Positions 1 through 64,000 of a stretch of 64,000 bases of DNA are shown here, piece after piece. The DNA is taken from positions 117,614,001 to 117,678,000 of the forward strand of contig NC_043001.1 of assembly GCF_006345805.1 (NCBI RefSeq), in the 5' to 3' direction. The stretch comes from Octopus sinensis. Its lineage: Eukaryota. Each line of letters begins with the position of its first letter. Position 1 is the first letter of the stretch. The notes beneath the pieces were generated by a model. The model searched no databases. It saw only the letters and a program-made list of their open reading frames with translations, and had not been told where the DNA came from. The translations under genes and the position numbers were made by a program.

Positions 1-889
1 ACTGTTTACTGAAGTCAGTTTTGACCATTATGAAGTTGTTTTCCAGGTTTTGAAAATCTTCTTCGCTTACTTTTTGGATAGTGATAAAATACAAGGCGGT
101 CTTAGCTAGATCGCTTTTGATCACAGAACTGCACGATCAACAGTGACTTGGGACTACAAAACAGTGACGTAATTGACTCACTAAAGTCTATGAGTCACTA
201 ACGATAATTCTATACAAATAACTTAAACACGCTAAGAAAAACAATACCCAAAGCTGTCTCAAATAATACTGAATATCTTTTTAAAGGATTAATGGCATAT
301 GTCCTGCTGGTCATTCTAATGTTGCACCCTATGTAAAAGGCTATTTCACAGGATATTTGTTTTATGCTTTTGTAGTTAATTTATTGAGTTGGACGATTCC
401 TAGAATCAGTGATGAATCTCTTCGAACGTAGCATTAGTTTGTTAGAGGGGCATTTTGATATCATTGTTCACGAATATACAGAAAGGGATGATGATGCGAC
501 AGATTGTGACAGGAAAAATCGTAATAGTTTTCGCGTAAATATAAATTTCTAAACTTGACATTGGGTGATACATCGTAGACGAGAAAATCAATTATATCAA
601 TTCCAATACTTGATTAGGGTTGATTTATAGATAAATGAATGGCAAATTTGATTTGCGGGAAATTTAAACTGGAAGCGTGAAGGGTAAAAACTATACGCCG
701 CATGACATTTTTCCGAATCTCTAGAGAGATTCTGCTAATCCCACATAATCAAATTCAGATGAGAGACAGTTTGTAGTAATGTACATATCCGTTTCTTTCT
801 ATATATAGACAAAATTTTAGATGTGTCAGCCTTAATATGTAGTTTTTATACAGAAGGCTTTGAGATTAAGGTGAAGCATATCTAAATAT

Positions 890-1054
890 GGTCACAAGCA
901 TAGCTGTGTAGTTAAAAAATTCGACTGGCAACTACGTAGTTTGGTGTTCAATTCCACCATACAGCACTTTACGAAAGCGATTTCTGCTATAACTTCGGAT
1001 CGACCTCAACCTTTTGAGTAAAATTTACTAAATGGAAACTGTGTGGAAGCTTGT
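890..1054 (+). mobile_element. Degenerate tRNA-derived SINE head (family A)
   Basis: Diverged match to the head of the SINE at 6822-7281 (GCTGTGTAGTTAAAAA...GTTCAATTCCAC...CTATAACTTCGGATCGAC). Confidence 0.45.
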
Positions 1055-1367
1055 CAACAGAATTCTTGAGTGATAGATTTAATTTGTCTCCTAGGACTTG
1101 GATGATAGATTTAATTCGTCACCTATTTTAACTCCAACAACTGGCCTATGGGGTGCTTTTAGTGAAGTACACTTTATTACAAGCGTTCCAGCAAGATTTC
1201 TGGTGTGGGGATGAGTTCCTCCCTTGCTCTCAAAATCATGCACATCTGACTAAGCCATTAAAAGAACTCGAATGTAGTTGCAACATTAGTTGTCTCTGAA
1301 AGTAGCATCTAAAGAAAATAATTTGGGAGAGCGTATTCAAACTATAATATCTCTTTCATTAATATCA

Positions 1368-1560
1368 GTGTCCACGCGCCAGGCGAAATGTCTCGCGATA
1401 TTTCGCGGTACGTTCTGAGTTCAAATTCCGCCGAGGTCGCCTTTGCCTTTCATCCTTTCGGGGTCGAGCAATTAAGTACCAGTGAAACACTGGGGTCGAT
1501 GTAATCGACTTGTCCACTCCCCCTGAAGTTCAGGCCTTTTGCCTTTAGTAGAGAGGATTA
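1368..1560 (+). mobile_element. SINE family D copy
   Basis: B-box-like GAGTTCAAATTCCGCC followed by CTTTGCCTTTCATCCTTTCGGGGTCGA..TTAAGTACCAGT, a block that recurs at 11.6, 13.0, 19.3-19.5, 20.2, 26.2, 52.1 and 58.4 kb. Confidence 0.85.
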
Positions 1561-1593
1561 GTATCAGTGTTCACGATTATAAGAACAATTACC

Positions 1594-1782
1594 ACATACA
1601 TACATACATACATTCATACATACATACATACATACATACATACATACATACATACAATACATACATACATACATACATGCATACATACATACATACATAC
1701 ATACATACATACATACTTGCATACATACATACATACATACATACATACATACATACATACATACATACATACATACATACAT
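1594..1782 (+). repeat. (TACA)n microsatellite
   Basis: Direct read; source of the YIHT/MYVC pseudo-ORFs. Confidence 0.98.
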
Positions 1783-2891
1783 TCGATTGGGGTACCCAAA
1801 AGAAACCGGAAGTTTGCTACTTAGCTTCATATGTTCACACATTTACCGCCTCCAAAGTATTCTCCATTTGAAGGAATGCATCGGTCCAGACGCGTTTTCC
1901 ACTGTCCGAAGCAGTCCTGGAACTCTTGCGAAATGATACCTTTCAATGATTCCGCCGTATTTTTCCTCACCTCTTCCACATGTGCAAAACGTTTTCTTTT
2001 AAAGACTTTTTTTCATTCGGAACAACAAAAAAGTCGCTGGGAGCAAGATTGGGTGAATAGGGAGGGTGGGGGTGGGTAAACGGGGTCATGCCATTTTTGG
2101 TCAAAAACTGTCTCACACTCGTATTGTCATGATGAAACCACCACTCTTCACTTTGCCACAGGTCGAGGAATTTTCGTCTGACCACGTGTAGCAAACGCTT
2201 CAGAACTGCCAAGTAAAATGTCCGGTTAACAGTTTGATCAGGAGGAACACAATCTGTGCGGAAAATTCCTTTCGCAACGATGAAACAAATTAGTATTGTC
2301 TTAACATTGGACTTCACTTGACGCGCTTGTTCCGTTTTTTTTTTGGTGGGGAGCGTGGTGACATTGAATACTTCCGTTGATTTGATTGCTGCTTCGTTTC
2401 CAGGTCGTAGCCGCAGCACCAGCTTTTATCACCAGTGATAATGACCTTCGAAAAAACGTCCGGATCAACTTCCAACTGTTCTTTCAGTTCACGACACGCA
2501 TTCAGCCGTGACTGCTTTTGATCTTCCATAAGCAAGCGAGGCACGAATTTTTGCTGCATCTCTTTTCGTTCGCAATTCGTCGCTCAAAATCCGTTGGGAT
2601 GAGTTCCAGGTCACACCAGATATATCAATAAGTTTGCCAATTATTCGGCGACAATCCTCCAAGATCAGTTCCCGATTTTTCGCGATATTTTCATTCATTC
2701 GGGAGGTCAACGGTCGCTCTGAACGAGGCTGGTCTTCAAGCAACAAGTGACCATTCCTAAAGCGTGAAAACCCTTTGTAAACATGTTTTGCTCATGACAG
2801 CGTCCATGTAAGCTATTTGAAGCATGACAACTGTTTCGGTCGCCGTTTTCCCCAGTAGAAAACAGAATTTCACGGAGGCACGCTGTTCCGC
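1783..2891 (-). pseudogene. Mariner (DD34D-type) transposase relic, frameshifted
   Basis: Successive minus-strand ORF pieces: EQRASVKFCFLLGKTATET (N-terminal HTH), EDQPRSERP, KFVPRLL, ITGDKSW, HHDN, PYSPNLAPSDFF. TIR-like GGGGTACCCAAAAGAAACCGGAA near 1790. The 5' end is cut by (TA)n at 2892. Confidence 0.92.
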
Positions 2892-3113
2892 ATATATATA
2901 TATATATATATAACAATGATAAATATCAAAGTGAGTTATATACAGTAGCGGTAACACATCGTGACGTATTTTTGCCATTTCAATATGGCTAACCCCTAAG
3001 GGTGGATGCTACTGTAGTTTTTAGCCCCAGGAGGACACACTCCTCCAGCTGGCCATAGACACACTATCTGTGTCCTGTCAGTATTTGCAAAGGGAAGTCA
3101 TCCTTCCCGTCTT

Positions 3114-3183
3114 CAACTTATGATACACACGGACTCGAGTTTCGAGGTATTGACCTCTCGTCAGCGTGTGACAATCATAGTTG
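3114..3183 (-). ncRNA. Type I hammerhead ribozyme (family 1, copy 1)
   Basis: Reverse complement of the HHR at 3851-3920; predicted cleavage GUC between 3132 and 3131. Confidence 0.92.
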
Positions 3184-3465
3184 TCGCCGAGAATTAGATT
3201 TCCTTCACAAATACTTATACATTTTCCAGCGCCCACTGTCGCTGATATTGAAAAAGTGAAATCAAACAATGATAAATATCAAAGTGAGTTATATACAGTA
3301 GCGGTAACACATCGTGACGTATTTTTGCCATTTCAATATGGCTAACCCCTAAGGGTGGATGCTACTGTAGTTTTTAGCCCCAGGAGGACACACTCCTCCA
3401 GCTGCCATAGACACACTATCTGTGTCCTGTCAGTATTTGCAAAGGGAAGTCATCCTTCCCGTCTT

Positions 3466-3535
3466 CAACTTATGATACACACGGACTCGAGTTTCGAGGT
3501 ATTGACCTCTCGTCAGCGTGTGACAATCATAGTTG
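3466..3535 (-). ncRNA. Type I hammerhead ribozyme (family 1, copy 2)
   Basis: Identical motif; predicted cleavage between 3484 and 3483. The core lies in the 78-bp spacer of the palindrome. Confidence 0.92.
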
Positions 3536-3850
3536 TCGCCGAGAATTAGATTTCCTATCATAAGTTGAAGACGGGAAGGATGACTTCCCTTTGCAAATAC
3601 TGACAGGACACAGATAGTGTGTCTATGGCCAGCTGGAGGAGTGTGTCCTCCTGGGGCTAAAAACTACAGTAGCATCCACCCTTAGGGGTTAGCCATATTG
3701 AAATGGCAAAAATACGTCACGATGTGTTACCGCTACTGTATATAACTCACTTTGATATTTATCATTGTTTGATTTCACTTTTTCAATATCAGCGACAGTG
3801 GGCGCTGGAAAATGTATAAGTATTTGTGAAGGAAATCTAATTCTCGGCGA

Positions 3851-3920
3851 CAACTATGATTGTCACACGCTGACGAGAGGTCAATACCTCGAAACTCGAG
3901 TCCGTGTGTATCATAAGTTG
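3851..3920 (+). ncRNA. Type I hammerhead ribozyme (family 1, copy 3)
   Basis: Stem I CACACG(3864-69)/CGUGUG(3903-08), with distal CAACUAUGAU/AUCAUAAGUUG across a UGU/U internal loop. Core CUGACGA (3870-76). Stem II GAGG-UCAAUA-CCUC. GAAA. Stem III AC-UCGA-GU with palindromic loop. GUC cleavage after 3902. Confidence 0.95.
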
Positions 3921-4203
3921 AAGACGGGAAGGATGACTTCCCTTTGCAAATACTGACAGGACACAGATAGTGTGCCTATGGCCAGCTGGAAGAGTGTGTC
4001 CTCCTGGGGCTAAAAACTACAGTAGCATCCACCCTTAGGGGTTAGCCATATTGAAATGGCAAAAATACGTCACGATGTGTTACCGCTACTGTATATAACT
4101 CACTTTGATATTTATCATTGTTTGATTTCACTTTTTCAATATCAGCGACAGTGGGCGCTGGAAAATGTATAAGTATTTGTGAAGGAAATCTAATTCTCGG
4201 CGA

Positions 4204-4273
4204 CAACTATGATTGTCACACGCTGACGAGAGGTCAATACCTCGAAACTCGAGTCCGTGTGTATCATAAGTTG
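4204..4273 (+). ncRNA. Type I hammerhead ribozyme (family 1, copy 4)
   Basis: Identical to 3851-3920 shifted by 353 bp; cleavage after 4255. Confidence 0.95.
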
Positions 4274-4426
4274 AAGACGGGAAGGATGACTTCCCTTTGC
4301 AAAAACTGACAGGACACAGATAGTGTGTCTATGGCCAGCTGGAGGAGTGTGTCCTCCTGGGGCTAAAAACTACAGTAGCATCCACCCTTAGGGGTTAGCC
4401 ATATTGAAATGGCAAAAATACGTCAC

Positions 4427-4463
<37 letters not shown>

Positions 4464-4466
<3 letters not shown>

Positions 4467-4522
4467 CTCTTTATCTTTTATTAAACTTTTAATACTTTTG
4501 ATATATATTTAAAATAATATAA
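4464..4522 (+). repeat. AT-rich dispersed fragment shared with 28411-28469 (putative Penelope pLTR tail)
   Basis: TTACTC(T/A)TTATCTTTTATTAAACTTTTAATACTTTTGATATATATTTAAAATAATATAA is near-identical at both sites. Confidence 0.75.
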
Positions 4523-4900
4523 TTAATTAATTTTATGTATTGGCTTATGTTTTTCATTGTTTGATTTGCCTAATAGTGGTTTTATCTCTAATTTAATATA
4601 ATATATATATATAATATATATAATATATATATTTGTTGAAATGGAAAGATGAATTATCTTGTTACGGATCGGGCTCTTAAGGAGCGTCGTCGTTCGAATT
4701 GCTTTGCTGCGCCTCTGTTTTGTTTTGTTCTGACAACGTAATTCCTGGTTTTTCCTTAAGAGAAAGCTGCAATATGGTATCCTTATTTAATCAGAATTTG
4801 GAAAATTGTGGCCTTTGAACATGTGTAGAATGTAATAAAAGGAATTCTGTACAATCTTCGTTCAACTCCCTTTCTTCCATTCATTATTTATATATATATA

Positions 4901-4943
<43 letters not shown>

Positions 4944-5267
4944 TATATACATATATGTACATACCTACATATATGTGTATATATACATGCATATATGGGT
5001 ACAGGACATAAAAAAAACGTTGAACACAATGAGAAACGAAAGCATAAAAACAAAAACATAGAAAACAAATTTTTTTCGAACAACGAAAATAATAAACAGA
5101 GAAACGAGACCAGCAACATAAAGAATATTCCCCTTCTTCAGTCGTCCCTGTTTCAACTACTCCGCGTAAACGTCGCTCACATACTAACTAGGAACCTGTT
5201 TATTAACAGACTGCCATAGCGTTGATTGAAGAGTGCTAATTAAGACACCGTTCGTTCCAAATGGTAA

Positions 5268-5318
5268 AACGTCATTTCCTGAAACATGCTTGACGTCACA
5301 TGGTGTCACGTGATGACG
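5268..5318. promoter_or_regulatory. Cluster of CRE and E-box motifs (candidate cis-regulatory element)
   Basis: Perfect CRE TGACGTCA at 5291-5298, GTCACGTGAT E-box at 5305-5314, extra TGACG half-sites, locally CpG-rich. Motif match only. Confidence 0.3.
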
Positions 5319-5404
5319 GAGTGTCCTGGATCTAAAGAGATGAACTCAATATCTCGTATGACCACCGTTAACGTTGATTACCGCCAGGCATCTTCTGTTG
5401 ATAT

Positions 5405-5580
5405 CACCTTGGACAAGTGTCTTCTACTATAAGCTTGGGCCGACGAAACTCTTAAGAAACCGATAGAATAAGTACCAGGCTTTTAAAAAATAAGTACTGG
5501 AGTCGATTCACTAAAGTAAAAAAATTCAAAGTAGTGCTCCAGCATGGCCGCAATCAAATGACTGAAACAAGCAGAAGTTG
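5405..5580 (+). mobile_element. SINE family A, internally deleted
   Basis: CACCTTGGACAAGTGTCTTCTACTATA...GATAGAATAAGTACCAGGC...GTGCTCCAGCATGGCCGCA..AAATGACTGAAACAAG matches the full copy at 6822-7281. Confidence 0.8.
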
Positions 5581-6787
5581 AAGATACACACACACACACA
5601 TGTACACACACACATACACACACATATATATTTATTTAATCCATATTACTGTCCTAAATTAGTCAATTTCTCCGTCCACTTTCAACGAAATTTTGGTAAA
5701 GTAGAACGCATGTTGTATAAAACACAACAAAATTGTGTGTGTGTGTGTTTGTATTTGTGTGTGTGTGTGTGTGTGTGTTGTGTGTGTGTGTGTACCAGAT
5801 TCGCGCACTTGTCCCCTGTCTTTATATTTATGGGCGATAAGTATTCTTTGCAAACGAGAGAAGCTCTACTGGAATGTTTAGTTTTGCTCTCCTTTTCGAA
5901 AGTTAATTGCAAAACATTTTTTGTCTTTTTTGTTTATGTTCTTACTAATCAATTTCATTTAACTTCAACATTTATTCTCTCGATGACTGCAGATAACTGT
6001 TTCGGTGCTTCGTACCCTCACTGGTGCAAAGTGTTCCAGAGAACTGATTATATTATAACAGAATTGATAAGAGGCAAAAAATAATAATAATAATAATACG
6101 GAAAATAATGGATTGTTAAAAGCAGAAAAAATAGAAAAATATTATTAAAACATATAAGAATCTTTGAAAAGATTGGTAAATTTCTTGATACGTAGATAAA
6201 AATATATTTGAAAAGTTTTTGCACAAATTGATAAATCCGTAGGTAAATTTTCCCTTTAGTTTGACTTGTGAGTTTATCAATATTTACGAATATTTTTCAG
6301 GTATTTTCCTTTCTATTCACGAACCAAAATGTTTCTATTTATTTTATAATCTCTTTCCATTTCACCAATTTTATTTATATTTATCAATCTTTAAAAGTAA
6401 AGCAATTCCTCATATATTTTATCTCTTCTTTTATCTACTCTTATCAGTTCTTGTATATTGTAATCAATTCTCAGAAACGCCTTGCATGATACAGCTATCT
6501 CCGAGTATCTGAAATAGCTATCTCCAAGTAGTGGTGAGATAAATGTTCGTTGTAATTAATCAATTATAATTCATTGCAGTTAATTATTAAAATTGGAGAC
6601 GAACGATGAAATGTACTTTTGGAGTTATTTCACGAAGAAAAGATAAGAGACAGAACTTTCTAGCAAAGCTGCTCGCCACCACAAAAGGAACATATAGCTC
6701 AAGAAAATGAAGATTTACCAATAAAGTATTCACGAAGAACTCAATGTCTCCTCGTTACTAAAAGTACAGTAATCAAAATTATGACAC

Positions 6788-6821
<34 letters not shown>

Positions 6822-6823
<2 letters not shown>

Positions 6824-7040
6824 TTTTATTTGTTTCAGTCATTTAACTGCGGCCATGCTGGAGTACAGCCTTGAAGGGTTTTAGTCGAACAAGACGACCC
6901 TAGGACTTATTTTTTTAAAGCCTGGTACTTATTCTACCGGTCTCTTTTGCCGGACTGCTAAGTTACTGGAACGTAAACACATCAACACTGGTTGTCAAGC
7001 GGTGATGACGGAACATACACAGACACAAACACACACACAA

Positions 7041-7116
<76 letters not shown>

Positions 7117-7281
7117 GATGGACTTCTTGCAGTTTCCGACTACCAAATCCACTCACAGAGCTTTGGTCGGCGAGAGTCTATAGTAGAAGAAGGCACTTGC
7201 CCAAGGTGCCACGCAGTGAGATTGAACCCGGAGACATGTAGTTGGGAAGCAAGTTTCTTACCACACAGCCACGCTTGTGCC
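6822..7281 (-). mobile_element. Full-length tRNA-derived SINE (family A) with internal (TA)n
   Basis: Minus-strand head GGCACAAGCGTGGCTGTGTGGTAAGAAAC...GGGTTCAATCTCACTGCGTGGCACCTTGGGCAAG with A/B-box-like motifs, then body, central (TA)n/(CA)n and a 3' tail ending CTGAAACAAATAAAAGAA. Confidence 0.9.
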
Positions 7282-7350
7282 TATATATATCGTCAGTAGA
7301 TCATATATCCGAAAAAGAAACACACTCTAAAGTTAGGCAGTAATGTTTTT

Positions 7351-8092
7351 ACATATAGTTAAATATATGTACAGTCGTAGAGCGACCAATTGGTTCACAT
7401 GCATAAAGTTCTTAGCTCTATAGACGATTCATCAAACTTCAATTGCCACGGCCATATGACCTATATTCAATTTCGAGACAGGAAACCGTTACGATCAGTT
7501 AATTTGTAAACAAAAGAATATTGAATATTTTTAGATCGATCCAGTCTGCAAAATCTTATGGTCCTAATCGACGAACGAGAAATCCTATGCCTGTAGCCGG
7601 CAATGCTTAAAATGCGGACTGGGGCTATAGATTTCGTGTCTGGAATTCAAGAGAATCCTCAGGTCAAGCGAGTCTTTGAGGATCCTTGCCCGCTCTGCTG
7701 TGCAAAGCTTGCGTCGTCTGCTTCCGTTCATATAGGCCCCGGTTGCTCTATGAACCTTCTTTTAATTTCGCATGGTGTTCCTCATCCTTAAGGCGTCATA
7801 AGTGGTTAACCAGGGACGTGAGGGAATCCTAAAAGAGGACCTATGGTTGCCGCTTAAAGGCAGTTTCGGCCGAAGTGATGTATTTTGAGTGCTGGTTATG
7901 TTGTTTCTGCCGTTCACCCCGGGTCTGAAACTGTTTTTGCCCCTGTCTTTTGCAACAGTTCCTACCTCCAGGCTGAAGAGAGGTTATATACTCGCGGCCA
8001 TTGGAGCCAGACCAGTCGTGTATAGAGCGAAGCGCATTTTGGATGCGAAACTATTGGTCACTCTATGACCGTTCAAATATTTAACTTTATGT
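7351..8092 (-). mobile_element. Penelope-like element relic: GIY-YIG endonuclease C-terminal fragment between inverted pLTR-like repeats
   Basis: Minus-strand translation across frameshifts: KYITSAETAFKR, GNHRSSFR, HRATGAYMNGSRRRKLCTAERARIL...LLNSRHEIYSPSPHFK, resembling PLE GIY-YIG (YIG.T...FK.R..NH.SSF; C.LC..EK..I; LLN.R.E..S.C.H). Diverged inverted repeats at 7351-7425 and 8015-8092 each hold a degenerate HHR-like motif. Confidence 0.78.
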
Positions 8093-8170
8093 GTATGTAT
8101 GTATGTACGTAAGTATGTATGTGAACTCTAGATATAGATAGGTAGATAGATAGATATAGATAAATACATA

Positions 8171-8218
<48 letters not shown>

Positions 8219-8419
8219 GATGGATGGATGGCTGGATGGTAAAAAGACAGAGAAACTCATTGCACGAAAACTTAAATAGATGAGAGGACATGCAAGTAAA
8301 CCTGATGTTTTAAGCAAATTAGTTCAAATTGATTTTAATTTCTAGAGTTCACTTTATCATTAATACATACAAGTATACATACACATACATATATACCTAT
8401 ATTTTTGAATACATGTATG

Positions 8420-8600
8420 CATGTATGTATGTATGTATGTATGTATGTATGTATGTATGTATGTATGTATGTATGTATGTATGCATGTATGTATGTATGT
8501 ATGTATGTATGTATGTATGTATGTATGTATGTATGTATGCATGCATGTATGTATGTATGTGTGTATGTATGTATGTATGTATGTATGTATTCATGTATGC
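8420..8600 (+). repeat. (TATG)n microsatellite
   Basis: Direct read. Confidence 0.97.
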
Positions 8601-8666
8601 ATGAATGTATGTATGTACGTATGAATGTATATATGCATATTTAAAATATGAATTAGAACCAGCTTG

Positions 8667-8775
8667 TATAAAAGTGTACAATCCTCTAAATGATTGAAAC
8701 CAGTGAACTTTCAACAAAGAAAAACAAAAAGTCAAGAATGTCAGAGACCATAAACACCGCAGGTTTCAGGTAAGA
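8667..8775 (+). promoter_or_regulatory. Candidate TATA promoter plus short first exon, module 1
   Basis: TATAAAA 8667-8673, ATG 8738, 32 nt open (MSETINTAGF-), strong donor AG|GTAAGA at 8769/8770. Paralogous to 11269-11368. Confidence 0.45.
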
Positions 8776-9480
8776 GTTTCTTCCTTTCATGCGCATTAAT
8801 GTATACATGAAATACACGCGTACGCGCGTACAAAACACTCACACACACATGCACATTCACAGTCACACATACACACACATATACACACACACATTCACAT
8901 CCACATACAACACACACATCCACGACTATCTATCTATCTGTGTATGTGTGTGTGTGTGTACAGAGACACATTATTTGAACTTTGACTCGCCTATCCTTGT
9001 TTTTCATACTGAGGCATCCAAAAACTCCGGCCCACCCCCCTTTTCAAAGTAGGTTTGGTGGGATTACCAGTTTAGTCACTGACAACCTGACCATGCCACA
9101 AGTTGTAACAGGTACCAATTACTAGCGGCGCTAAGCGACATGGCGTATACATACACTCGTTCGAGCACATGCATACATACACACGCATATATACTATATG
9201 TTCAAATATGGCTATATATATATATATATATATATATACTGTATATATATATATATGCAGCACGGACTTTGTCAGTGAACAGGTCGCGGATTTTAGCGAC
9301 GAAAATATTTTGACAAATTAAACTTAAATGTTGAAGTGAATCGAACGGCTTTTGTGTGTTTCTTAAATGGCTTACAAACACCTTCCACGCTGCAATTGTT
9401 TTCGTTTCAGCACACGATCTCAGATAAAATTACTTGCTATGCGAGTACATCTCCGTAATATATATATATATATATATAAT

Positions 9481-9541
<61 letters not shown>

Positions 9542-10469
9542 GCTTACATATATACATATACATGAATATACAAATATATACACATGCATGCATGCATGTG
9601 TACATGCACACATACATACATACATACATACATACATACATACAGACAGACAGACAGACAGACAGACATACAGACATACCGTTAATCATCATTTTCCATT
9701 TTATGGTAAAACATTCCTCTGTAAATATTTCCGTAATACATATTCAAAGACACGGGTTTTTGCGTGTGCATACATGCGTGCATGGCATGGCAGATGATGT
9801 CGTCGGTTGGTGCTATTAATGTTGAAGCTATGCTTGGAGTGATACTGCTCCATAAATTATTTAATTCCAGAAAATGTCTTACTAATTGAATGTTTAAAAT
9901 AATCATGTTAATGTTTTTCACCTTTATCATCATCATGATCGTTATTACAATTACCATCACCACCACCACCACCACCACCACCACCATCAACAATAATGTC
10001 CTCATCATCGTGGTGGTCATGGTCGTTGTTCTCGTCATCATATCATCCGTGCTATTTTATAATGTCATTTTTGTGTTGGCCACTTTTTTTTATAAACATA
10101 ATTATTTAATACAGTTATTCACTTTAGCTTCTTACATAGAACCAAGACCACGATTAGTCGTGGGAGGATCTTATATAATTTAATAGATCCCAGTATATAC
10201 CTGGTACTTAATTTAACTCATAAAAATCAAGGGGAAATATCTATTGTTATCTAAATTTGGAACATCGACTCCGCAGCCATTGCATTATCGTTATCCATAA
10301 CTTTTACATATTTGCTTCTTAACTACTATTATTATGTTAGTTGTTGATGCTGTTGTTGTTGCCGTTGCTGCTGTTGCTGCTGTTGCTGTTGAGCGGTCCG
10401 GTCCGAGTGGTCCGAAACGTGGTCCTTTGCTATTCGTAAGACCCGCAGAAGAGAAAGCAGGTCAACCCC

Positions 10470-10735
10470 CGACACCGAGAGCATCGACGGATGGATGAAT
10501 GCGCATCCAGGCTCAGCGGTTGCGTAGGAAGTCGGGGACAAGAAACAAGAAGAAAGAGTGAGAGAAAGTTAGGCCGAAAGAGTACAACAGAGGTCGCCAC
10601 CACCTTCTGCCGGAGCCTCGTGGAGCTTTAGGTGTGTTCGCTCTATAAACACACACAATGCCCGGTCTGGGAATCGAAACAGCGTTCTTACGACCGCGAG
10701 TCCGCTGCCCTAACCACTGGGTCATTGCGCCTCCA
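10470..10735 (-). mobile_element. tRNA-derived SINE (family B)
   Basis: Minus-strand head GGAGGCGCAATGACCCAGTGGTTAGGGCAGCGGACTCGCGGTCGTAAGAACGCTGTTTCGATTCCCAGACC with A and B boxes, followed by a non-tRNA body. Confidence 0.75.
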
Positions 10736-11268
10736 CTGTCGTTGCTGCTGCTGCTATTGTCGTTATTGTTGCCTTTGAGCAGGCTTATAACCAAAGGCAT
10801 TCTAGCTGTGAACATCTAGCATTTTTCTGAAACAAAGTGCACTCAAGACTACATCGCTCAAAGTACTCTTTTCTTCTGAGACGGAAGAGTATGATCTGTG
10901 GAAGATTTAGCTGTTATTTCCTGCATCTTGAATGATTATGTAACAATCTTCTGGAAAGGTAATGGTGTCACAATAAGATCAGAGTTGTGCCAGGTAAGAA
11001 GATATGGAGCCGTATTTTGTTGTCTGTCTACGATTTTAGTTCTTATTTTGACTAAATCGACTTTGCTTTTCATCATTCAAGGGTTGACAAATTAAAGTAG
11101 CATTCAAGTATCGTAGGGAGGGCGTTAAATTGGTGTCCTCGTCTCTTTTCAAATTTTTAGGCAACTCACGAAGTATGAATAAAATTTCGTCTTGTCACCT
11201 GACCATTCCAGCAAAGTTTTATAGTAAAATTACGTACACAGCAAAGTTTTATAGTAAAAAAATGCTTG

Positions 11269-11368
11269 TATAAAACGTGTACAACTCTCTAAATGATTGA
11301 ACTTTCAACAAAGAAAAGCAAAAAGCAAGTATGTCAGGGACCACAAGCACCGCAGGTCTCAGGTAAGA
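11269..11368 (+). promoter_or_regulatory. Candidate TATA promoter plus short first exon, module 2
   Basis: TATAAAA 11269-11275, ATG 11331, 32 nt open (MSGTTSTAGL-), donor AG|GTAAGA at 11362/11363. Confidence 0.45.
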
Positions 11369-11544
11369 GTTTGCAGAAAGCATGTACACATACTTTTTCA
11401 ATTCACTTCTCTCATTAATAAGACTGATAATGCAGTGCATATGAGCGGTACATACGATTCACCTACATTTGCGACTTTTCGTAACTCATCCTGATAAATG
11501 TTTGTCTTGTTATTAATATGTTAAACAATTATAATATATACCTA

Positions 11545-11770
11545 TTTCTTTACTACCCACAAGGGGCTAAACACAGAAAGGACAAACAAGGACAGACAAA
11601 CGGATTAAGTCGATTATATCGACCCCAGTACGTAACTGGTATTTATTTAATCGACCCCGAAAGGATGGAAGGCAAAGTCGACCTCGGCGGAATTTGAACT
11701 CAGAACGTCGCGGTAGACGAAATACCGCTAAGCATTTCGCCCGACGTGCTAACGTTTCTGCCAGCTCGCC
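11545..11770 (-). mobile_element. SINE family D, near full length
   Basis: Reverse complement of the copy at 12988-13210 (GGCGAGCTGGCAGAAACGTTAGCAC...GTTCAAATTCCGCCGAGG...TAGCCCCTTGTGGGTAGTAAAG). Confidence 0.9.
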
Positions 11771-12442
11771 ACAATTATAATATATATATGCAGATTTGTG
11801 TCTGGACCCCGGCGTTGTGTTGTTTCTCTTGGCCAAACTAATTAATCCTCCCAGGCTCGATTCACCAAAGATTATACAGCAATCACCCTCAAGTAAAAAG
11901 AATTACCATAAGCAGTAGGGAATAATATATAATTGACAAATATTTCCGGGCTAAAATTATATCTTCCGACTGACAAAAGGAAAGCAAAGGAAACGACTCA
12001 ATGTATCGTTTTCTTATTAGAACAAGACAATGCTTTCAGTCGATATTGCCAACGTTATATTAAATATTAAGACAATCTTTATTTTTGTTCCAATGAAACT
12101 GATTTCTGTAGCAAGAAACTTTCTGAACCAATAACTACCAGCAATAAACTGAAGCTTTTCAAACGACTAAATTGTCTCTTAGAGTAAAATAAATAAATAA
12201 ATGAATAAATAAAATATAAAATAAAAAGCCTTCAGTTAAGGGAAAGAGAAGATTTTTGTAAAGTTTTCTGGTTGAAGAACGGCAGATTCGCTCTCAGTAC
12301 GAATTATGGAACGGCTGAAATAATCATTCATCGTTATGTAGCCGAAGAAATAAGTACCTGCGAAATACAGGAGTTGAAATAAACCATTGTTACTTCGCCA
12401 CCTCAAACGAGCGGTCTTGTACCCGTGTGAGAAACAGTAATA

Positions 12443-12583
12443 TTAGGTTGTCCCAAAAGTTCGTAAACACTTGCGAAAATTGAATTTTTACTCGCCAAGT
12501 ACTAACAAAAACAACAAAAATTATTCCTCAAAATAAAGACCATTATTTTCCAAGACTTTCTACGAACTTTTGGGACAACCTTA
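12443..12583 (+). mobile_element. 141-bp Tc1/mariner-type MITE, copy 1
   Basis: TIRs TTAGGTTGTCCCAAAAGTTCGTA / TACGAACTTTTGGGACAACCTTA, TA on both flanks; 140/141 identical to 26983-27123. Confidence 0.92.
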
Positions 12584-12819
12584 TAATTACTAACAGAGGC
12601 TCAAAGCCAGAAATTTCAGGGTGGGATGTCGACTAAATCAACTCCAGTATTTCACTGAAATTCATTTTATCAATCTCAGAATTTCAAAAGGAAAATACTG
12701 ACTTCAGCACGATTTGAACCCCGTAAGTTAAGATCGGAATTATAAGGTCAGTCATTTTGACCGACTCTCTCACTCTTCTGAAACACTTAGCTTAGAGACA
12801 AACGTGAATTGGCAGCAAT

Positions 12820-13059
12820 ATGACAGAGCCGTCAAAGCATCTGGTTGAATGTACTGCAGTATTTGTAAGGCGGCGAGCTGGCAGAAACGTTAGCACGCTT
12901 AGCGGTATTTCGTCTGGCGTTACGTTCTGAGTTCAAATTATGACAGAGCCGTCAAAGCATCTGGTTGAATGTACTGCAGTATTTGTAAGGCGGCGAGCTG
13001 GCAGAAACGTTAGCATGCTTAGCGGTATTTCGTCTGGCGTTACGTTCTGAGTTCAAATT
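12820..13059 (+). repeat. 120-bp direct tandem duplication spanning a SINE 5' junction
   Basis: ATGACAGAGCCGTCAAAG...GAGTTCAAATT at 12820 and 12940; one mismatch (CAC/CAT). Confidence 0.93.
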
Positions 13060-13210
13060 CCGCCGAGGTCGACTTTGCCTTTCATCCTTTCGGGGTCGAT
13101 AAATTAAGTACCAGTTGCGCACTGGGGTCAATGTAATCGACTTAATACCTATGTCTGTCCTTGTTTGTCCCCTCTATGTTTAGCCCCTTGTGGGTAATAA
13201 AGAAATAAGT
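12988..13210 (+). mobile_element. SINE family D copy
   Basis: AAGGCGGCGAGCTGGCAGAAACG through TGTGGGTAATAAAGAAATA. Confidence 0.9.
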
Positions 13211-13939
13211 ATTTGTTCCAATCTCCACGTTCTAAGTTCAAATACTGTCATGGTCAAATATAATAGTATTTTCTCTGTAAATATATAGTCTTCATTTTTC
13301 TCCTGTATGTATGTTTGCGTATACTTATATATACCATTCGCCTCATTTCTATTACTAGCCATCAGCTGTAGCAAGGAATCATACATTGCTTCTTCGGTTA
13401 TTAAGGCGGATGGCTGAGAGGTTAAGGATTACGGTTGAGGGATCTATTCCTGGACTGGGTGGTGCGTTACTCTTGAGCAAGGCTCTTCATTTTACGTTGG
13501 TCCTGTCTATCAGCTGAAATGTGTATCAGCCGAGTTTTGGAGTGGTTCTCTTCCTCCAACAGTCCCATTCTGAATGCTCGACTAGGTTTGGGATGGGAAG
13601 GCAGAAAGGATGTGGATGTCTGCTTGCAGATATGTGGTCACCGAAAACAATTAAAAAATGTGGCGGCTCTGCTTTTGTGGTCGTTAAACTGAACAGTCAT
13701 ATGACCAAAGACATTCCAAATCAGACGGTCTCCTCTCTTTTACGGGTATCTAGAAAACAATATCCAATGTATCCTTTACATATTTAAAATTATAGGGTGT
13801 GGTTTGAAAGAGATTTTGCTGCTACTTCTAGCACGCCTAGCAACCACTTAGGGACCGTTTATTGTTGTTATTGATGTTGGTGGTGTCGTGTTGCTATCAT
13901 TGACACTCTCCTCGTTTGATGTTGTTACAGTTATTGTTA

Positions 13940-14084
13940 TTGCTAATGTTGTTGTTGTTGTTGTTACAGCCGTTGCCATTGCCGTGGTTCTAACTGCTGC
14001 TGCTGCTGCTATCGTTGTTGTTGCTGTTGTTGTTTCAACTAGTTTGGTTGTTGTTGTTGGTGGTGGTGGTGGCGGCGGTGGTGT

Positions 14085-14116
<32 letters not shown>

Positions 14117-14128
14117 GGTGGTGGTGGA

Positions 14129-14174
<46 letters not shown>

Positions 14175-14210
14175 GTGGTGTTTGTTGTTGCTGTTGTTCT
14201 TGTTGTTGTT
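13940..14210 (+). repeat. Compound trinucleotide tract (GTT/GCT/GGT/GGC)n
   Basis: Direct read. Confidence 0.95.
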
Positions 14211-16115
14211 GTATGGCTCCAGGCCATTTTATGATCGAGCTGTCCTCTGACACATAAGGGAGTCTGCTGAACGACAAGGTGTGACCCCTAGATCCATCTT
14301 CTCCTCTATATATACTACATCGTCACCAACTCAACACCCAACCACACCCGCCTTCCTAGGCTAAACTAATTCTCTGTTGTTATTGTTAATGCTTCTTTTA
14401 TTGATGTTGTTGTTATTTCTGTTGTTACAACTGCTGCTGCTGCTGCTGCCGATGCTGCTTCCATTGTTGTAGTTATTGTTTACCTCCAGATCCGCCCTGA
14501 TCGAGCAGTCGCATGATCAAAGGCGGCCCTTTTTTTTTCTTGCCTTTTTTTTTTAATACATGCATCCGAAAACCCATTACGTATCCCTCCTCATGCATTG
14601 AGGAATATCTGGCTGTTATTTCTAGCAGCTCGAGTGACTACATAATGGCTACCTTGTTGGCTTGGTGCTGTTACTGATGTTAAAGTTAACGCTTTTATTA
14701 TTATTTATTAATAATAATTTTTCTTTTTGTTTTGTTTTTGTTATGCTTCCTTTTTTTTCTTTTTTTTTTCGCTGCTGCTGCTGCTGTTGCTGGCGCGAAC
14801 GTTAAATGCAGGTTTTTATAGATGGCGCTTTGCCAGTGAAGTGCCGTCATGGTATTGCCTGAGGCTATAAATGCTGTTGTGTCCGTCAGGCACGACTGAT
14901 GATCTCATTGGAAACTGGAGACTGATCAGATAAAGTTATAAATGTGACAAATTACCAGAGTAAGGAGAGGGGGAAGGGTGGATAGGGTGGCAGAAAGATA
15001 GGTTGGAAGAGGGTAAGAGGGTGTAATAGGGGGGTAGTAGGGGCTGACTAGGAGACAGGTTAGCAGGAGGAGATAGTGTGACAAAGACAAAGGCATGGAT
15101 GGAAAGAGAGAGAGAGGGATACGAAGATATAAAAACAGAAATAGACAAAACGAGGACAACAGAGGAGAGAGAGGAGAAAGTACAAATAAAAAGAATCGAT
15201 TAAGAGAGAGAGAAAGAGGAAGCCAAAACAAGAGAGAGAGGGGGGAGATGGAGGGAGAGAGAAGAAACGAAAGGAGTAAACGAAAGCGAAAATTATAAAA
15301 GGAGAGAGATGGGGTACAAAGAAAGGAATGACACATATAGATGTGTGTGTGTGTGTGTGTGTGTAGTGGCATGCTTACAAAAATTGATTTTACGGTTCAG
15401 ATTTCGAATTTTATTAGAAACCAAATTAGCTTTTTAATCTCCCAGAATATTTATAACACATATTAAAATCCGTAATCGCTAGCTTCCACTAGTCGTTGTA
15501 TTTGTATACATTAACAATAAAGTTATCTGAATTCAAATAAATGAAGATTTATATTGAAATATAATTCTTGTGTACTCTCCTAGTGAACTCATTTGATATC
15601 AGAATACACACATATCGAATCAGTGTGATTGTGCACTTAAGAGAACAGCTTATGTTTTTTGTGAGGTTTTGTTTCTTTCTTTCTAAATTTTTTATATTGA
15701 TATCTAGGTTCACACGATTTTTGACAAAGAAGCAGGTCGGCATTGAATAACATATAAAGGGAATTCAGTCTTTGTGAGAATAGAAATAGCTATTTTATAT
15801 TATCAGCACCCGAAACTTTTGAGATTCCATAGTTGTAATTTACAATTCTGTGATTCTTGATACCTTCTAAGAATTCATAAAGCGAAATAGTCAAAATATC
15901 AAAATTGCAGTCTTGAAGAAAGAAGGAAAAAATCAATTCTTTTTGGTCAATCCCAAGTTTGGATAAATTAAGTTTGCCCAGAACATGAAAGAAAAAGGAG
16001 AAATGATTTCAATAAATTAAGAATTAATTTTAAGAATTCTCATACTTGAGAGAAACCTGATCTTTGTTAGCGAAAACGGGGACAAACAACAACGGACATG
16101 CTTGGGGACCTTGTG

Positions 16116-16435
16116 GAAGGCGCGTGGCTTAGCGGTTAGGGTATTCGACTCCCAATTGTAAGGTCGAGAGTTCGATTCCCAGCGGCACGTTGTGTCTTTG
16201 AGAAAGGCTCTGTATCTCAAGTTGCTCCAATCCATTCAGCTGGCAAAAATGAGTTGTACCTGTAATTCAAAGGGCCAACTTTGTCACATTCTGTGTTAGG
16301 CAAAATCTCCCTATGGGTACGCGTGTCTGTGGAATGCTCAGCCACTTGTACATTAATTATTCGAGCAGTCCGTTCCGTTGATCGGATCAAATGGAACACT
16401 CGTTGTCGTAATCGACAGAGAACAAGACACTTTGT
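16116..16435 (+). mobile_element. tRNA-derived SINE (family C)
   Basis: GGCGCGTGGCTTAGCGGTTAGGGTATTCG...GAGAGTTCGATTCCCAGC (A/B boxes), then a GTTGTGTCTTTGAGAAAGGC...CAGCTGGCAAAAATGAG body. Confidence 0.75.
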
Positions 16436-19299
16436 CAGTGCAATGGAGTCGAACATAGATTCTTGCTAATGCGCTGGTGTATCTCAGGTAACATGGTTTT
16501 AGTAGAGTAAGACAACAGGGTAATGCCATTAGTAGGAGAGGTTAAGAAGGTAAAGGAGGATGAAATACTGTAACTGAATAAATTAAGAGAAGTTAGAAGT
16601 TATTCCGTTACTTTTCTAATCTCTCCAATTAACGGTGTTACCCTGCTGTCTTATAGATAATTTCATTTTTAAAATCGTTCTGAATAATATGCAGGATATA
16701 CAAAAGTGAGTGAAGGGAAATAACCTAAGCATGCCGATGGCATGACTTGTGATATATCATATATAGATGTACACAATGGCGTAAAAAATATTCCTCATGA
16801 AATTTTCCTTTTAGTTGGAGAAAGAAAACAAAAACTTAGTGACACATTCGTTTGCGAAACGCAAAGAAAGCATTATTGTATATTTTCAGATAATTTTCTA
16901 TTTATTCAAATTATCAGTTTTTCACTTTATGAATCGCTGACAAATGCTGCTAGGATTTTGTTTACTTTCTCCAACAAGAAAATTTTAATTCGTTGAAAGT
17001 TTTTATTTTTCTTCTTTATTTTTGCGATCGTCTTTCAGTACATGTGTACATACCTAATTTATCTCAGCTCATGACACTGTTTTATTTGAGTTATTTCCCT
17101 TAATTCTATTTTTATCATTTCGATATGTTCGACATTATATCATTTGTTGAAAAACCGTTTTACTATGAACAGTGAAAATTTGCTTCATGTTATTTTCTTG
17201 AATATTAAACTTTGAAACACAGGTCGCAAGAATGTCTTTGTGGTCCAGAAATTCGCCTTGTAACCTATTAGTACCTGGGTGTGCGGCACATGGAACAAAT
17301 ATTTTCAACCGTGGCCTCTGGTCGACCAAAGCCATGTAAGTGAAATTTAGCATACTTGAAAATTTGGAAACTATGCAGAAGCCTGTTGCATGATCTATAA
17401 TATTCTTCTGGGCTTAAACTTAATATGTCACTCTGTTTGACATCACCACCTGAACATTAGATACTTTGAACAGAGTCTCCTCTGAATCGAGCATTCAGGC
17501 TATGACTTCATTCTGAGGATAACTTCATCCTGTCAGTGTTGAAGACTCTGTAAAACGGTATTAAACGATAACCCTCCTCCTCCGCCGCCTCCTCTTCCTC
17601 TGAATGAATGAATGAATGAAGTATTCATACAGTCAAGTTTCAAACTAAAAAAATATGAGCCACTTCTCTATGACAATGATTTAGTTACGTATGGACACTG
17701 CTACCGAATTTCCTCATGATTGCGGCTAATTCACTGATAGCCAGAGGGAAACAAATAGGATTCATCATCTTGACCAGTGAATCAGAGTAGCACATCTTAT
17801 AAGATGCGAACTCGTGACCTTAGTAGCTCAGTAGCTGATTGCTTAACCATTCGGCCGTTGCAAACCCACTTACATATAAAGTTGCATCAATATCCAAACA
17901 AAGATTTCATATCACAGTGAGAACATCAAATTAGCAATCCAACATGAACTGCATATTTATCAGCAAAGCTACAATGAAACGGAGATGGAGTTAGAAACGA
18001 GCAGACATCCTTTCTTGTTGACAGTGAGCAAGAGCGAACTCTTTACATTTTTTCTTTCATATTCCTCTCCCCGACGTTTTTTTTTTTTTTTTACACTTTC
18101 TATCACTGTTTACTTATTTCATTTTTTTTCTTTCTTTCTGTTCGGAAGAGAGGTGTGGGAGAAAGCTTTTACATCAGGACTTTTGCGAGAATACCAATTG
18201 TTTCCCAAATGTTCTAATGCGAAGTAATAACAACGGCGCGTGCAGTGAAGCACGTCTTGATCTAAAGTGGAGAGAGGGCGATCGTCTAAATTTGGGCAAC
18301 TAGTCATGTTAAGAGAAATAAAGAACTGCTGCATCAAATAGCCAGATTGTCGTGGTTGATGTCGTCTTTGTCTTTTTTTTTATTGTTTGTTTTTTCTTTC
18401 TTATTTTTTTTTATCGTATTCGTTGTCATTGTTGTTATTGTTTTATTATTATTGTCTTTGTCGAATTTATTTTGTGTGTTTCTTTATTTGCAACTGATTC
18501 GAACATAGAAGAATCACTTGATACATGTTTTTATCTTGAATAGTTTAAAGCCCGGCTGGCATTTTTTTACGAGATATTTACGGTAAACGTCATGAAATCA
18601 AGCATTGTTGAAAGACCGTAAGCTGCAAATGCTGCCTGAAAAGCTTATCAATTAAAGCAATTCATTAATTCAGAACCGTTGTCCAAATATATAAAATGTA
18701 CTACGTTTTTTTAAATTTTATTTTCATTTCTTTTATTATTTTTTTATTATTATTTTAAGATTTTGGGCGCTCTCTAAAACGTGTATATTTGTGACTATAA
18801 AAAGGAATACTTCTAAATGTTGTTTAGTCTCAGGTCTACCTTGATTTGATAAATCCTGTGATCAAAGGTGTTCCAACTGAGACCATCCCGTACTTTTGGG
18901 AGTAATTGGGAATGCATTATTTGTTACTAATTTTATTTATTTTTTCTTTGGTTCAGACCACCATTGATCAATTAGACCTATGCCAACGACGTTCCAGCCG
19001 TGCCCGTACGCCCTAATGTAAATCAGGAGCTACATTGTTCAATGTATCCTGTGAATTGAGGGTGATGTGGCTGTTATTACTAGCAAGTTGAGTGGCCATG
19101 TCGTGGAAACCCCCTTTGACCCGCCAAACATCTAAACATTGAAAAAGCGAGCTGTTCAGGACAATCATTTCATATATCTAATCTGTAACGATTCAGCTTT
19201 TGAGCTGTTCGATGGAAAACATTTGATAATGAGATCTTGATCCAAGGAAATTAATAAATGTTTCCTTTTTTATTTTCCGAATGTTATTCAACGTTAATG

Positions 19300-19570
19300 T
19301 AATAGCTTCTAAATTCCGCCGAGGTCGACTCTGCCTTTCATCCTTTCGGGATCGATAAAATAAGTATCAGCCACGCCTACGCCGAATATACATTTTTAGA
19401 ACATCAGACGGCGACCTGGCAGAATCGTTTCTGCGCCGGACAAAATGTCTAGCGGCATTTCGTCTGTCTTTACGTTCAAAGTTCAAATTCTGCCGAGGTC
19501 GACTTTCATTTTTTCGAGGTTGATAAAATCAGTACCAGTTGAACACTGGGGTCGATATTACTAGCCTTGA
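19300..19570 (+). mobile_element. Two stacked SINE family D fragments
   Basis: AAATTCCGCCGAGGTCGAC..TCATCCTTTCGG at 19311 and again near 19485. Confidence 0.8.
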
Positions 19571-20159
19571 GCCAAAATTTGAAATCAGTTTATTAGCTCT
19601 GTATGGAACATTGAATAACATCATTTCTGAAGGCGTTTGAATCATGAAAGCTAGATTTCTAGCCACGTTCTCGATTATTTCTTCCTTTCTCAACGCGAGC
19701 CTTAGACCAGCTAAGCTAGCTACCAACTCAGAATTTCGAAGCCGAGGGGTGCTGCGTGATCCTGATTTAGAGTCTATTCCAGGTATTGTCAGCCGAAGCC
19801 AGATGAGCCGAGGTATCTGGTAAGCTGGAGATGTCACTGATATCCACAACTATCAATCTCGCTTTTGTTATTAGTGTTTAGATCCAAGTCAATCTTTATT
19901 GAGCACACTTATGATCAAACGGTTTCCAGCCAAAAACATCACGTATCTTGACTACATTATCCACTACGTCCTTCCTTGTCTAATACATTGGGATTTGATT
20001 TGAGGGAAATGTTGTTTCTCTAGCATGTTGAGCTATGATGTAGAAGTTGCACTTTTAGTTTAAGCCGTTTCAATGACTTTCTGATAAGTTGGTTGAATCC
20101 TTCCAAATCAGAAGATTATCATTTTTCACACAGGCGAAATATATTTTAATATTTACATT

Positions 20160-20325
20160 TACAAAGGCAGCGAGCTTTGTCACATTTCGTCCGTCTTTAC
20201 GGTCTCAGTTCAAATTCTACTGAGGTCGACTTTATCTTTCACCCTTTCGGGGTCGATAAAATAAGTACCAGTTGAGCACTGGAGTCGATGTAACCACATT
20301 AGCCCCTTCCCCAAAACTGCTGGCC
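20160..20325 (+). mobile_element. SINE family D copy
   Basis: AAGGCAGCGAGC...CAGTTCAAATTCTACTGAGGTCGAC...CCTTTCGGGGTCGATAAAATAAGTACCAGT. Confidence 0.82.
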
Positions 20326-20599
20326 AATATTTTCATTTACACTTAATTTCATCCCCAAACATCACTAATCTTATTCCTGAGTGTTTACGCAGTTCCAAAC
20401 TTCTCTGGGTCGAACTTGTAAGCTTCATTTATGAATTAATTTTTTAATTACAAGCCAACCATAATGCTGATCTAGTTGGTAGTAGTAAACACTACAAGGC
20501 CACTGCTGCATGTACAGTTATTGTTGGTAACCTAAATTTTCTGGCAGTAGCCAATTAGTTCGTTATTACCAGTTTTTTGGGGGGTCTTTTTGGCTAGTC

Positions 20600-21010
20600 T
20601 GAAGGAAGGGTCAGCGTCTTTGATTTTTGCTGACTCTCTGACATCAGTGAAATTGATGAAATTAATGTTCCATTTAGACTGTTGCAAACTGAAAACAGCT
20701 GGAAGACATGAGCAGAGATAAAGTCTCTGAGAGTTGACGTTCTGGGAAGGGAGCGCTGGAAGAAGCAGCTACAGTGGGGCAGGGGTGTTGGCATAATATG
20801 AGTGGTGAGAGAAGAAAAGATAGACGATCTAGGAGTACCTGAGTGGATATGAACAGGTATCCCTAAGGAGTAGTGGCTTCTATAGTAGAAGTAGAAAGGA
20901 CGGGAGAGAAAACAGTACTCCATGATGTCTGTGTGTGCAGCAGTAACACTGTCCCAGATGTAGAGGCAGTACTCCATTGTGGTCCTCATCTGAGCTTTAT
21001 AATTTCGAAT
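20600..21010 (-). mobile_element. CR1/Jockey-group LINE 3' RT-domain relic
   Basis: ORF 20594..21076 contains YKAQMRTTMEYCLYIWD (cf. YKAQIRP.MEYC..W), FYFYY and FFQRSLPRTSTL..FISAHVF, typical of the C-terminus of CR1-group ORF2. Confidence 0.7.
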
Positions 21011-22117
21011 TAAAAGTGCACTCCAGCCTGATATATTGAATATATTTAAGAATATCTGATGACCTCCAGAGATCAAACCAAAGTGGATATAAAATTTTCC
21101 ATGTCAAAATAGTTGCTAATAATTTAATCGATTATCAATAAAATAACTCAGATATTTTCTCACTTCCTAGCAATTCACTTCCATACAGGGTATCTCCTTT
21201 ACATTGATTTAACGACAATGTGTTAAACCTGAGTCACTTCACCTGTCCTGATAGCTTTATTATTTAGGTAGAGCAAGCGATTACGAGAGAGAAGAATCGA
21301 TCATTGTACTACTACTTTATTTATCAGACACAAATGGACGAACGGCAAAGTTAATCTCTGCGAGATTTCAGAGCGCAGAAGGAAACAGCGTCGTTTTAAT
21401 GACCCCACCGATTCGCATTCCCTTAAATTGTTAAAAAAACATTCTTACATAACTATACGGTTTTAGGCCGTCGATTGCTATTCAGTTTCAACTTCTATTC
21501 GTCGTTGTCAGCAGGAAAAAATTGAGGGCGAAGAGAGAAATTCCAGAAAGTTCTAGGAGGAAAATGGAAGAACCAGGCAAAAAGTTTAGTAAAAATTTTG
21601 TTGGGTGAAACAGTTTCTACGATGAGATGAGGATAGAGATGAGTGCATTCGATGGGTTTGTGCGGCGGCGGTGACACACAACTTATTAGTTCAAAGGATT
21701 AAGAGTCATTATCGTAGCAGAGATGGAGAGAAGATGCAGCCCTGCAATGAGGCAGGGGTTTGTTAGGTATGTCTAACGCTGCTGCTTTCATTTTTGCCTA
21801 TATTTGTTAGTTATTTATATAATTATTTATTAGACAGCGCTCCACTCATTGTTGATACGATGCCATTGGAGTGAGGCTTGCATTTGGCAAGAAGCATGCA
21901 GTTTCTGTTTCTGTTCACCATTGTCCCTCTCATTAAAAAGAAGCACGATCAAGTCTGAACTGGAAGGAGTGACAGAGAGAGTCAAGTGGTTTCATTAATG
22001 GCTTATCATGATTGGAAAAGCGCATCATTACGGATTGGTCGGAGATAATTGAGGAAACACTTGATAAAGCTTTACAATTGTTAATAATTAGTTAATAATA
22101 TTATCCGTCAATCTTTT

Positions 22118-24150
22118 CTCTCTCCTCCTCACCACCACCACCTCTTTCTCCTCCTCTCTCATCTCCTCTCTCTCTCTATCTCTCCTCTCATCTCTTCTAT
22201 CTCCTCACCACAACCACCTCTTTTTCTCCCTCCTCTATCCTCTCTCTCTCTCATCTCTCATCCTATCCTCTCCTCTATCTCTCTCTCCTCACACCACCAC
22301 ATTTTCTCCCTCTCTCATATCCCCTCTCTTCTCTCTCTCTTCTCTCCTCTCCTCTCTCTCTCTCTCTCCTCACCACCACCAACCTCTTTCTCCCTCCTCT
22401 CATCTCCTCTCTTCTCTATCTCTCTCACACCTCCTATCCTCTATCTATTCTCTCATACTCAACACAACCACCTCTTTCTCCCTCCTCTCATCTCCTCTCT
22501 CTCTCTCTTCTCCCTCCTCTCCTCCTCTCTCTCTCTCACCACAACCACCTCTTTCTCCCTCCTCTCATCTCCTCTCTCTCTCTCTCTCTCCCTCCTCTCC
22601 TCTCTCTTCCTCTCCTCACCACCACCACCTCTTTCTCCCTCTCTCATCTCCTCTCTTCTCTCTCTCTCTCTCCTCTCCTCTCTCTCTCTCTCTCCTCAAC
22701 CACCACCACCTTTTTCTCCCTCCTCTCATCTCCTCTCCTCTCTCTCTCTCTCCCCCCTCCTTCTCTCTCTTCTCTCTCTCCTCACCACAACCACCTCTTT
22801 CTCCCTCCTCTCATCTCCTCTCTCTCTCTCTCTCTCCTCTCCTCTCCTCTCTCTCTTCTCCTCACCAAACACCCATCTTTCTCCCTCCTCTCCATCTCTC
22901 ACTCCTCTCTCTCTCTCTCTCTCCCTCCTCTCTCTCCTCTCTCTCTCTCTCCTCCACCACAACCACCTCTTCTCCCTCCTCTCCTTCATCTCCTCTCTCT
23001 CTCTCTCTCCCTCTCCTCTCCTCTCTCTCTCTCTCCTCACCACCACCACCTCTTTCTCCCTCCTCTCATCTCTCCTCTCTCTCCTCTCTCTCCCTCTCCT
23101 CTCCTCTCTCTCTCTTCTCTCCTCTCCTCTCCTCTCTCTCTCTCTCTCCTCACCACAACCACCTCCTCTTTCTCCCTCCTCTCATCTCCTCTCTCTCTCT
23201 CTCTCCCCCTCTCCCTCCTCTCTCTCTCTCTCTCACCACACACCACTCTTTCTCCCTCCTCTCATCTCCTCTCTCTCCTCTCTCTCTCCCTCTCTCTCCT
23301 CTCTCTCTCTCTCCTCACAACCACCACTCTTTCTCCCTCCTCTCATCTCCTCTCTCTCTCTCTCTCTCCTCTCCTCTCCTCTCTCTCTCTCTCCTCACCA
23401 CAACCACCTCTTTCTCCCTCCTCTCATCTCCTCTCTCTCTCTCTCTCTCTCCTCTCCTCTCTCTCTCTCTCCTCACCACCACCACCTCTTTCTCCCTCCT
23501 CTCATCTCCTCTCTCTCTCTCTCTCTCCCTCCTCCTCTCTCTCTCTCTCCTCACCACCACCACCTCTTTCTCCCTCCTCTCATCTCCTCTCTCTCTCTCT
23601 CTCCCTCTCTCTCCTCTCTCTCTATCTCACCACCACCCACCTATTTCTCCCCTCCTCTCATCTCCTCTCTCTCTCTCTCTCCCTCTCCTCTCCTCTCTCT
23701 CTCTCTCCTCACCACAACCACCTCTTTCTCCCTCCTCTCATCTCCTCTCTCTCTCTCTCTCTCCCTCTCCTCTCCTCTCTCTCTCTCTCCTCACCACAAC
23801 CACCTCTTTCTCCCTCCTCTCATCTCCTCTTCTCTCTCTCTCTCCCTCTCCTCTCCTCTCTCTCTCTCCCTCCTCTCTCTCTCTCTCCTCACCACCACCA
23901 CCTCTTTCTCCCTCCTCTCATCTCCTCTCTCTCCTCTCTCCCTCTCCTCTCCTCTCTCTCTCTCTTCTTCTCACCACAACCACCTCTTCTCCTCCTTCAT
24001 CTCCTCTCTCTCTCTTCCTCTCCCTCTCATCTCCTCTCCTCTCTCCTCACCACCACCACCTCTTTCTCCCTCCTCTCCTCTCTCTCTCTCTCTCCTCCTC
24101 ACCACCACCTTTTTCTCCCTCCTCTCCTCTCTCTCTCTCTCTCTCTCTCT
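22118..24150 (+). repeat. About 2-kb pure-pyrimidine-strand minisatellite (unit about 55-75 bp: CTCACCAC(A/C)ACCACCTCTTTCTCCCTCCTCTCATCTC(CT)n)
   Basis: The anchor ACCACCTCTTTCTCCCTCCTCTCATCTC recurs roughly 30 times between variable (CT)n; essentially no G on the plus strand. Confidence 0.95.
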
Positions 24151-24359
24151 CATCGCCACACCCACATATTTTTACTCTTCTTCATCACTATTTCACTCTT
24201 TTTATTTCTTTTCTCTTTCTCTCAATTTCGTTCATCCTTTTTCATTCTTTTTCATTCATTCTCCTCATCTTCTTTCTTCCTTTTCTTTCGCTATCCCCGT
24301 TTTTTATTATTTATTTTACTAATATTACCTTCTCTCTTACCTTCTATCTTCATTCCACC

Positions 24360-24454
24360 TTTATTTTATTTTCTCTCCTTCTTTCTTTCTTTCTTTCTCT
24401 CCTTCTTTCTTTTTTCTTTCTTTCTCTCCTTCTTTCTTTCTTTCTTTCTCTCCT

Positions 24455-24485
<31 letters not shown>

Positions 24486-24542
24486 CTCCTTCTTTCTTTC
24501 TTTCTTTCTTTCTCTCCTTCTTTCTTTCTTTCTTTCTCTCCT

Positions 24543-24573
<31 letters not shown>

Positions 24574-24590
24574 CTCCTTCTTCATTCATT
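24360..24590 (+). repeat. (TTTC)n with CTCC variants
   Basis: Direct read. Confidence 0.95.
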
Positions 24591-24729
24591 CATTCATGTA
24601 CTTACATCTTGCTGTCTAAGCTCGTCTGGTTATCTCGATGTGTGTCCCCCCTCCCGTTACCCACACCACACAATATTCCTATATATAAATAATTGGATAT
24701 GGAGGGGGAAAATGAACACCCACACACCT

Positions 24730-24731
24730 AC

Positions 24732-24762
<31 letters not shown>

Positions 24763-24969
24763 CATACATACATACATACACCACACACCTACATACATAT
24801 ACATACATACATACATACATACATACACACACACCTACATACATATGCATACATACATACATACATACATACATACATACATACATACGTACGTACATAC
24901 ATACATACATACATACACACACACCTACATACATACATACATACATACATACATACATACATACATACA

Positions 24970-25000
<31 letters not shown>
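24730..25000 (+). repeat. (TACA)n microsatellite
   Basis: Direct read. Confidence 0.97.
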
Positions 25001-25002
<2 letters not shown>

Positions 25003-25236
25003 TCCAATTCACGTGAGCCTTCTAAGCTATCTTAAGGTCTTAAGGAGCTTTCTGTCTATATATTTCTTAAATATATATGTGGTGCAGCTATTGTAAATCA
25101 GTCTGACACAGGATCTGTCCTCTCCCAGCGCCACCCCTCCGACCCTCAAACCTAACAAAATACTCCTCAATTGCACAGTGCTTCTGGCTTATTTTTTTTT
25201 ATAGAATTGCATCTTCTCAGTAGTATTTGCAGCGAT

Positions 25237-25394
<158 letters not shown>

Positions 25395-26194
25395 CTCAGA
25401 GCCAGCCCTTAGGTTGTTGCGCGATTCCGACCCTTACTCCCACCCGGGGCAAGCTGAATTTCGGTATTCTTACTGGTGTTTATTTATTTATTTATTTATT
25501 TATTCTGCTTCTTTGAATTTCCGCTCTGAGGAAAAACTGTAAAGGTAGAAATAAAGTGTTTGTTACAATAAACAATACAAAGAGAATAGTTCAAACATAG
25601 CATCATAGTTTCAATGTCCTTCAATTAAAATTACTAGGAGAGAAAGGGGTAGGTAGAGAGAGAGAGAGAGAGATAAGGAGAGAAGAGACAGATAAACAGA
25701 CAGACAGACAGAGATACAAAGAAAGAGGACGACAGACAGACAGATTCAAACTATATTACTGGCAATATTTTTGTTAAAAACACTGAGCAGAGAAAGTCCG
25801 AAAGTTGCAGCAGTTGACTCCCTGTAGATATAACGGTTTTTGTCTGAATAAGTTTCAAACTATCTACTAAAGAACAGATACTAAACAAAAATACATGCAT
25901 TATCCTAACTAAAATATGTTAATCTCGACTACAGATCTGTAAATATTTTCATAGCAGCACTTTCTATATCAATTTTTATTACAATAGCATTTTCTACTGA
26001 CAAAATTGCCAAAGAAACCAGTCCGTCTGTGTATTTGGAAGATCTCGAACGCATGATATTGCGACCCTAGCACGTGGCGCCCAGGCGACTGCTCGAGTTG
26101 TCACGACTTCAGCCAAATCCTGAGTGACTATTGTTGCTATTTCACCCATGAGCAAAGACGGAACTGTCTCGTCCTTGTAAGAACTTTGTAAGAA

Positions 26195-26395
26195 GAATCA
26201 TTGGCGCGTCGGATAAAATGCTCAGCGGCATTTCTTCTGGTTTTACGTTCTGAGTTCAAATTCTGCCAACGTCATCTGTGCCTTTCATCCTTTCGGGGTC
26301 GATGAAATAAGTACTAATTGAGCACCTGAGTTAATGTAATCGACGATCAGCCGCTTCCTTAAGAATGCCTACACCTTGTGCCTATAAGTAAATAG
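26195..26395 (+). mobile_element. SINE family D, diverged
   Basis: CGTTCTGAGTTCAAATTCTGCC...GCCTTTCATCCTTTCGGGGTCGATGAAATAAGTAC. Confidence 0.8.
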
Positions 26396-26982
26396 GATTG
26401 TTGAGCGTTTGTTCTTTTTTAAGAGAAAAGCGTGAAGTTGCCGAAGATTTGGCTGTTATTTTTAGCTGTAGGAACAACTACTTAGAAGCTCTACGTTTAT
26501 ATGGCTGGTACTCATGTCAAGATACAAGAAGTGGACTGGATGTCATAGACGTATTTGAAACTCCTGCCTTTAAGACCTGAGCAACAAAAACAACGACAGA
26601 AAATACTTGAAAAATTAATTCAGATGGTTGGCACCACATTAACTTTCTTTATCAACGCTGTTGACATGAAATAGAAAGGTAGTGTCTAGCCGCAATATTA
26701 TTATCTTTTATCTATTACATCTTACTTGCCCAAGGTACGACACATTGGGGCTCAACTCGCAACCACGTGGTTTCAAAGCGCACTTTTCACATAACCATGC
26801 CTGCGCCTATATATAGTTAATAAAAGAAAAGAACTTGCATGTATGCCTTTATAAAAATACTTAAGCTGTGCCTATAACTCCTTCCTACACCTCCACAAAG
26901 TATATATACAGTTTGTTACATAGATGGCATTTCGTTCACGATATTCTCCTGCTCTATAATTGTTCCAACGTTACATTAATTA

Positions 26983-27123
26983 TAAGGTTGTCCCAAAAGT
27001 TCGTACAAAGTCTTGGAAAATAATGGTCTTTATTTTGAGGAATAATTTTTGTTGTTTTTGTTAGTACTTGGCGAGTAAAAATTCAATTTTCGCAAGTGTT
27101 TACGAACTTTTGGGACAACCTAA
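26983..27123 (-). mobile_element. 141-bp Tc1/mariner-type MITE, copy 2
   Basis: Reverse complement of 12443-12583 with one substitution; TA flanks at 26981-82 and 27124-25. Confidence 0.92.
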
Positions 27124-27719
27124 TATTTAGAAAATAAAAACAATAGACTTGAAATCGGGCATCATCAAATAAAGTATTTCCTTTCCAGTAACACAAGAAA
27201 TGCAACCAAACGCAACATTAATCATCATAATCAGCGTGAAATTGTTGAAACAATTGTAAACGATGAAATGAAAATGATATCGCAGAGCCGAACCTTCAAT
27301 GTTTATTATTTATACTTTACGGTGGGTGAATGCCGGACGAATGGCCAGTGTGAAAGGACCAATTCTGAGTATACACCTGTGAAGAAATAAAAAGAAAAGG
27401 ACTCTTGCTCTGTTGGTCAGGTTTCCGTGGCTTTTGTGGGCTTTTTCCACGAGGACCTTTAAAGCGCCTCTCCTATTGAGAGTTTTACGTTGTCCAATTT
27501 TTTTATTTTGTGTTGATTACACGAGGAAAACCTTTTGTATCATCTTGTGTTGTCTTTTAATGTTATTGTAAGTCCTTTATTGTGGCCTATAAACAAATGA
27601 ATTGTACTCAACGGCGGCAAAGTAATATGAATATTCTCTTCACAATTTTCAGATATCCACTGTCCGTAGAAGTGTTTCTCAAGGTAAACTCATACATTAT
27701 GATTATCTTATCCCAACAA

Positions 27720-27754
27720 ACCTCCTCCTCCTCCTCCTCCTCCTACTACTACTA

Positions 27755-27792
<38 letters not shown>

Positions 27793-27801
27793 CTACTACT
27801 A

Positions 27802-27843
<42 letters not shown>
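27720..27843 (+). repeat. (CTC)n/(CTA)n tract
   Basis: Direct read. Confidence 0.95.
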
Positions 27844-28335
27844 TACGCGCGCGCACGCACGCACACACACATACAATTACAATGAGTTACATACAGTACC
27901 TTTACAAAATTTACAGTACACAAAGAAGATATAGTAAAGAAAAGGGAACCGCATGCGAACATACTTAGAGCATCGGCAGGTACCACATTCAGTTAAGAGA
28001 AGAAAAAAACAACAATAATAATAATGTGCAAACAACACGTTAAAACCGCGATAGATTATGTCAGTCCTGCCCTCTAGTTTCTCCACGATATAATACACGG
28101 AACACAAACCAGCGTACAACGCGCCACCACATACTGTACGTTCATATCGCGAAGGTACACATAGTGTACCTTCACATCGAAGCAAAATTGCTAAACATTA
28201 AGAGCCACTTGGATGTGTGAGGGTCAGTTTGTTGCCGCATTAAGCTTTAAGCTTACACTATCATTTCCACCGTATGAAAAGCCACATTCAAACACCACCA
28301 CCTATATTTGCTAAACCTCGCTAAGATAAATATTT

Positions 28336-28411
28336 CAATTACCTGAAGATTGACTGTAACCATAACTCGAATTATTACGAATTGGACAGCCATGAAACGA
28401 TCGTAGTGTTT
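28336..28411 (+). ncRNA. Minimal type I hammerhead-like ribozyme of Penelope pLTR type
   Basis: CUGAAGA 28343-49; stem II UGACUGU/ACAGCCA (one mismatch, U.U at the base); GAAAC-GAUC-GUA with perfect palindrome ACGAUCGU; cleavage after A28405; weak stem I AAUUAC/GUGUUU. Confidence 0.6.
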
Positions 28412-28521
28412 TACTCATTATCTTTTATTAAACTTTTAATACTTTTGATATATATTTAAAATAATATAAATTATGCCCACCACAGTAGTCAGCTAAATGA
28501 AGACATGGTATATCTGGTAAT

Positions 28522-28614
<93 letters not shown>

Positions 28615-28616
28615 CA

Positions 28617-28687
<71 letters not shown>

Positions 28688-30253
28688 GTATATGAGTTAC
28701 ACCACATTGCTTTTCATAGGTCTGTTTCTATTAAAACTGACTAAGGGTAACACAACCTCAATTGACCATTGGTCAATAGTTTCAAAAGTAGCAATCATAA
28801 ATTGAAAACTAACTTATCAAAAATATTGCTAATCTGTTAAAGCTGGAGTTGTGGCAACGCGTCGTCCGTAACCCACAAGTTGACCATGTTAGTTTGCTTT
28901 TTTTTTCTTTTTCTTTTAGATTTTTACTAAAGCAATTACAAATTTGTACTTTTGGGTAATTGAACACTTGATGGCTTATAAATGATTTTTGTACCACGAT
29001 TTTTGCTTACATAAGCATTACCAGTCATGAAAATTGGAGCATGATATCACGGGATATTTTTATAGACTTGATATTATATGATATACTTACGAGCAATAAG
29101 CAGAGGCTAGAAAAATATTTTTTTTAAATTGTCGATTTTTGGTGCTTGGACTTCACTAACAAGATTCGCGATTTTACTGAGGATAGTACTACATTTCTTA
29201 GTTCCTGATTCTACCAACTTATGCTCAACGTCCATATTTCTAACTTTTCAGTACAATATAAGCAAAAGATAATAATTAAGCACATAAAAATATTTTACAA
29301 GTTGATCAAGCTTCTACTTCCATCTCAACTCCGTTTATGATACGAAATTATTTAATGTAATACATGTGTATAAGTGTATATTTTGTATATTGAATAAGAT
29401 GTACACTTTATTTTTAGGAATATACACCTCTCTCTCTCTCTCTCTCTCTCTCATACTTATATAATCATACATGCTTCTTTCCTTCATACGTGTGTGTGTT
29501 GAGAGAGAAAGAGAGAATGTGTTTATGAATGACTGTGAACGTATATCTATATATATAACAGATGTGTGTATATATTATATATATTACATAGGTTATAAAT
29601 TTCAATTCCGTGTTAATTCCCTTCGATAACCTCAGCATACGAAATAATCAAATGAAAGTTACTTCCCTGTATTACGTGACCCCATTACAAGGTATGTAAC
29701 AGAATGTGAAAGCAACACGTGTTATCTCCCTTAACAACCTTGCTCATCATTTCAACTGGTTTCTTTTTACTATTTGAGCTGTTTCTAATAAAATATAAAT
29801 AGCAGTAATTTTCTTATTAATATTATTTTTATTTCTATTACTAATATTTTTCATTTTCTTCCTTTCTTTCTTTTCCTTTTCTCCCTTTCTTTGTTATATT
29901 TGAGCACATATTTTTATTCTTTAACTCAAATACAAGCAAATTTATTCATACATAAAAAATATTTAATCCTTCATAAAACACGAAGGAAACATCTACGTCG
30001 TCGCTCCGTCTGCTAACAACAACAGCTAAATCTCCTTAGGTTAGATGATGTGATCCTAGCATCCCTGTGAATAGTTCCAGGTATGTGTTAGCTCGTGCAG
30101 AAACGCACAAAGACACAAGCGCACATCTACACCACATACACACATATATACAATCATATATATATATATATAGAGAGAGAGAGATAGAGAGAGAGAGAGA
30201 CAGACAGAGACAGAGAGAAAGATGCATAGTTCATATATACATATACACACATT

Positions 30254-30299
<46 letters not shown>

Positions 30300-30358
30300 T
30301 ATACAAACATATATACATATATATATATGTATGTATATATACACACACATATACATAT

Positions 30359-30369
<11 letters not shown>

Positions 30370-30446
<77 letters not shown>

Positions 30447-30467
30447 GGATAGATGGGTAGATAGATA
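30370..30467 (+). repeat. (GATA)n, left part of a tract split by a LINE insertion
   Basis: Direct read; continues at 31342-31460. Confidence 0.95.
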
Positions 30468-31341
30468 AGTTTCTTTATTGGCCACACAGGGCTGCACACA
30501 GATGGGACAAGTTACAAGGTAGAGCTTTTCTTTTGGGGGATGAAGAAAACAAAAAAAAGGGGGGGCGTAGGTTTTCGATCAAGAGGGATCGTTAAAGGGA
30601 AGAAAAGAACAAAAAAATAAGTAAATAAATAAATAAAATAAAAAATAAAAAGAAGAAAGAAGAAAGAAAAGGAAAGGAACAAGAGAAAAGAGAAATGAAA
30701 AAAGAAGAAAAAGGGGAAAAAAAGGGGAAGAGGAAAAAAAAGAACGATCAATAGGGATCGTGTATCACAGTGTTAGTGATATATGGTTGTAAAGGGGAAA
30801 GCAGTAAGGTTTATCCGTGGGAAGAAAAGCCTACGAAAAAGACCACGGTAACCTTGCTCAATATTGTTATATGTTACCACATTTGTTTGCAAGTTGGTAA
30901 CCCTCTGTTTTCAATTCTGGGTTCATAGGATTATGCTCAAGTGGCTTCGTCCATTCATACGTGCATCCTTGCTCACATTCACCCATCTTTTTTTTAAACA
31001 TTCGCTAGACAAAACTTGCCTCTCTACTCTCACTTTCCTTTTCAAGTGGTACTTGAAGAAGTTGATGAGAGATTGACCAGAGAGGAAAGTGTTTGTCTCC
31101 AATCCTTTCAGACGCGTCCACCAGATACATTCTTTCGCCATAGCCACAAGGATTATGAAAATAGCTCTTCCTTCCCGTTTGAAGGAAGGAGGCGTGACAA
31201 TATTGACGATAGACTCAGCTGATAAACTGACTCGTCCCACACGTGACAGCAGTTGTTCGACATAAGCCCACAGGTCGGAAATTATTGGACACTGCACGAG
31301 TGCGTGCAGAACGGTTTCGTCGCTCTGACCGCATCTCGGGC
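30468..31341 (-). mobile_element. 5'-truncated Tx1/L1-clade LINE 3' end with 17-bp TSD
   Basis: CPRCGQSDETVLHALVQCP zinc knuckle and downstream ORF2 C-terminus (same family as 52.5-56 kb); T-rich 3' UTR ending AATAAAGAAAC; AGATGGGTAGATAGATA duplicated at 30451-30467 and 31342-31358. Confidence 0.9.
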
Positions 31342-31348
31342 AGATGGG

Positions 31349-31460
<112 letters not shown>

Positions 31461-31462
31461 CA

Positions 31463-31703
31463 CAAGGTGGCCTAAAAGTAGGTTTGTAGCTATCATGTAG
31501 GCACTTTAAATCTCTTTTAAAATATTTTATTACATTTAAATTTCAATCTTACGAACTGGAAAGGGAGTTTGACAAGATTAACTAGATTAACATAGAATAA
31601 TTGTTTCATATTTTTTATATATATAATTAAGTTCTAAACTGCTAATATATGAATGCGAAAGAGATACTTGAATAACTGTAAACCTACTTTTGGGGCCACC
31701 CTG
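31463..31703. mobile_element. About 240-bp Tc1/mariner MITE
   Basis: Imperfect TIRs CAAGGTGGCCTAAAAGTAGGTTT (31463-85) / AAACCTACTTTTGGGGCCACCCTG (31680-703). Confidence 0.8.
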
Positions 31704-31757
31704 CATATATATAATACATACACATATATAGGCATACATGCATACATGCATACATAC

Positions 31758-31799
<42 letters not shown>

Positions 31800-31944
31800 A
31801 TACATATATATACATATACAAAATAATAACACCATAATACATACATACATTACACACATTACATACATACATACATACATACATACGTACATACATACAT
31901 ACATACATACATACATACATACATACGTATACATACATGCATGC

Positions 31945-31976
<32 letters not shown>

Positions 31977-32227
31977 CAGTGTGCGATGACTATATTGTTG
32001 CCATTTTACACTTTTAGTTTCGTGCATGCGCATTGTTTGTTTTTGATTTTGTTGACTACACAGTATAGTAGGGTCAGTTGGGCACCGTCTGTGAAAAAAA
32101 CAGCATCATGACACAATTCACTCTGTCTAAATTTTGATTTTACATGCTGTACTGCCTGGCGTTTGCACCGGGAGCTCCAATACGAACATATCAGAGTGTT
32201 GGGTGTCAATTTGAGTCCCCGAAATAT

Positions 32228-32855
32228 GTACCATGAATGATAAAAATCAAACATCCTGTCAGCATCATATTGTTTGGAGTGATCACTAATGATAGCGATG
32301 TTATGCCTCCACTCATCTTCCCACACAGCCTCACACTCAACATGGAGGCCTACATCAAGTGCCTGGAGGAGGCAGTGCTACTCTGAGTGAAGAGGGTGGT
32401 TACTGGAAGACCTATGTCTAGCAACAGGACTCTGCACCCTGACACACATGCAGGAGAACCCAGTCATGGCTGTCAGATAATTCCTGAAACCACATCACCC
32501 CCTAACATCTAACCACCTAACTCTCCAGACTGCAACCCCACTTGATTATTATGTGTGGGGCGTAGTTGAGCGAGAAACCAACAAAACTCCTTGTAACACC
32601 AAAGATGAACTGAAGGCAAGGATTATAGCAGCATTCACCAACTTAAACAAGGAGACCGTCCAGAAGAGTCGCAGGAGATTCCAAAGTCGTCTGGAAGTTG
32701 TGGTTGAAGCCAATGGTGACTTTATTGAAAAAATTTACTCATTAGTATTTCAAGATATTTTTATGTAATTTTGATAAATATTTCTGCTAAAATGTGATGT
32801 CAGTGTTATTACCATTTTTGCGTAATTTAGACGACAATTCATTCACCGCACCTTG
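32228..32855 (+). pseudogene. Tc1/mariner transposase C-terminal relic (maT/DD37D-like) with right TIR
   Basis: KHPVSIILFGVIT..DVMPP, QQDSAP, PPNSPDCNPLDYYVWG, RFQSRLEVVVEANGDFIE, with in-frame stops; terminal CATTCACCGCACCTTG-TA. Confidence 0.85.
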
Positions 32856-32945
32856 TACACACATACACACACACACACGTGTACATATATATATATATAT
32901 ATATTATAATATATATATATATTATATATATATATATAATTTATT

Positions 32946-34154
32946 CAGGGTGGGTGAAAAGTAAGTAGGCATTAAACATTGGTAATAAAATCCATATTCC
33001 TTTTACAAATGTATTGAAATAAATGATACATGTTCTTTATTACATGGGAAAATGAAAGAAAATCTTCATATTTCAGCGTAAGCACTGGTGACGTCAATCA
33101 GTTTCCTCAAACGGCCAGAGATGGAATGAACAACTCTCTGAAGGATGTCGTCTGGGATATCATTGAGAAATCTCCTGAATCCGTGTCTCCATATCCTCCA
33201 GTGTGGGAAAGGTATTATAACAGCCCAGTCTTGTTACTCCAGAGGTTATTTTCAAACAATTCATGTCAATTTCATACCAACCTAGCATTAATTATCCATA
33301 TTCCATGCGGTCACAGTCTTCAGGTTTGAGCTCCTGCACATAATAGAGTTTCCATGGACGAATATTCAATTCTTTATGCAACACCCTACGTATTGTGTGT
33401 CTTGTTTGTCCATTCTCACGAGCTGTTTGGTGTGTTGATTTTTGCGGGCTGTGATTAAACATCTCCTACACTATTGCCTCGTTGTTCTCCTCTGATCGGG
33501 ATGTGATTGGACGGCCATTTCTTCATGCATCGCTCACAAAGCCCGTGGTCATCAGCTTTGCATGACAACTTTTTATTATCTCCGTACGTAATGTTGCATG
33601 TCTACCTTTCCATGCACGCAACCATCTCTGAACCAAAACAATAGAATTCCACACTTCATAGCGTGCTGCTCTCTTAGCTCGCTCCTGAACAGTCAAGCGA
33701 CCGGCCAACGGGGTAATAAGAAATCTTTATATATAAAAGTGAAGTTGTGTGTCTGTCTCCTACGATTTAGATTCCTAACTACTCCCACATTTTGCGGTGC
33801 AGTTTAACCAAAACCGGGTATCTTATAGTTGTGATTCATATCGAGCCCTTCTGGGTATTAGCGCGCGTCTATGATGAGTCTACGATTTAAAAAATATTTA
33901 CCATCATTTTTTCCCATTTTTAATGCATTTTTTGCTATTATATAAGGAAAGTAACTCTCTAAAAATGCTTATATAGTTATTTCCATTACAAACCCGAGCA
34001 AAGCCGGGCGATACTGCTAGTAAAAAATAAGACAATAAAAGAATAAAACTACCCATTACGGCTGTCTGTTTAAAAGATATTTTCGTCATTACTTTAGTGA
34101 TACTAAAAGTTCTACAAGCAATTTTTAATGCCTTGTTACTTTCCACCCACCAAG
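32946..34154 (-). mobile_element. Internally deleted Tc1/mariner-superfamily element (DUF4817-like N-terminus) with a nested Helitron
   Basis: TIRs CAGGGTGGGTGAAAAGTAAGTAGGCATT (32946) / AATGCCTTGTTACTTTCCACCCACCAAG (to 34154, then TA). ORF AGRLTVQERAK.AARYEVWNSIVLVQRW...KLMTTGFV, then RNGRP and RPWK. Confidence 0.78.
33724..34020 (+). mobile_element. Non-autonomous Helitron, copy 1
   Basis: 5' TCTTTATATATAAAAGTG; 3' hairpin CCCGAGCAAAGCCGGG then CTAG; inserted between A and T, no TSD. Confidence 0.88.
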
Positions 34155-35129
34155 TATGTATATATTTATTTTCGCCATAAACTAAATATATCGAGGAAAT
34201 AATCTTATTGTTAAAAAACTTTTCTTCAAAACGTAATATAGATCAATTCCACATTATTATATTTCTATGACAATCACGTAAGTGGTACTACCCCTTTAAT
34301 ACATCTTTACTCAAGTTTGTACGTATTTCGTAAGGTTCATTTAAAAAAGAATTATCTAGATGCTTTTAGATAACGAAAGCAACATGTAATAACTATATTG
34401 ACTACTGATGTAATACTTAAATTATTTATGCAATATTTAAATTTTAAAAAACTATATAAACTATAAATCAATTTCACGTGCTAGTACTAGCTTCCTATTT
34501 ACTTGAAAACATAGTCGAAATGACAGATGACGGTTAACACATTTTTAAATATGTATTTCAAATAAAATAGCTCTTTATTTGGTATTTCTGAACGTGCATA
34601 CACATACTTCTTGACCAGTATTTTCTATAGTGAGTTTTTTAAATAGATATATATTGGATTTAATAGCAAGGAAGTCAAAAATTTAAAATTAGAAATGTAA
34701 CCAACCAAGTCCTTTAATGTTTTTAGTCTCGATTCAAATAATTGTGAGTGGAAGAATGAATATACAAATACTTAAATAATAATGATATCTAAGAAAAAAT
34801 TATATATATATATATATATATAACGTTATGCATATAGCTATCTATCTATCTACCTACCTCTGTGTGTGTGTGCACGCGCACGCTGTAAGTAAGAAATTCT
34901 TGTGTCCCATCACGAATATCTGGCTATAAGAACGTAGAAGGGCGTTTAGACAGTAATATAGACAATACTATAGTACTAGATACTCAGAGCTTGAAAAGGG
35001 AAAACACAGAAGAGTAGCGATTCGAATGGATTTGATCACACGTGAAGGCAAACACGCGACCGAGAACATAATATATAACCTATAAAAGATGTTTTATATA
35101 TATATTATATATATCAGTTCCAGTGCGTG

Positions 35130-35420
35130 ACATCTTGGGTAAGTGTTTTCTACTATAGCCTCGGGCCGACCAAAGCCTTGTGAGTGGATTTCGTAGATAG
35201 AATGTATGTATATGTTTGTGTGTCTGTGTTTGTCCCACCAACATCGCTTGACAACCGATGGTGGTGTGTTTGCGTTCACGTAACTTATCGGTTCGGCAAA
35301 AGCCTCCGATAGAATAAGTACTAGGCTCACAAAGAATAAGTCCTGGGGTTGATTTGCTCAACTAAAGGCAGTGCTCCAGCATGGCCACAGTCAAATGCCT
35401 GAAACAAATAAAAGAATATA
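35130..35420 (+). mobile_element. SINE family A (body and tail)
   Basis: CTTGGGTAAGTGTTTTCTACTATAGCCTCGGGCCGACCAAAGCC...GCATGGCCACAGTCAAATG.CTGAAACAAATAAAAGAA. Confidence 0.88.
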
Positions 35421-35590
35421 TATACGGCGTCGTATTTATTACGATTGCTATTTTCCAGTAAATATTGGTGCCTTGTACCATTTATCTACTTTTATATATA
35501 TATATATATTATATATATATATAGATATATATATATATATATATGCATGAGAACTTTCTATTATATATCGTCCCTCCCCGCTTTTCTATC

Positions 35591-35649
<59 letters not shown>

Positions 35650-36008
35650 CTATTTATGTACGTAGCTATATATGTAGACAGACAGACAGACAGGCAGACA
35701 GACAGACAGACAGACAGATAGAGAGTAAGAAAGTAAGAAGTTGAGGAAAGAAAGTGGTGTTTATGGCGTTTGCAGACCGTCCTACATTGGTGAGATCCAT
35801 TAAAGTTTGAACTTTAACTTGATGATTTACTAAATTATTTGGTGCAGGATATTGTGATGATACATGATACATGAAACTAAAGCATTCTAGTAGATTCTCA
35901 CCCGTCTGTTATCTATGAGCAAGGAACCTAGGACTGCATTATCTAATGTCAATATTATCTAACATTATCTAAGACTTTAGGGCGTAATCTGAAAGAATTT
36001 AGATACTA

Positions 36009-36309
36009 CTAGCAGTATCGCCCGGCGTTGCTCGGGTTTGTAAGGGAAATAACTATATAAGCATTTTTAGAGAGTTACTTCCCTTATATAATAGCAAAAA
36101 ATGCATTAAAAATGGGAAAAAATGATGGTAATTTTTTTTTAAATCGTAGACTCATCGTAGATGTGCGCTAATACCCAGAAGGGCTCGATATGAATCACGA
36201 CTATAAGATACCCGCTTTTGGTTAAACTGCACCGCAAAATGTGGGAGTAGTTAGGAATCTAAATCGTAGGAGACAGACACTCACACAACTTCACTTTTAT
36301 ATATAAAGA
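36009..36309 (-). mobile_element. Non-autonomous Helitron, copy 2
   Basis: Reverse complement of 33724-34020; A|TC...CTAG|T junctions on the minus strand. Confidence 0.88.
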
Positions 36310-36569
36310 TTTCAGTCAGACCCTTCACTAGTTTTTTTTTTTTTTTTTTCCAGAGCCGTTGATCTTCAGGAGATAAGAGCTGGTGTGTCGGTCAAAGATA
36401 TAGGCAGATGAGAACAATAAGAGGTGCAATATTTCAGATGAACAAATAGTTCATCCTCTGTACCAGTGTTGCTGTGGGGGAGGCCTGAGGTCCAAGGAAA
36501 TTTGCATGTTTTGAAAACACCGGGAATAACGAGAGAATCAACAATATCACTTGACCTATTGACATTCAT

Positions 36570-36880
36570 TGGTCAACAGACTCCCCCCAGCCTCTGACAC
36601 CCAAGTGAGGTCTCACCTCCCTCCATTTTTTCTATCGCTACTATAATGACCTTTGTTCTTCCAAGCTGGCTAGTCTCCTACCTCTACTCAGCTACTTCTG
36701 ATCCACTCACCCCGCCACCTTTCGTCACCATTTTTTGCATTCATGCATCTTCAGAGCTTACACACGCCATACATGTTCCTCTTCAGAAAATTGGCCTTCT
36801 GGAATCTTCTCCATGCTCGTGTCTTTCTTGCTGGTGTTGATCTGCTCGAGTTAACGGCATCAAGTCCACCGGTTTTTACT
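36570..36880 (+). mobile_element. CR1-group LINE 3' relic
   Basis: QPLTPK*GLTSLHFFYRYYNDLCSSKLASLLP and a downstream FWNLLP..VF-like segment (cf. SLFYRYY.G.CS.EL; LWNSLP). Confidence 0.62.
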
Positions 36881-36947
36881 TTCTAAGTTTTATCAATTGA
36901 CATAAATTTATTTAATTGTACATGTTGGTACAGTAACTGTACCATAG

Positions 36948-37250
36948 AACGAGGGTGGGCTAAAAAGGTCATAGGCTGACCAAAATACTCTAAGGAACGT
37001 AACCAAATAAGGTTTCTTTTTCAATATAGTTCTCCTTGCGGTCCACACACTTCTTCCATCGGTATTACAGTGCTTGGATCCCATTGCTAAAGAAGCTTTC
37101 ATCCTGGCGGTAAAAAAAAAGTCATCAACAACTAATATGACGTCATCATCATGCCTTTTCTATACAAAATACTGAGGTTATCATCTTTCTTGCAGATGAA
37201 ACGCCATTGGCCTTCTTTGGAGTAGGTGGGGGGCGTTTCCACTGGATACA
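36948..37250 (-). mobile_element. Internally deleted mariner relic
   Basis: TIR-like ACGAGGGTGGGCTAAAAAGG; minus-strand QWKRPPPTPKKANGVSSARKMITSVF and GIQAL*YRWKKCVDRKENYIEK. Confidence 0.8.
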
Positions 37251-37254
37251 TAGA

Positions 37255-37480
37255 TATATATATGTACATACATACATACATACATACATACATACATACA
37301 TACATACATACATTCGTACATACGTACATACATACATACATACATACATACATACATACATACATACATTCGTACATACGTACATACATACATACATGCA
37401 TACATACATACATACATTCGTACATACGTACATACATACATACATACATACATACATACATACATACATTCGTACATACG

Positions 37481-37514
<34 letters not shown>

Positions 37515-37875
37515 CATACATACATTCGTACATACGTACATACATACATACATACATACATACATACATACATACATACATACATTCGTACATACGTACA
37601 TACATACATGCATACATACATACATACATTCGTACATACGTACATACATACATACATACATACATACATACATACATACATACATACATACATTCGTACA
37701 TACGTACATACATACATACATACATACATACATACATTCGTACATACGTACATACATACATACATACATACATACATACATACATACATACATTCGTACA
37801 TACGTACATACATACATACATACATACATACATACATACATTCGTACATACGTACATACATGCATGCATACATAC
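37255..37875 (+). repeat. (TACA)n with 11 periodic TTCGTACATACGTA variant cassettes
   Basis: Direct read; cassette spacing about 44-64 bp. Confidence 0.95.
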
Positions 37876-38137
37876 ATGCATTTAAACATATATACATGCA
37901 TACATATGTTGAATCAGTTTTTGTGATTAACTTTCTTCTCCCTCTTTCTCCCACTCTGTCTTTCTCTTTTCTTTCTCTCTATTTCTCTCTTTCACAGACA
38001 TACACTCACACATGCACACATTTTAACGACTTTTACATATACACCAATATGCACTCACCTGTGTGCCTATATAAACCTAAACGAATACACATAGACAGGT
38101 AGACCTGCAATTACTATTTCAGATACACGAGAGAGTA

Positions 38138-38168
<31 letters not shown>

Positions 38169-38534
38169 CTACACACACACACAACGCACTAACATACACG
38201 TAAGAAGTAACGACAAATTGTCTATGCGCTAATAGAGATAGCAAGCAATTCGCTGGAAATACTATGATCTCCAAAGTAGGAAGGACGCATTCGAAAAAAA
38301 AATTGTCCAAGGTATCAAAAAAAAGTCGGTATGGTTCAGGGCATAAGACTATTTGATCAGGGCTGGCTTGATGGCCATAGAACAAAACAGGTTCTTGCAT
38401 ACCCATACATGCACACAGGCAGCATTTATACACGCATATACGAACATCTATATTATATAAGTTGTGTACGTACACACATATTTAACTGCACATGCATATA
38501 CATTCATAAATACATACTCACACACACACACGCA

Positions 38535-38599
<65 letters not shown>

Positions 38600-38686
38600 T
38601 CTATTGATTCTCCAGAATCACACAACATATTCACTGTATGTTCTAGCTTTATATACATACATGCATATATACATACATAAAGATAG

Positions 38687-38761
<75 letters not shown>

Positions 38762-39402
38762 TCTGCATATGTATCTATGTACGTATCTATACGCACACGC
38801 GCGCACACACCGAACACAATCGGGTATTTCCGTAAAACCTCGCCCTGTCGTCTGCTTTAACCAAATTTTTGAGCCGCGTTCTGGTGATGTCGGAACATGA
38901 CTTCTGCTGTCTCTTTTCTTCAGTAAATTATATATTGTTGCTCGCAGCTCCAGCCTGATTAAAGTAATCGATGACGAAAGGTATGCCAATTATTATTGCT
39001 TTAGCTATAAGTTTTATTGTTTTATATTATTCAATGTGTGCTTCGTTTTAACGAGACAGCTTTGGTAAAATCTGAAGTCGATTTGACTGCTATTTCTAGA
39101 AGTTCCAACGACCGAAGCTAGGCTTGATAATTGACTTTTAAATCAGTAAGCTGTAATTTAATTGAAACCATCACGAAATATCTTTATTTTCGCCTTTTAT
39201 TTTTGTTTCATTATTTGTTACTTTTCGTTAATTTGTCGAATTTCCTTCGCCTTATTACAAAATGCCGTATAAAATGCAAAACATATATTTCAAATCGACT
39301 GAACTTATTTTCATTCATGTCTGTAGAACTGTTGGTGTGGCGATTCGTTTTTGTATTTGGTTTGCAAGATTCTTGATGTGGATTCATGTGTTAGAACAAA
39401 TT

Positions 39403-39865
39403 TTGTTGTGCCTTGGGAGGGTCGTTACGCCAATAATAACACATGCACAGGTTCGATTTACATTTTTATTGTAAGTCAATCGATTAAATATCGAACCAAC
39501 TAGACGATCGTTTATTTGATGTACAGGTTAAAGAATCAATCGGTTGTTTCTCTGACAAAGTTTTTTCATTGCTGTTCGCGACCATTTCAATGACTCAAAC
39601 TCGCACTCCGAGGTGAGCAGACATCAGAGTAGACCTCAGAGCAAGATAAAAGGGACACCAAGGGACTAAAAAGGTCGCGAAAAGCGGCGACATAAATTTG
39701 ACAAACAAATAACGAGTATGGATAATAAGCAGAACATTAACAAACGATCGATTAGATCGATTAGTTGGTTAGATATTTAACCAGTTGACTAACAATAAAG
39801 AAGTGGAATTGAACGTGTGCGTGTATTATTATTATTGCTTTGATGACCCTTACAAGACACAACAA
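39403..39865. mobile_element. Old foldback/MITE-like element with about 115-bp diverged inverted arms
   Basis: 39403-39515 aligns with the reverse complement of 39742-39865 (TTGTTGTG.CTTG..AGGGTC...CAATAATAA...CAC..GTTC.ATT..CTTTATTGT.AGTCAA....TTAAATATC.AACCAACTA). Confidence 0.7.
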
Positions 39866-39883
39866 CATACATACATACATACA

Positions 39884-39918
<35 letters not shown>

Positions 39919-39937
39919 GTATATATGCGTGCATATG

Positions 39938-39969
<32 letters not shown>

Positions 39970-40023
39970 CGTTCATGTATACATATGTTGAATCGGTTTT
40001 TGTGACTGATTCTCTCTCTCCCT

Positions 40024-40056
<33 letters not shown>

Positions 40057-40192
40057 GCACACACATGCGCAAACACACTCACACCACACACACACACACA
40101 ACATATTCACTGTACTCTTTCACTCGCTTTATATACATACATTCATACATACGTACGTAAATACGTACATATATGTTATGTGAATGTATATG

Positions 40193-40235
<43 letters not shown>

Positions 40236-40271
40236 TGGTGTGTGTGTGTGTGTGGTGTGTGTGTGTGTGTG

Positions 40272-40627
40272 TATAATAGATAATAAAACGAATGGTTTAC
40301 ACCTGGTAGCTTACTGGTAAAGCATGATCACTTTCAGAGTGATCTTTAGGTATATAACAAATGAAAGACAGAAGATGGAATGTACGAGAATTTATCATTA
40401 ATCACGACAATTATGTATGTATGTATGTATGTATGTATGTATGTGTGTATGTATATATGTATGTGTGTGTGTGTATGTATGTATGTATGTATGTATGTAT
40501 GTATGTATGTGTGTATGTATGTATGTATGTGTGTATGTATGTGTGTATGTATATATGTATGTGTGTGTGTATGTATGTATGTATGTATGTATGTATGTAT
40601 GTATGTATGTGTGTATGTATATATGTA

Positions 40628-40658
<31 letters not shown>

Positions 40659-41542
40659 ATGTATGTATGTGTGTATGTATGTATGTATGTATGTATGTAT
40701 GCATGTATGTATGTATGTATGTATGTGTGTATGTATGTATGTATGTGTGTGTGTATGTATGTATGTATGTATGTATGTATGTGTGTATGTATGTATGTAT
40801 GTGTTTATGTATGTATGTATGTATGTGTGTATGTATGTATGTATGTATGTATGTATGCATGTATGCATGTATGTATGCATGTATGCATGTATGTATGCAT
40901 GTATGTATGTATGTATGTATGTATTTATACGAACGCTTCCCCCCCTACACACACACACACAAACCATCGCACGGTCGGGTGTTTCCGTGAAAGCTCGCCC
41001 TGTCGTCTGCTTTAACCAAATTTTTGAGCTGCGTTCTTGTTTGACGCCGATACACAATGGCCGCCTCTGTTGTCTAACTTTTGCAGGTCTAACTCTGATT
41101 AGGCCAATATATGATGAAAAGTATGCCAACCATACCGTCCAGATGTATTTATTTTATTGTTTCGGCAATAATATATCTCGTATTACATTATTCAACGTGT
41201 GCTTTGTTTTATCAATTCGGTATCGTGCAATTTGGTTCTTGTATCTAGGAAGTTGAACAACTTAATTGTAGGCTACAAAATTGACTGATAGGTAAGTAAG
41301 TTGTGATGTTATTCTTTTACTTTTCATTGTTTGGTCTATTTCTTACCTATTCAAATATTTGTTGAACTTATCTTGTTTTATTACAAAATGTTGTATAAAG
41401 TGCAAAACGGGTATCGATGTTGGTGGGGGGGGGTAGTCCACACTTTTATATTTGTAGTTATAAGTATGGTGCGTGAGAATGAGTGTGCGTGTGTGTGTGT
41501 GTGTATGTGTGTGTGTGTGTGTGTAGGTGTGTGTGTGTGGTG

Positions 41543-41573
<31 letters not shown>

Positions 41574-42630
41574 TGTGTATAATAGATAATAAAACGAATG
41601 GTTTACACCTGGTAGCTTACTGGTAAAGCATGATCACTTTCAGAGTGATCTTTAGGTATATAACAAATGAAAGACAGAAGATGGAATGTACGAGAATTTA
41701 TCATTAATCACGACAATTATGTATGTATGTATGTGTGCATGTATGTATGTATGTATGTATGTATGTATGTATGTATGTATGTATGTATGTATGTATATAT
41801 GTATGTGTGTGTGTATGTATGTATGTATGTATGTATGTATGTATGTATGTGTGTATGTATGTATGTATGTATGTATGTATGTATGTGTGTATGTATGTAT
41901 GTATGTATGTATGTATGCATGTATGTATGTATGTATGCATGTATGCATGTATGTATGCATGTATGTATGTATGTATGTATGTATGTATGCATGTATGCAT
42001 GTATGTATATATGTATGTATGTATTTATACGAACGCCCCCCCCCTACACACACACACACAAACCATCGCACGGTCGGGTGTTTCCGTGAAAGCTCGCCCT
42101 GTCGTCTGCTTTAACCAAATTTTTGAGCTGCGTTCTTGCTTGACGCCGATACACAATGGCCGCCTCTGTTGTCTAACTTTTGCAGGTCTAACTCTGATTA
42201 GGCCAATATATGATGAAAAGTATGCCAACCATACCGTCCAGATGTATTTATTTTATTGTTTCGGCAATAATATATCTCGTATTACATTATTCAACGTGTG
42301 CTTTGTCGAATATCAATTCGGTATCGTGCAATTTGGTTCTTGTATCTAGGAAGTTGAACAACTTAATTGTAGGCTACAAAATTGACTGATAGGTAAGTAA
42401 GTTGTGATGTTATTCTTTTACTTTTCATTGTTTGGTCTATTTCTTACCTATTCAAATATCTGTTGAACTTATCTTGTTTTATTACAAAATGTTGTATAAA
42501 GTGCAAAACGGGTATCGATGTTGGTGGGGGGGGGTAGTCCACACTTTTATATTTGTAGTTATAAGTATGGTGCGTGAGAATGAGTGTGCGTGTGTGTGTG
42601 TGTGTATGTATGTGTGTGTGTGTGTGTGTG
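40272..42630 (+). repeat. Recent tandem duplication (unit 1 40272-41577; unit 2 41578 to about 42630)
   Basis: TATAATAGATAATAAAACG at 40272 and 41578. Unique parts differ at only about 3-4 sites; the internal (TATG)n differs in length by about 200 bp. Confidence 0.93.
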
Positions 42631-43990
42631 TGAGTGAGTGAGTGAGTGAGTGAGTGAGTGAGTGAGAGAGTGAGTGAGTGAGTGAGTGAGTGAGTGAGTG
42701 AGTGAGTTAGTGAGTGAGTGAGTGAGTGAGTGAGTGAGTGAGAGAAAGTTGTTACTTAGAAAGTAGACCAAAATATGTTCATCTTACAATCAGTTGATCC
42801 TGTTTCTTTCTCAGTGAAGGGCTCAAATACAGCCCCTTTTCTCCGTGTGCATATATGGATACGTATGCATACATATGTTGAAAATGAACCCCCGCATACA
42901 CATTCATCGTTTTTAAAAAACATTATTTAAGAACATTACTTAAAAGTTGTTTTTTTTGGGGGGGGGGGATTGCTTCAACAGCAATGCAATAAGGTCGGGA
43001 GATACCGATGTTTTTAGTAATATTACCACGAGGACTAGAAATGAAATAAAAGCGTCAACTTGAAGCAACCGTTTTCGAATGTCGTCGTTCACAGGTTTTT
43101 AAACGAAAGAATTTAACGATAAGCGTTTTTTTTTCAAACTTTCATTTCGTATTTCAAAAAATATTCAGGTTTGATAATCGGAAACGAGCAATTCGGAGAA
43201 CTGGAAATCGGGACCTTTCAATTAGAATGTATTAAGGAATACCCTACATTTGTACTGACTCCTGTAATTTCTCGTTTCTGGAGGTTTGTGTGTGTGTGCG
43301 TGTGTGTGTGTGTGTGTGCGTGTGTGTACATTTGTATGTATGTATGTACGTATGGATACACACACATGCGCACACTTGTATACTTACATGCACGCGTACG
43401 TACATATAGCGAGTCATTTTTCGAAACTACCTCTCTTCCTCATCTTACTCTCTATTCTTTCTCTCTCTCTCTCTCTCTCACTTTCTTTCTTTCTTTCGCC
43501 ACCTCCTCTCTTCCGGACACATACACGTTAAAGCAAGAATAATCGGCTGTTTCCGTTAAACAATCGTAATATCGTCTGCTTCAACCAAATTTACAATAGT
43601 CTTACCGTTTCAATTGAACAGTTTTTGTCTCGTTCAAAGAATTTAGATTCTTGCCTTGTAACTTAATATTTAATCAGCTAACTGTAAACAATATTTTAGG
43701 TTGTCATTGAATTGTTTATTGCATCTCGTCTTCCACTCTAAAATCTCTCTTAATCAATGCTCTTATATTCCATTAGCATCTAAAATTTTATGCAAGCAAA
43801 TAGAAGTACCCGTAACTATACAAAGATAAAATTAACGTAGAAAAGTGTATATGTATCTAATATAAGTGAATTTATGTATTGAAATATGTGAATTACTGCA
43901 AATAATGTAACACATTAATTTAAAGTGTATATTATTCTATAAATCAATTAGGTGAATATTATATATATAATATAGCACATTGATTTAGCA

Positions 43991-44176
43991 CACTTTTTTG
44001 ATCGCGGGCCGCACAGTGCGTCTTTGGAACCTTGGCGGGCCTCATTTATAAAAATCAAGTGAAAATATTGTGAATTACCGTACAGTTACGAAGTATCTGC
44101 ATAGAAGTTGGGATTCATAAAAGCTCTCGGCGGGCCGCATGAAAACCTATGGCGGGCCGTAGTTTGCCCACCCCTG
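43991..44176. mobile_element. hAT (Buster/Charlie-type) MITE with 8-bp TSD
   Basis: Right TIR GTTTGCCCACCCCTG; four (G)GCGGGCC subterminal motifs; ATTTAGCA at 43983-90 and 44177-84 (nnnTAnnn); left TIR partly deleted. Confidence 0.78.
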
Positions 44177-44495
44177 ATTTAGCATCATTAAAAACTGCAA
44201 AATTGCACTACACAGTATCACACTGCACACTAGTGCGATTGTGGAACGCCTATTTCTGAATATGAGATGTGGAATTTAGAGTGTATAGTGTGGAAAGTGG
44301 AACAGAGTTCTTCAAGAGGAAGACTAACATATTGCAATAGTACACTTCACTGTACGATTAAGTGGGGAATGTGAAATGTGAATTATGGAGTGTGGCCAGC
44401 AACTTAGAAGAGTGTCACACTGCACAAAAACACATGCACATTTTCTCTCACACACAATTTCTCTTACACTCATACACATTCTCACATCCATGCTT

Positions 44496-44530
<35 letters not shown>

Positions 44531-45050
44531 CACACGCACACATACACTAATGTATCTGCAACACGCGTGCGCACAAACACATGCACATATGGATGCACAA
44601 TCATCCACACAGACACACTGAAATGCGTTTGCACAAATAATACTCGCACGTGCACTGCCTAAGAAGTGATACTCTACGTCATGCAACAAGTGGCAACCAA
44701 ATTCCCACACAACACACCTATCATCTTAACAGCAGAAAAGAGACATTAGACACAATGTCGTACACAATCACATTTGTACACACACAAGCACACACACACA
44801 CACACACCACACACACACACACACAAACACACATGCTTTTATCAAATTCTCAATCACTGATGTCTGTTCTAGTTTAAAGATTGTACATGTGCATACATAT
44901 TCATCTGAATATATAGATATAAATCCATATCTACCTATCTATCTATTTTTTAACAAAACTGTCCGACGAACGGGAACGTGAAACTCTGAGTAACAGCTTT
45001 TGTTATATTTCTGCTGCTTTTAAATAAAGCATATCTATCTATCTATCTAT

Positions 45051-45090
<40 letters not shown>

Positions 45091-45485
45091 CTAGCAGTAT
45101 CGCCCGGCGTTGCTCGGGTTTGTAAGGGAAATAACTATATAAGCATTTTTAGAGATGTAAAGTATAATAGCCATCTCAATATGGCTAACCACAAAGGGGG
45201 GGGTGTTACTGTAGCGTTTTACGTTATGAGATTTAATAATAAATTTTTAGAGAGTTACTTCCCTTATATATGCCAAAAATGCATTAAAAATGGGAAAAAT
45301 TGATGGTAATTTTTTTTTTAAATCGTTGACTCATCGTAGACGCGCGCTAATACCCAGAAGGGCTCGATATGAATCACGACTATAAGATACCCGGTTTTGG
45401 TTAAACTGCACCGCAAAATGTGGAAGTAGTTAGGAATCTAAATCGTAGGAGACAGACAGCACACAACCTCACTTTTATATATAAA
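45091..45485 (-). mobile_element. Non-autonomous Helitron, copy 3 (98-bp extra internal segment)
   Basis: CTAGCAGTATCGCCCGGCGTTGCTCGGG at 45091 within (TA)n; extra segment 45156-45253. Confidence 0.88.
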
Positions 45486-45990
45486 CTAGCAGTATCGCTC
45501 GGCGTTGCTCGGGTTTGTAAGGGAAATAACTATATAAGCATTTTTAGAGAGTTACTTCCCTTATAGATGCCAATTCGGGCTTTCTTAGCCATTTCTGTTT
45601 TGGTGTCTTCAAGCCATGAAGTCGTTGTTCTAAAAGAACGCTGGTCTCCTTGACAACGCTTTACGACGTTGATTTCCTTACACTCCCTTCCCCACAGCTT
45701 CACGAGGGAGGGAAGAAGGGGGAGAAGCAAACAGGTGCAGGTGTGACCATGGACACCAACTCCGCCGCCATCGACACACGAAAAATTATGCATTAAAATG
45801 GAAAAAAAAATGATGTTAAATTATTTTTAAAATCGTAGACTCATCGTAGGCGCGCGCTAATATACAGACGGGCTCGATATGAATCACGACTATAAGATAC
45901 CCGAATTTGGTTAAACTGCACCGCAAAATATGGGAGTAGTTAGGAATCTAAATCGAAGGGGACAGACACTCACACAACTACAGTTTTATA
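45486..45990 (-). mobile_element. Non-autonomous Helitron, copy 4, head-to-tail with copy 3 (about 210-bp extra internal segment)
   Basis: A second CTAG end at 45486 directly abuts the 5' end of copy 3; unrelated GC-richer insert at about 45574-45780. Confidence 0.85.
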
Positions 45991-46004
45991 TATATATATA
46001 TATA

Positions 46005-46143
46005 TATATGTTTGACAGCGGCCATGCTGGAACATTGCCTTTAGTCGAATATTTCGACCCCAGGACTTATTCTTTGTAAGCCTAGTACTTATTCTATCGA
46101 TGTCTTTTGCCGAACCGCCAGGTTACGGGGACGTAAACACACC
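46005..46143 (-). mobile_element. SINE family A tail, truncated by the family 2 retrozyme
   Basis: GCGGCCATGCTGG...CGACCCCAGGACTTATTCTTTGTAAGCCTAGTACTTATTC...CGTAAACACACC. Confidence 0.85.
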
Positions 46144-46219
46144 ATCATCAACGTCACCAGAAGGGCTGACGCCATCACGGCGTCCTCTAGCCTGCAAAGG
46201 GAGATCATTCCCCGAAGAA

Positions 46220-46285
46220 GCGGATGCCACATACGGATCCAGGTTTCAAGGTGTTTGCCTCTCGTCAACGTATGGCAGGCACCGC
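46220..46285 (-). ncRNA. Type I hammerhead ribozyme variant (family 2, inverted copy; AUC triplet)
   Basis: As 46561-46626, but G16.2 is changed to A (GAAAC-CUGG-AUC); probably impaired. Confidence 0.7.
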
Positions 46286-46560
46286 CCCTCGACGAACGAC
46301 TCTCTGTGCAGGCTATCTATATAAAAATTGGTGACGTTGATGATCGCCTGGGGCTAAATGCATCAGTAACACCCCCACCGCCCTGCCCTGTCCCTAGCCA
46401 TATTCGGATGGCTAACGTCCCTTATGTTATGGAGCAGTTACTGTATATACCTCGTTTAGAGAATTATTATTGCTGTCGAACAGATTTTCTACATCAGTAA
46501 ATGTATTTACTGTGAAAATCTTTATATAGATAGCCTGCACAGAGAGTCGTTCGTCGAGAG

Positions 46561-46626
46561 GCGGTGCCTGCCATACGTTGACGAGAGGCAAACACCTTGA
46601 AACCTGGGTCCGTATGTGGCATCCGC
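46561..46626 (+). ncRNA. Type I hammerhead ribozyme variant (family 2)
   Basis: Stem I CAUACG/CGUAUG, with distal GCGG-UGCC/GGCA-U-CCGC across a UGC/U loop; core UUGACGA (C3 to U); stem II GAGG-CAAACA-CCUU; GAAAC-CUGG-GUC; cleavage after 46610. Confidence 0.82.
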
Positions 46627-46830
46627 TTCTTCGGGGAATGATCTCCCTTTGCAGGCTTGAGGACGCCGTGATGGCGTCAGCCCTTCTGGTGACGTTGATG
46701 ATCGCCTGGGGCTAAATGCATCAGTAACACCCCCACCGCCCTGCCCTGTCCCTAGCCATATTCGGATGGCTAACGTCCCTTATGTTATGGAGCAGTTACT
46801 GTATATACCTCGTTTAGAGAATTATTATTG

Positions 46831-46887
<57 letters not shown>

Positions 46888-47119
46888 ATATATTAGGACT
46901 CAGGTGAACAACGTAGGTCGTGGTATCACTATATATGCACTTGCCGTGGATTTTTGAAAATCTTTGATAATTTAAAAAATTGTTTAATGTTTTTAAATAT
47001 TTTTAGATGTTCCTAATACTGTGGTTCGTGTACTCGTCTGTAGAAAACGGTTTTTATAACGATATCAATTTAAAATTTTTTTGGAAACATGTAATGAATT
47101 GACACCTTTCCGGGTGTGT

Positions 47120-47299
47120 AGTAAGAAGCTTGCCTTGTGCCATAATATGAAACCAAGAAGCTTGCTTCCCAACCACATGGTTCGAGTTTCAGTCTCATTG
47201 CGTGGTACCTTGAGTAAGTATCTTCTACTATAGCCTCGGGCCGACCAAAGCTTTGTGAGTGGATTCGGTAGAGGGAAACTAAAAGATGCCCGTCGTATG

Positions 47300-47300
<1 letters not shown>
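47120..47300 (+). mobile_element. SINE family A head
   Basis: AAGAAGCTTGCTTCCCAACCACATGGTTC...CTACTATAGCCTCGGGCCGACCAAAGC...GGAAACTAAAAGATGCCCGTCG. Confidence 0.85.
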
Positions 47301-47330
<30 letters not shown>

Positions 47331-47363
47331 TAATCAAAATAAAAACATGATTCAAAGGATTTA

Positions 47364-47451
47364 GCGGTACATATGTTTCGGGCCTTTATTAGACGGTTTT
47401 ATAACAATACACAATTGATGTAAATGTGTGTCTATGGCCTTCTTCAGCCGC
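47364..47451 (-). ncRNA. Minimal type I hammerhead ribozyme of Penelope pLTR type
   Basis: Minus strand: GCGG-CUGAAGA-A-GGCC...GGCC-C-GAAAC-AUAU-GUA-CCGC. Stem I GCGG/CCGC, long stem II (GGCC, UAGAC/GUCUA), palindromic stem III ACAUAUGU, cleavage between 47368 and 47367. Confidence 0.72.
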
Positions 47452-48181
47452 GTACAATTACTACTTCAAGGACATATATTACATTATAAGTTTTACGTTG
47501 GGGATGCAAATCCTTATAGTCGCGTACGACAGAGTGGGGCACCAACACGAAATCGAAGCGTCCATCTCGCTTTTGACTCGATGTAGAATGAGGACGTTTG
47601 GATGTTGAGCTAGAGAGGGAAGGGGTTGGGGGGTTGAATCTTTAGTGAGTTAGGGATCACAAAGGGGGAGTAAAAGAGTAAAAGATTACAAAAGAGTAAA
47701 AAAAAATTTTAAATATATAAAAAAGATATGAGAATATAAAAAAAAGATATAAGAATATAAAAAAATATATATAAGAATATAAAAAAGTATCTGAGTATAT
47801 AAATATATAAATAAATATATAAATATATATACATAAATACACACGGACGTGAAAAAACATGGTAATATAAATAAATAGAGATATAGATAAAGAAGCGAAA
47901 ATTAAGGACGAAAAAAAAATAAGGATAAGAAAATAAAAGACTATATAAGGGGATGAAGGAAGAAATGTAAGGGGGTGAAGAACTAACAGGGTGGTCAGAA
48001 GATAGCGTATTCCGGTTGTTGGGGCCTACCGGTGTAATGGCGGGTGTCATAAATTAACTGTCTGGAGACCAAGTAGATCGGTCAATCTCGGTTGCCTCGT
48101 TTGTGGCTAAACAGTTTATCTACTTCCTCGTAAATTGTCTTTGTTACTAATGGTCAACGTGTACATACGTACATGCATGCA

Positions 48182-49124
48182 TCATCATCATCATTGTTCG
48201 ACCGTGGTCGAGACAATGGAATTTACTATGTTACGCCAGACTTCACGGTCCATCATAGCATTACAGAGGTCCTGTTGCTGGATGCCTGTATCCCTGGAGA
48301 TTACATCTGGATAGGAGAGTGTGCGCCCTCTGGTATTGCGAGTAGATGGCTTCCAGAGGAGAAGAGTAGAAATTACTTCTTTTTCAGCTCTACAACAATG
48401 TCCAGCAAACTGGACTCTCCTACCTTTCACAAGAGATGACACAGGTGGTAGTTTCCCATATATTTGCATTTTGGTTAGATGGCGCTTCCACGAGAGGTTT
48501 TGAGTTCTCATAAGGAGGCGAGTGTAGGTTCCATCCAACCGCCTCTCAAGCTTCTTTGATAACGTCCAGGTTTCTGAGCCATATAGTAGAATTGGTCTGA
48601 CTGTGGCTTTGAATATTTCAAGTTTGAAGTCTCTACTTAGATTTGATGACCAGATCTTATGCATGTCATTACAGGCTGACCAGGCCATACCCTTTCTAGT
48701 TAGAAAGTCTTTTCCAGATGATGATATGTATGACCCAAGATATTTGTAATCAGAAACCATATTTAAGGGCGCATTGTTGAGAGTATGGATGATGCAATCA
48801 CTGTTGGACAGGCACTTGTTTATGTATTCAGTTTTGGCCTCATTGAGGTAAAGACCTACACAATTTGAGGCTTGTTCAAGAGATTGTAAAAGAGCATGGG
48901 CAGTGGAGAGAGAATCACTGATAAGAGCGATGTCGTCAGCAAAGTCAGTGTCTGTCAAGTACTCAGCTGGGTGTCTGGAACTTCTTCTTGGTTTTATTTC
49001 AAAGCCCTTGCCTGAGATGGTATCAACTGACATACGTAGCACATAATCAACAACAATGATGAAAAGAAATGGGGCGAGTGTGTCTCCCTGCAGTATTCCG
49101 GCTTTGATTGAGAAAGATGATGTG
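48182..49124 (-). mobile_element. 5'-truncated RTE-clade LINE, uninterrupted RT C-terminal ORF (about 310 codons), 10-bp TSD
   Basis: GILQGDTLAPFLF, DFADDIAL, YKYLGS, LLYGSETWT, FAGHC, MMDREVWR; (GAT)n tail after the stop at 48191; CATGCATGCA at 48172-81 and 49125-34. Confidence 0.95.
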
Positions 49125-49177
49125 CATGCATGCACATCCACATCCACATGTATATATACATACGTACTCTCGTATAT

Positions 49178-49223
<46 letters not shown>

Positions 49224-49229
49224 TATATA

Positions 49230-49470
49230 CATATATATATAACTGTGTGTGTGTGTATTTGTGTGTCAGTGACTGTGTTTGTCCCTCCACAATCGCTTGA
49301 CAACCGATGTTGGTATGTTACGTCCCCGTAAAATAGCGCTTCGGCAAAAGAGAACGATAGCATAAGTGCCAGGCTTACAAAAAATAAGTTCAGGGGTCGA
49401 TTTCTTTGACTAAAATTCGGTGCTCTAGCACGCCGCAGTCAAATGACTGAAATAAGTGAAAGAATAAAAG
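49230..49470 (+). mobile_element. SINE family A tail
   Basis: CGCTTGACAACCGATGTTGG...CGGCAAAAGAGAACGATAG...GCAGTCAAATGACTGAAATAAG. Confidence 0.85.
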
Positions 49471-49478
49471 AATATATA

Positions 49479-49568
<90 letters not shown>

Positions 49569-49577
49569 TGTATGTAT

Positions 49578-50440
49578 GAATGTATCTTTTGCACTTTTAT
49601 CGCCTTCAAAGTATTCTCCATTTGAAGCAATGCATCGGTCCAGACAGGAGGCGGGGTTGCGGGGTCATGCTATTTTTGGTCAATAACTGTCTCACACTCA
49701 AAGCAGTGCGCAGGCGCGTTGTCATGATGAAACCACCATTCTTCACTTTGTCACATGTTGTGGCGTTTTCGTCTCACTGCGTGTAGCAAACGCTTCAGAA
49801 GTGCCAAGTAAAACGCCTGGTTAACAGCTTGACCAGGAGAAACAAATTCTGTGTGGACAATTCCTTCCGTATCTATGAAACAAACCAGCATCTTTTTGAC
49901 ATTGGACTTCGCTTGACGGTTTTTTAGGAGTCGTGGTGATATTGAATGCTTCCATTGATTTGATTGCTGCTTCGTTTCTGAGATCGTAGCCGTAAACCAG
50001 CTTTCGTCATCAGTGATGACCTTCGAAAAAAGGTCCGATTCAACTGTTCTTTCGATTCACGTCACGCATTTAGCCGAAACTACTTTTCATATTCCGTGAG
50101 AAACTGAAGCACAAATTTTGCTGCAACTCTTTTCATTCGCAATTCGTCGCCCAAATTTCATTAGCTGGAGCTCCAGAACACACCAGTTATATCAACAAGT
50201 TCATCAAATGGTCGGCGATGATCCTCCAAGGTCAGTTCCCGAATTTTCCCGATGTTTTCATCCGTTCGGGAGATCGACAATCACCCTGAACGCGGTTGAT
50301 CTTCAAACAACAAAGCGTAAACCACTCGTAAATTTGTGTTTTGCTCATGGCAGTGTCCTTGTAAGCCATATGAAGCATGACAAGTTTTGGTCGCCGTTTT
50401 CCCCAGCAGAAAACAGAATTTCAGGAAAGTACGGTGTTTC
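49578..50440 (-). pseudogene. Mariner transposase relic, same family as 1783-2891
   Basis: Collinear with the first copy (TCGCCTTCAAAGTATTCTCCATTTGAAG...CATGATGAAACCACC...GTCGCCGTTTTCCCCAG.AGAAAACAGAATTTC); LKFCFLLGKTAT and EDQPRSG motifs; internal deletion. Confidence 0.88.
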
Positions 50441-50814
50441 TTCGTTTCAACCATCGCAAAAATCGATGAACATGGAAGAAGCACTGCAAAACAACTTCAC
50501 TCGAGGACGCCGGTCGGTAGATTAAAGGATTAGAAAAAAATCAGAGACAAAGAAAAAGGTACAGAGGAAATAAACGAGTTGGAAATAGTGGGAGTTAAAG
50601 AAAGAGAGGGCCAAGAAATGTGAAAGAGGGGGAGCGAGAAAAGGAAGAAGAATGAGAGGGGGAATAAAAGATAGAGTAAGAGTCGTACAAAATTTAGATA
50701 CATACCTACTATAAGGTGAACACAAGGGTGTACGTACGCCGCTACATATATATATAATTGGAACAAAAACGCAATAGAGGACATTAAAACATTCGGACAG
50801 ATAGACGATACATA

Positions 50815-50930
50815 TGCCAAGTCTCTGGTCGGCCCGAGGGTATACAAAAATTGCACTTGCCCAAGGTTCCACGCAGTGCCACTGAACCCAGGACCATGTG
50901 GTCGGAAAGCAAACTTCTAACCACACAGCG
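50815..50930 (-). mobile_element. SINE family A head
   Basis: GGTCGGCCCGAGG...CACTTGCCCAAGGTTCCACGCAGTG..ACTGAACCCAGGACCATGTGG. Confidence 0.82.
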
Positions 50931-51855
50931 TACTATACATGCCTACTTCCTTGCACACACATTTTTACATAGAGATACATATGTATGCCGCACACATGCA
51001 TACACACACATACATATATATGCATACAGGCATCTACATGCTTTCATACATATATATGCTTACATACATAGCTATGTTGTCTCACATTTAATGATTACTT
51101 TTTCAATCCTATTTTATGATTCACTCCCTTTCTCTTTTCCTTCTTTTCTCTCTATCTATCTACCTATCTCTGTCGTTTTCTTCCTGTTCTCACTCTTTCT
51201 CTCACCCTCTCACTCTCATTCTCTCTCCCTCTTGTTCCCTCTCTCTCTCTCTCTCTCCAGCTCTCCCAATCGCTTTTCAACTAGTTCTCTCAATCACCGT
51301 TGTTTCATTCTCACAACACACCCTCTCCTAGTTTTTCTCTTTCATAAATATCTCTGCCGTTGTTTGTTTCCCTTCTTGTACTCTCTTTATCTCCCTATTT
51401 CACTACCTTTCCCTATATCCCTCTATCTTACCCTATTCCAATCTTTACTTTTCGATTTCTGTCGAGACCGATAGATGGGGGCAGTCGATATAATCGACTG
51501 TTTCCGTCAGAAATCGTATTATCTATCGCCTGTTCAACCAAATTTATAATGGAGTTGTTGTTCCAGTTGAATACTAGTCTCACTCAAACAATTTAGATTC
51601 ATGTTCACTAAGTAACTTAATGCAGCGTGAGGCAAAAAAAAAAACTTCTGATTTACTATTCTTGATAAGCGTTTCAAAGTAAACGATCGGTGTGCACCGG
51701 TCCAAACTATTATAATAGTTAAAAACAAAATGGTAAAACATTTGCTACATGGCAATATTACATCCTGCTTAACTTCGCTAGCGCCATACCAATCGCTATA
51801 TACAACATAGAAGATTTTTCTGTTGCACTCTGTATTCCTGTATTTGGCCTGCAAA

Positions 51856-51931
<76 letters not shown>

Positions 51932-52104
51932 AAGCAAATCGAAGAGAATTCTCTTCGATTTATATTCCAATATTATTTTGTTCTCACAACGTGTAAGATA
52001 TAAGCACATAATTATATAATGCCAAAATTATGTAGACAAATAGATACGTATCTGATATACATGTGCTTATATTGGTATATTGCTTTTTAATTTTTGTCAC
52101 AAGG

Positions 52105-52290
52105 ACAGTAATTTTGGTGGAGGGAGAAAGTCGATTACGTCGATACCAGAGCTCAACTGGTACTTATTTTATCGACCCCGAAAGGATGAACAGCAAAGCC
52201 GATTTTGGCGGAATCTGAACGGAGAACGTGAAGACGAACGAAATGCTGCCAAGCATTTTATCCGGCGTGCTAAAAATTCCTCTCGCTCAC
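52105..52290 (-). mobile_element. SINE family D
   Basis: AACTGGTACTTATTTTATCGACCCCGAAAGGATGAA...CGGAATCTGAAC. Confidence 0.8.
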
Positions 52291-52364
52291 CGTGCAAACA
52301 ACTCCTCCAGCTCACCATGCTAACAACTATGCCAGCTCGCCGCATTCTTAAATTGATGTATTGA

Positions 52365-52494
52365 CATCTGTGTGGCAGGAAGCTTGCTTCCCAATCACAT
52401 GCTTCCGGGTTCAGTCCCACTGCGTGGCACCTCGGACAAGTGTCTTCTACTATATCCTCGGACTGAGAAAAGCCTCGTCAGCGGAATTGATAGA
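52365..52494 (+). mobile_element. SINE family A head, fused to the broken 3' end of the Tx1 element
   Basis: GTGTGGCAGGAAGCTTGCTTCCCAATCACATGCTTCCGGGTTCAGTCCCACTGCGTGGCACCTCGGACAAG. Confidence 0.85.
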
Positions 52495-55400
52495 AACTAC
52501 CTTTCCCTCCCGGCCAAAAGAAGATGGCGGAGTGAGCCTCCCAATGGACTCGGCTGATATCCGGATCCGTCCTACACATGATAACAGCTGTTCGACAAAG
52601 CTCCACAGGTCAGTAATGCATGGACGCTGGACGGGTGCATGCAGGACGGTTTCATCTACCTGCGCACGGCTCAGACAGGTCCGTCTGACAGCACTTCCGT
52701 GTTTGTAGAGTTTGTCTCGAACCGGCAGAGCTCCCCGATAGCACTGCCAGGTCAGGGATTTCTGGAAGTTATCTATATCCTCGCGCCTGAATGTCCTGAA
52801 AAGACCAGTTAGTTTATCCCTCCCGACATCCAGAGTTTCCCCGAGTATGTCATCGCTCTTTCCCTCCACTAATCCGCTAAAGTACTCCATGGTGGAAGTT
52901 CCACCGACCGCGTTGCCAGACTGGCAGAAGGCTGTTAGCGCTTGCCGACACTCCAGGTGCCAAGCTCCCTTTCTTGGTTTACGCTTGACCCAGGACTATA
53001 ACTCCATTAGCAGCGGAAAGTCCCGTTTGACGAACGGTGACTACACGTGCTCACCATTAAGGAAACGCTGGAGATGCCGCAGCCTCAACGCATGTCTGCG
53101 CATCATTAGCCACGGCATGCCCAGTACTCCGCTCAACGGCTGTTGACAGCAGATTGACCGTCTGACAAGAGGAAGAGTCCCTTCCATAGAAAGTGGAAGA
53201 GCAAGCGATCTAAGTTCATCATGCACGAGTGGGGCAAGGGTCGACGATCAGGCGGTAATAGATGATGGAAGCGATGAACGCATTCACCCCTCCGCCCGAC
53301 ACTTCAGGAACAGCTTCCTCTCTGACCATTTCTGGGTGAGATTGGCTACCATGCTCGTCACCTCACCGCAGTTTTTGCCCACCTGGATGTCTGGACCAAA
53401 TCAGACCCCGAGCAATTTAACCGGTCCTTCTGTCCAACACCCTACAACACTGTTGGTTAGTATGGAACTGCCTCTCTAAGTACCGAGTTGTAGGTCCACC
53501 GACTTCTGGTTGATCTTTGCCCCTGTCATCGCTTCGTACTCCCTTAGAACTTTGCCGACCACCAATTTCCTAGATGTCCGTGTAAGCCGATACGAACCCT
53601 CCGCATCTTAGATCACGAGGGATGCCGCTCGAAACATCCAGCTTCCGCAGCAATGGCTCGAGAGCCAGAACGTACAGAAGAGGCGAAAGTGCACATCTCT
53701 GACAGACTGAACGAGCGATGCTAAACAATTCCCATAGGTGGCCATTTACTTTGACCACCGAACAGATGTCGCTGTACATTACAACAATCCGGCCTCTGAA
53801 AGCGAGATCGAAAACCCGCTATCGCGAGAACAGCATCCAAGTATTGGTGGTCGACCCTATCAAAAGCTTTCGATTGATCCAAATTGATCAGGACCCCACC
53901 CATACCAGGCTCTTTACCCACCCTCTTAATGATGTGGAGGTTGTTGTGGATAGTTCTGTTTGGGATAGCGCATGTCTGCGCGTCACCAAGCAACTTATCG
54001 ACGACAAGCAGAAACCTCTTGGCTAACACCTTGGCCGAAATCTTATAATCTGCACTCAGAAGACTTATAGACCTAAAATTATCAATTTTGTCCCCTTCCT
54101 CAACAGCACCATCACTCCACGGCTCACAGCACTGGAAATTCTCCCGTTCTGCTGTCAGTTGTGGTAGACGTCTGCCAAAAGACCACCGAACAAGTCTGGC
54201 ATATGAAAATAAGGCTCGAAGTTCAGACCATCTCGCCCTGGTGACTTCTCTCTCGCGCAGTCCGTCATTGCGTCCCGTATGTTTTCGACTGTTTTAGGCA
54301 TTTCGCAGGACTCCGCATCTCTGGCTGAGAGGCACGGCATCCCACTGAGATACGAAGTGAAATCCACCACCGTCTCAGAACCACTGCGTAATCCATAAAG
54401 TTCGACGAAGTGCCGATGAAATTCTGCACACACCTGCCTGGACTTGGTTATCATGCGCCTATCACAACTCAACAAAGACCAAATTCTTGCTTTGTTTCCA
54501 CGTAGCGCCTCATCCACCCGAACCCATCGAATGTCTTTCGTCCCCTCCTGTCTCAGTGCACGTGTCCTAGCTCTGAAAATGCAACCTTCATGCTTGGCAT
54601 TGAGGAAATGATCATGAGCCAATTTCGCCACTAGCACGTCGGTCGCTACGACTTTTTTGAGCGTCTCTCCTAGCTTCCTAACTAGGTGCCCTCTATCCTA
54701 GATTACTCTAACGCTATTTTCTAATAGCCCTTTTCAGTGCTATCCACCATCCGTTGTTGACGATTGCGCCCGCCAACTCTCGATAGATGGGGCCCCAGAA
54801 GGCGAACCTAAACCGGTCCTTCGGGAAGGAGTCCAACACCCTGAACATATCGACTTCCGATATGACCTCCGTAGTCACCTGTGGAGGCCTAACAGGGTCT
54901 TCAGTCCAAGGCATGGTCTCCTCTCTCCGGCCCTCTAGCTTCCTTAAGAAGCTCTGTATTGCCCCTCCCTTATGGAGGAAGATAACAAAATCATCTCTAG
55001 TCGCTCTGGGAGGGGCCACAGTTTTCTCAGTCGGTGACACACTTCCCACCGACAAAGTTTCAGGGCATGCCGGCAGTGTACAATCAACCACCGGCAATGT
55101 CTCGTTCATTTTCTTTTTTCTTTTTCTCTCCTTTGCTACGGGAGGGTGTGGTACCTCCGCTTTATCCGGAGGATCTTCTTCCCCTCCCGCAGCTTTAGGG
55201 TCGCTCGGCGGGCAATCATTGTTGCCCACCTTCTTTCTTTTCTTTCCTTTTTTCGAGGAGGTCTCCACTTCCTAGTCTGTCTCCATCTCGCTCTCCAATG
55301 GGGAAGCAGGGGCCACTACTTTTATTAACTGCTCCAGGACCTTACCTTGGTTCTGGGGACAGTTCTTTCTATCTACTGGCCTACAAAATACTCTATCTAG

Positions 55401-55993
55401 ATGCGATCTGGAAGACCGGATGCGGTTCACCCATATCAACATTGGCGCATTGGGGAAATCAAATCGGTACCTGTCAGCCAACTGGAAGTGACTGAGCAGG
55501 TTTGTGAGGCTTTTACTCCACCCTCTCCTATTAGCTAGTCCCATCCTATCCAGGCGGGCATCCAAGATGCCATTCCAGTTACCCACTAACATTAAAGAGC
55601 CTGACGTCTCAAGGAAAACATCTAAACGTCTGAAAAAATCTGGGTGCCCCACCCCCGTGGGAGCGTACACATCGATGAGTCTAGAGGGACCACTTTCGCT
55701 GTCACGTCCAGGACTACCAACTTACCCTTCGGGTCCAGGAAGATCGTCCGAATTTCGAGGTCAGTGCCTTTCCTAAACAACACTGCCACCCTCTTCCCAT
55801 TCCGAGCCGACTAAGAGATACGTCGATCTCAAAATCGTCGAAAATGGGTGCAAGATCGCGTGTCGGAAATCCTGGTTTCACTGGCTGCTATCACATCCAA
55901 ACCTAGCGACATGAGGTCATTGAGCGAGCGACCTTGCTTCCAGGGTGACCTCAAGCCGCGAACATTTATGCAGCCCACTCTGACAATTGCCAT
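52495..55993 (-). pseudogene. Tx1/L1-clade LINE ORF2 relic (APE, RT, zinc finger), frameshifted and rearranged
   Basis: ATG at 55993: MAIVRVGCINVRGL..ETR; VYAP, LVGNWNGILD, SHLDRV (APE); KSPGRDG, NFRSISLLSADYKI.AKVLAKR, NLDQSKAFDRVDH, SPLLYVLALEPLL (RT); GALPVRDKL..DETVLH (C-terminus). Confidence 0.92.
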
Positions 55994-56789
55994 GAGTTGA
56001 ATAAAAGAAAAAAAGAGAGGTGCTGACAGTTCCAGTGGGGTAAGTAAAGCCTTGGAGCTGTTGGCAGCCCGATGACCCGGACTCAGATTTGGTTCCTCTG
56101 GGAAACCAGCTAAAAGCCTCTTGGTGGAGCAGACGTCTGGCCGTCCCACGTTTGAATTTCTTTATATCTTTTGAGGGGGTAGCCGAATTAGCATTAAGTG
56201 ATCCAGGACCCTAAGGGTACTGGCGTCGTAAATAGTACCCCCTCTCAATCTCCTTGTTTCTAACTATGAGAGCCAACAAATTTTTGTTGGTTCTCCTCAC
56301 GAGCACGTAATTCGGCTCTTCCGTATTGGTGACTGTGAGCTTCCTTTGGAAGATTTTGTTGGAGTAGTGGTTGTTGTGGTGCTGGTGTTGCGTTTGTTAT
56401 GTCAATGTTCAATGTGCTGACGGTTTCTGTGTTTTCAGGTGTTGGTGTAGGTTCGTCGGTTTTCTATTTCCTTTGTCTTTTACGTTCTTTTACTTTGTAA
56501 TGTTCTTCCTCGTCTTCACTACGAGATGGGGAGGGACTAGAATCTGTCTCGAGGTGTGTGAGTGTGTCTGTGATAGTGTGAGCGTATTTGTGTGAATGTA
56601 TGCTTGAAAGGGAGGTTGAGGGGGTTGGTTTGACAGATACCCTGAGTGGTTTTCTCCATTCTATGGGATTCACATGCCATTGTTGATGTTGGGGATGTAG
56701 CTACAATTTTATTGAAAGGTCCCTGTTGTTGCTATTACTGTTGTTTGGGATGCGATGTAGGCTGCAGGTGAGGCTGCGTACCTCCCAAC

Positions 56790-57460
56790 TTTTGGAACAG
56801 AAAGCTCTCAGGTGTATTGTGTCCCCACAGATGTCGCATCTGGACTTCCTGCCTTCCGCAGAAACACGGTTTCACCCCATTAGGCGTCTGAATCAGGTCC
56901 GGGATCATCTTGATATTCTGGTTTTACATGGATTAACATTTCCAAGTTGATCCCAAACCAAAACTCCCTGCTGCTTCTTTTTACCTCCAGGAGTGACTCT
57001 AGGTCCTGCACTACACAGGCGACAATCCACCAGACGTTTAAGCCCAGCGGCACGCTCGTTACTCTTATTCTGGTTGTTCTCTTTGATAGGTAGATGGGAT
57101 TCTGGACCCACTCCCCAGTCCACCGGGGTGACACTGTGTATCTTCGCACGAAGTCCTCACTTATAAAGAAGACCTCATTGCTAACAAACTGTCTCCCTCT
57201 TTGTATATGTAAGGGCCTTCTTTGTATATGTGAGGACCTTCTCACCGTGACTGGTGGAGGCTATTTTGGCTCTCCTGCTTCTGCGGGATACGCATCTAAA
57301 ACAAACTGTCTACTTTTCTTTCGCCTTTATTCTTTCGGGAGGTACGAGCACTGTTGCCTTACCCATCTCAAATTTAATGATGTCTTTCGCTTTTGAGAGT
57401 TTGCGTGTTTTGTCATCGAGTATGATGACAAACATTTCCCTCTTTGTGTTCGCTACATCA
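56790..57460 (-). pseudogene. LINE ORF1-like relic with CCHC zinc knuckle
   Basis: Minus strand RKSRCDICGDTIHLRAFCSK (C-x2-C-x4-H-x4-C at 56797-56838), preceded by RTTRIRVTSVP..WWIVACV. It lies upstream of and co-oriented with the Tx1 ORF2. Confidence 0.72.
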
Positions 57461-57519
57461 GCAAACCTTTTATTTTTGTTGTCGGTGCCGTCGTCGTTAC
57501 TGTTGTTATTGTTACTACT

Positions 57520-57630
57520 GCTGATGGTGGTGGTGGTAGTGTGGTGGTGGTGTGGTGGTGGTGGTGGTGGTGGTGGTGGTGGTGGTGGTGGTGGTGGTAG
57601 TGGTGGTGGTGGTGGTGTGGTGGTGGTGGT
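57520..57630 (+). repeat. (GGT)n tract
   Basis: Direct read. Confidence 0.95.
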
Positions 57631-57933
57631 GGAGTTGCCACTCTCACCACCACGATCACAGTTTTTTTTTCTTAACTCTTTCAAGATGCGCACCACCATC
57701 TTATTGAATTATATATGATTAAACGCCCATCGAATTTATTTGGAGGGGATGAATATAGCCCCGCGAGGGGCCAAACAAACACAGAAACCCAGTGCCAGGT
57801 TCCTGAAGTTTCTATTAACAACTTGGAGCAAAATATAAACCGAAAAAAGGCACCAACGCCTATAAATAAATGTTTTCAAAAGGATTTACTTGGAACGTTC
57901 GAAAACACGTCCGATGTACTACGCAACAAATAC

Positions 57934-57996
<63 letters not shown>

Positions 57997-58019
57997 TCTT
58001 TAAGGTTTAAATAATTCAC

Positions 58020-58266
58020 TTCTGGAAACATGAGAGTTCCGTTCATCATCCTTAAACAACCCTTATTCAGAAACCTTTTAAACGGGTTAGGTAACTCGAC
58101 CTGAAGAAAATTCTAATTGGGCCCCCACCTGCAAGGTCATGCACTGTTTATCTTGATAGGAGATCGCCATGTCACACACTTGTTGTTGTGATGCATATGC
58201 CTGCTGTACCCTTATACTGGGTTTCGTATATTTTACCCCAGTGTCACTTTGATGGCATGCACTGCC

Positions 58267-58322
<56 letters not shown>
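58020..58322 (+). mobile_element. Retroposon-like 3' end with (AAT)n tail
   Basis: Unique about 245-bp body ending GGCATGCACTGCC followed by (AAT)n and flanked upstream by another (AAT)n; family not assignable from the sequence alone. Confidence 0.4.
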
Positions 58323-58334
58323 TTTTTTAATGTT

Positions 58335-58530
58335 GGTACAAGGCCAGCATTTTCGAGGGAGGGGTTAGTGAATTATATCGATCCCCCATTCCAGGCTCGA
58401 CTAGTACTTTTTTAATCGACCCCGAAAGAATGAAATGCAAAGCAGACCTCGGCGGAATTTGAACTCAGAACGTAAAGACGAAATGCCGCTAAGCATTTTG
58501 TCTGGCGTGCTAACAATTCTGCCAGCAGTA
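58335..58530 (-). mobile_element. SINE family D
   Basis: ATCGACCCCGAAAGAATGAAATGCAAAGCAGACCTCGGCGGAATTTGAACTCAGAACG. Confidence 0.85.
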
Positions 58531-58556
58531 ATAATATCATCAGCATCAGCAGCAGT

Positions 58557-58606
<50 letters not shown>

Positions 58607-60202
58607 TAGTAGCAGCAGCAGCAGCAGCAGCAGCAAAATATGTTTATTATTGAGCTGCATATGTCATTTTCTTAGAAGAATATGATTCTTTGATTTTTGA
58701 CAATCAATAATATTTAGCATTCCTGTGTTATATACTATATTCTACCAGATATGAAAGTCTTTCGTACCTCACCGACTAGTGACCTAGGTCATAGCTATAC
58801 GACGAATAAACGTTGACACCAAATGTTATATATTATTATTGAACCAATATATTAATAAATATATATGAACAAAATATCATTACTCTATAATTATATTACC
58901 GTAATTAGTGCCATAATAACATCTCTGATCAAATTTGATAAAACCGCTTGTCTAACAACTACAACTAAAGAATACAAAATTATAGATTATCTGAAATTAT
59001 CTTTCTGAGAAGATTTATTAATTTTACAAGATATTTTGTGTAAAAATATATTTGACTACAACTGTTTTCAATTTTCCATCTATTCTTTTACTATTTAGAG
59101 TGATTTTGTTTTTGGTTTGGTCAACAAATTAATAGAGATTTCAATCAGTGAATGGTATTCTTTTTTTTTTTTTTTTTTGCAGCTTTATATATGGCTTAAA
59201 ATATGTTTTGTATACATGTATGCGTCTGTCTAAAAGTATGCTTGCGTGCGTATAAATAGACAAACTGACAGACAGACAGACAGAGATAGACTGAAAGCGA
59301 GTTGATTGAAACAACCGCGAGTACATACACAGAAACACACAAAACACACAAAACACACAAAACACGCGCGCACGCACCATAAAAGTTGTTTATTCACATA
59401 TACAACCGCTTCATCGTAGCCTTAGACATCAGAGAATATAACGAAGCAAAGGACATGAAATTACTCTATCGTAAACATCCACAATATGCAAGCAAACGCT
59501 CGCAACTTTGCACATAGGTTCGCTTGCATTACTTTGATCGCCTTTTTATGAGAACATTTGAAATATTGTCTACTTTAATCAAATTTCTGAGTCGTCTGCT
59601 CCAATTATACACACACATACACACACACACACACACTCACATATAATGTAAACACACACAAGCGCGCACACAATGACATATATATAACGGGTACTCCACT
59701 CGATTTCGACGTATGAGCGTCCAGTTCTTTGATGAACTGACAGACTACTCATTGATGTAGCGTGAAATGCAGCTGAGTATTCCATAACACGTATACCCAT
59801 AACGTAATTTTCTACTAAAGCCTTGTGAGTAAATTTAAGCAGGTGGAAACTGTGTAGAATATACTTGTAATTCAAAAGTCCAGACTTGTCACTCTGTGCC
59901 ACGTCGATTCTACATGAGAATTTCGTTAAGGACAAATAAATATAGGAAATACGAAGGGACATCCAAAAGTAGAGGCAAAAACATTTGAAATAATTGAATG
60001 TGAGAGGTAAAATTGGTAACTGGGGTGAGATGAGTTATTTCAGATTTCTCGTTATTTTCTCCCTATTTGCTTGAAACCATCAAACAATCAGGTACTTTTT
60101 ATTCAAAAATTTTTTCTTGAACATTGACCCGACTGTAATTGAAGTTGCTAAGATATCTGGATGATTTTTTGGTGTTTAACAATCAATATCATTTTTTGTG
60201 GT

Positions 60203-60232
60203 GGGGGTGGGGGTGGGGGTGGGGGTGGGGGG
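60203..60232 (+). other. Canonical G-quadruplex-forming (GGGGGT)n tract
   Basis: Five G5-G6 runs separated by single T. Confidence 0.7.
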
Positions 60233-60990
60233 CTCCAAGTCAATTTTTTCCCACGCTAATGTCTTGTTTCATTATTTTCAAGTTTCAAAAACTTGTCTAA
60301 ATTGGGACAAAGTGAGTAATGACCAATTTCAATAAGTTCCTCTTTTTAACTGCATGGTGCCTAAATATATCAGGAAACGAACCACTCTAGCAGATCGTGA
60401 AGAAGCTATAAAGAATATATTATGATGAATTCTTTTATTCAGTCGAGTTTCGTTAATTTCATATCATATGCTATTTTTCCATGATCCTCTTTCATTTGCC
60501 CTAGACATTCTGAATTTTTGTCGCATTTCTAACCTTTCTGATATCTAAAGATGGATATTGATGTGTATGATTCTTTTTTTTTAATGTAATTCTGGAGACC
60601 TAGAGAGGCATTTTACCTTGTCATGTCTTACTCATTTTACTTCAGCTAAATTTGTCTTTTACAAGCTCAAAGAGAACGGAGATACTTTTCTGAAATAGTG
60701 TTCTAAGTATGTTATAGTGTTTTTAATGAATTGAGAGGTCATTTGCTAAGCTAATATAGTTTTTATAAGGTAGTGAACATCTGTAAAAATATTTTTTTGC
60801 AAACTCAAAAATGCAGTAAATATTCCTCATTGTGTACACACTTCGCCACAATATAATACACTCTATCTCCGGAAATTTAGTGTTATTTATGTATTTAGGT
60901 AGTTGAACGGTTTTTGGTTTGTTTTTGTTTTTTTTTCGGGTGTTCCTTTATATTCGTTGTATTTCTATAATACATAATGTCGTTTTAAAT

Positions 60991-61275
60991 ATGAATCAAC
61001 AGCATGGGTTGAAAAACCAGAAGACGTGTGGCCAGGGCCTCCTAGAAATAAACCATAGCGAGGGTCATTCCACGGGTGAATCGGAACAACTAGGAAAAGA
61101 GATAGTCGTGAAGAAGCCAAAGATTAAATGGCCGAAGGCAAATGACGCAGCTAGCTATAAGAAATTCGACGACGAGGTAGCAAGAATGACCACCAAATTC
61201 AAAATGGACGACGAACAAAAGCTCGAGAACTAGGCTAACATAATCTTTTGGGAAGGAGAGTAAAGATTTGGGCCT
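60991..61275 (+). pseudogene. Fragment resembling the pre-RT region of an R2-superfamily (HERO/NeSL-like) non-LTR retrotransposon
   Basis: KPKIKWPKANDAASYKKFDDEV...KLEN*ANIIFWEGE*RFG resembles, from memory, the KWPKAN..W..LD..KL...G.IIY.E...RFG block of HERO-type elements; two in-frame stops. Confidence 0.45.
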
Positions 61276-64000
61276 GAAACAACACGCCTTCGTACATTGT
61301 GAGTAATTGAGGGGACTGATAGCCTATATCGAACAACTGATGTCAGGGACGGAAGGAGTACGGCTATCGACTAAGTCCATCATTAAGATCTACCGCCTTC
61401 CTCCTTTAATAAGGAAAGGAAGGTGTCCTTTTCCTGTGTAGTAGCCATACTGAAAGACACAGTATGGAAGGGTAAGTGCGACTGGCCACTTTATCTCTGG
61501 ACGCGGGTTGGTGAGTTATTTTAACTACCACTTGACAAGGAAGATCTGTTAGGAAAAAAAGTGTCTGTCTCAAAGAATATTCGAGAAAAGATGGATAACT
61601 GTTATAAAACTGCTGAGATTGAATGAGTTGTGCTAATGAAACCGATCAAGGCGAAAAAGAGAGAAAAAGAAAAACAAAAATACGGTGATTACAGAGAAAT
61701 TAAAGGGAAAAAGAGAGCAAGCCGGCGGGTTAAATAAAAACCCGAAGACTTATAAATTATTATAATCATTTAACTTTAAAAAATTTTCTTTCGTATTTAA
61801 CTTATTTCGATTTCATACCGCCTATTTCATCAAACTGATTTTAATCAATTTTTATCATGTTTGTAACCTCAACCCTGTTTTGTGACCGTCCTTGTTCTGT
61901 CCCCTCTATGTATGCCACTATAGGCAAATAAAGAAATACGCCCGCTGACATTCGTTGACATTGAAGAAACTAAAGAACAAAAGGTCAACGAAAAAAGAAA
62001 AAAATGCACTCAACACCAGAGCTAAAGACAGCTCCGAAAGCGGAGGCCCCACCACGTCGAAAACGGTAGAGAAGTAGGGGCCGAAACTGGACGTGATTCA
62101 TCCTGATGTCCTTAGCCACTAGATCCTATAAATGAGTCGTTGAGGTAGCAAACCACGAAATGCGGTTGGAATTTCATTCTTCCTATCGTTTTAAATATGA
62201 TTCCTATTAGTCTGGAACCACGAATTAATGTATTTCCATTAAAATTAGAATGACGTCATAAAAGGCATTAACACCAAAGTGAATATGGCTCATCTAGTCA
62301 ACCCTGACTGACTTAATATAGTGAAAGCAGCAAGCTTCAAAGAAATTATGCGAATTTTTTTCACCAATGTTTGGGGAGATAGTAATAAATCAGCGAGTGA
62401 TTTCAACTTCTGGCAAAGGTATTCTAGGTTCATGCGGAACATTTTGCTTTTTACCTCTATATTGCAGTCTCATTTCTCTCACCTATTCAGCCTTAGGCCA
62501 GAGAGCCACTAGCCCTCTAAGGGAATCTATGTCACTTGTCTCGGTAAGTTGTTCTCTCTCCCATCTTTCCCCTTTCTTATGTAACATGCTTGTGTCGTAC
62601 ACGGCAAAAGACATCTATCTTGACTTGTAATGTCGAGTGACACATAGTTACATGCAGTGATTCCAATTCTTTGTACTACTTCCATAATATTATCCAGATA
62701 GTTGCATACAGAAGAATCCTACCTATTATGCTCGTTACGCATTCCATCAATTTGCTGGATGCACATTTGTTAATACAACAATGCGGGTTACTAAATTATT
62801 TGAAGTCAGTGAAACTTTAGTGCGGTCATTGTATACACACGCAACCTACCTCACATTTTAAACAGCATAAGAAGAGTATATAACTAACTACAGTATTAAA
62901 AATTAAACTTTCACCTTTGTTGAGCCTACGCACGAATTCGTTTAACAGGAAAAGTATTTTCGGTATAACTGCGAAATAGTTACTTGTAATCTCTTTCTCT
63001 ATCTCTATTTCTTTCTATCTCTATTTCTCTCCTTTTCTCTTTCTTTATCTCTCTCTCTCTCTCTCTCTCTCTATCGATCTATTTATCTCTATCTACATAT
63101 CTGTCTAGTTATCTCGCTCTGTGTGTCTTTGTGCCTGTCTGTATTTGTGTAATGTAATTTATAATATTTTTTTACATATATAAATGAATATGTATATACA
63201 TTGGTGTAACTTATGATTCCAAATAGTCGTTTAGTAATTTGTGTAAAACAATCTAGATATGAGCAGAGAGCGGTAATAACATTTCCAGTTAACGAGGAAA
63301 CTAAGATTCGAGAGAAACTAAGATTGTCAATTTTTACAAATTTTGGCAGGACATTTTCAACATGAACACGCAAAACTATAATTACTTTTTTTTTCTTTAC
63401 CCACATTTTCTGTTTCTTAAAGCAATTTGGTTTGAGGTCAATAAATTGTATTTTGAATCAGTGGCTTCTACTTTGGATCAATAAGTAGATATTTCAGGTA
63501 GATAAGTTCTTTTTTTGCCAATAAATGTCGTATAAGGCCAATATTTTCGTTCGTCTTTGTCTTTTTTATTCGTTATTATATCATTTAAGGTTTATCATTC
63601 TTTATTACAAAATCCTAAGTATGTATCTTCATTTTATTTATCTATATGCTCCCCCTTTCTCTCTCTCTCTCTCTCTTTCTTTATGCTTATACATATAGGC
63701 ACCCACGCTTGCGTGCGCATTTCCAACTTCATAGGTACGGTATTTTTACGATGTCACCTATGTAGGCATTGACATTTACAATTCATCAAATACACACAAG
63801 CACATGCTCCACTCTCTTTCGCGTGCAGCTGCTTAATTAGAAAATGCGCAACATGCAAACAGCGGCACACAAACACACACATCATTCACGCTTACATATA
63901 CATTTCTGCACACACACACACGGGCTGACAAAAGTATGACCGGTCATTTCCACCAGGGACCCTAATATCCTTTCCACTATAAGCACAAGGCCTGACATTT

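What the first reader, a model, noticed from the sequence alone, without database searches (positions are those of the whole stretch)
2912..4426. 353-bp tandem repeat with a complete type I hammerhead ribozyme in every unit: a candidate cephalopod non-LTR retrozyme
Seen in sequence: each unit has all conserved HHR core nucleotides (CUGACGA, GAAA, GUC), a G-C-closed stem II with a UCAAUA loop, a 2-bp stem III capped by the palindrome UCGA, and a long stem I with a UGU/U internal loop. There are four intact copies (two per strand) and the units are at least 99% identical. Established knowledge: tandem repeats of a few hundred bp with type I HHRs whose short stem III has a palindromic loop (dimeric cleavage) define Schistosoma SM-alpha, newt satellite-2 and the non-LTR retrozymes of cnidarians, bivalves and amphibians, which give small linear and circular RNAs. 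Inference: read-through transcription would release a 353-nt monomer (3903-4255; 352 nt on minus, 3483-3132) with 5'-OH and 2',3'-cyclic phosphate ends that could be circularised. I cannot check whether this family is already catalogued.
Basis: partly seen in the sequence, partly recalled or inferred. Interest (0 to 1): 0.93.

Follow-up and report, generated by a model that had tools for sequence, protein, structure and literature searches.

The report
Hammerhead-ribozyme tandem retroelement in octopod DNA
This is a young, non-coding 353-bp tandem repeat carrying a complete self-cleaving hammerhead ribozyme in each unit, a known kind of mobile element (a "non-LTR retrozyme"), and the shape of its insertion suggests it was copied in by a Penelope-like retrotransposon.

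Summary
Window 2912-4426 is two head-to-head arrays of one 353-bp unit, minus strand 2912-3555 and plus strand 3556-4426. They carry four identical, complete type I hammerheads. Rfam RF00163 scores each 32.2 bits, just under its cut-off of 34, so a gathering-threshold scan misses them.

The unit is non-coding, 43% GC, and predicted to fold tightly (z = -4.3). Helix III is 2 bp with a palindromic loop, which favours cleavage as a dimer. Only 4 singleton differences occur in about 1.5 kb. This matches a non-LTR retrozyme as described in coral, mussel and axolotl.

New points:
- Both outer (3') ends abut a (TA)n microsatellite and the two 5' ends meet with 1 nt of overlap.
- The outer ends lie at unit positions 171 and 220, so one arm carries a 49-nt "tail".
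- A second, 55%-identical family at 46144-46832 has the same architecture and ends at the homologous position. It keeps all 22 ribozyme pairs, 6 by compensatory changes, but has a C3-to-U core change.

These are signatures of Penelope-like element integration. Cephalopod (octopod-like) origin is supported; the species is not identified. Cleavage, circles and mobility are untested. Verdict: a new member of a known kind.

The parts
2892..2911 (.). Left flanking (TA)n microsatellite, the presumed target
   Evidence: Sequence. Pure TA runs cover only 1.6% of the window.
2912..3555 (-). Minus-strand array, 1.83 units. Its 5' end is at unit position 281/282 (window 3556/3555) and its 3' end at unit position 220 (window 2912).
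2912..2960 (-). 49-nt 'tail' (unit positions 172-220), present only at the outer end of the minus-strand arm
   Evidence: Copy alignment. Compare the PLE tail described in PMC8557442 and PMC11167929.
3126..3170 (-). Type I hammerhead ribozyme, cleavage between 3132 and 3131
   Evidence: RF00163, 32.2 bits, E = 1.1e-5.
3478..3522 (-). Type I hammerhead ribozyme, cleavage between 3484 and 3483
   Evidence: RF00163, 32.2 bits.
3132..3483 (-). The one complete releasable monomer on the minus strand, 352 nt (1-nt deletion at unit position 80)
3555..3556 (.). Head-to-head junction of the two 5' ends; base 3556 is shared by both arms (1-nt microhomology)
3556..4426 (+). Plus-strand array, 2.47 units. 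Its 5' end is at unit position 7 and its 3' end at unit position 171.
3864..3908 (+). Type I hammerhead ribozyme, cleavage after C3902
   Evidence: RF00163, 32.2 bits.
3903..4255 (+). The one complete releasable monomer on the plus strand, 353 nt, 42.8% GC. Predicted fold -110.5 kcal/mol, z = -4.29.
4217..4261 (+). Type I hammerhead ribozyme, cleavage after C4255
   Evidence: RF00163, 32.2 bits.
4043..4060 (+). Conserved hairpin TAGCCATATTGAAATGGC (one copy per unit, five in all). It lies 13 nt upstream of the inner 3' end and is shared with two other repeat families in the window.
4427..4464 (.). Right flanking (TA)n microsatellite
46144..46832 (.). Second, related family with a 358-bp unit, 55% identical. 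An inverted arm (46144-46329, minus strand) is followed by a plus-strand array (46329-46832). The 3' end lies at the position homologous to unit 220 and abuts (TA)n.
46569..46616 (+). Hammerhead of the second family, with C3-to-U and a G10.1-U11.1 pair. A second copy with the same change lies on the minus strand at about 46235-46283.
   Evidence: Not detected by Rfam at E <= 10.

Best explanation
The locus is a recent insertion of a non-autonomous, non-coding retroelement of the non-LTR retrozyme type. Its 353-nt unit carries one canonical metazoan type I hammerhead.

Proposed working, RNA side (inferred):
- The array is transcribed into oligomeric RNA.
- Helix III is only 2 bp with the palindromic loop UCGA, so two neighbouring hammerheads pair through ACUCGAGU into a double hammerhead.
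- Each cuts after GUC. This releases a 353-nt monomer (3903-4255, or 3483-3132 on the other strand) with 5'-OH and 2',3'-cyclic phosphate ends.
- A host RNA ligase can close the monomer into a highly self-paired circle.

Proposed working, DNA side (the part the sequence records):
- The reverse transcriptase/GIY-YIG endonuclease of a Penelope-like element nicked both strands of a (TA)n microsatellite.
- Each nick primed cDNA synthesis at one of two fixed internal sites of the RNA, unit positions 171 and 220, just downstream of a conserved hairpin.
- Synthesis ran for 2.5 and 1.8 unit lengths along a circular or multimeric template.
- The two cDNAs were joined 5' end to 5' end with 1 nt of microhomology.

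Shown by sequence: the anatomy, the unit identity, the ends and the conserved fold. Inferred: transcription, cleavage, circularisation and the identity of the mobilising enzyme.
For: Ribozyme:
- Four full-length RF00163 matches with every core nucleotide. The strict motif occurs 4 times against 0 expected.
- Against the second family, all 22 base pairs are kept and 6 pairs carry changes on both sides. Slid controls give only 27-50% pairing.
- The dimer fold forms the 8-bp ACUCGAGU helix and is favoured: -55.1 against 2 x -25.2 kcal/mol.

Retrozyme traits:
- 353-bp tandem units at 42.8% GC.
- The longest stop-free frame is 66 aa and has no protein relatives.
- The monomer folds at z = -4.29.
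- Mussel retrozyme units are 350-390 bp (PMC7229834).

Recent copying from one template: only 4 singleton differences in about 1.5 kb, and all four ribozymes are identical.

Penelope-like integration signature:
- An inverted, 5'-truncated copy sits next to tandem copies, and a tail is present at one end only. Both are described for PLEs in PMC8557442.
- All three canonical 3' ends abut (TA)n. A random boundary does so with P = 0.018.
- The two families end at homologous positions despite 55% identity.
- A purified PLE protein nicks and extends both DNA strands, prefers AT-rich targets, and starts reverse transcription at two internal sites that are not homologous to the target and that define the tail (PMC11167929).
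- Vertebrate retrozymes resemble the pseudo-LTRs (pLTRs) of PLEs (bioRxiv 10.64898/2026.07.22.740005).
Against: - No PLE reading frame is in the window, and no PLE from this genome could be compared with the unit.
- The tail is 49 nt, against the 30-40 bp reported for PLEs.
- The architecture rests on two loci. The left side of the second locus is not clean: its inverted arm stops at unit position 92 against a SINE fragment.
- No target-site duplication can be read inside a microsatellite.
- The Rfam score is below the curated cut-off.
- There is no expression or cleavage data.
- The second family carries a C3-to-U core change in both arms. Either that ribozyme is weakened and cleavage is not needed for mobility, or that copy came from a defective RNA.
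- No further copies were found outside the window, because no cephalopod genome could be searched by DNA.
Confidence: 0.75

Rival explanations
1. It is an ordinary satellite or tandem duplication that happens to contain a hammerhead-like motif. It arose by unequal exchange or replication slippage, and an inverted duplication was added later. It is neither mobile nor catalytic.
For: Only 4.3 units are present. No copy was found outside the window. The Rfam score is under the gathering cut-off.
Against: - The motif is complete and is not expected by chance.
- Its fold is preserved by 6 compensatory changes in a 55%-identical second family.
- That second family has the same inverted-plus-tandem layout, the same 3' end position and the same (TA)n contact. 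This indicates independent insertions.
Confidence: 0.07
2. It is a foldback-type DNA transposon. Long terminal inverted repeats built of tandem subrepeats are moved by a transposase, and the hammerhead is a passenger.
For: The overall shape is two long inverted arms made of tandem subrepeats with no spacer.
Against: - The outer termini are not inverted copies of each other. One arm ends at unit position 171 and the other at 220.
- The inner breakpoints are also asymmetric, at positions 7 and 281.
- No transposase or fixed terminal motif is present.
- The same asymmetry recurs in the second family.
Confidence: 0.04
3. It is not a separate non-autonomous family. It is a heavily truncated or internally deleted copy of an autonomous Penelope-like element, consisting of pLTR sequence only.
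For: PLE pLTRs carry hammerheads and form tandem and inverted arrays. Vertebrate retrozymes are sister to pLTRs.
Against: - The 353-nt unit repeats head to tail 2.5 and 1.8 times with no ORF sequence between the ribozymes. A 5'-truncated autonomous copy would not give this.
- PLE hammerheads are usually minimal variants lacking helix III (PMC4209133). This one is the canonical form found in retrozymes.
- The distinction is partly one of wording, since retrozymes are now proposed to derive from PLEs.
Confidence: 0.1
4. The palindrome is an assembly artefact, for example a missed long-read adapter that produces a sequence followed by its reverse complement.
For: There is a near-perfect inverted repeat with no spacer.
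Against: The arms break at different unit positions at both the inner and outer ends. The flanks are different unique sequences, a mariner remnant on the left and AT-rich DNA on the right. A second family shows the same kind of structure.
Confidence: 0.03

Closest known systems
Non-LTR retrozymes of metazoans (Cervera & de la Pena 2020, PMC7229834: Acropora millepora, Mytilus galloprovincialis, Ambystoma mexicanum)
   Same: Tandem units of a few hundred bp (mussel 350-390 bp), each with one type I hammerhead. Low GC, no coding capacity, no LTR/PBS/PPT, and a weak helix III with a palindromic loop. The predicted RNA is highly self-paired.
   Different: The host is an octopod-like cephalopod, for which no paper in the searched library reports retrozymes. 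The array is very short (4.3 units) and split into two inverted arms. Circular RNA is not shown here. The 2020 review states that no conserved motif pointed to the mobilising element (PMC7761336). Here there are fixed 3' ends and a conserved hairpin module.
Penelope-like elements (PLEs) and their pLTR hammerheads (PMC4209133, PMC8557442, PMC11167929)
   Same: Tandem plus inverted 5'-truncated layout, a tail at one end, insertion into AT-rich or (TA)n DNA, and a hammerhead expected to work as a dimer. In vitro a PLE protein primes from both DNA strands and starts reverse transcription at two internal sites.
   Different: There is no RT/GIY-YIG reading frame. The ribozyme is the canonical form with helix III, not the minimal PLE variant. 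The tail is 49 nt rather than 30-40 bp. Sequence similarity to a PLE pLTR was not testable.
Schistosoma Sm-alpha and newt satellite 2 hammerhead repeats
   Same: Short tandem or dispersed repeats, each with a type I hammerhead. Dimer-dependent cleavage is classic for the newt repeat (Forster et al. 1988, cited in PMC4209133).
   Different: The unit sequences are unrelated. Those families reach thousands of copies and their transcripts have been shown. Copy number and expression are unknown here.
L1 twin priming inversions
   Same: Two cDNAs are primed from the two strands of one target and joined by microhomology, giving an inverted segment.
   Different: In L1 the second primer anneals internally by chance and the two parts are consecutive pieces of one RNA. 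Here both arms start at defined internal sites of the same repeat unit, as reported for a PLE enzyme.

Membership tests
Hammerhead ribozyme type I (Rfam RF00163) | Conserved core C3 U4 G5 A6 N7 G8 A9, G12 A13 A14, the A15.1-U16.1 pair, and H17 at the cleavage site | tested here: met
   CUGACGA, GAA, A..U and GUC are all present in all four copies.
Hammerhead ribozyme type I (Rfam RF00163) | Three helices around the core, with helix I as the open end | tested here: met
   The covariance-model alignment covers model positions 1-45. All 22 pairs are kept in both families, with 6 compensatory changes.
Hammerhead ribozyme type I (Rfam RF00163) | Score at or above Rfam's gathering threshold (34 bits) | tested here: not met
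   The score is 32.2 bits with E = 1.1e-5 in the local scan, and there is no hit at gathering threshold. The shortfall comes from non-consensus stem II and loop letters, not from the core.
Hammerhead ribozyme type I (Rfam RF00163) | Mg2+-dependent self-cleavage after H17 | not testable with these tools
   Needs in vitro transcription of monomer and dimer templates.
Non-LTR retrozyme | Head-to-tail repeats of about 170-400 bp, each with a type I hammerhead | tested here: met
   Period 353, 2.5 plus 1.8 copies, four ribozymes.
Non-LTR retrozyme | Low GC (below 45-50%), no ORF, no LTR/PBS/PPT | tested here: met
   GC is 42.8%. The longest stop-free frame is 66 aa and finds no homologue. No terminal direct repeats other than the unit itself.
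Non-LTR retrozyme | Weak helix III (1-2 bp) with a small palindromic loop, allowing a dimeric active form | tested here: met
   Two pairs plus loop UCGA. The predicted dimer forms the ACUCGAGU duplex and is 4.7 kcal/mol better than two monomers.
Non-LTR retrozyme | Stable, highly self-paired monomer RNA | tested here: met
   -110.5 kcal/mol, z = -4.29, and 0 of 100 shuffles fold as well. In the circular fold 62% of bases are paired.
Non-LTR retrozyme | Expressed as small linear and circular RNAs | not testable with these tools
   No transcriptome of the host could be searched.
Non-LTR retrozyme | Many dispersed genomic copies; coexistence with autonomous PLEs | tested here: inconclusive
   Two related families lie in one 64-kb window. 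No copy was found in 94 kb of other fetched loci or in two metagenome scans. No PLE ORF is in the window. Octopus vulgaris is reported to have recently active Penelope families (PMC13282606), but the host species is not identified.
Penelope-like element (autonomous) | A single ORF with a telomerase-like RT and a GIY-YIG endonuclease | tested here: not met
   The unit has no ORF. The window's RT domains belong to LINEs. The element is therefore not filed as a PLE, only as probably PLE-mobilised.
Penelope-like element (insertion signature) | Partial tandem plus an adjacent inverted 5'-truncated copy; a tail at one end; microsatellite or AT-rich target | tested here: met
   compared with the descriptions in PMC8557442 and PMC11167929. 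The tail is 49 nt, against 30-40 bp reported.
Penelope-like element (insertion signature) | Sequence similarity of the unit to the pLTR of an autonomous PLE of the same genome | not testable with these tools
   No PLE of the host genome was available.

The most novel reading that the evidence does not exclude
The two loci may be natural records of two-strand target-primed reverse transcription of a hammerhead retrozyme RNA by a Penelope-like enzyme. On this reading:
- The roughly 120-nt 3' module is the cis-acting recognition signal that ties animal retrozymes to PLE machinery. It comprises the conserved hairpin TAGCCATATT-NNN-ATGGC and two fixed start sites 49 nt apart, and part of it is shared with a third, ribozyme-less repeat at 45091-45985.
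- The second family moved although its ribozyme core carries C3-to-U. This would mean self-cleavage is dispensable for integration in vivo, as it is in vitro for the anole PLE.
Probability: 0.35. Interest if true: 0.6.

Novelty: new member of a known kind. Interest (0 to 1): 0.4.

Why it matters
Hammerhead retrozymes yield abundant small circular RNAs in corals, mussels and salamanders. How they are copied back into DNA is still argued from co-occurrence and from pLTR similarity in frogs.

This locus adds a cephalopod-type host. It also shows a young, nearly unmutated insertion whose ends can still be read. Both 3' ends lie in a (TA)n tract and fall at two fixed internal positions next to a conserved hairpin, and the 5' ends are joined head to head. 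That is what the one biochemically studied Penelope-like enzyme does in vitro. The locus therefore gives a concrete, testable cis-element and integration model for animal retrozymes.

There are two practical lessons. Rfam's gathering threshold misses these ribozymes by 1.8 bits. Read-through across the head-to-head arms would give a long perfect hairpin RNA of about 640 bp.

Tried and rejected
1. Rfam at gathering threshold over the whole window gave no hit. The ribozymes appear only in the E-value scan.
2. I looked for copies elsewhere through proteins. The unit's 63-aa ORF is not on record and its 66-aa frame has no homologue.
3. Two metagenome scans found nothing: one with the stem II-specific hammerhead pattern, one with the hairpin plus TACTGTATATA pattern.
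4. Six loci were fetched through LINE homologues, 94 kb in all: ENA ERZ25072740 (two loci), GCA_024449705.1, Argonauta hians (two loci) and Acanthosepion pharaonis. None holds fam1, fam2 or an Rfam hammerhead.
5. A regex hammerhead-like string in L001 was not supported by Rfam and was dropped. So was the chance regex match at window 7617-7662.
6. A 21-nt similarity of 4547-4567 to unit positions 206-226 does not exceed shuffled controls, with a score of 32 against a shuffled maximum of 35. It was rejected as a relic.
7. A weak match at 27877-27898 has no related context and was rejected.
8. Identifying the host from the first LINE RT failed, because the hits are unnamed. A second LINE gave cephalopod names.
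9. No PLE reading frame was seen among the window's ORFs. A full Pfam scan of all frames was not run.
10. An HDV-like or viroid-like RNA replicon was considered and rejected. The ribozyme is in one polarity only, there is no antigen ORF, and the element is integrated as DNA with flanks.
Full report
**1. What is in the sequence**

Region 2912-4426 consists of one 353-bp unit arranged as two arrays in opposite orientation.
- Tandem Repeats Finder reports 3556-4426 with period 353, 2.5 copies and 99% matches.
- The repeat finder shows that 2912-3555 is the reverse complement of the same unit, with arms 97-100% complementary.
- blastn of the monomer 3903-4255 against the window gives these pieces:
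  - plus strand: 3556-3902 (unit positions 7-353), 3903-4255 (1-353) and 4256-4426 (1-171);
  - minus strand: 3556-3484 (281-353), 3483-3132 (1-353, with a 1-nt deletion) and 3131-2912 (1-220).
- An alignment of all pieces shows four differences, each in a single copy:
  - unit position 49, T to A, in the third plus-strand piece;
  - positions 73, T to C, and 89, G to A, in the second plus-strand piece;
  - a 1-nt deletion at position 80 in the full minus-strand unit.
- All four ribozyme copies are identical.

**2. The ribozyme**

A whole-window Rfam scan at gathering threshold finds nothing. A local E-value scan finds four full-length matches to Hammerhead_1 (RF00163), each at 32.2 bits against a gathering score of 34, with E = 1.1e-5. 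They lie at 3864-3908 and 4217-4261 on the plus strand, and at 3522-3478 and 3170-3126 on the minus strand.

Read in standard numbering, the RNA is CACACG / CUGACGA / GAGG-UCAAUA-CCUC / GAA / AC-UCGA-GU / C (cut) / CGUGUG.
- All invariant core positions are present.
- Helix II has 4 bp and is closed by G10.1-C11.1.
- Helix III has 2 bp with the palindromic loop UCGA.
- Helix I has 6 bp, then a UGU/U internal loop, then about ten more pairs.

The strict pattern occurs four times against 0.00 expected in 100 shuffles. This is the architecture that Cervera and de la Pena give for canonical metazoan type I hammerheads: helix I of 6 bp, helix II of 4 bp, and helix III of 1-2 bp with a 2-4 nt palindromic loop that is active as a dimer (PMC4209133). 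ViennaRNA predicts that two copies of the 82-nt ribozyme segment form the intermolecular ACUCGAGU helix. The dimer energy is -55.1 kcal/mol, against -50.4 for two separate monomers.

**3. The unit as a whole**

- GC is 42.8%, against 38.6% for the window.
- No frame stays open for more than 66 codons across a trimer.
- The longest frame has no relative in the 5.8-billion-protein database.
- The linear monomer folds at -110.5 kcal/mol, z = -4.29 against 100 shuffles. Positions 1-51 pair with about 262-319, so helix I continues into a long helix.
- Only one polarity carries a ribozyme.

**4. A second family in the same window**

blastn and nhmmer with the unit pick up 46144-46832.
- It has a 358-bp unit that is 55% identical to the first family.
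- An inverted arm (46144-46329) is followed by 1.4 plus-strand units (46329-46832). One base is again shared at the head-to-head junction.
- The conserved islands are the ribozyme, CCTGGGGCTAAA, the hairpin TAGCCATATT-NNN-ATGGC, TACTGTATATA and the 3' end TTAT-N-ATTG.
- Its ribozyme reads CAUACG / UUGACGA / GAGG-CAAACA-CCUU / GAA / AC-CUGG-GU / C / CGUAUG. This is a C3-to-U change plus a G-U closing pair of helix II.
- Both arms carry the C3-to-U change, so it was in the copied RNA. Rfam does not detect this ribozyme at E <= 10.
- On the two-sequence alignment, all 22 pairs of the hammerhead and extended helix I are standard pairs in both families. Six pairs differ on both sides and three on one side. 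Sliding the partners by 1-3 columns gives only 27-50% pairing. The fold has therefore been maintained while the sequence diverged.

**5. Ends and target**

- The outer (3') end of the minus-strand arm is at unit position 220 (...TTATCATTGTT | ATATAT).
- The outer end of the plus-strand arm is at unit position 171 (...AATACGTCAC | TATTATAT).
- The plus-strand array of the second family ends at ...TTATTATTGC(T) | ATATAT, which aligns with position 220 of the first family to within one base.
- All three ends touch a pure (TA)n run. Such runs cover 1.6% of the window, and a random boundary lies within 3 bp of one with P = 0.018.
- The template bases just beyond each end (GATG..., TGAT...) do not resemble the target.
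- The inner (5') ends are at unit positions 7 and 281/282 and share one base.
- A target-site duplication cannot be read inside a microsatellite.

**6. Reading the architecture**

Craig et al. describe PLE insertions as follows (PMC8557442):
- partial tandems, often with an inverted 5'-truncated copy adjacent to them;
- a 30-40 bp tail at one end;
- a strong bias for microsatellites, (TA)n among them.

Frangieh et al. studied a purified anole PLE protein and found the following (PMC11167929):
- it cleaves and extends both DNA strands and prefers AT-rich DNA;
- the sequence between those two sites corresponds to the tail;
- ribozyme mutants do not affect insertion in vitro.

The locus fits this point by point. 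The top-strand nick at 2911/2912 primed the cDNA of the minus-strand array. The bottom-strand nick at 4426/4427 primed that of the plus-strand array. Synthesis ran 1.83 and 2.47 unit lengths, and the two products were joined through one base. Arrays longer than one unit require either a circular monomer copied round and round or a multimeric transcript, and the data do not decide between these. The C3-to-U family is in line with cleavage not being required for integration, but it is a single insertion.

**7. A shared 3' module**

The hairpin and its upstream flank (CTACAGTA-R-CA-Y-CC...GGTTAGCCATATTGA-R-ATGGC) recur on the minus strand at 45157-45219. There they sit inside a third repeat (45091-45985), which has no hammerhead and also ends at TA runs. 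The pattern occurs 9 times in the window against 0.17 expected. I propose it as the recognition element for the mobilising enzyme. This is an inference.

**8. Host**

- The window is rich in microsatellites, SINEs, LINE fragments and mariner remnants.
- A first LINE RT gave only unnamed hits.
- A pseudo-protein joined from the LINE at 52453-54697 has its best named relatives in Argonauta hians (58% and 42% identity) and Acanthosepion pharaonis (37%).
- The SINE at 47100-47295 matches an Argonauta hians genomic locus twice, at 75-78% identity.
- An octopod-like cephalopod is therefore supported, but the species is not identified.
- Octopus vulgaris is reported to hold 31 recently active Penelope-like families (PMC13282606).

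**9. Known or new**

Non-LTR retrozymes are established in cnidarians, molluscs (mussel units of 350-390 bp), amphibians and many other phyla (PMC7229834). A 2026 preprint derives them from PLEs, based on co-occurrence and on pLTR similarity in Xenopus. In the searchable library, no paper joins retrozymes or hammerheads with cephalopods, other than a PLE survey that mentions cephalopod Naiads. Whether Dfam or Repbase hold this unit could not be checked.

The finding is a new member of a known kind. The added value is the readable integration signature and the candidate cis-module. A 2020 review stated that no conserved motif pointing to the mobiliser was known (PMC7761336).

**10. Limits**

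No cephalopod genome or transcriptome could be searched by nucleotide sequence. Copy number, the distribution of ends, expression, cleavage and circularity are all untested. The PLE link rests on two loci and on published enzyme behaviour.

Noticed in passing
window 46144-46832: A second hammerhead repeat family with a 358-bp unit, 55% identical to the first. It has the same inverted-plus-tandem layout and the same 3' end position at a (TA)n run. Its ribozyme core carries C3-to-U in both arms.
   Followed up: yes
window 45091-45985: A third repeat, flanked and interrupted by TA runs, with no hammerhead. One of its two copies carries a 97-bp insert (45155-45252, bounded by the duplicated ATTTTTAGAGA) that contains the hairpin module shared with the two ribozyme families.
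   Followed up: partly
window 46014-46143: A SINE-like fragment lies between the left (TA)n run and the inverted arm of the second family, and that arm stops at unit position 92 instead of the usual end. Possible causes are a deletion, a nested insertion or a template switch. This is unresolved.
   Followed up: partly
window 47100-47295; L004 3989-4086 and 6357-6428: A tRNA-derived-looking SINE of the window has copies of 75-78% identity in an Argonauta hians genomic locus. This is useful as a marker of the host lineage.
   Followed up: partly
window 2912-4426: Read-through transcription across the head-to-head junction would give a near-perfect hairpin RNA with arms of about 640 bp. Such an RNA is a likely substrate for RNA interference or A-to-I editing.
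   Followed up: no
window 1967-2890 and 49754-50496: Mariner-type transposase remnants on the minus strand. The first is cut off at its 5' side by the TA run and the ribozyme element.
   Followed up: partly
window 48194-49438 and 52453-55721: Two LINE remnants on the minus strand with RVT_1 and zf-RVT domains. The second is broken by frameshifts into ORFs of 82-190 aa.
   Followed up: partly
window 12819-13059: An exact 120-bp tandem duplication (99% matches) inside a SINE-like sequence.
   Followed up: no
window 22142-24151: A degenerate (CT)n tract about 2 kb long.
   Followed up: no
window 3126-4261 (the four ribozymes): Rfam's gathering threshold for RF00163 (34 bits) is missed by 1.8 bits even though the core is complete. 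Standard annotation pipelines would not label these ribozymes.
   Followed up: yes
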